Source: Eledone cirrhosa (taxonomy: Eukaryota). Taken from it: DNA of 64,000 bases. The DNA lies in NCBI GenBank assembly GCA_964016885.1, contig OZ024744.1, positions 88,908,001 to 88,972,000 of the forward strand. The letters run 5' to 3'. The notes beneath the pieces were generated by a model. The model saw only the letters and a list, made by a program, of their open reading frames with translations. It was not told the DNA's origin and made no database searches. Made by a program: the position numbers and the translations under genes. How positions within the stretch are numbered: position 1 is the stretch's first letter; the number at the start of each line of letters is the position of its first letter. Of this stretch, positions 1-64,000 are shown piece by piece.

Positions 1-26958: not shown

Positions 26959-27694
26959 TATATATATATATTAATGTATATATATAAATATATTTATTTA
27001 TGTCATATATATATATGTGTGTGTGTGTATGTGTGTATGTATGTGTGTGCACCTGTGTGTGTGTGTGTGCGCACACGTGCGTGAGTGTGTGTAACATGTG
27101 AACTCTTTCTTACCGTAATCGAAATAACGAAATCTTTCAAGAGGCTCCACAATTCGAAGACAACTCTTGCTGGTTGACATCTTCAACATGTCCTGCTAAG
27201 GTTTTCTTGCTTCCAACGAGGCACCTGAGTGTGTAATTATTGCAATTCCTGACCTGACGGTAATTCTGTTTCCTCTCAGAGTTTTTTGTTCTTTATTTAC
27301 ATCCGATTCCATATTCTTTTATGTGTTTTTTTTGTTGTTGTTTATTTTATTATTATTTTTTGTATGTGTCTTTTCGTGTTTACTTCCTTTTCCCCACCAC
27401 ATCATTTCTACATTTCTATATACTGGGCACATATGATTATATAAATGTGTATATATATATGTAAATATGTATTTCTATTTAATTATCTATCTCTCTATGT
27501 ATACACACACACACACATATATATAATATATGTAATACATATATATATATGTATATCATATATATATATTACATATATATATATATATGTCTGTGTGTGT
27601 GTGTGTGTGTATCCGGGGTTCAATCAGGGGTAACCACAGAGTATGATGATTTGCTTCGAATGAAATACTTCTAGTCCGGTAGAAGTCTTTTCTG

Positions 27695-27856
27695 GATTGG
27701 CAGTATCAGTAGAGGGTCGGACACCATGCTTTGACGCAAAGAGTTACGGCCCTTTCCATTCTGAGGTTAACTTTGCCTTTCATCCTTACCGAGTCGATAA
27801 AATAAAGTACCAGTAATACACTGGATAATTGCTGGCCTTGTGCCAAAAGTAGAAAC

Positions 27857-27862
<6 letters not shown>
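27695..27862 (+). mobile_element. tRNA-derived SINE (OK-like, short variant)
   Basis: Family head and core; lacks the GGGGTCGATTTAATCGAC segment. Confidence 0.8.
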
Positions 27863-27885
<23 letters not shown>

Positions 27886-27890
<5 letters not shown>

Positions 27891-27971
27891 GATATTAAAA
27901 ACTTGTCGAGTGCTTTATATCAGTTATAAAATATTTACTTGTTGTAACCCAACAATTTTAAATAAAACTTT

Positions 27972-27976
<5 letters not shown>
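27886..27976 (+). mobile_element. Minimal family A insertion: pLTR tail plus ~12-nt inverted end
   Basis: tatacgatatta followed by aaacttgtcgagtgct...cttttgca, inside (TA)n. Confidence 0.75.
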
Positions 27977-28015
<39 letters not shown>

Positions 28016-28167
28016 TACACGGGTGTGTATGATTGTGTATAGAAGATTATATTAATAAAAGGAATTCCAATTTTGTCTGATTTACTCGTTTTATTTACAA
28101 TCTTTTAAAATTTATAATGGTACTAGAATGAAATAGTATGGTAGAATATTAAATATTAAGTGTTAAT

Positions 28168-28206
28168 TGAACAAGTACTTTCATGCTTTCGCAATCTTCA
28201 GGTTCA
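28168..28206 (-). ncRNA. Minimal type I hammerhead (same family as 1207-1245) in pLTR ~28049-28260
   Basis: tgaac-CTGAAGA-ttgcgaaagcat-GAAA-gtac-TT-gttca; palindromic AAGTACTT helix III. Confidence 0.82.
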
Positions 28207-28260
28207 TAATGTGTAGAGACAGTCAAGTTTGCAATTTTCAACTGTATATATATTTTCAAC

Positions 28261-28332
<72 letters not shown>

Positions 28333-28636
28333 CATAAATACAGATACATACTGAGTTTGTTTGTGAGTATATGTTTACATTTATGTATGCTTGACTATAT
28401 ATATATATACGAGTGCGCGCGTATATGTGTACGGTAGAATATTATGTATCTAATTTAGTGCGTTAAACGGCGGATGACTGAAGTTATCCTTGTTATCCGA
28501 AGGCAAAGTTTCCCCCTAGAGTATCTAATGTCCACAAAATACATAAGGGGTGAAACGACTCACCCAGTGATAATGCAAATTGGAAATTAATCGGGCATAT
28601 TTGGATCTTTTAACATCTCCCTGGTGAAGCATAATT

Positions 28637-28718
<82 letters not shown>

Positions 28719-28766
28719 GCCCCTCTCCCCTCTCTCTCTCCCCTCTCTCCCCCTTCTATCTCTCCG

Positions 28767-28798
<32 letters not shown>

Positions 28799-28839
28799 CT
28801 CTCACACTTTCTGTGTATATATATATATATATATATACG

Positions 28840-29272
28840 ACCAAAGATTAATATGGTTCGTTGATTATTCAACGAATACAATTTTACAATAGATTAGAAG
28901 CACTCGACAGTAACAATTTTTCCTGGAGTATTTAATATTATTCAAAATATTAATAAATGAAAAATATTCTTATAATCAAAATATATATTTTATTATATAT
29001 ATTTCAAAGGTACAATGGTGGTTAAGTACGTTTTCATCAGCTAAAATATAAGATTTAATATACGACATACCGCTACGGTTTTGATTATTCAATTCCAATA
29101 GTGGCAGTATTGGAATTAAATAATCAAAACCGTAGCGGTATGTCGTATATCAAATCTTATATTTTATCTGATGAAAACGTACTTAAACACCATTGTACCT
29201 TTGAAATACGTATAATAAAATATATATTTTGGTTATGAGAATATTTCTCATTTAAAAATATTGTGAATAATA
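28840..29272. mobile_element. Fold-back pLTR pair (family C) with HHR at 29160-29222 (+) and its mirror at ~28986-29049 (-)
   Basis: Arms meet at a 7-nt loop (29101-29107); tail on the left arm; same family as the ends of 30901-35325. Confidence 0.85.
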
Positions 29273-29610
29273 TATATATGTATATATATATATATATATA
29301 TTTTACGCATATAAATTCATGATCAGAAAGTTACTACTCTTCTAAATAACATTTAAATATTTTAATATATTTGACACCTTGTTATTTTGGCCACCTATTT
29401 AATTAGATAAGTGATTTAAAATATATTTTGTTCTGGAATGATCTGTATGTTGATCGTTTTTTTTAATAAACGCTGATGATTCCTCTGGTCTGTGCTAACT
29501 AATAACAAGTTGTTCAATAAAATAACTTGCTATTAGAGGTACATTCCTTTGGGAAAAACAATTGTTTGTAATTAAATGTCTTAAACTTTTAATTTGGTTT
29601 TTGTAAGCAC

Positions 29611-29709
<99 letters not shown>

Positions 29710-29756
29710 ATAAGGGCGCTGCGGAGTTGCAAATGGGTTACATATGAAAAAAGTTT

Positions 29757-29825
29757 GTCCTTCATCAGTGATCTTCCAACCATCATAGGCATTTCATCGC
29801 TTTAAAGACCATATACCTCCGGTTG
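29757..29825 (-). ncRNA. Candidate non-circularly permuted hammerhead ribozyme (copy 1)
   Basis: aggta-TA-tggtcttt-aaagcgat-GAAA-tgcct-atgatggttg-gaagatca-CTGATGA-aggac; helix III aggta/tgcct, helix I tggtcttt/gaagatca; no conventional helix II. Confidence 0.55.
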
Positions 29826-30372
29826 GTGCGAGCAACGGCTAAAAAAAGACGTTGGGACACGTAAATAAAGGGGACGCGAGGGTAAACAAACAAAATGGTG
29901 AAGCAACAGAAAGTGAGGAAGAAAGAGACAAGTCCCAGATTTCTATGAATTTAAATTCGGTGAAATCGTGAACAAGAGAATAAAGACCATCAAACCTGGT
30001 TGAAATGTGAGCAAGGAAGGAATTTCGCACAGGTTTAACGGGAGGAAGAAGGGGTCTGGTCTGCGAATTCGGTAAACATAAGTTCTGTGAAATCGTAGAC
30101 GAGAGAGAGACAAAACTCATACCAGCTTGGCCAGCGTGCGGGAGAAAAGAATTACACACAGGTCAAACGGGAAGAAAGAGGAGGATGAGAGGTAGTGACA
30201 GAGAATGAGTGAGTGAAGGGTGAGGAAGAGGCTAACAGAGAGAGAGAGACTGCTAGAAAGGGTAAAGATACATAGAACGAAAAAGACATGTAGCAGCAGA
30301 GGAAAAAATATGTGTAAATATGAAAATAAGGGCGCTGCGGAGTTGCAAATGGGTTATATAGGAAAAAAGTTT

Positions 30373-30441
30373 GTCCTTCATCAGTGATCTTCCAACCATC
30401 ATAGGCATTTCCTCGCTTTAAAGACCATATACCTCCGGTTG
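30373..30441 (-). ncRNA. Candidate non-circularly permuted hammerhead ribozyme (copy 2)
   Basis: Same as copy 1 except gcgag before GAAA; agga/tcct hairpin after CTGATGA. Confidence 0.55.
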
Positions 30442-30522
30442 GTGCGAGCAACGGCTAAAAAAAGACGTTGGGACACTAAATAAAGGGGACGCGAGGGTAA
30501 ACAAACAAAATGGTGAAGCAAC

Positions 30523-30605
<83 letters not shown>

Positions 30606-30659
30606 TGCTTACAAACCAAAGTTAAACGTTTAATGTATATATATAATTCGTTTTTTTTA

Positions 30660-30900
30660 TTTGTTTTGCGAGATTTCTTATCTGAAAACGTATGTTGATA
30701 CAGATATTGTTATATTTTGGGAGGGTCATGTTGCCAATAAAGACAAACGCACCTGTGACGAAAGAGCTTTGACAATATTTAAACAACCATCCGGTTATCG
30801 AACCAACCAACCAGCCGGAAATTTATAATAAATTGAAGTGAAAACCAACAGGTGCGTGTGTTTTTATTGGCCACATGATCTCCTCGAAGTATAACAATAT
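30660..30900. mobile_element. Fold-back remnant of the 5962-6230 pLTR family
   Basis: Left part matches 5990-6077; right part (gtgacGAAAgagctttgac...gtataacaatat) is the opposite orientation. Confidence 0.8.
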
Positions 30901-31135
30901 ATATATTATTCAAAATATTAACAAATGAAAGAGATTCACATAATCAAAATATATGCTTTATTATATATATTTCAAAGGTACTGTGTTTTTTTTTAGTACG
31001 TCTTCATCAGATAAAATATATGATTTGATATATGACACACCGCTACAGTCTTGATTATACAATTCCAGTATTAGCAGTGATTTATTTCATCAAATCTCAA
31101 TTTCTACATCTCTCAAGTATATTCCTTTACCACCA

Positions 31136-33370
31136 ACTCATTCATAAGAAGACTGCGGTGGCGTGCTTTCCACTTTAAAAATAAAAAGAAAATGGATAAG
31201 AAAAAGACCAACAATAATTTTGATCACATCTTTAAATCTAGGAAAAAATCCTCCTTACAACAAACTCTTGGCTAATTTCGAAAACGAAATTATAAATATA
31301 TTAAGGAAAATCAAATTTAAAAAAATAACCCATATAGAGGCCAGGAATACCTTAGAGGTCTAAAGGAAAACATTAAGGACATGCAAAAAATAAATAAAAT
31401 ATTAGTGAAATCAGACAAAACGAACAACCTATATGGGATTGAAAGAACAAAATATAATGACTTAATTCTAAAAGAATTGAGGAAAAATTATAAAAAGGCC
31501 CCAAGTGAGGATTTATAGAATATTAATAATAATGCATTTGAAATTATCACCAATCTTGGAATAGAGCGGAAAACCGAACCCTTCATACCTAAGCAACCGC
31601 GGATGAATTTTAAAGACCATAAAAGAAATTTCGAGGAGGACCTGCCAGTTAGACTTATAGCACCTTCAAAATCAGATCTTGGAATAATTAGTAAAAATAT
31701 AATAGATAGGATTTTACCAACTCTTAAATTGAGGTCATGACTAAACCTATGGAAAGGCACTAGTGAAGTCATAGATTGGTTCAATAATATCAAAAATAAA
31801 AATAATTATAAGTTCATTCAAATGGACATAACGAGTTATTATTCCTCGATAACTCCTAATCTTTTAAATAAGGCGTTATCATATGCATATAAACATACGG
31901 ACTTATCTTGTGATGAGATAAATATTATATTAGCAGCAAGGCGAACTTTGATTGATTTTAATAATGATCTTTGGACTAGATCAGATAGACAGAAGAATTT
32001 TGATATTACTATGGGTTCGTCAGATTCGGCGGAAGTTACGGATCTTGTGGAAATTTTTATCCTCAACATGATAAATAGGAAACTGCCGGAGATTACCGGA
32101 GGTTTATATAGAGACGACATACTATTTATTGTAGAAAAACATAATAATAGTGAATTAAATAGAGTAAAGAAAGTAATTATAGAATTTTTTTAAAATTACG
32201 ACCTGTAGTTAGAAGTAGAAAATAATAACAAAATAGTTAATATTTTAGACGCGACTCTTAATTTGAACTCAGGCCTTTATTATCCTTTCCATAAACTCAA
32301 TGAGAATTTAAATTATGTTAGTTTGTATTCTAATCATTCAAAATAAGAATGCAATAGTCAACAGTGTACAACAACGAATAACCAGGCTATCTGCTAATAG
32401 ATCCATATTTAATAGTAAGGCTGTATATTATAATGAAGCGTTACATAAAGCTGGATATAACAATAATTGTTTCTACTATTGGCACAAGAATATTGAGTAT
32501 ATAGAAAAAATACTGAAAATAATATTAATTATAATCACACTAATCATAATAAAAATGAATATAAGAACAAATTCAGGAATAAATCGGGAAAAAAAATAAG
32601 AACTAGATCTATAATTTGGTATGCTCCCCCAACATGTTTAGCTATTAAAACACCGGTAGCACACTTATTTTTTAAAGCCCTGGATAAATGCTTCCCTAGG
32701 TCACATAAATATTACTCTATTTTCAATAGACACACAGTTAAACTTTCTTATTCAACAACTATGAATATTGCTCAAAATATAGCAAAAATAAATAGTAAAA
32801 ATCTTAATTTGAACCAACATATAATTAGCAATAATAACAATAATAATAACAATACATTAGTTAATGAGAATAACAATAATAATTTAAATATGAATAATAA
32901 TAGAACACCTGTAAACAATAATGTGAATAGTTTAAGGTCTGGAAATAACATTGAGAAGAAATGTAATTGTAGAAAGAAGTCCGAATGTCCTTTACAAAAT
33001 AATTGCCTTGACAAGAATATAGTATATAAATGTACCATTAAGGCAAATAATAATATATATAACTATATTGGTGCCACTTCATCTAAATTTAAGGAACGTT
33101 GGTACAATCATAGACAGTCTTTTATTAAACCAGATAAGAAATTTTCAACTTCACTTTAAAGGACAATAATACTAAATACTCCATCTTTTGGACCAAGTTA
33201 AAGAAAACCAATTCCTATCAGAACGCAACTATTTTGCAAAATTGTAACTTCGAGACTCTACAGATAATTACAAATTATGACAATTTAATCAAAACGAATT
33301 ATTCAGTAGTTGTCACCATAAAATTGCTAAAATGTTTGCAAGCATTGTAGAAGTTTCGAAAAAATATTGA
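31136..33370 (+). pseudogene. PLE RT + GIY-YIG polyprotein with stops and frameshifts
   Basis: SFIRRLRWRAFH; VKSDKTNNLY; DITSYYSSI; DITMGSSDSAEVTDLV; GLYRDD; IIWYAPP; CNCRKKSECPLQNNCLDKNIVYKC..YIGATSSKFKERWYNHRQSF. Confidence 0.9.
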
Positions 33371-34674
33371 TAATTAATAATTTAATATATTTATGCTTTT
33401 GCCTTATTGTGGTAATAATTTATTGATATTTATATGTATTAGAATTATTTCATTAAGAGTCTCGTTATCCTATGTTTTCATTAGGATAGTTCAATATTTA
33501 ATATTCAATATTTAACTACTTTTATGATATTTTCAATAGATGATTTATGGTTTTCAAAATATCGCGGAATGTGTGAGTAGAGATATGTTATAAATGTTTG
33601 TATATGGTGAATGAGTTATCTTCCTTGTGTTTACATTGTCCGTAAAAATGTCCTTTCTTTTTGACTAGCTTGCTGAATTATATTAGTTTTGAAATATGTA
33701 GACTAATAATATACAGACTATCATTAAAATGAAACTATATATCAAAATAAGTAAATACAGAAGTAAATATAACCTTTCATTAAATTAATGAAATTAAACT
33801 TTTGAGAGGAAATGTAACTGCAGTTTAATTTTAGAAATTAAATGAAAATTAAAGAATAGTGAAGATTTTATAAAGAGAATATCATAATTTAATAATTTTA
33901 GTAATATAGGATCTAAATATATTATATGTATTGATGCTGATTTATGTATGGTATTAGATTTTAATACATATGTAATAATCATTTAAATACACTTTAAAAA
34001 TTAATTCTTTAAAGTTATAACAAAATATTTATAGAATATCTTACCTTAAAATTAAAAATAATAATTTATAATGAGTTAAATTAAATTACATAAATTTTTA
34101 ATTAAACGATATATGTGATTGCTTTAGAAAATAATCTATACTGATTAATTTTGATATAATATATAAGTATAATTAGCTAATGCATAATCAAATACTAAAG
34201 ATATTTAATTGTTTAGTTGAATTGATTGGATGTCTTATTTGATCTAGCATTTGAAAACAACGGTTTTTTTCTCTATCCCCCTCTATTTGATGTTTCCTTT
34301 ATTTTTCTTTATTTTTCTTTACCCCCGTCCTTACACTTTCCATCTTTTGTCGTTATTCCTCTTTTCTTTTTTATATATTTCTTTTTCTCATCCATTCCTT
34401 TATCTATTTATGTATGTATTTATATATGTATTTATTTATTTTTTCTTGCTTTTCCTCCTATTTACACTATCTCTCATATCTCTAATTTGCTCTACGTCAT
34501 TTTCTTCTTTAAGTTTATCATTTATTTGTGGTATATAAACATTGAGATTTGATGAAATAAATCACTGCCAATACTGGAATTGTATAATCAAGACCGTAGC
34601 GGTATGTCATATATCAAATCATATATTTTATCTGATGAAGATATTCTGAAAAAAAAAAAAAAATTCCTTTGAAA

Positions 34675-35162
34675 TCTTAACTATAATAAAGGAAGGTCTG
34701 CGGGATTGGGTCCAGAATATATTTTTTACCCCGTTTGTAAAATAAGTTGGATTTCTTTGAATAAATAATGAATGAATATTACATAATTTATGTGCTAAAT
34801 TTCGTGGCTGTTGATTAAATATATTTTATAGCTTATTTAAAGATCTTTAAAATTCAATTCTTTAAAATTATCAAATTTCAACACTTCCTGTTAGCGGCCT
34901 TTATATTATAACACTTATAATCGCATATATTTCAGTCGCTAATTTTCTCCTAATGCAGTTTATATATAATGTCGTCTTTTTTTTAATATATCATGATTAC
35001 AGAAGAGAGTGTAACATAGGCTTTGTTCAATTTCTGTGTATATTGTCAATTACGATTTTATTTGATGTATCATATTTACATGCATATATATTTGTGTATA
35101 ATATCAATATACACACTACACATGGTAGAAGAAAACCACCCATAGGGTGGTTTTTGTGCTAG
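34675..35162 (+). mobile_element. Non-autonomous Helitron (488 bp)
   Basis: a|TC start; subterminal hairpin aaaaccaccc-ata-gggtggtttt; CTAG|t end; no TSD; removing it restores the pLTR. Confidence 0.88.
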
Positions 35163-35339
35163 TATATATAATAAAGCATATATTTTGATTATGTGAATAT
35201 CTTTCATTTGTTAATATTTTGAATAATATTAAAAACTCCAGGAAAACTTCTTAGTTGAGTGCTTTTAATCTATTGTAAAATTGTATTCATTGAGTAATCA
35301 ACGAACCATATTAATCTTTGGTTATATATATATATATAT

Positions 35340-35777
35340 TTGGATTTAATGCTCTGAAATAGCGATATATATGTGAAGACAAACATAGAATATTCGAAAA
35401 TATTCTGTATGTTTATAATAAACATTTTGAAGACCTAATCGCTATAGAATAGAATACGTCACGTATTACAATTTGAGATTCTCGATAAAAGCAAGGGAAG
35501 TAACCTACGCGTTTCATTCTTATTAGAAATCATCAGGATTACATATCCAATGCTTTTATCGAGAATGACACAGCTAGAGACTTATAGAATACTTAGCTGT
35601 GTACATGAACTGGTTTGAAAGAGCAGTAGTCGGTCCGGCAGAAATTAGAATTTGGATTTAATGCTCTGAAATAGCGATATATATGTGAAGACAAACATAG
35701 AATATTCGAAAATATTCTGTATGTTTATAATAAACATTTTGAAGACCTAATCGCTATTTCGAATATTCTATGTTTGT
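35340..35777 (-). mobile_element. Small non-coding partial tandem (312-bp period) with hammerhead and terminal inversion
   Basis: 35340-35445 repeated at 35652-35757; inverted piece ttcgaatattctatgtttgt at the right end. Confidence 0.75.
35500..35542 (-). ncRNA. Minimal type I hammerhead ribozyme
   Basis: gtaatc-CTGATGA-t-ttc-taataa-gaa-t-GAAA-cgcg-TA-ggttac; GUA site; palindromic helix III. Confidence 0.85.
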
Positions 35778-35909
35778 AAGTATATAAGTCCCGGGTTCAA
35801 TCGGGGGTAACCATAGTAAGTAAGGTACTCAGTACATTAGTAGATTATATACAAAATTTGATATATAAATGGCTTCTACAGTACTGATGAAGCCATTTCT
35901 ATATTAAAT

Positions 35910-37512
35910 TTATATTTGGGGATGGTCATGTTGCCAATATAACCAATAAAAGGAAACACACGCACCATATGATTTTCACTTATTCACTTTTTTACTATTT
36001 ATTCGTTAGTTTATCAGAGTTCTTTCGTCACACATTCTTTGATCTCCTCAATGACTATGTGTTCTTTTGTGTTTGTTTCCGTCATCCTTTCTGTTCTCGT
36101 TGTTATTGTCTCAGTTGTTGCTGGTGGTGGTACTATCGTTTCTGTTGTTGCCGCCGACGTGGTCTGTTGTTATTGTCTTTGTTGTTAATGTAGTTATTAG
36201 TGTTATTGCGGTTATTATCATTGACATTGTTGTTTGTGTTGGTGCTGTTGTTGTTATTGTTATTATTGTTCAAGTTCCATCGAACTTTTGTGAATGTTGT
36301 GTTTTCTATTTCGAACAACCATCATATCTTACTAACCATTTTAACTGCGAACTTAGATGGTAACTGGAGAATCATTTCTTCCTCCAGGCCGATCGTACTT
36401 TCCCTATAGATATTTGCCTGGTTGTCTCTATCGAATTCAGCTGCAAGTGAGACATCTGCCATGTTTATACCATCGATCTTGTTTGGGCATTTTCGTTTCT
36501 CTTCTTGTACGTGCTTTCTGGGTTGCTTATATTTTCAGCCAGATTATATTTTTTTGTTATTGAAGTATCTACACTACTTCTGTTTTGGTACAATTGCATT
36601 CTTGGTATATGATGTCAGTTAATGCCCCTTGTTCAGATGGTGTTGTAACGCATTCTCCCTTTCGTAGCAATACAAGTTTGTGCTTTTCCTGGCGGCTTAA
36701 CTCTGTATATCCTCCTCTTTATGTTTGTTTTACTTTTTCGGCTTGTCCTTTTGAAAGTCTTGTTTGTGTAGATAAGGCATGGGCAACATTTTTCGAGCGC
36801 TAATTTACATTCGTATCCACATTAATAAAAGGCGGTAACTCAGGTTGTTTTGATTTGTTTCTTCAGAATTTATTTTGTTGTTTTCTTCGATCGTAAAAAT
36901 GATAGAAAGATAAATTATGACTGAAAAGTTGGAGTAAAAAAAATCAGAAAAATTTTACTTAGGTGACTTAGGCGAGCCATTCAGAAACCTTCGCGGGCCA
37001 CAGGTTGCCCATGACTGGTGTAAACTTTGAAGGTAGCACGAATTTCTTTATGAACTGAAGTTGTTGAGCTGTTATTGTTTCTCTGATACAACCGAATATG
37101 GTGATTTTCAGCGTCTTGAAAGCCTGACAGAGACCTAAGTCGTTACTTTTATGTATTTGTTTTACAAGATTTTTATGTGAAATTGTGTGTTGAAACTTAT
37201 ATTGTTATATTTGGGGATGGCCAATATTACCAATAAAAAGAAACACACAAACCATATGATTTTTCACTTTTTTACTTTATATATAGTTTTAGTTATTCGT
37301 TAGTTCGTCAAATTTATTTCTACACGCATTCTATGTCATCCTCGGTTACTATCTGAGAACAGACAGCCGTTGGGAAAGTAATAGGGCGCGCGACGAAAGA
37401 ACTTTGACGAACTAATGAATAACTAGTAATATATATAAAGTGAAAATCATGGTGTGTGTGTTTCCTTTTATTGGGAATACTGTTAACATATCCATCCCCA
37501 AATATCACAATA
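35910..37512 (-). mobile_element. Internally deleted PLE related to the 5962 family: pLTR, ORF 5' remnant, pLTR, plus inverted partial pLTR
   Basis: pLTR-like blocks at ~35910-36060 (-), ~37150-37350 (-) and ~37390-37512 (+); remnant ILQLPSKFAV..FEIENTTFTKVRW; degenerate HHRs. Confidence 0.65.
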
Positions 37513-37526
37513 TATATATATATATA

Positions 37527-38505
37527 CTACCAGCAGGACCCGGCGTTGCACGGGGTAAGAAATGTGAAATTGCAACACGCACATGCAAAGGTTGAGGAAT
37601 GTAGCTGTGTACATTTTGAATTCCCTTATTCTCAGGGAACAATTGTTCATCTACTGGAACAGTAGAACACCAGCAGACCCGAATCGTAAAACATCTGTAT
37701 GCATGTGCAAAATTTGAAGAAAATCAGCTGGATACTCTTTAAGCGTACTAAATCTTAGAGTATGATTTTTCTTCCATTTGGAGAAAATCGGTTAGGTACT
37801 TTTCGAGTTTTGTAGAAAGCGGTCACCACGGAATTAGCACAACCGCTGTTCGACGTACTTGCGCAGGGTGTAGGTGCAACAAAGGGGTCTTAGTAGAAGT
37901 AGCACAGACGTGAGTTTTACGGTGTCAATAACACCTCAACGTACACAGGGCCCGGATTTGCGCGTGATGAAAGCACGAAGCGTCAACAGGGCGCCGACAA
38001 AATTGTTAAGGTCCTTCTCATTTCCTCAATCCCCCGAAAATGATCCTGCTTAAAAGTAAATAAGTGCTGTGTCCTCTGTTAAATAAATCAAATTTTTAAC
38101 GAAATATTATACGCTACTTACGATGTTTAAGTAGTGTTTATATTGAAAATGAAAATGGCATGTAATGCCCAATGCTAATACGTAAATTTCCTAGAAACCA
38201 TTAATGGAATCGGAATTTTATTTTTGTCCACAGCAATGCGAGGGGACTAACTAATGTCTGCTGCACATTTCGAGGAAATCCGCTGGATTATCTTTAAGTT
38301 AAGCATAAAAAAATCCTAAAAATGCCTTTGAAATGTGGTTTTCCGCCTAATGCGGGCCCTAGGGCAAACAAGTTAAAAATTAGCCCATTGCACTTCCAGA
38401 AATATAAGTAATGCATGTGTAAAGTTTGAAAAGAATCGGTCGGGTACTTCTCGAGTTAGGGATTTACACAGACAGACAGACAGACATCCTTTGTTTTATA
38501 TATAT
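37527..38505 (-). mobile_element. Non-autonomous Helitron-like element
   Basis: Minus strand begins tatataaaacaaaggatgtctgtctgtctg and ends with hairpin cccg-tgcaacgc-cggg then ctgg/tag, next to (TA)n. Confidence 0.7.
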
Positions 38506-38511
38506 ATATAT

Positions 38512-39880
38512 CTATGTCTTCCATATTGCTGTAGATTCTAATGTGTTTATTATCGGGGCTAACTTTTCTACGGATCGCATTGTACAGTATTTTGGTCACT
38601 ACATCATGCCTCATAGGTAGATAGTACCGCGATGACATCTTTGGACAGCTGCTGATGACATGGGTGACATCTTCGATGTTAATTCTACAGAGTCTGCACT
38701 TGTTGTCCCATCTAGGTGTTTTGCCTGCATCTCTATCTCTTTTGTGAATCAGGTATTTCGTGATGATTTCTTGTTCTTGGATTGCAAAAGCGTATCCTTC
38801 AAAGTGGGAGCCAATATAGCGGTTGTTGGTCCAAGATAGACTACTTTCTTTATGTATATTACTCTCACTCTGGAGCGTCTGGCAACATATCCATGCATGA
38901 CTTTTTGCTCATAAGCATGCAATTTTTCTACCCATGTATTCACTGCGGTACTGCTGGGCAATTTCCCTGGGTGTGAGTTTTTGATTGTCACGTAGGGAAT
39001 ATCTTTCAAGGAGTTCCTTCCCAACTCTCATGATCTTATCTGTCTCATGCAGATAGACTTGCTCGAGAGACGGGCTCCTACGCTTCGAGGTTCGTAGATG
39101 TTGTCGGAGGGATATGATGTGACATTCAAATGCTGTCTGGACTGATGTTAGGCCTCTGCCTCCCTGCTTACGATTCAAGTAGAGGCGGTCTATGTCACCT
39201 TTGATGTGGAAGTTTCCGGTGTTGTTTAGTATTTTTCGAGTTCTAACATCAATTGCTTGGATTTCGTCTATCGTCCAATTGAGTGCTCCAAATTTTGGTG
39301 TTAGGACAGGCACAACAAACACATTGTGAGCCACTGTTTTGTTGTGCGCAGAGAGTTCCGATGGCCATATTTTTCTTAATCGGGTGTAGTATTCCCTCGT
39401 TACGCGTTCCTTGTTACAGATACCATGATAGGTTATGTTCTTATCTATCCCCAGGTATCTGTAGCAGTCCTCATCAGATATCGGTGAAACAGTTAGGCCA
39501 TTGATGAACATGTTGTTAGATTCGGTTGTAGTTTTCCCCGCTTTACAGTCATGAAGGAGCATTTATCTTGGCCAAACTCCATTCCTATATCCTTTGAGAA
39601 TGTTGTAACCAGGTCAAGATTTTTCTTCATCCCATCTATGTTCTTCGCATAGAGTTTCAGATCATCCACAAAGAAATTATGGGTTAAGTTCCTATTTCTG
39701 TCTCACAGAGAGACTGTCTTCCTGAAATATACCCCTGTGATATTCTATTTTATCAGTGAAAATTGAGTCCCCCGTCTGTGTTTTTAAATTTAGGATAGTA
39801 GCCCAAGAAGAAGACAGTTTCTCTATGGTTCTGATAATAATGTCTGGGACTTTACTAAGTCGGAGGCCCTCTATCATCCA
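38512..39880 (-). pseudogene. Non-LTR retrotransposon of the RLE type (R4/Dong/NeSL-like): RT and Zn-knuckle fragment
   Basis: RGIFQEDSLS, HNFFVDDLKLYAKN, YRYLGI, DIDRLYLNRKQGGRGL, MHGY, AIQEQ, CRLC..EDVTHVISSCP..RHD; frameshifted. Confidence 0.88.
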
Positions 39881-40527
39881 AGATGTGTGTATTTATCCTT
39901 TTATGCTTGTATATATGTATCTATGTATGCATTTATGTATGCATGCATGTATGTATACATGTATGTATGTATGTACGTTTGTATGTATGTACGTTTGTAT
40001 GTACGTTTGTATGTTTGTATCTATGTACGTATGCATTTATGTTTGTATGCATGTATATATATATATATATTTGTATGTATGTATATGCGTGTGTGTACGC
40101 ATGTGTGTGTGTGTATGTATATATATATATATATATACACACATACATACACACACATATATATATACGAAGTAAATTCCTTTGTTCTGTCGTCAAGAGC
40201 CATTAACTTACAGACCCCTGCAAGTGGATTTTGTCGATTTCGGATTTACAGAAACCTAGCGGAGATGTTGTACGTTGTATGTGATGTGTATTGTATAGTA
40301 TACATTATGTGTTGCATGTAATGTCTACGCGATGGTCCAGGTTAGTCCAACATTTTTCCTGAGTTCAGTCTTTTTCGTCGCTATGTTCTCTGCGGCCAAA
40401 CTGTTAGTCGCTGTATTTGATTTGCAAAGCTGTCTAAACATAACGTTATAACTCTTAGCTGCACACCGAAACTGCATTCGTTAGCTTGGCTGCTACCAAA
40501 AGCTTCGTTGATGCTGTACTAAAATGT

Positions 40528-41107
<580 letters not shown>

Positions 41108-41494
41108 CAAGTATTGTGCCAAGAGTATGTATGTATAAAAAATATTCGACGTATGGTAGATGAAGTGTTAGTGGATTGTGGTGGCTAATGATAGTGATGT
41201 TACTATTGTTGTTATTTAGTACCAGTTATGCCTTCTAAATGGGCAGATACATGACCATAGTCATTCCAGTTGAGAACATTCCGTCCCAAGTACCTAGAAC
41301 TACGTTAATGAATATGACTTTTTCCAAACTGAGATTAGAGACAAATTGGGCTACGATTTCTAGCTGGTCATGAAACCACGTAAATCCAGCTATTTTCACA
41401 ACATATTTCTAATTAAAGCTTATGTTATGCGAACTGACTTAATATATTTAACAAACAGAATACTGGTGATATGTGAGAATTCTTTCCAAAATTA

Positions 41495-41680
41495 GCACAA
41501 GGCCAGCAATTTAGGCTGATTGAAAAGCCGAGTTCTTAACTGGTTCTTCATTTTATCGTCTCCGAAGGTTGAAAGGCTAAGTTTACCTTGACAATATTTG
41601 AACTCAGATCGTAGAAAGACGTAACTAAATGCTAAAAAACATTTTCTTGCCCGTGCTCTACCGATACTGTCACTCCACTG
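41495..41680 (-). mobile_element. Diverged OK-like SINE
   Basis: gcacaaggccagcaat...tttgaactcaga...ctctaccgatactg. Confidence 0.65.
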
Positions 41681-42251
41681 TTCTTAACTTAACCTTGATT
41701 TCGGCTGGATTTGAACACAGTGTGCATTGAGCTGCAACAAATACAACGAATACATTTTATTTAGATATTTTGTACAAAGATGGACTACAAGGTCTTACTA
41801 TAATATATTTACGTATTATAGCCGACAGTTAGAACACCTCTAAGCCAATCGCGAATAAAAACAATACCAGTAGACACTATCGATTGTAGGGGGTTGTGGG
41901 AGGTTCGAGTTTAAACTGTAATAGTAACCTGACACGGGACATAAAGCTAAGAATTTAAAGATCGAGTTTTATTCAAAATAGGGAGAGAACAGGAGAAAGA
42001 CAATGTAAAAAAAACAAAACAAGGGAAAGACAGACAGTCCCATCTCCCCAGTCAAACTGTGGAAATCACTACGGTTTCGGTGTATATCGACCTTAATGTG
42101 TTTGGCTTATGTCAGGCGCTGTGATCCCTTAAAAATTGTTTTCCGTTTTGTCTTGTTTCCGTTCATTGTCTTGTCCTTTCTTTGTTAATTTTCTACTAAT
42201 TTATCGACTAATGTGACTAACGTATTTATCTCTACTCCCCACATTTATTGT

Positions 42252-42284
<33 letters not shown>

Positions 42285-42367
42285 CAAAAAGTTATGATGC
42301 GAAAGGAGCTGTGTGGTTACTAAAAACCAGGTTTAGCATGGTGGTTAGGGCGGAACAGGAGGAGAAA

Positions 42368-42436
42368 GGAATTTCCATCGTCTGCTGTAAATGTATCCCG
42401 AACCGATGTTTCGGCGCTGAATTACAGGACATCGGT
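42368..42436 (-). ncRNA. Permuted hammerhead-like motif with core mutation (CAGACGA)
   Basis: Mirror of 43021-43089 with helices I and III intact. Confidence 0.45.
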
Positions 42437-43020
42437 GTAGTTAATCAGAAGGCCAGTGGAAAAGAGAGAGAAAGAGAGAAAAAAAGGAGAGAGAAAAGGA
42501 AAGAGAGGGAAAGGAGGAAGAACAGGGGAGGGGGGAGATGAGGAGAGAGGAAGAAGGGGAAAATAGGAAAGGAATAGAAGAAAAAAAGTGTACAGATCCC
42601 ATCGTGGGAAGACACAGGTGAAAGAAACATGCAAAAAAGTAACCGTGGTAAAATAGGGAAAGTAAGTTGTGGCCTACCTGGGAGACTTTAGCCTGGTGGT
42701 CAGCTACGACTCAGAGCTGGTATGATCGTGCTGCCTCTTGCATAGACAGGAGAAAGTGAGAGTGAGAGAGAGACACGGGCAACCAAAAGTGAGGAGGAGA
42801 AGGGAAAAGGAGATAATCCAGAAGGGTTTTTTTACGACGGTTGTAAAATCGTACGGCAAAGATTGCGGACAGAGAGGCCAGCACGGCACATGTACTCTCT
42901 CCTCATCTTTTCCCCCCTGTTCTTCCTCCTTTCCCTCTCTTTCTTTTTTTTTCTCTCTTTCTCTCTCCTTTTCCACTTGGCCTTTTGATTAAAAAAAAGC
43001 CTCGGGCGCACCCGAACTAC

Positions 43021-43089
43021 ACCGATGTCCTGTAATTCAGTGCCGAAACATCGGTTCGGGATACATTTACAGCTGACGATGGAAATTCC
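43021..43089 (+). ncRNA. Candidate non-circularly permuted hammerhead ribozyme
   Basis: accgatg-TC-ctgtaa-ttcagtgcc-GAAA-catcggt-tcgggatacat-ttacag-CTGACGA-t-ggaaattcc; 7-bp helix III plus A-U, GUC site, 6-bp helix I, 2-bp helix II. Confidence 0.62.
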
Positions 43090-43699
43090 TTTCTCCTCCT
43101 GTTCCATCCTAAAAACCATCCTAAACCCTATATATACGTTAACGAGGCTATCGGAATCAAAATCTGTATACCCCTGGCCACTCCAATTACGTACTTAATA
43201 AGACCTAAGATTTAAATGTGGGAACACATAAATCTGCAACCTATATATATATATGGGGGAAGGGTGGTAACTTAATCTGTCAACATTTTATCAATATTAC
43301 ATGACAATTGGATACATTTAACAGAGACCAAACTTTTGTAAGCATTCGGGTTAGATTTCCGGTTTTAAGGAAACTTTCGTCTCCCGCTTCCTCGGGATCG
43401 ACAAATGAAATAGCAACACGTGGTCATGCATTGGCCGAATTGTTAGGACGATGAATAGGATGATTTGGTGTACCTGTTCCGGCTCATTGATTTCTGAGTT
43501 TAAATTATGCCTAGAGGTTCATATCTCAATGGATTACCATGACTAATCCCTCGATAACAGAATCACATATAATTAGGAAGTTGCATTGAGTGTGGATGTG
43601 GATGACAATTGGGGGTCATCTGTACAGCAGTAGAACAATTATCATGAGAACGTGGATACGATACTAACCCACAAACGTCATCAGCACATTATTACGAAC

Positions 43700-44057
43700 T
43701 TTACTATCTGAGTTCAAATCCCGTCGGTGTTAGCGTTATTTTTTATCCTTACGGGGTCAGTAAAATAAAGTACCAGTAATGCACTGGAGCCGTTTCAATA
43801 GACTTTCCGTTTCCCTTCAAATTGCTGGCCTTGTGTAGAAACAATTATTATTAACCTCAACAAGGGCGGTGGATTGGCAGTATCGGTGGAGAGTCGGACG
43901 CCATGCTTTCCAGCATAGTTACGTCCCTTTACGATCTGAGTTCAAATCCCGCCGAGGTTGACTTTGCCTTTCATCCTTACGGGGGTCGATAAAATAAAGT
44001 ACCAGTAATACACTGGGTAATTTGCTGGCCTTGTGCCTAAAGTAGAAACAATTATTA
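43700..44057 (+). mobile_element. Two head-to-tail OK-like SINEs
   Basis: Copies at ~43700-43850 and ~43865-44057. Confidence 0.85.
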
Positions 44058-44338
44058 ACCTCAACATTACCATCATCAGTAGCAGTAACCCCAATTACTA
44101 ACATCACTCCGGACGTCACAATAACTCTACTATCCCTTCACCTTCACCTTCACCTTCACCATACCACCATCATCATCACTATGACGACAACCTAACCAAC
44201 ACCATCACCACATCAGTGAAACCTACTCCAGTATTTTTGGAAAGGCTAAAATGGAAGTTTTAGCTAGTAGCCATCAAAAACATATCATACACAGAAGAAA
44301 TGTGATGTGGTCAGTGTATGTATATGTGTGGGTAAGAA

Positions 44339-44407
<69 letters not shown>

Positions 44408-44705
44408 ACCTCAGTAAGTAAAGCGTGCATCAGTGTGTGTGTGAGTGTGTGTGTGTGTGTCTGTCTGTGTGTTTGTGTGTCTGGTCAAACTTAGTGCCGG
44501 CATTAAACTGATGGAAGATGACAGCGGTTGTCTGTCATGTGACAGTTTCGTACACCAAACACATACTCACACACATACATACATACATACGCGCGCGCAC
44601 ACACACATACATGCATACATATACGGAAATGCTTCTTTCAGTACACAAGTGCATCAACGCGCAAGCGTGAGTACAAACATTTTTAAGCAGAAATACTCGC
44701 AGTGA

Positions 44706-44745
<40 letters not shown>

Positions 44746-44861
44746 AGAGAGAGAGAGAGAGAGAGAGATATATATATATATAGTGCACGTATTAACGCGG
44801 GCACACACACGCATACATTCGTACATTCATATATATATTTAGACACACATACACTCTTGGA

Positions 44862-44950
<89 letters not shown>

Positions 44951-45017
44951 GCACACAGGTAAAAAGGCTCATTTGGGAAATATGAATGTGCTGAACATAG
45001 AATGACGTGCGATTGTG

Positions 45018-45088
<71 letters not shown>

Positions 45089-45249
45089 TATGTGTGTGTA
45101 TATATATATATATATACATATTTATATTTATATATATATATACACGTAAACACTTACCCTCATACATAGGCAGATATATGCACGCATACGTACAGTCAAA
45201 CGTGTATTAACATATACAAACATATAGACATACACATATTCATATATAC

Positions 45250-46176
45250 ATAAATACATACATTCATACATACCTACATACATACATACACACATACATA
45301 CATACATACATACATACATACATACATACATACATACATACATACATACATACATACATGCATACATACATACATACACACATACATACATATATATACG
45401 AGTGGAAATGTCCATTTGCTGGCAAATATTCGGTTATTTTTCTTAAAGTGAGAAGCAACGCACACGTTAACACATAAACGTTTTACATAGTAATTCTCTC
45501 TCTCTACGCACACATATACATACATACATACATAAATATATATATATACACACACACACATACATGCATATATACATACATATATACATACACACACACA
45601 AACATACACACATACATATATACATACATACACACATACAATGATACATACATACATATTTACATACATACACACACACAAGCATACATATAAACATATA
45701 TATATATATAGATGCAAACGTACATACATACGAACATACACACACACATACATACACACAAACATACATACATACATACATACATACATAGATATATACA
45801 TAAATACACTCGTACTTTCATACATACATATATACATACATATATAAACACACGCAAACATACATAAAAACATACACACAAACACACATACATACATGCA
45901 TACATATATACATACATATATACATACACACACACACATACATACATGCATACATATATACATACATATATACAAACACACACAAACATACATAGATACA
46001 AATATACCTACACACATACACAAACATATATACATGCATACATACATTACAAACATATATACATTACATACATACATATATATACATACACACACATACA
46101 TACATACATATATACATACATATATACACACACAAACATACATACATGCATACATACATTACATACATACATTACA

Positions 46177-46207
<31 letters not shown>

Positions 46208-46440
46208 CATACATTACATATATACATACATACATACATACATACATTACATATATACATACATATATATACACACACACAAACATACATAGATACAAAT
46301 ATACATACACACATACACAAACATGCATACATACATACATACATACATTACATACATACATAACATATATACATACATACATATACATACATATACATAC
46401 ATTACATACATACATTACATACATACATACATTACATACA

Positions 46441-46471
<31 letters not shown>

Positions 46472-46511
46472 CATTACATATATACACACATACATACATA
46501 CATTACATACA

Positions 46512-46542
<31 letters not shown>

Positions 46543-46548
46543 CATACA

Positions 46549-46579
<31 letters not shown>

Positions 46580-46640
46580 CATACATACATACATACATAC
46601 ATACATACATACATACATACATACATTACATACACACACA
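45250..46640. repeat. Degenerate (TACA)n / (TACAT)n field
   Basis: Direct reading. Confidence 0.95.
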
Positions 46641-47044
46641 ATACACAATAAATTCAGTGGAGCTATATATGACCACACAACAATTCACAAATGTATCATA
46701 TAAAGAAACCTGAAAGAAAGAAAGAAACAAACAAACAAAAAAAATAGCACTAAAAAACAACAACCCCCCAAAAAAAACAAAAAAAAAAACAAAAAAAATA
46801 AAAACAAAAACAAAAATAAAATAAAAATAAAAACAAAATACATGACAGCGTTCGTGAAGGATCGATCCGTGAAAATATCTGACGTTAACAGAAACACGCT
46901 ACTTGTGCCTACTTTTTGGCAACATTAGGAGCTTAGGGGGTCTTATCGAGTGTGTTTTTAACCGCTACCGACATACACGGCCTTCCCACCTTCATCAACC
47001 ACCCAAGTCATGCAGTTGTGCTACACTGAAACATACACACTCAT

Positions 47045-47642
<598 letters not shown>

Positions 47643-47876
47643 TATAATATGTATGTATGTATACACGCAAACAAAAATATAATTATAGATACCGTATATA
47701 AGAAAGAGGGAAGAGGTGGCGAAAAAGAATGAGAAAAAGAAAGAGAGAAAAAAGAAAGAGAGAAACAATATAACAACCCACAACAAGAACAACAACAACC
47801 AGCAAGCAATCAACAACAAATAAACAAAAAATATGTGCCTCTCTCTCTCTCTCCCCTCTCTCTCTCTCTCTCTCTC

Positions 47877-47926
<50 letters not shown>

Positions 47927-48249
47927 CTCTGGACATTGCTTGAAAGATGTAATATATAATAAGTGCTGTGGAAAAAGTCTGGCCTCTTGACAGGTCCAAG
48001 TAAGAAACACAAAACGAAAGGATAAAGAAATGAAAAAGAGAAACGGAATGTAAAAATGCTTAACAACAACAACAATAACAATAACAAGAACAACAACAAC
48101 AACAACAACAACAACATCAAGAATATCAACTAACAACGACAACAACAGCAACAACAACTACAAAAATCAACCAACAAACAAAAATAATAACTATGCAAAC
48201 ATTGAAATAAGTGCATTCATTCTGTTTATTATTTCCTCCTATCTCTAGG

Positions 48250-51200
48250 GTGGTGATTGGCAGAATCGTTAGAGCATCGGACAAAATGTTTTGTGTGGTT
48301 TTCTTTTTCCCCTTTTCTTTTCTTCTTCTCTTCTTTTTTTTTTTTTTGTTTTTTTTGTTTGGTTCGGCGGCGGCTTTTTATACCATTTCCTATTTTCCTA
48401 GTTCGAATCCCATCGAGGTGAAACTTTGCCTTTCATCCTTCCGAGATTGATAAAATAAAGTAGCAGTTAAGTACATTAAAGTCGATTTAATCGACATTAA
48501 ACCCCTTTCCACCAAAGTGCTGGCCTTGTGCCTAAATTAAAGAACAATAAGGGTGGCGAAATGGCAGAATCGTTAGCACGCCAGACAAAAAAGACTTTGC
48601 TTTATATTGTTACGATTGGTGTTGTACGTTCTGAGTTCAAACCCCAGGTGAAATCAGCTTTGCCTCTCATCTTTCAAGCGTCGATATATAATAAATAATG
48701 TACCAGTAAAATACTGGGGGAGGATGAGAGGGGTGGGGGGTTAATCAATTTTCCCCTCCCTTTCCAAAAATTACTCGCCTTGACCCTATGTTAGAAAACC
48801 TATGTTATTTTGCTGCTGTTGCTGTTGTTATTGTTAGTTGTTGATCATCGTTTTTTATCATCGTTATCGTTGTTGTTGTTGTTGTTGCAACTATGGCGGC
48901 GAATTGGTAGAAAGTAGAGCGTCGGACAAAATGCTTTGCAGTATTTAGTTATGGCCCTTTACATTCTGAGATCAAATCCTGCCGAGATTAGTTTTGCCTT
49001 TCATCCGTACGGGTTTCGATAAAATAAAGTAACAGGGGTCGATTTAATCGACTTTTCCCTCCCCCCAAAATTGCTGGACTTGTGCCTAAATCAGAAACCA
49101 TTATTATTATAACCGTTAGAGCGTCGGACACCTTGTTTTGCGGCAGAGAATTTCGGCCCTTTACGTTCTGAGTTCAAATCTCGCCGAGGTTTGCTTAACC
49201 TTTCATCCTTACAGGCTCAGTAAAATAAAGTACCAGTAATACACCGGGTCTATTTAATCGACTTTCCCCTCCCCTTCAAATTGCTGGCCTTGTGCCTTTA
49301 GTAGAAACAATTATTATTATTACTGATGTTAAATACTTGATAAGTTAAAGAAGAAAGTATACTGCTGGTTAAATATATTAAGTTAAACCACCACAGTAAT
49401 AAACCGGGGTCGATTTAATCGACTTTACCCTCACCCCAAAATAATTGGCATCGTGCCTAAATCAGAAAACCATTATTATCGATTTTAAATTAGAATTGGT
49501 AGAAGTGATAGTGTGGTGCCGAACAATATATTCTTTGATATTTACTTAGTTCTTTTTACATACTAATTCAAATTCCTCCAAGAGTTACTTAAATGTTCAT
49601 AATTTTAAATTCTATAAATTAAAGTACCAGTCATGTACTGTGGTCAAATCAATATACAGCCATTAAAAAACCCAGGCCCTGCTGCTCTTCGAGCGAAGAG
49701 GGTAAACACTCCAAATATCGGTCGCTCTCCGAAAGGTTTGCAGTCGAGCCCGTAGAAGTGGAGACTTCTGGTGTCCTTAGACCTAGGACCACCCCGTACT
49801 CAACACCATCGACACGGAGTTGACCACCCGCAGGTGTGAGCCTCGTGAGCTGGAATGGCTCTTCCAACACGTCTCGCTGACCATCATCTGGGGAAACACC
49901 TTCTCTATTCTGTCTGCCGGGCCCTCTATTCTGTCCGCTGGGCCCTCTATAGCCAGTGACAATGGAAGTTTGATTCCATTATGTTCAGACCTAATATATA
50001 TATAAGAATGTATTTATTTACCACATCAGTAATATGTAACTTAATACGAAACTACTAAACAATGTTCGTGGTCTGGTGTCTCTCTCAGAAACTATTGTGG
50101 ATTTTCAGATTTCTTAGAGCCTCGTATTTACAGCATTTGTCCTAATTCTTTACTTTCTGCGTTTAACCCCTACAGAGGTCAAATTTGCCTTTCATCCTTT
50201 CGAGGTCGATAAAATAAAGTACCCGTACTGCATTGGGGTCGATTTAGTTAATGTTCCTCCTCCACTCCAAAATTTCTGGCTGTGTGCCTCAATTAAAAAC
50301 CATGTAAATACTATCATGAAGTCTATTTTGCCTTATGCCATCCAAAGAATGATAAATTAAAGTACCAATCAAATTCTGAGGTTTATTTAAACGATATTTC
50401 CCAATATATGTCACATAGTGACTATAAACGAAATTAGTATTTATATAAGGCACAGGCGTGGGTATGTTGTTAAAAAATTCGCTTCGCAACAAGTTGATTT
50501 TATGTTCGGTTCCTCTGTGTTGGAACTTTGGTATGTATCTTCTACTGTAGGCTCGGGTTGACCAAAGCCATGATAGAGATATAGGTGTGTCCCAATATGT
50601 ATTTGCGTTTGGGCCATTTGTTAACCTATGCCCCGAAGTATATAGCTGGACAAATAGAAATAGAAATTGACAAAATAAGTACGATACTTGAACAATAAGT
50701 ACTGGGTGTCGATATGGTAGACTAAATCATACAAAGGTGTTGCTCTAGCATGGCCGCAGTTCAATGAAATCGGTAAAAGAATTAAAGAATAGAAGAATAA
50801 AAAGAAGTCTGTCTTAGCTTTCATCTTTCTGGAGCTTTTCATAATATAAGCAACCAGTAATGTACTGGGGTCGATTTAAAAACAAAAATGTGTAGTCCTT
50901 GTACCAAATTTAGAAATCGTGGATTACCAACGACTTTAGGGCGTTGGACAAAATACCTTTCGGTATCTATGTCGTCTCTTTACGTTCTGAATTCAAATCC
51001 CATGAAGGTCAACTTTTATTTCTCATCCTTTCAGACGTCGATACAATAAAATAAAGTACCAGTCAAGTACTGGGTCTATATAATCAACTTTCTCGACTCC
51101 TAAAATTATTGGCCTTGTATCTAAATTAAAATCAATCATTTTATGGCGGTGGTTTGGCAGTATCGGTAGAGCGTCGGACACCATGCTTTGCGGTATAGAG

Positions 51201-54002
51201 CTACAGCTCTTTACGTTCTGAGTTCAAATCCTGCCGAGATAAGCTTAGCCTTTCATCCTTACAGGCTCAGTAAAATAAAGTACCAGTAATGCACTGGGGG
51301 TCGATTTAATCGACTTACCCCAGCCCCCCAAAATTGCTCGACTTGTGCCTAAATCAGAAACCATTATTATTGTTACCGTTAGAGCGGCGGACACCTTGCT
51401 TTGCGGCAGAGAGTTACGGCCCTTTACGTTCTGAGTTCAAATCTCGCGGAGGTTTGCTTAACATTTCTTCCTTACAGGCCCAGTAAAATAAAGTACCAGT
51501 AATACACCGGGGTCGATTTAATCGACTTTCCCCTCCCCTCCATATTGCTGTCCTTGTACCTAAATTAGAATCATTTATCACTATTTCAATACTTCCGGAG
51601 TCACTAAAATAAAGTACCAATCAAGTTATTATATTGATATTGGTTCATTGTCTGCATTCTATCTCAAATGACTTTTGTTGTTGTTGTCGTCGTTGTTGTA
51701 AATGAAATAAATATTTATTCCCTTGCTAAAGATGATCAACAATAATGCTAATCACTAGATCTGAAAGATATAATAAATTGTTCATCATCATAATTATCAT
51801 TATCACCACCAACACCACCACCACCACCACCACCATCACCACCGTCGTCGTCATCATGGTTGTCATTGTCTTGTTTTTGTTGTTGTTGCTACTGTTGTTG
51901 ATGTTGTTGTTGTTGTTGTTGTTGTTGTTGCTGCTGCTGCTGCTGCCGCCGTCGTCGTTGTTGTTGTTGTTGTTGTTGCTGCTGTTGTTGTTTGCCCCCG
52001 TGTCAGTCTCGATTGAACTCATCTATAATGAAACGCCTTCAAACCTTAACCATTATGTCTGTTCTTGTCGGGTATTATCTACGTTTCTTTTACTGTTTTA
52101 TTTGTATTATTATCTTGGTGGCTTGGCAGTATCGGTAGAGGGTCGGACGCTATGCATTCCAGCATAGTTACGTCCCTTTGCGGTCTGAGTTCAAATCCCA
52201 CCGAGGTTAACTTTGCCTTTCATCCTTACCAGTAATGCACTGGGGAATTTGATGGCCTTGTGCCAAAAGTAGAAACAATTATTATCTTTTTTTTTATGAT
52301 AGAATGGAAGGGGTTTTCTTCTCTGAAGACCTTCTGTTGTCCAGCTCTATTCAGAGTTTCTTATCACTTAGATTGATACAGATTGATACAGTCGTTTCCA
52401 ATATTACTCCTACAAATAATTGGTTCTACGTTTGGTACAAGGCCAGTAAATTAACCAGAGTATTACTGGTACTTTATTTTATCGACCCCGTAAAGATGAA
52501 AGGCAAAGTTAACCTCGGCGATAACAAGACCATCATTATTATCGGGATTGGCAGTATCAGTAGAGGGTCGGACGCCATGTTTTGCAGCAAAGAGATACGG
52601 ACCTTTACAGTCTGAGTTCAAATCTCGCCGAGGTTAACTTTGCCTTTCATCCTTACGAGGTCGATAAAATAAAGTAATAGTAATATACTGGGATAATTGC
52701 TGGCCTTGTGCCAAAAGTAGAACAAATGATTATCCTTATTGATCTTGTTATTGAAGGTACGATACAACAATATACTGAATACGTTTTCCGATTTCAAGTT
52801 AACCATGTATCTGCCCACCGAATTTATTTATTTATTTATTATTATTATTATTTTTTTACTTTTCAGAGCTCAGGTTAGGACATTGTTTTTTACGGAAGAC
52901 CAGTAGCTAATATTCCAACAAATCTCCTCCTCTACATGCAATTGTTAGTGTCCCAATGAAGGCCAAGAAAGAAAGACGATGGCTGATACAGCTTGGCACC
53001 ATTGTCAAATGCAAAGTTAACCTCGGTGGGATTTCAACTCAGATCAAAAGTGTCTGTAACTCTATACTGCAAAGCATGGCGTCCGACGCTCTACCGATAC
53101 TGCCAATCCAATGAAAAGTATTTTGTCCAACGGTCTAACAATTCTGTCAATCCGCCGCTTGGGCTTGAACTTTTATTTCCTTTTATCGCACTCGGAAGAA
53201 TGATATACGAATATGATTTTAGTGGGATTTAAATACAGAACGCAAAGAGTCAAAGCAAAGAATTTTGTCCGACAAACTAAAAATTCTCCTATTTCAGTAT
53301 ATCTATGCTTTGAATTAAAATTACACCTGAGCCTTTTCTTATGAATATCATTCATGATAATAGTGGAAGCGCTTGGCCGAGTGGTAAGTGTGTTGGACTT
53401 ACGTCGAGCGTTCGATTTCTGGACAGGGTTCTGTGGTGCGTTCTTGAGCAAAACACTTTATTTAACGTTGTTCCAGTATACTCAGCTAATTATGACTACC
53501 AACAGTAGCTAGAGGGGTTAACCCTGTTATGGACTGGCGTCCTGTCAAGAGCGGTGGGGGTGGGGTGGTCATATACTCTCAGTCGCTTCTCGCCACGGAA
53601 ACCGATAGAAGCACCGGCCTGATGAGCCTCCAGGCTTGAGACAGACTTTAGACTTTAGTCTCTTTTAATAGGAGTCAATTTAATAGATTATTCATTTATA
53701 GATGCTTGATTCCTGATGGAGTTGTAGGTCCAACGCAGTGATATATAGCGTGTCTTGGGCACATTTTAAATCTGGTGAAGCCCATTTATTGTTCAGTTCT
53801 GAACACAGCCGATTTCTTCCTGAGAATGAGAGAAAGTGTGATATAGAGGAAACGAGACAAACGTATAGAACAAGAATCGACCCCAGTACTGAAATGAGAA
53901 TTTTTGTCGACCTCGAAAGTTGATATCAAAGGGTTTTGAACTCAAAGTGCAGAGAGGATACCATAAATCATTCTATCCGATGTTGTTACCACTCTGCCAA
54001 GA

Positions 54003-54070
<68 letters not shown>

Positions 54071-55085
54071 GCCTGTAACACCTACTAAACACTAGGTTTG
54101 AACACAACCGATTTCTTCTCCAGAGAAGGAAAGAGATAGAGGGGTGTGTGTAAAAGAGAGAGAGAGTGTGTTATAGAGTGAGAAATAGATATAGAGGAAA
54201 AGTCTATTTCAGTACTAAACTGCTACTTTATTTATCGACCTCGAAAGGATGAAAGGCAAAGATAACCTCTGTAGGGGGATGAACGCAGAAAGTAAAGAAT
54301 TGGGACAAATGCTGTAAATACGAGACTTTAAGAAATATGCCAATCCACAATAGTTTCTCGGGTCCACGAATAATGGTACATTGTTTAATAGTTGATTATT
54401 AATTTGACTGAAAATCATGACTGGTACTTTAATTTATAGAACTTGGAAGTATGAATATCAAAGTAACTCTCGGAGTGCAGAGAGTCTGTTCAAACACCGC
54501 AAAGCATTCTGTCCAATATATTATAGACTATAATATATTACGGGGTCGATAAAATAAAGTACCAGTAATGTACTGGGTAATTGCTGGGTAATATTATAGA
54601 CTCTGCCAATTCACCACCGTTAATTGACTCTAGCCTTCCCCCCAAAATATGTAGCCAGTTAATGGGGTCACAACTTCGTCGTTGTGGATTGACAGTATCA
54701 GTAGAGAGTCAGACGCCATGTTTTGCAGCATAGAGTTACGACCCTTTACGTTCTGAGTTCAAACCCTGCCGAGGTTAATTTGTTTGCCTTTCATCCTTAC
54801 GGGGGGGGGGGTCGATTAAAATAAAGTACCAGTAATGTACTGGGGTAACTGCTGGCCTTGTTACCAAAAAGTAGAAACAGTTATTGTTATTGCTGTGGAT
54901 TGGCAGAATCGGTAGAGCGTCAGACACCATGCTTTGCAGCATAGAGTTATGGCCCTTTAAATTCTGGATTAAAATCCCTCCGAGGTTAACTTTGCCTTTC
55001 ATCCCTACGGGGTCGATAAAATAAAGTACCAGTAATACACTGGAGTAAATTACTGGCCTTGTGCTAAAAGTAGAAACAATTATTG
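48250..55085. mobile_element. Dense cluster of roughly 15-20 OK-like SINE copies and fragments, mostly + strand
   Basis: Copies start near 48250, 48550, 48895, 49113, 50130, 50930, 51145, 51375, 52118, 52545, 54685 and 54895; minus fragments near 52420, 53005 and 54215. Confidence 0.88.
53365..53655 (+). mobile_element. Second tRNA-derived SINE family (CORE-like, OR-type), full length
   Basis: TGGCCGAGTGGTAAG A box, GTTCGAT B box, gttcttgagcaaaacacttt core, ggggttaaccctg..atggactggcgtcc domain, (gacttta) tail. Confidence 0.75.
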
Positions 55086-55629
55086 CTATTGATGTTATTG
55101 TTGTTGTTATATTTGTTATCTTAGTAAATCTCCATTGTTCCCATAGCAACGTGTTTATCCGTACTTGCCGCTGATACATACAAAGAGTGCGTGTATGTAT
55201 GTGTTTGTATGTGTATGTAAGTGTTTGTGTTTGTGTGTGTAGTGTGTGTGTGTGTATGTGTGTCTGTTTGTGTGTGTAAGTGTGTGTGTTTGTGCGTGTA
55301 TGTGTGTACGTGGGTGTGTGTGGGTGTGTTTGTGTGTTTAAGTGTGTGTGTGTGTGTTTGTGTATGCGTGTGTTTGTGTGTGTATGTGTATGTATAAGTG
55401 TGTGTTTGTGACTGTGCGTGCGTGTGTATGTGTGTAACATTTTAGCCATTAGGCTTTTACCTAAGCTCTGAATAGTGATTTAGCTCAGATCATCTCATCA
55501 GTTACTGAAGCTGGAATGGATCTTCAAACTAGCAGCCTGCATCTTTTCTTCATATAATGAGTTCTAAAGTCTGTGTGAAGCCAGAAGGCTCGTTAGGCGT
55601 GAAGCGACTGATAATACAAAACTTCCCCT

Positions 55630-55945
55630 CTACATCAGTACATCGCAGTACATCGCAGGGTTAAACCCCGAGCTACTCTTGGTATTCATTTTCAGCTGAG
55701 TATACTGGAGCAACGTGAAAAGAAGTGTTTTCCTCAAGAACACAACCCAGCCCAGGAATTGAACCCACGACATTATGATCGTAAGTCCAATACCCTTACT
55801 ACTAGGCCACACACCTCCACGGACTATACTGGAGCAACGTGAAATGAAGTGTTTTGTTCAAGAATACAACACGCAACCCAGTTCAGGAAACGAGCCCATC
55901 ACATTATGACCGTAAGACCAACACCCTTACCACTAGGCCACGCTC
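55630..55945 (-). mobile_element. Two partial copies of the CORE-like SINE
   Basis: Reverse complements of the 53365 head and core. Confidence 0.72.
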
Positions 55946-58554
55946 TATATTATGAGGAGTTTTTATTTATCTTTTGTTTTTACTAATAATGGTTTCTTAT
56001 ATAGGCACAAGGCCTTGGCGAGGAGGGGAAAGTCGATTAAATCGACCCCAGTGCGTAACCGGTACTTTATTTTATCGACTCTCTACCGATACTGCGAATA
56101 ATGCTGACTATTCAAAAAGAATATTAAAATATATAAATGTGTTGTGGATTAATTTAATAGATTTAACCAGCAGTATACTTTTCCTCTTTAGCTATTCAAG
56201 TATTCATAAAGTATTCATAAAGTAAACAGACTCATACTATCATTATCTATTCAATCGACCATTCTTGACATTTCATTTAACAATCACTCGTTAACTATTT
56301 ATTATCGTACATAAATCGCCTATCATTATCGTATCATAGTTAAAATATTTTAACATTTAGAGTATACGAGTATTGTTATTGGGCTTCCTTTGAGGTATGT
56401 TTAAGTATCTAGCTTAAGAGTTACTATTTTGGCATATGACACGAAGTGATCCATATATCATTATGAACATTCTCAATATCAAAGTGGCTTTCTTTAGGGA
56501 AGTGCAGCAGTTCAAGCCGTATTGCACATTTTCACGCCAAAGTAATCTATTTTGATAAAGTAGAAACATTTTTGTGAAGTTGGCCTGAGAGGTTAACAGA
56601 GGTTGATATGTAAAGAACTGATTCTAGAATTATATATTATAGTACGTGGGTTATCATATGAATCAAACTAGCTGACCGTTAATTTATATCATTTATTTCA
56701 TAGAAAATTTAATCGTCAATCTCCTGAGTTTTCCTGTTATTCTTAGAATCGTGAGCTAGAATAAACTTGCGGGTATGTATGTATTTGTGTGCATAATATA
56801 TAAATCACTTATTGTATGTTTGATCTCATATTTGTTATGGACTGACGGAACCTAAACACACGTGTACACCAAAATATATACTCTTTATATGTGTTTATTA
56901 TGAAAAGTATGAGAAATCAAATTTATATATGTCTGTGTGTGAGTGTGTGAGTTTAAGAGAATTGGATATTCATGTCTTTTATATAGTTGTATATGCATAT
57001 AGAAATATAAATTTATACATTCTTATATATTATTTTATATGTTTTTTCAGATTAAATGTCAGAACCAAATGCGCATCACGAAGAAGACTTTAACACCTAG
57101 AGAGAGGCTTTTCTTTACACAATCAGGCATTTCTTAGAGAAACTGGCCTAGAAAATCTGTTTATGCTCACAGAAATGGAAAACTTCCCCGACAAAAATAT
57201 TCACGCAAATCAAAACATTTCATTCTCTTTCCGAGCCACTCACTACCTCACTCACCACCTCCGTCTCTGCTTTTTTTTATATTTTCCTTATTTATTTTTC
57301 TTTCTTTCTTTTTTATCATTCTTTCGTTTTCTTTTTCTTTCATATAAATCCAAAATACACAAATAAACACATTCTGTACAGGCGTAAAGTCTACATATCA
57401 CGAAGATCAGATATTTTCAACGTCGCAGTTCTACAATACTGTATAAATACTATGGAATTCGATGAATGGACAAAATGCTTCTGATAAAATTGTTTTGATC
57501 CATGCATGCATGGAGTTAAAACCCACAGAACGGAAGCGCGATGTATTTTCGGTTCTGGACAGAAAAATACAGTTGAAAGAGTGAAGAAGTGGAAGGGAGG
57601 TGTGAGAGTCGAATAAGACGAGATGAAATAAGAAGACTAGTGTAAAGCGGGTGGGCTTTGCCCATGCGTAAAGAACATGAGAGTGTATGTGAAAATATAA
57701 TGGAACATGGATGAAGGGAAATAATGAAAAGTCATACAAACAGGATCTGACAGGCTTTGCTGATAAGTTGCACCAGATACAGAAAACTAGAGTGTTAAAA
57801 TGAATTTCATCAGCCAGATATGCAGATCTTAAGTACTTAGAGCGTGATATTCTATACCACTGTTTAACGACCAGTGTATTCCTCGTCTCATAATGACACA
57901 TCGTCAGCAATATTTATCTCATCCGATGTCAATGATGCATGCGGCAATAGGTTCAAAAATGGCTGACACTTTAGAGTGTCAAAACAGTTTCAAAATGGCC
58001 GATTCAAGCTGATGTCATAGCGATTCAAAATAGCAGCTGTTACAGGTCAGTGTAGCGAATCATTGTGTTCATGTTATAATGTGGATTATATACCAAGTAG
58101 CTGGATAACTGTGTGAATTAATGTTATTAAAGCTATTTGGTTTGTTCTTTCCGTTTGGAAGATTTTCTAATCCGTTTATTTTCGGGCATTTTTAATTTAT
58201 TCTTTTTTCTTCTTTTATATTATTCCTTTTCCCGACTTTATTGTTTTTCACAAAATATTTACTCTAGCATAAAAGTATTTGCACTCTCCTGTTAATTTAT
58301 CGGGGTTATTTTTTTCATTTATCATTGATACCCTAATGTAAATTAGATTTTAAATGCGATAGAATAATTTTCAAGCTACATACTATAAATTAGATTGCTT
58401 AATTAAATATTTTAAATAACATTTTGCCTAGTAATTGGAATTACATAAGTACATATATGATAATATTTGATTTGTTTTTAAACAGAATACCTTATTCCGC
58501 ATGCCTCACTTCACCTATATGTGAATACTGCTTATTATATTACATATGACGTAG

Positions 58555-58740
58555 GTGAATTGGCAGTATCGGTAGAGGGTCGGACACTATGCTTTCCAGC
58601 ATAGTTACGTCCCTTTACGGTCTGAGTTCAAATCCCGTCGAGGTAAACTTTACCTTTCATCCTTACGGGGTCGATAAAATAAAGTACCAGTAATGCACTG
58701 GGTAATTGCTGGCCTAGTGCCAAAAGTAGAAACAATTATA
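58555..58740 (+). mobile_element. OK-like SINE (short variant)
   Basis: Family consensus. Confidence 0.85.
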
Positions 58741-58835
58741 TTACATCTCTCACCAACTTAGCACTACTACACTTGAAACTGTAATTCAGTTTTATTAAAC
58801 TCGATAATGTGCAGAATTGTTTATAATGTTTATCA

Positions 58836-59025
58836 TAGAGTGAAATTCCGTTATAACGAAATTGACAGGGTATTAAAAAATTCGTGATAACGGAAAATTC
58901 TTTATAACGAGATCGACCAAAACAAATCGAGCGTTGGTTTGTTATTACTTCGGGGATACCCAAAAAATTATTTATACTGAAAAATTCGTTATAATGGTAT
59001 TCGTTATAACGGAATTTTACCTGTA
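58836..59025. mobile_element. MITE (Tc1/mariner/Tigger-like)
   Basis: TIRs TAgagtgaaattccgttataacgaa / ttcgttataacggaattttacctgTA with internal cgttataac repeats; TA at both ends. Confidence 0.75.
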
Positions 59026-59157
59026 TATAGAATTAGGTCATATTTAATCATAATATATTATTAATCACAAACGAATCTCTACATGCGCTTTCTAGATGCG
59101 ACATTTCTAAAACACTGTCTCCCAACTAGAAGACATACAGAGGAACACACACAAACG

Positions 59158-59213
<56 letters not shown>

Positions 59214-59511
59214 CACACTCACACACACACATACACACACACACACACACAGACACACACACACGTACCAATCAGTATAGAAACAAATAAATATGTATAT
59301 AAGTATGTATACGTACATACATATATGTATACAGACGTACAGTAGTATGTATATATATATATACATACATGCACACATATATATATATGTACGTATGGAT
59401 TCACCGAACATTTATTATAATGCTCGGTGTGTTTGTAAACAAACATCCCGAATTAAGTCGTACAGTGTCTAGCAACCATCGTTGCTCATTTGTTCAACAC
59501 TGACAAAGGAA

Positions 59512-59552
59512 CGCTGTACTAGTTTCAAGCTTATTAGCTATCGTCAGCAACG
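59512..59552 (-). ncRNA. Minimal type I hammerhead (array copy 1)
   Basis: cgttg-CTGACGA-t-agct-aata-agct-t-GAAA-ctag-TA-cagcg; GUA site; palindromic ACTAGT helix III. Confidence 0.88.
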
Positions 59553-59940
59553 TATACCTTCCTGCCATATGGTTGAGCGTCTGAAAGTATATACTCTCCT
59601 TATGCATATTAACGGCTGAGCAGTCCAATTTGCATATTGAGTGAGTTAATCGGCCGGAGCACCGAAAACTATAAACGGAAAAAGTGAAACGAAATTTCAT
59701 TTCTCACTCTTAGTACGGCTGTTACTTAAATATAAGTATGTACACGTACATACATATATGTATACAGACGTACAGTAGTATGTATATATATATACATACA
59801 TGCACACATATATATATGTACGTATGGATTCACCGAACATTTATTATAATGCTCGGTGTGTTTGTAAACAAACATCCCGAATTAAGCCGTACAGTGTCTA
59901 GCAACCATCGTTGCTCATTTGTTCAACACTGACAAAGGAA

Positions 59941-59981
59941 CGCTGTACTAGTTTCAAGCTTATTAGCTATCGTCAGCAACG
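59941..59981 (-). ncRNA. Minimal type I hammerhead (array copy 2)
   Basis: Identical to copy 1. Confidence 0.88.
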
Positions 59982-60362
59982 TATACTTTCCTGCCAGATG
60001 GTTGAACGTCTGAAAGTATATACTTTCTTTATGCATATTAACGGCTGAGCAGCCCAATTTGCATATCGAGTGAGTTCAGTCGGCCGGGGTACCTAAAACG
60101 ATAAACGGAAAAAGTGAAACGAAATTTCATTTCTCACTCTTAGTACGGCTGTTACTTAAATATAAGTATGTATACGTCCATACATATATGTATACATACG
60201 TACAGTAGTATGTATATATATATACATACATATATATATGTACGTATGGATTCACCGAACATTTATTATAATGCTCGGTGTGTTTGTAAACAAACATCCC
60301 GAATTAAGCCATACAGTGTCTAGCAACCATCGTTGCTCATTTGTTCAACACTGACAAAGGAA

Positions 60363-60403
60363 CGCTGTACTAGTTTCAAGCTTATTAGCTATCGTCAGCA
60401 ACG
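60363..60403 (-). ncRNA. Minimal type I hammerhead (array copy 3)
   Basis: Identical to copy 1. Confidence 0.88.
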
Positions 60404-60769
60404 TATACTTTCCTGCCAGATGGTTGAACGTCTGAAAGTATATACTTTCTTTATGCATATTAACGGCTGAGCAGCCCAATTTGCATATCGAGTGAGTTAA
60501 TCGGCCGGGGTACCTAAAACGATAAACGGAAAAAGTGAAACGAAATTTCATTTCTCACTCTTAGTACGGCTGTTACTTAAATATAAGTATGTATACGTAC
60601 ATACATATATGTATACAGACGTACAGTAGTATGTATATATATATACATATATATGTATATGTACGTATGGATTCACCGAACATTTATTATAATGCTTGGT
60701 GTGTTTGTAAACAAACATCCCGGCTGATTAACTCACTCGATATGCAAAAAAAACTTTGTATCTCATATA

Positions 60770-61305
60770 ATAATTGTTTCTGCTTTTGGCACAAGGACAG
60801 CAATTATCCCAGTGCATTACTGGTACTTTATTTTATCGACCCCCTAAGGATGAAAGGCAAAGTTAACCTCTGCGGGATTTGAACTCAGACTGTAAAGCGA
60901 TGTAACTCTATGCTGGAAAGCATGCCGTCCGACCCTCTACCGATACTGCCAATTCACATAATAATTGTTTCTACTTTTGGCACAAGGCCAGCAATAACCC
61001 AGTACATTATTGGTACTTTATTTTATCGACCCCGTAAGGATGAAAAGCAAAGTTAACCTCGGCGGGATTTGAACTCAGAATAATAATGCTTTCTTATATA
61101 GGCACAAGGCCATCAATTTTGGGGGAGGAGAAAGTCGATTAAATCGACCCCAGTGCGTGACTGGTACTTTATTTTATCGATCCCGTAAGGATAAAAGACA
61201 AAGTTAACTTCGGCGGGATTTGAACTCAGATCATAAAGGGCCGTAACTCTAATTTGCAAAGTATGGCGTCCGATACTTTATACCGATACTGCCAATCCAC
61301 CGCCC
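60770..61305 (-). mobile_element. Three head-to-tail OK-like SINEs
   Basis: Copies at ~60770-60957, ~60960-61080 (truncated) and ~61085-61305. Confidence 0.85.
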
Positions 61306-61578
61306 TCTAAGAAACAAACATTAAAATATTTAGCCATATTCTAAGAAAGAACATAACTAGTTAGGGAATTACAAGTACAATCTATTAATGGAAAGTAAAA
61401 TTATGTAAAACATTCCAAAAATGTTGCATCTATTAACTTTGAACATGGCTGTGACTGTGGCTCCTGAGACCAGATTTGCTCAAGCAAACATACATACATA
61501 CATACATACATGCATACATACATACATACATACATACATACATACATACATACATACATACATACATACATACATACA

Positions 61579-61686
61579 TGGTGGCTGCCAACTCGTTTTC
61601 GAGTACGGCCACTACTTTACATCCATGTAGGAGAACCCCTACCGATGCGCTACATACATACATACATACATACATACATACATACA

Positions 61687-61717
<31 letters not shown>

Positions 61718-61788
61718 GGTGGCTGCCAACTCGTTTTCGAGCACGGCCACTACTTTATATCCATGTAGGGGAACCCCTACCGATACGC
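61579..61788. repeat. ~71-bp direct duplication interleaved with (TACA)n
   Basis: tggtggctgccaactcgttttcgag...cctaccgat at 61579 and 61717. Confidence 0.85.
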
Positions 61789-61970
61789 TGAACGAGTGTG
61801 ACTTTTTAGTCCAGCCAGCGACTTGAAAACTCTGGTACAAACACTACACTGGTGACAATTATTATGGCTGCAAACTCTGCTAAGAATATTGCAATCGCTT
61901 GTCAGATTATAGAAAATGGTGCACCTTTAGGCTACGGCCAGCCATACGAACCTGTAACAGATCGTGAACA

Positions 61971-63220
61971 AGCAATGCCTGTGCTTTGAAGGTTTTTTTA
62001 AGTGGGGAAAGGCCTTGCACTCGACCAATCCCACTCTCTGAGCATCGAAATCACTACTCGAAAACGAGAACTGGTCAACATTGTCGGATGCTTCCGAAGC
62101 CGCAGTTTGTTTTTCAGAGTTTCTCTCTCGAAGAAAGGTGTTGTGACAACAACTGGGGGCCTCTCACTCCAAGGTGAAAAAGAAAGTACTATTTGGATGG
62201 TCGCTGACTCTGCTGAGTTCCTCCGCCATTTGCCCGGTCTTGTATTTCATACCGCAAGGTGTCCAAATATTACCCTCTTCCTCAATCAAGCTTGGTGGGG
62301 TTACCGGTTTAATAACCGACGACCCGACCATGAGACAGGTGCTACTGGGTTATATGTTACCAGTAGCACTCGAGAGCGACCTGACATAATACATACATAC
62401 ATACGTACAAACATACATACATGCATACATACATACATACATACATACATACATACATACATACATACATACATACATACATACATACATACATACATAC
62501 ATACATACATACATACATACATACATACATACATGATGACTGCCCCATCGTTATCGAGAATGGCCATTGCACGTTATACCATTATTAATAATTATTAATA
62601 ATTCTATCGTGCAATGCCTGTGCATGAATTTTAAAGTGAGCAAAGACTGTGCACTGAGCCAATCCCATTCTCTGAGCGACAGTAGCTATAACCCAAAAAG
62701 AAGAAAAGATCAACATCATCGGTAACTACTGAGCCGCAGGTTTTATGTCGGAGTTATCCCAGTTTCCTGGGTTGCCTTCTCCTAGAAGAATGCCCTGATA
62801 AAGGCTAGGGGTCCTTCACTCCCAGTGGTTTAACCGCACGATCGGGTGTCCAGCCCGACTATTTTTATGTCCCCGCGCATATACATACATATGCACCCAT
62901 TTATATACACATATACATACATATTTACATGTGTATATACATATTTACACACGTTTGGATGGCTGTTGACTCTTATGAGTTCTTCCGCCCTTTGTCAGGT
63001 TTTCTTTTTGTCCTGCAGGGTGTCCAAATCACCCTCCTCACCAAGTAAACTTGATGGGGTTGCTGGTTTAGTCGCCGATAACCCGACCATGCGACAGGTT
63101 GTACTGGGTTACATGTTACCAGTAGCACTCAAGAGTGACCTGACATAACATACATACATACATACATACATACATACATACATACATACATACATACATA
63201 CATACATACATACATACGTA
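61971..63220 (+). mobile_element. Two diverged copies of an unclassified retroposon-like element ending in a stem-loop and (TACA)n
   Basis: 61971-62390 vs 62611-63148; 3' hairpin gtgctactgg-gttatatgtta-ccagtagcac, then gacctgacataa and (acat)n. Confidence 0.6.
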
Positions 63221-64000
63221 CATACAATCCGTACCTACAAATGCATGCATGCAGACATGCATACATATCTACCTAGTTAATGTTGTGTAAATTCAAATGA
63301 GAGAGTCTTGTAACTATGTTAGAAACCGACTCTCTCTTTATTGGCAAAAATTTGTGAAATTATAAAACCAGAAGAACATACATATATACATACATACATC
63401 ATATGTATGTAATTATGTTTGTTTCTCTACCACATCAGATTCTTGTGTAACAAAATTTATTTTTCTGAAGATTCATATAGTTATACATTTAGTAAATCAT
63501 GATTGAAAAGGTAAATCGGTAGTTTAAGATGAAGCTAGTGATATTTGGAGAGTTAACCCTCATCGGCCTGAAATGCAGCAGAGCCTGGGTTGGTCTCATA
63601 CTGCACTAGGTTGCCGCTGGAGAAAGTGTCACTGCATGTGGCATCTCAGATGAGAGGTTTACCATAGCGGAACGGGACGATAGTCATGCCGTCTAGCCTT
63701 TTGCCGTCCCCTGGGTCCTGTCCCGCCAGCTCTAACTGGGAGGGGAATACTGAAGCATCCAAGCCTTGCTTTTAGTTTGATTTTCTGCTTTAGGCTTGTT
63801 TCTCGTAAGAGTCCGGTGTTAATCAGTAAGCATACTGGGGTACCAGTTGCCCTGGTAACGCATTACCATAGTAAGAATATCCCATGAAAGCACTCGCTAT
63901 CTTCATCGTTTACAGCACACATGTTTTTCCAGAAAACGTTCCCAGTGAGAGATCAAGAATTTAGCTCTCTCCGGGCTTATAATTTCGTCCAAACATCGCT

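Follow-up and report, generated by a model that had tools for sequence, protein, structure and literature searches.

A tandem 616-nt repeat between two (TA)n runs

The window analyzed here, a 64,000-nt stretch of Eledone cirrhosa DNA (assembly GCA_964016885.1, contig OZ024744.1, positions 88,908,001 to 88,972,000), contains an 821-nt minus-strand insertion of a repeat family that we call family A, bordered on both sides by (TA)n runs. The features of the insertion, in window coordinates, are as follows.

29705 to 30525, minus strand: family A insertion (subfamily A1), 1.3 tandem units of a 616-nt non-coding repeat, 5'-truncated at 30525 and with its 3' end fixed at 29705
29613 to 29705, strand not applicable: (TA)n target on the 3' side of the insertion
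30525 to 30601, strand not applicable: (TA)n target on the 5' side of the insertion
29812 to 30427, minus strand: 616-nt cut-to-cut monomer, the predicted cleavage product and putative circle
30372 to 30475, minus strand: putative ribozyme module, copy 1, with a private U-to-G change at position 11.1 (30412) and a private change in the tail
29756 to 29859, minus strand: putative ribozyme module, copy 2, in agreement with the family majority
29811 to 29812 (copy 1, 30428|30427), minus strand: predicted scissile bond after A17 of an AUA triplet, by analogy with the hammerhead core
29762 to 29768 (copy 1, 30378 to 30384), minus strand: CUGAUGA core strand (C3–A9)
29792 to 29795 (copy 1, 30408 to 30411), minus strand: GAAA core strand (G12–A15.1)

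Outside both (TA)n runs, the segments 29573–29612 and 30601–30640 are short inverted arms of one another, which places the element within the loop of a foldback repeat older than itself.

The host genome, 3.0 Gb in size and rich in microsatellites, yielded 1762 first-look candidates with a query from the family A 3' end, and the 40 that were scored are 99–100% identical. The copy number is put at well over a thousand, and scaling up the six full motifs seen in 1 Mb gives thousands. At 30 loci, the 3' end is constant at the (TA)n junction and the 5' ends are scattered, and several of these loci hold inverted partial copies or non-coding head-to-tail arrays of the 616-nt unit, which support the retrozyme-like tandem unit proposed in an earlier, sequence-only reading of the window. 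The longest arrays reach 1714 nt (2.8 units), and the units of the sister subfamilies A2 and A3 measure ~530 nt and ~625 nt, respectively. Two 3' ends are in use, 67 and 107 nt behind the predicted cut and thus 40 nt apart, in a manner that fits the 30–40-nt tail of Penelope-like elements (PLEs) tied to two RT start sites in the accessible text of PMC11167929 and PMC8557442.

The A1 unit, also checked as a dimer, contains no ATG-initiated ORF longer than 93 amino acids, and no ORF bearing the Naiad marks (an N-terminal GIY-YIG domain, a CxC motif and a DKA-type RT) is present within the family A element. A type I (CGS) hammerhead is likewise absent from the element: the canonical arrangement with GAAA downstream of CUGAUGA, which the sequence-only reading had named as the finding that would speak against it, was looked for there and does not occur. 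The fixed 3' end with a 30–40-nt tail, the variable 5' truncation, the tandem and inverted copies and the microsatellite target are those of a non-autonomous PLE, and a ribozyme motif in every non-coding tandem unit is the mark of a non-LTR retrozyme. Family A is a young non-coding tandem element with Penelope-like ends. The similarity between A1 and A2 is confined to positions –53 to +86 around the cut, which is the module region, and this points to selection on the module.

Block order and fold of the module

The CUGAUGA strands lie at 30384–30378 and 29768–29762, 616 nt apart on the minus strand as previously claimed, with GAAA 23 nt upstream of CUGAUGA in both copies and the UA cut sites at 30428|30427 and 29812|29811. 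The full hammerhead core is present, comprising C3–A9 (CUGAnGA), G12–A15.1 (GAAA) and U16.1–H17. In each unit the blocks follow the order cut site, GAAA, CUGAUGA (S-G-C), a non-circular permutation of the hammerhead. With thresholds of at least 5 bp for stem I and at least 4 bp for stem III, scanning the 64-kb window on both strands returned three S-G-C matches, namely the two family A copies and one at 43029 belonging to a second family (family B). The pattern search suggested by the sequence-only reading was run on a genome sample of 100 stretches of 10 kb (1 Mb), of which 200 kb lie beside the window and 800 kb are spaced over five chromosomes. It gave six S-G-C matches, all of family A (four beside the window and two over the five chromosomes), versus 0, 0 and 0 in three local shuffles, and the five other block orders gave no match in the same sample. 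The S-G-C order is therefore not a product of chance and the non-circular permutation is supported, with the proviso that the family A copies are akin to each other and the shuffle counts are not probabilities. Over 111 family A copies, the cut triplet ends in UA (81) or UC (30) and never in G. No Rfam model reached its gathering score in seven loci that included both families, and for the window itself the 150 Rfam matches listed of 337 comprise only microsatellite-driven miRNA, which was discarded as an identity.

The family B module was located as follows.

42970 to 43085, plus strand: family B (43-kb) module, same architecture as family A with unrelated sequence; G10.1–C11.1 from the upstream strand; predicted cut 43029|43030

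Only one 17-nt match is common to families A and B, in agreement with the earlier statement that they share the order and not the sequence. An inverted, partly damaged copy of family B lies at about 42284–42935, and the insertion as a whole (42284–43131) has a typical PLE layout, in which a 5'-truncated inverted copy is joined to a short forward copy. The genome holds 844 first-look candidates of family B, which are 89–94% identical, making it older than family A.

Ordinary minimal type I hammerhead-like motifs of several families, often as inverted pairs, occur at 18275, 6218, 29040–29168, 31010, 34632, 22821–22907 and 40740–40868, so that circular and non-circular orders coexist in one window. 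Two further repeats were observed. A tandem array at 59297–60722 contains 3.3 copies of a 422-nt unit, 96% alike, with a CUGACGA per unit on the minus strand, and is possibly retrozyme-like. A 1.9-kb inverted repeat at 13862–18096, 100% complementary with a 426-nt spacer, is either a recent foldback insertion or an assembly feature.

The helices of the family A fold model, given for copy 2 on the minus strand, are as follows.

29769 to 29811: helix I, pseudoknotted (29811–29805 with 29775–29769); both-side changes in 3 of 7 pairs among subfamilies
29787 to 29818: helix III (29818–29813 with 29792–29787)
29776 to 29826: stem I/II interaction helix (29826–29821 with 29781–29776); both-side changes in 3 of 6 pairs, seen in a single old subfamily copy
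29797 to 29831: helix II via the upstream strand, a pseudoknot (29831–29828 with 29800–29797); four pairs, invariant
29761 with 29796: likely helix II cap, the lone pair 10.1–11.1; four pair types
29833 to 29854: hairpin V (29854–29847 with 29840–29833), one mismatch; both-side changes in two pairs when A1 is compared with A2
29756 to 29859: helix IV, closing the module (29859–29855 with 29760–29756)

The strands of the model follow one another in the order IVa, hairpin V, IIa, interaction helix, IIIa-UH-Ia, IIb-GAAA-IIIb, interaction helix, Ib-CUGAnGA and IVb. Helix I (8 bp including two G-U pairs) and helix III (5 bp plus A15.1–U16.1) are found at both copies just as the sequence-only reading had them. 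The 6–7-bp extension that it assigned to helix III does pair, but its counterpart is the stem I/II interaction helix of type-SGC hammerheads. Its view that helix II is missing gives way to a model in which the bases before GAAA pair with a strand that precedes the cut-site block and the bases after the core close helix IV with a strand still further 5', hairpin V lying between these two strands. The local gga..tcc hairpin offered as a substitute for helix II was also dropped, since it depends on a private mutation of window copy 1, found in one of 42 aligned copies. In family A, it is likely that the upstream strand completes helix II, with the extra helices IV and V sitting at the A9/10.1 junction.

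The model was compared with 16 natural family A copies, chosen by hand from 59 distinct motif sequences so as to span the subfamilies. In these copies, 92.7% of 592 cells are paired, and both partners have changed in 10 of 37 pairs; neither value was reached by any of 500 shuffles, and slid controls pair in 27–46% of cells. Covariation between subfamilies resides in helix I and hairpin V, and helix III varies on one side within family A and differs fully between families. The four helix II pairs of family A never vary and are thus uninformative. Positions 10.1 (after A9) and 11.1 (before G12) pair in 14 of 16 rows, as U-A, C-G, U-G or A-U, the C-G type being accompanied by a one-base deletion that shifts helix IV in those rows. 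This pair is lost from copy 1 in the main register, and the canonical position of helix II, directly after CUGAnGA, holds 0–1 bp in family A. In nested folding, the centroids of copy 2 and A2 contain helix IV, hairpin V, the interaction helix and helix III, and an old copy yields the same set except helix III; for copy 1 and A3 the predicted folds fail to reproduce the model, and the folding z-scores of the module range from –0.6 to –1.5. A parser for the general module scored A1 at P = 0.115 and gave no parse for A2. The fit to the general module is less clean for family A than for family B, and two helix II registers compete in the former.

Predicted hammerhead modules behind Naiad-type RT genes

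Naiads have been reported to lack a canonical hammerhead, and the accessible part of PMC8557442 flags 10 'HHR_core' and 8 'HHR_half_core' cases in which the motif is left unfolded. In the consensus file of that work (Craig et al.), the inspection took in every one of the 62 CTGATGA matches and, for three other core spellings with 23, 25 and 43 matches, the first 14. Within this selection, visual reading showed the module at the 3' ends of Naiad_Obim, Naiad_Ovul, three Acropora Naiads and several more, some such ends being among the flagged cases, and a plain type CSG with a 5-bp helix II was recognized in Naiad-2_Nbra, Naiad-3_Nbra and their neighbours. In the arthropod section of the supplement, some Naiad ends appear by eye to carry CUGAnGA inside a hairpin in G-S-C order, an unclassified variant (PMC8557442).

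Decayed Naiad RTs of the host genome led to full-length proteins with an N-terminal GIY-YIG domain and from these to 111 Naiad-type loci on metagenome and MAG contigs. Five of the 111 were excluded for short RT matches, and 85 of the remaining 106 have at least 300 nt downstream. A block-order scan of the sense strand of these 85 loci gave 11 SGC and 5 CSG motifs (one of the five without a canonical helix II), whereas the antisense strand gave none, the mean of 20 shuffles was at most 0.05, and no circular block order was found behind the 85 RT genes. A relaxed parser found the full module in 13 of the 85, distributed over 8 RT clusters at 60% identity. The proposal that such motifs could explain a PLE clade described as lacking canonical hammerheads is supported by 13 SGC and 5 CSG motifs behind 85 Naiad-type RT genes. 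The pair G10.1–C11.1, which the parser does not impose, is present in all 13 module-bearing loci; in 12 of them the canonical stem II has at most 1 bp, and in 12 the module score was matched by none of 200 shuffles. Furthermore, in the five closest tails helix II pairs with the upstream strand in 30 of 30 cells, with five of six pairs changing on both sides, as compared with 4 of 30 cells for the canonical partner, and helix II is the most variable part of these tails. In family B and the Naiad tails, G10.1 itself comes from the upstream strand; in family A, the 10.1–11.1 pair is likely still formed by the base after A9. In the remaining 67 loci no motif was found and CUGAnGA of any kind occurs in six; since 20 of the 67 have 1500 nt downstream (some others are short), the motif is not universal in this RT group.

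Among these loci, L395, L441, L469 and L470 carry, 3' of the RT, a plain type-CSG hammerhead with a canonical helix II of 5–10 bp, and their RTs form one branch. Type CSG had until now come from two metagenomic sequences. The Naiad-type RT genes at L461–L491 are on contigs filed under bacterial or archaeal MAGs, probably through eukaryotic contamination of the bins.

The Naiad remnants of the host genome branch with five module-bearing loci at an SH-aLRT of 99, in a quick tree whose remnant rows are partly filled. An S-G-C motif lies behind the RT of one remnant, at a distance of about 0.8 kb. The old family behind a Naiad RT remnant (family C; L153:690-900, minus strand; G000:C5:27610648-27610858) has 253 first-look candidates. 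Its blocks are in S-G-C order and its tail pairs with the strand before helix I; its peripheral helices differ from those of the module and there is no clear helix II.

The search for a mobilizing partner gave no family A copy joined to an RT. The autonomous PLE with the family A terminus that the sequence-only reading had envisaged did not turn up in a search that scored 150 out of 236 candidates, nor did an intact Naiad, and family A had no match in the Naiad loci examined. The strongest matches to Naiad RTs that the host genome yielded are decayed, and of two RT motif patterns run on the genome one gave a single decayed copy and the other none; neither a word-indexed protein search nor the viral contigs yielded an autonomous partner. 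The genome is rich in GIY-YIG elements that belong to other PLE clades and have long ORFs, and young PLEs of these clades could be the helpers of family A. The top GIY-YIG matches were rejected as partner, being PLEs with a C-terminal endonuclease and no SGC motif in 30 loci, and a 17-nt motif from a published octopus Naiad end matched unrelated repeats only. The PLEs at L092, L093 and L104 (C-terminal endonuclease, ORFs up to 938 amino acids) have no CUGAnGA in the 650 nt behind the GIY-YIG domain, and L109 has a core variant of the U3-A8 type.

Family A and the Naiads, as far as the latter are described in the accessible part of PMC8557442, are alike in their (TA)n targets, tandem and inverted 5'-truncated copies, 30–40-nt tail and module at the 3' end. 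They differ in that family A codes for no protein and has no sequence in common with the Naiad loci examined. The link between the two is one of shared RNA architecture only.

Proposed cleavage cycle and relation to known hammerheads

On the fold model, we consider it quite probable that the module self-cleaves, yielding monomers and perhaps circles from tandem transcripts, and that a PLE protein, probably of a Naiad, copies these into (TA)n. The catalytic core would fold like any hammerhead and cut after A17, and read-through transcripts of tandem units would be cut into 616-nt monomers, with ligation to circles as a possible further step. A Penelope-like RT-endonuclease acting in trans, most likely of the Naiad clade, would nick (TA)n; reverse transcription would begin 67 or 107 nt behind the cut, at an internal site that is fixed, and continue for a variable length, at times past one unit. 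Type-SGC hammerheads cleave in vitro according to the accessible text of PMC10085705, and the PK hammerhead, in which a lone G10.1–C11.1 pair is continued by a pseudoknot helix, is described in that of PMC11300833 as a fast ribozyme with a solved structure. The predicted release of a 616-nt monomer or circle is plausible. In 40 copies picked by downstream identity alone, 3 of the 5' ends lie within 5 nt of the cut (one exactly) and 5 lie at –72/–73, another TA-rich spot; in a larger set, 3 of 119 segments start near the predicted cut. The cut site is preceded by TATA, matching the target, and A2 shows no 5'-end clusters in contigs. The 5' ends thus form no convincing cluster at the cut and are a weak hint of cleavage at best.

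Helix II of family A may lie in another register, in which 29836–29832 pair with the five bases before GAAA and hairpin V is partly open, or the two registers may alternate as an on/off switch. This register, which is the choice of the parser, gives a purine-pyrimidine 10.1–11.1 pair in A1, A2 and A3 (G-U, A-U and G-C, respectively), draws G10.1 from the same strand as in family B and the Naiads and pairs 90.4% of cells, with 8 of 32 pairs changing on both sides. However, the main register pairs more cells (92.7%), and two compensatory pairs of hairpin V are broken by the shift, which in addition fails in the old subfamily copy that retains the lone pair and requires linkers exceeding the 0–1 nt typical of the 13 Naiad loci; we regard it as unlikely. 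That short motifs came together by chance in repeat-rich DNA, or that the assembly is at fault, is hardly conceivable: although CUGAnGA occurs 43 times in the window, shuffles and antisense controls gave no match, family A and the Naiad tails both show covariation, and all bins of A2 are covered by contigs from three public runs of one sample. A chance origin of the motif itself, as distinct from its function, is already refuted.

Alternatively, the RNA might be cut only as a dimer, in which the CUGAUGA strand joins the S-G hairpin of the next unit, or with the RT-endonuclease as chaperone, so that monomers and circles stay uncut. For minimal PLE hammerheads, which cleave poorly on their own, a mode of action as dimers has been proposed (PMC4209133); in the accessible text of PMC11167929 the Anolis PLE hammerhead required its protein, and the cut site is spanned by many insertions. 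Yet one 104-nt module can close all helices, family A has no palindromic stem III, and type-SGC ribozymes are described as cleaving in cis (PMC10085705, accessible text), and we regard a dependence on a dimer or a protein as rather unlikely. More improbable, in our assessment, is a fold that no longer cuts in family A and has been retained from an ancestral ribozyme as a protein recognition or priming signal. The module is indeed all that A1 and A2 have in common, its place is immediately before the RT start sites, its 10.1/11.1 pair deviates from G-C in both, and hammerhead mutants left insertion of the Anolis PLE in vitro unaffected (PMC11167929, accessible text); against this, every catalytic nucleotide is kept across unrelated families, and the cut triplet is UA or UC in all 111 copies.

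Returning to the cleaving module, we consider it somewhat probable that its topology, new to the papers searched, is the ribozyme of many Naiads, with plain type-CSG in others, and that in this genome it drives high-copy circular-RNA retrozymes missed by searches for types I–III. This topology would combine a non-circular permutation with a core opened between A9 and G10.1, giving four core strands and six helices, and family A, with its strand swap one pair further out, would occupy an intermediate position. The proposal bears on the open question of why the Naiad clade seemed to lack the hammerhead of other PLEs. If it holds, non-circularly permuted hammerheads would pass from anonymous environmental RNA to animal genomes at high copy, and CUGAnGA and its helix II strand would no longer be one unbreakable block, with consequences for search descriptors, hammerhead structure and ribozyme design. 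A retrozyme survey that relies on type I descriptors would have overlooked the whole class. Our search of the open-licence PMC and bioRxiv literature brought up no account of SGC or CSG hammerheads in retroelements, nor of a core opened between A9 and G10.1.

The SGC block order itself was published by Eckert et al. (2023) for HRIMA-1 and its variants, in the accessible text from metatranscriptomes only and from no genome of a known organism, and the accessible part of the supplement has no entry for Octopus, Metazoa, Eukaryota, Acropora or Mollusca (PMC10085705). Type-SGC, as described there, and family A share the S-G-C order, the full core, a short linker between helices I and II and an interaction helix joining the far ends of these helices. 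The two differ in helix II: in type-SGC its strand follows CUGAnGA directly, and the authors treat the two as a block that cannot be broken, whereas in the family A model the bases after CUGAnGA form helix IV and helix II comes from the upstream strand beside hairpin V. An intact block C is accordingly found neither in family A nor in the five closest Naiad tails.

Non-LTR animal retrozymes resemble family A in their non-coding tandem units with one hammerhead each, in a GC content below 45% and in being non-autonomous relatives of PLEs, as far as the accessible texts describe them (PMC7229834; Li et al. 2026, 10.64898/2026.07.22.740005). By comparison, retrozymes are defined and searched by type I hammerheads in circular order and typically measure 300 nt, whereas the family A unit is of SGC order and longer, and its circle is putative. 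The PK hammerhead (Zhan et al. 2024, PMC11300833, accessible text) also replaces helix II by a lone 10.1–11.1 pair and a pseudoknot with a distant strand; its connectivity is Pistol-like with a continuous A9–G12 strand, whereas in family A this strand is broken and the block order is non-circular. The PLE hammerheads proposed to act as dimers likewise sit at PLE ends and can leave the first position of helix II unpaired, but they are of circular order with a weak or absent helix III, as compared with the stable helix III of family A.

Follow-up and report, generated by a model that had tools for sequence, protein, structure and literature searches.

A 64-kb window of cephalopod DNA (positions below are those of this whole stretch) contains a short tandem array, array A, with a hammerhead ribozyme motif in each of three units. 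Is array A the insertion of a retrozyme, which would pass through self-cleaved RNA circles, or is it another kind of repeat that has come to carry hammerheads? Animal non-LTR retrozymes are defined as tandem non-coding units of 150–450 bp with low GC content and a canonical type I hammerhead in each (PMC7229834), and an operational rule asks for two or more units in a row with a complete hammerhead (10.64898/2026.07.22.740005); here and below, papers are cited for the parts of them that were accessible. A TSD, when present in such elements, is longer than 4 bp.

TRF placed array A at 59297–60722, with a period of 422, 3.3 copies and 96% matches, which bears out the claim of an earlier sequence-only reading that about 3.3 tandem non-coding units lie here. 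The array consists of a 355-nt 5′ partial unit, two monomers of 422 nt (m2) and 429 nt (m1), measured from cut to cut, and a 220-nt 3′ partial unit that runs out in TA-rich DNA, and this tandem form shows no LTR–internal–LTR layout. The longest ATG frame in circularised m2 has 56 amino acids, and unit A is thus non-coding. The parts of the array are as follows:

59297..60722, minus strand: array A, 3.3 head-to-tail non-coding units (TRF and alignment)
59946..60367, minus strand: monomer m2, 422 nt, GC 36.5%
59517..59945, minus strand: monomer m1, 429 nt, GC 37.1%
59741..59825, minus strand: TA-rich self-complementary tract of unit A (shown for m1), which carries the m1/m2 indel
60362..60404, minus strand: type I hammerhead, copy 1, H17 at 60368
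59940..59982, minus strand: type I hammerhead, copy 2, H17 at 59946
59511..59553, minus strand: type I hammerhead, copy 3, H17 at 59517

The three identical hammerheads that had been reported with spacings of 429 and 422 nt were found as exact repeats of a 43-nt motif at 59511, 59940 and 60362, and the core is intact in all three units. Read on the minus strand, the motif runs helix I, CUGACGA, U-AGCU-AAUA-AGCU-U, GAAA, C-UA-G-UA, the cut and helix I again. Helix I has 6 bp and loop 1 is UAU; helix II is a four-pair helix with U.U at its base, closed by a 6-nt loop 2, UAAUAA. Helix III is the palindrome ACUAGU, as the sequence-only reading had stated, with 2 bp and a 2-nt palindromic loop, and the triplet is GUA, which is natural and active in hammerheads (PMC1636495). 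When the UAU/U internal loop and the next pair are counted, copy 3 spans 59509–59557. The earlier length of 41 nt describes this motif with a helix I of 5 bp; as mapped here, it has 43 nt and 6 bp. Cuts are predicted after 59517, 59946 and 60368, and H17 maps to plus-strand position 59517, in agreement with the cut proposed between 59517 and 59516 on the minus strand.

Judged by its sequence, the ribozyme architecture is canonical type I and not the 'minimal' form of PLEs (Penelope-like elements). The premise that retrozymes carry minimal hammerheads finds no support as worded, as the literature ascribes canonical type I hammerheads to them and the 'minimal' ones to PLE pLTRs. Nor is the identity of the three copies special, as it had seemed: the identical run around the cut extends over 97 nt, and 85 of the 422 windows of 43 nt in unit A have no variable column, so identity of the ribozyme across copies is no evidence of selection.

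We asked whether a chance resemblance to a hammerhead within an ordinary tandem duplication could account for these motifs. Rfam at its gathering score returned no match in the whole window. A narrow E-value search aligned Hammerhead_HH9 (RF02275) to array A over model positions 1–77 of 77 with 19.7 bits and an E value of 0.0063, below the gathering score of 52. An E-value search of 1.7 kb returned 119 matches below threshold, most of them to miRNA models and lying on the TA tract; we rejected these as compositional. The low HH9 score and the lack of any hammerhead among those 119 matches favour a chance origin. Shuffling speaks against it: a strict descriptor (helix I of at least 6 bp, helix II of at least 4 bp and a palindromic helix III) found 4 matches in the window and none in any of 100 block-wise dinucleotide shuffles, and a loose descriptor found 17 matches compared with a shuffle mean of 0.03.

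A weak blastn match of unit A at 35536–35511 revealed a second hammerhead unit, element B, which was therefore found through similarity of core and loop sequence and not through the helix rule:

35338..35757, minus strand: element B, a 312-nt unit in 1.35 copies with its 3′ end in (TA)n
35500..35542, minus strand: element B hammerhead, H17 at 35506, helix III palindrome ACGCGU
35757..35777, plus strand: 5′ inverted segment of element B, unit positions 107–127

The ends of element B share a 108-nt redundancy with 100% identity, and its hammerhead is flanked by a long extension of helix I. This hammerhead aligns to that of array A without gaps and keeps the core, the UAU loop 1, the U.U, the UAAUAA loop and the GUA triplet. 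All 13 of 13 pairs are kept between the two ribozymes, through eight two-sided changes and one one-sided change, compared with 28–44% paired in slid controls; the covariation comes from two independent sequences only. Both hammerheads align to HH9 over its full length, their loop 1 containing UA and their loop 2 measuring 6 nt, and element B scores 20.6 bits (gathering score 52). Because both hammerheads score below the Rfam thresholds, standard annotation misses them. The pattern common to A and B occurred in 0 of 100 shuffles, and an exact search of bacterial and archaeal genomes gave 0 matches. The shuffles and the helix covariation between A and B effectively refute chance resemblance, which we now consider exceedingly improbable.

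Outside the ribozyme, A and B show no significant similarity; they are therefore separate families that share one scaffold, and they lie 24 kb apart. A covariance model built from the two found no further full copy in the window, and its next matches were a related dispersed motif at 1204–1247 and 28168–28206.

The sequence-only reading had also proposed that cleavage requires a dimer. This is plausible for a helix III of 2 bp with a 2-nt palindromic loop: in the structural model, such a loop cannot close helix III within one copy, and two copies must pair their palindromes. The ACUAGU self-duplex was computed at −4.8 kcal/mol. According to nearest-neighbour folding, which ignores Mg2+ and loop–loop or tertiary contacts, the double hammerhead with swapped strands lies about 6.6 kcal/mol higher than two single folds in each of the two two-copy constructs and 5.1 kcal/mol higher than single folds in the whole of array A, with a helix III pairing probability of about 0. 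Since folding disfavours the dimer, the ribozyme activity of array A may be weak. In the axolotl, HHR_Amex2, which has a U.U at the base of helix II, cleaved to 22% in monomer form and far more efficiently in dimer form (PMC7229834), and one of nine predicted Xenopus retrozyme dimers cleaved in vitro (10.64898/2026.07.22.740005).

The monomers fold well as predicted circles, with minimum free energies of −128.1 kcal/mol for m2 (z −6.8) and −134.9 kcal/mol for m1 (z −7.5; 60 shuffles each). These circles are 66–68% paired, with helices I and II forming freely, and they remain stabler than shuffles when the TA tract is left out (z −4.8 and −5.7). The reverse complements of the units are also stable, with z between −4.2 and −5.6, so stability does not pick the strand.

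To understand how the array came to lie here, we examined its ends. Its 5′ end carries an inversion:

60720..60748, plus strand: 5′ inverted segment of array A, 29 nt, unit positions 289–317

The inversion had been described as 28 nt long; it is present, with a length of 29 nt, and 28 of the 29 positions are identical to the array, the best of 1000 random complex 29-mers having reached 22/29. It joins the direct part through a 3-nt microhomology at 60720–60722. The inverted segment of element B is identical at 21 of 21 positions, and random 21-mers reached at most 15. No flush TSD was found at array A, where the longest word common to the flanks is 5 nt, and none at element B.

The divergence among the units bears on a second explanation, that a real but dead or weak ribozyme sits in a minisatellite that grew locally from a single old insertion by duplication, unequal crossing-over and conversion and makes no circles today. 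As claimed earlier, the units differ by scattered substitutions and indels: m1 and m2 are separated by 16 substitutions and 9 gap columns (421 aligned positions). Most unit pairs are 1–2% apart (2/216, 4/208 and 6/355), and m1, whose 3′ third diverges more than the remainder, differs from the 5′ partial unit at 15/355 positions. Eleven of these 15 substitutions crowd into 113 nt (scan p ~0.015, with a width picked post hoc), which counts against one round of copying from a single circle. A single pass round one circle would leave the divergence even, and the observed pattern therefore calls for a template of mixed sequence, for conversion from another locus or for local duplication in stages; array A was probably copied from something other than one homogeneous circle, or part of it was probably converted later. 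Seven of the 16 m1/m2 substitutions break predicted pairs, 3 keep them and 6 fall at unpaired positions; no change is compensatory, a pattern that drift after insertion would leave. An imprint of A-to-I editing was also considered and found unsupported (A/G versus C/T transitions 10:4, p 0.18).

Local growth of a minisatellite, a form of the local-amplification model discussed in 10.64898/2026.07.22.740005, would agree with the uneven divergence, with the structure-breaking changes (7/16 between m1 and m2), with the disfavoured dimer fold and with the result that neither blastn nor the covariance model found a second copy of unit A in the 64-kb window. However, local duplication alone leaves the 5′ inversion and its microhomology unexplained, as well as the occurrence of inversions in two unrelated elements, and the catalytic core is intact in three copies, most unit pairs being only 1–2% apart. 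We therefore regard a local minisatellite as quite unlikely.

The ends of both elements point instead to PLEs. PLE insertions comprise partial tandems with an inverted 5′-truncated copy, a 30–40-nt tail and a (TA)n bias (10.1101/2021.04.23.441226). Array A and element B both have a 5′ inversion and a TA-rich 3′ end, which in B is (TA)n, and these features lend new local support to the PLE mobilisation that the sequence-only reading had suggested. Compared with the usual tail, the 41-nt offset of the element B inversion from the 3′ end fits, and the offset of array A (−101 nt) does not: the outer end of its inversion (unit position 317) lies 101 nt beyond the 3′ end of the array (216). If the template was a circle, priming could have begun at any two points, and the offset of array A would then fit.

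Three PLE endonuclease fragments lie in the window, one of them Neptune-like and two Hydra-like. Pfam named 2 of the 8 ORF fragments, both as RVT_1, so the assignment to PLE clades rests on published motifs. Hammerhead-like motifs lie 456–1478 nt downstream of each of the three endonuclease fragments. The Neptune-like RT has 106 homologues; of the five that carry a species name, four come from Octopus vulgaris, and these show the top local identities (70% over 94 amino acids and 67% over 64 amino acids), which makes an octopod host likely. Two further homologue searches yielded 7 and 8 proteins, all lacking a species label. In O. vulgaris, 31 PLE families have been active recently, and the accessible part of that report (PMC13282606) does not mention ribozymes.

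These fragments raise a third possibility, that unit A is the pLTR or 3′ end of a PLE and that the array is a 5′-truncated partial-tandem insertion, or a later local amplification, with no circle cycle of its own. It draws on the habit of PLE insertions to form partial tandems with an inverted 5′-truncated copy and to target (TA)n, and the 1.35 units, the inversion and the 41-nt offset of element B fit it well. Moreover, the retrozymes of Xenopus have kinship with pLTRs: 24 of 57 families match Repbase transposable elements, and 21 of 22 of those elements are PLEs (10.64898/2026.07.22.740005). The local comparison is less favourable: the PLE-associated hammerheads of the window have a long helix II or different cores, whereas those of A and B are compact and canonical; neither unit A nor unit B resembles the downstream DNA of any of the three PLE endonuclease fragments; and no RT-like frame of at least 90 codons adjoins array A. 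We consider a PLE end unlikely.

Other repeats of the window were recorded as observations in their own right:

6218-8067, minus strand: broken Neptune-like PLE body, RT followed by endonuclease, with a 3′ hammerhead motif
31741-34685, plus strand: broken Hydra-like PLE body, RT followed by endonuclease, with a 3′ hammerhead motif
13862-15765 and 16192-18096: 1.9-kb inverted repeat, 99.9% identical, within which lie a GIY-YIG fragment of Hydra-like type and two hammerhead motifs, one at 13969 (minus strand) and one at 17989 (plus strand); read as a young inverted PLE insertion
21469-22234, minus strand: two-copy tandem that lies between TA tracts, with a period of 482 and 93% identity over 284 nt; a larger hammerhead-like motif with a long or branched helix II, helix III ACC-GCGU-GGU and the triplet GUA occurs in each copy (cores at 22108 and 21626)
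1192-1432 (plus strand) and 27975-28221 (minus strand): dispersed repeat of about 240 nt, 87% identical, which sits between microsatellites; its compact hammerhead-like motif also shows U.U where helix II begins and terminates in CUU, similar to the one found at 6218, downstream of the Neptune-like PLE
22715-23010, 28935-29273 and 40530-41105: short palindromic insertions with TA-rich ends and two long-helix-II hammerhead motifs placed head to head on opposite strands, a form typical of inverted 5′-truncated PLE ends
29692-29910 and 30308-30525: direct repeat with a period of 616, 97% identical over 219 nt, between TA tracts, with CUGAUGA but without a following GAAA; possibly a decayed or different motif
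38456-39562 and 9513-10139, both minus strand: other non-LTR retrotransposon ORF fragments, of which 9513-10139 matches RVT_1
58552-58739, 60763-61300 and many other sites: abundant SINE-like repeat of about 150–200 nt, which flanks array A on both sides, the right-hand copy beginning 15 nt past the array A inversion, and which may resemble octopus SINEs
61515-61789 and 62192-63275: repeats with periods of about 136 and 760 nt and (CATA)n tails like LINE/SINE 3′ ends

Array A itself shows, in each unit, an intact type I core of canonical architecture; its units are tandem, non-coding and of retrozyme size, with a GC content of 36.5–37.1% (limit <45–50%); the predicted circle is self-paired with a free hammerhead; and PLE RT and endonuclease fragments, assigned by motif, lie in the window. 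The earlier identification as an animal non-LTR retrozyme thus agrees with the sequence-level definition in units, hammerheads, GC and size. Counting against it are that no second unit A was found in the window, that no TSD was found and that the dimer fold is disfavoured, together with the structure-breaking and clustered substitutions, the offset of the array A inversion and the rarity of cleavage among the Xenopus dimers. On balance, we estimate a probability of roughly 70% that array A arose when a non-autonomous non-LTR retrozyme inserted here. The insertion was probably made by PLE machinery.

How might such a retrozyme be transcribed? Each unit contains an octamer:

60057..60064, minus strand: octamer ATGCAAAT, one per unit (also at 59628-59635 and 60479-60486), a candidate promoter element

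Octamers belong to snRNA promoters, and unit A may carry its own snRNA-type promoter. The octamer, which was spotted post hoc, lies about 110 nt upstream of the cut; only one further octamer occurs in the window, and element B has none. In its RNA sense, unit A also contains T5 and T4 runs, which would argue against Pol III read-through; because of these runs, transcription by Pol II or read-through from a host transcript is favoured.

These features suggest the following course of events. A minus-strand transcript, probably made by Pol II or by host read-through, would read through at least two units of array A. Two neighbouring hammerheads would exchange their helix I strands, their ACUAGU palindromes would pair to form helix III, and each would then cut after GUA to release monomers of 422 and 429 nt, which a host RtcB-type ligase could close into rod-like circles. 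The RT and GIY-YIG endonuclease of a PLE would nick TA- or A-rich DNA and copy the RNA beyond the length of one unit; the short 5′ inversion would come from a template switch or from priming a second time.

If array A is such an insertion, what would it mean? The papers on animal retrozymes only propose PLEs as the partner, on the basis of shared hammerheads, co-occurrence and pLTR phylogeny (PMC7229834; 10.64898/2026.07.22.740005, in their accessible parts). Two unrelated hammerhead units within 64 kb that both have a 5′ inversion and a TA-rich end offer an insertion signature that can be counted, which makes the proposed partnership testable genome-wide. The exact 108-nt redundancy of element B is what one pass round a 312-nt circle would leave. 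Tentatively, it is possible that several retrozyme families here share a dimer-only canonical scaffold (U.U, UAAUAA and GUA) and that their insertions bear a PLE fingerprint of copies longer than one unit, exact redundancy, a 5′ inversion primed elsewhere on the circle and TA targets. If true, the shared scaffold and this fingerprint would be direct genomic evidence that PLE RTs copy RNA circles by rolling target-primed reverse transcription. Our search of an incomplete literature collection found no report of a cephalopod hammerhead or retrozyme and none of retrozyme 5′ inversions.

Among known systems, the minimal hammerheads of PLE pLTRs resemble that of array A in being type I, in their palindromic 15.2–16.2 region and in insertions with inverted 5′ copies, and they are dimer-dependent (PMC4209133). 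They have a helix II of 7–8 bp, a helix I of 4–5 bp and a poorly defined loop 1 (PMC4209133), whereas in A and B helix I measures 6 bp, helix II has four pairs, loop 1 is a conserved UAU and no ORF is linked to them. Array A thus departs from the PLE minimal type in helix lengths, in loop 1, in lacking an adjacent RT and GIY-YIG ORF and in showing no similarity to the PLE 3′ regions of the window. Newt satellite 2 (PMC2220036) and Dolichopoda pDo500 (PMC2837043) are likewise tandem, with satellite-like units and a hammerhead that functions as a double. Newt satellite 2 is equipped with an internal Pol II promoter of the snRNA type (PMC2220036), for which unit A offers an octamer; array A is short compared with these satellites, and its octamer is a candidate promoter only. 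Rfam Hammerhead_HH9 (RF02275) has the same core and the same loop 1 and loop 2 geometry as A and B, with all 77 positions aligned; by comparison, A and B lack the helix III loop, have U.U in place of G10.1–C11.1 and score below the gathering score of 52.

Animal non-LTR retrozymes co-occur with PLEs and have a self-paired predicted circle with a free ribozyme, as in array A (PMC7229834). At 422–429 nt, the unit stands at the top of their size range, in which the Mytilus retrozyme, a mollusc example, measures about 350–390 bp (PMC7229834). The invertebrate retrozymes tested in that study cleave as monomers, whereas helix III of array A is dimer-type; no TSD was found at array A, and it has a 5′ inversion, a feature of retrozymes that goes unmentioned in the accessible part of PMC7229834. 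The axolotl HHR_Amex2 of Rtz_353, a 350-bp unit with about 60,000 copies, is like array A in its U.U at the base of helix II and its 2-bp helix III, although its helix III is capped by a tetraloop rather than a 2-nt loop (PMC7229834). Rtz_353 cleaves better as a dimer (PMC7229834), as may also be the case for array A, whose helix III is dimer-type by its sequence. The class of element is thus already known, and array A is apparently an undescribed cephalopod example of it, with an unusual dimer-type ribozyme.
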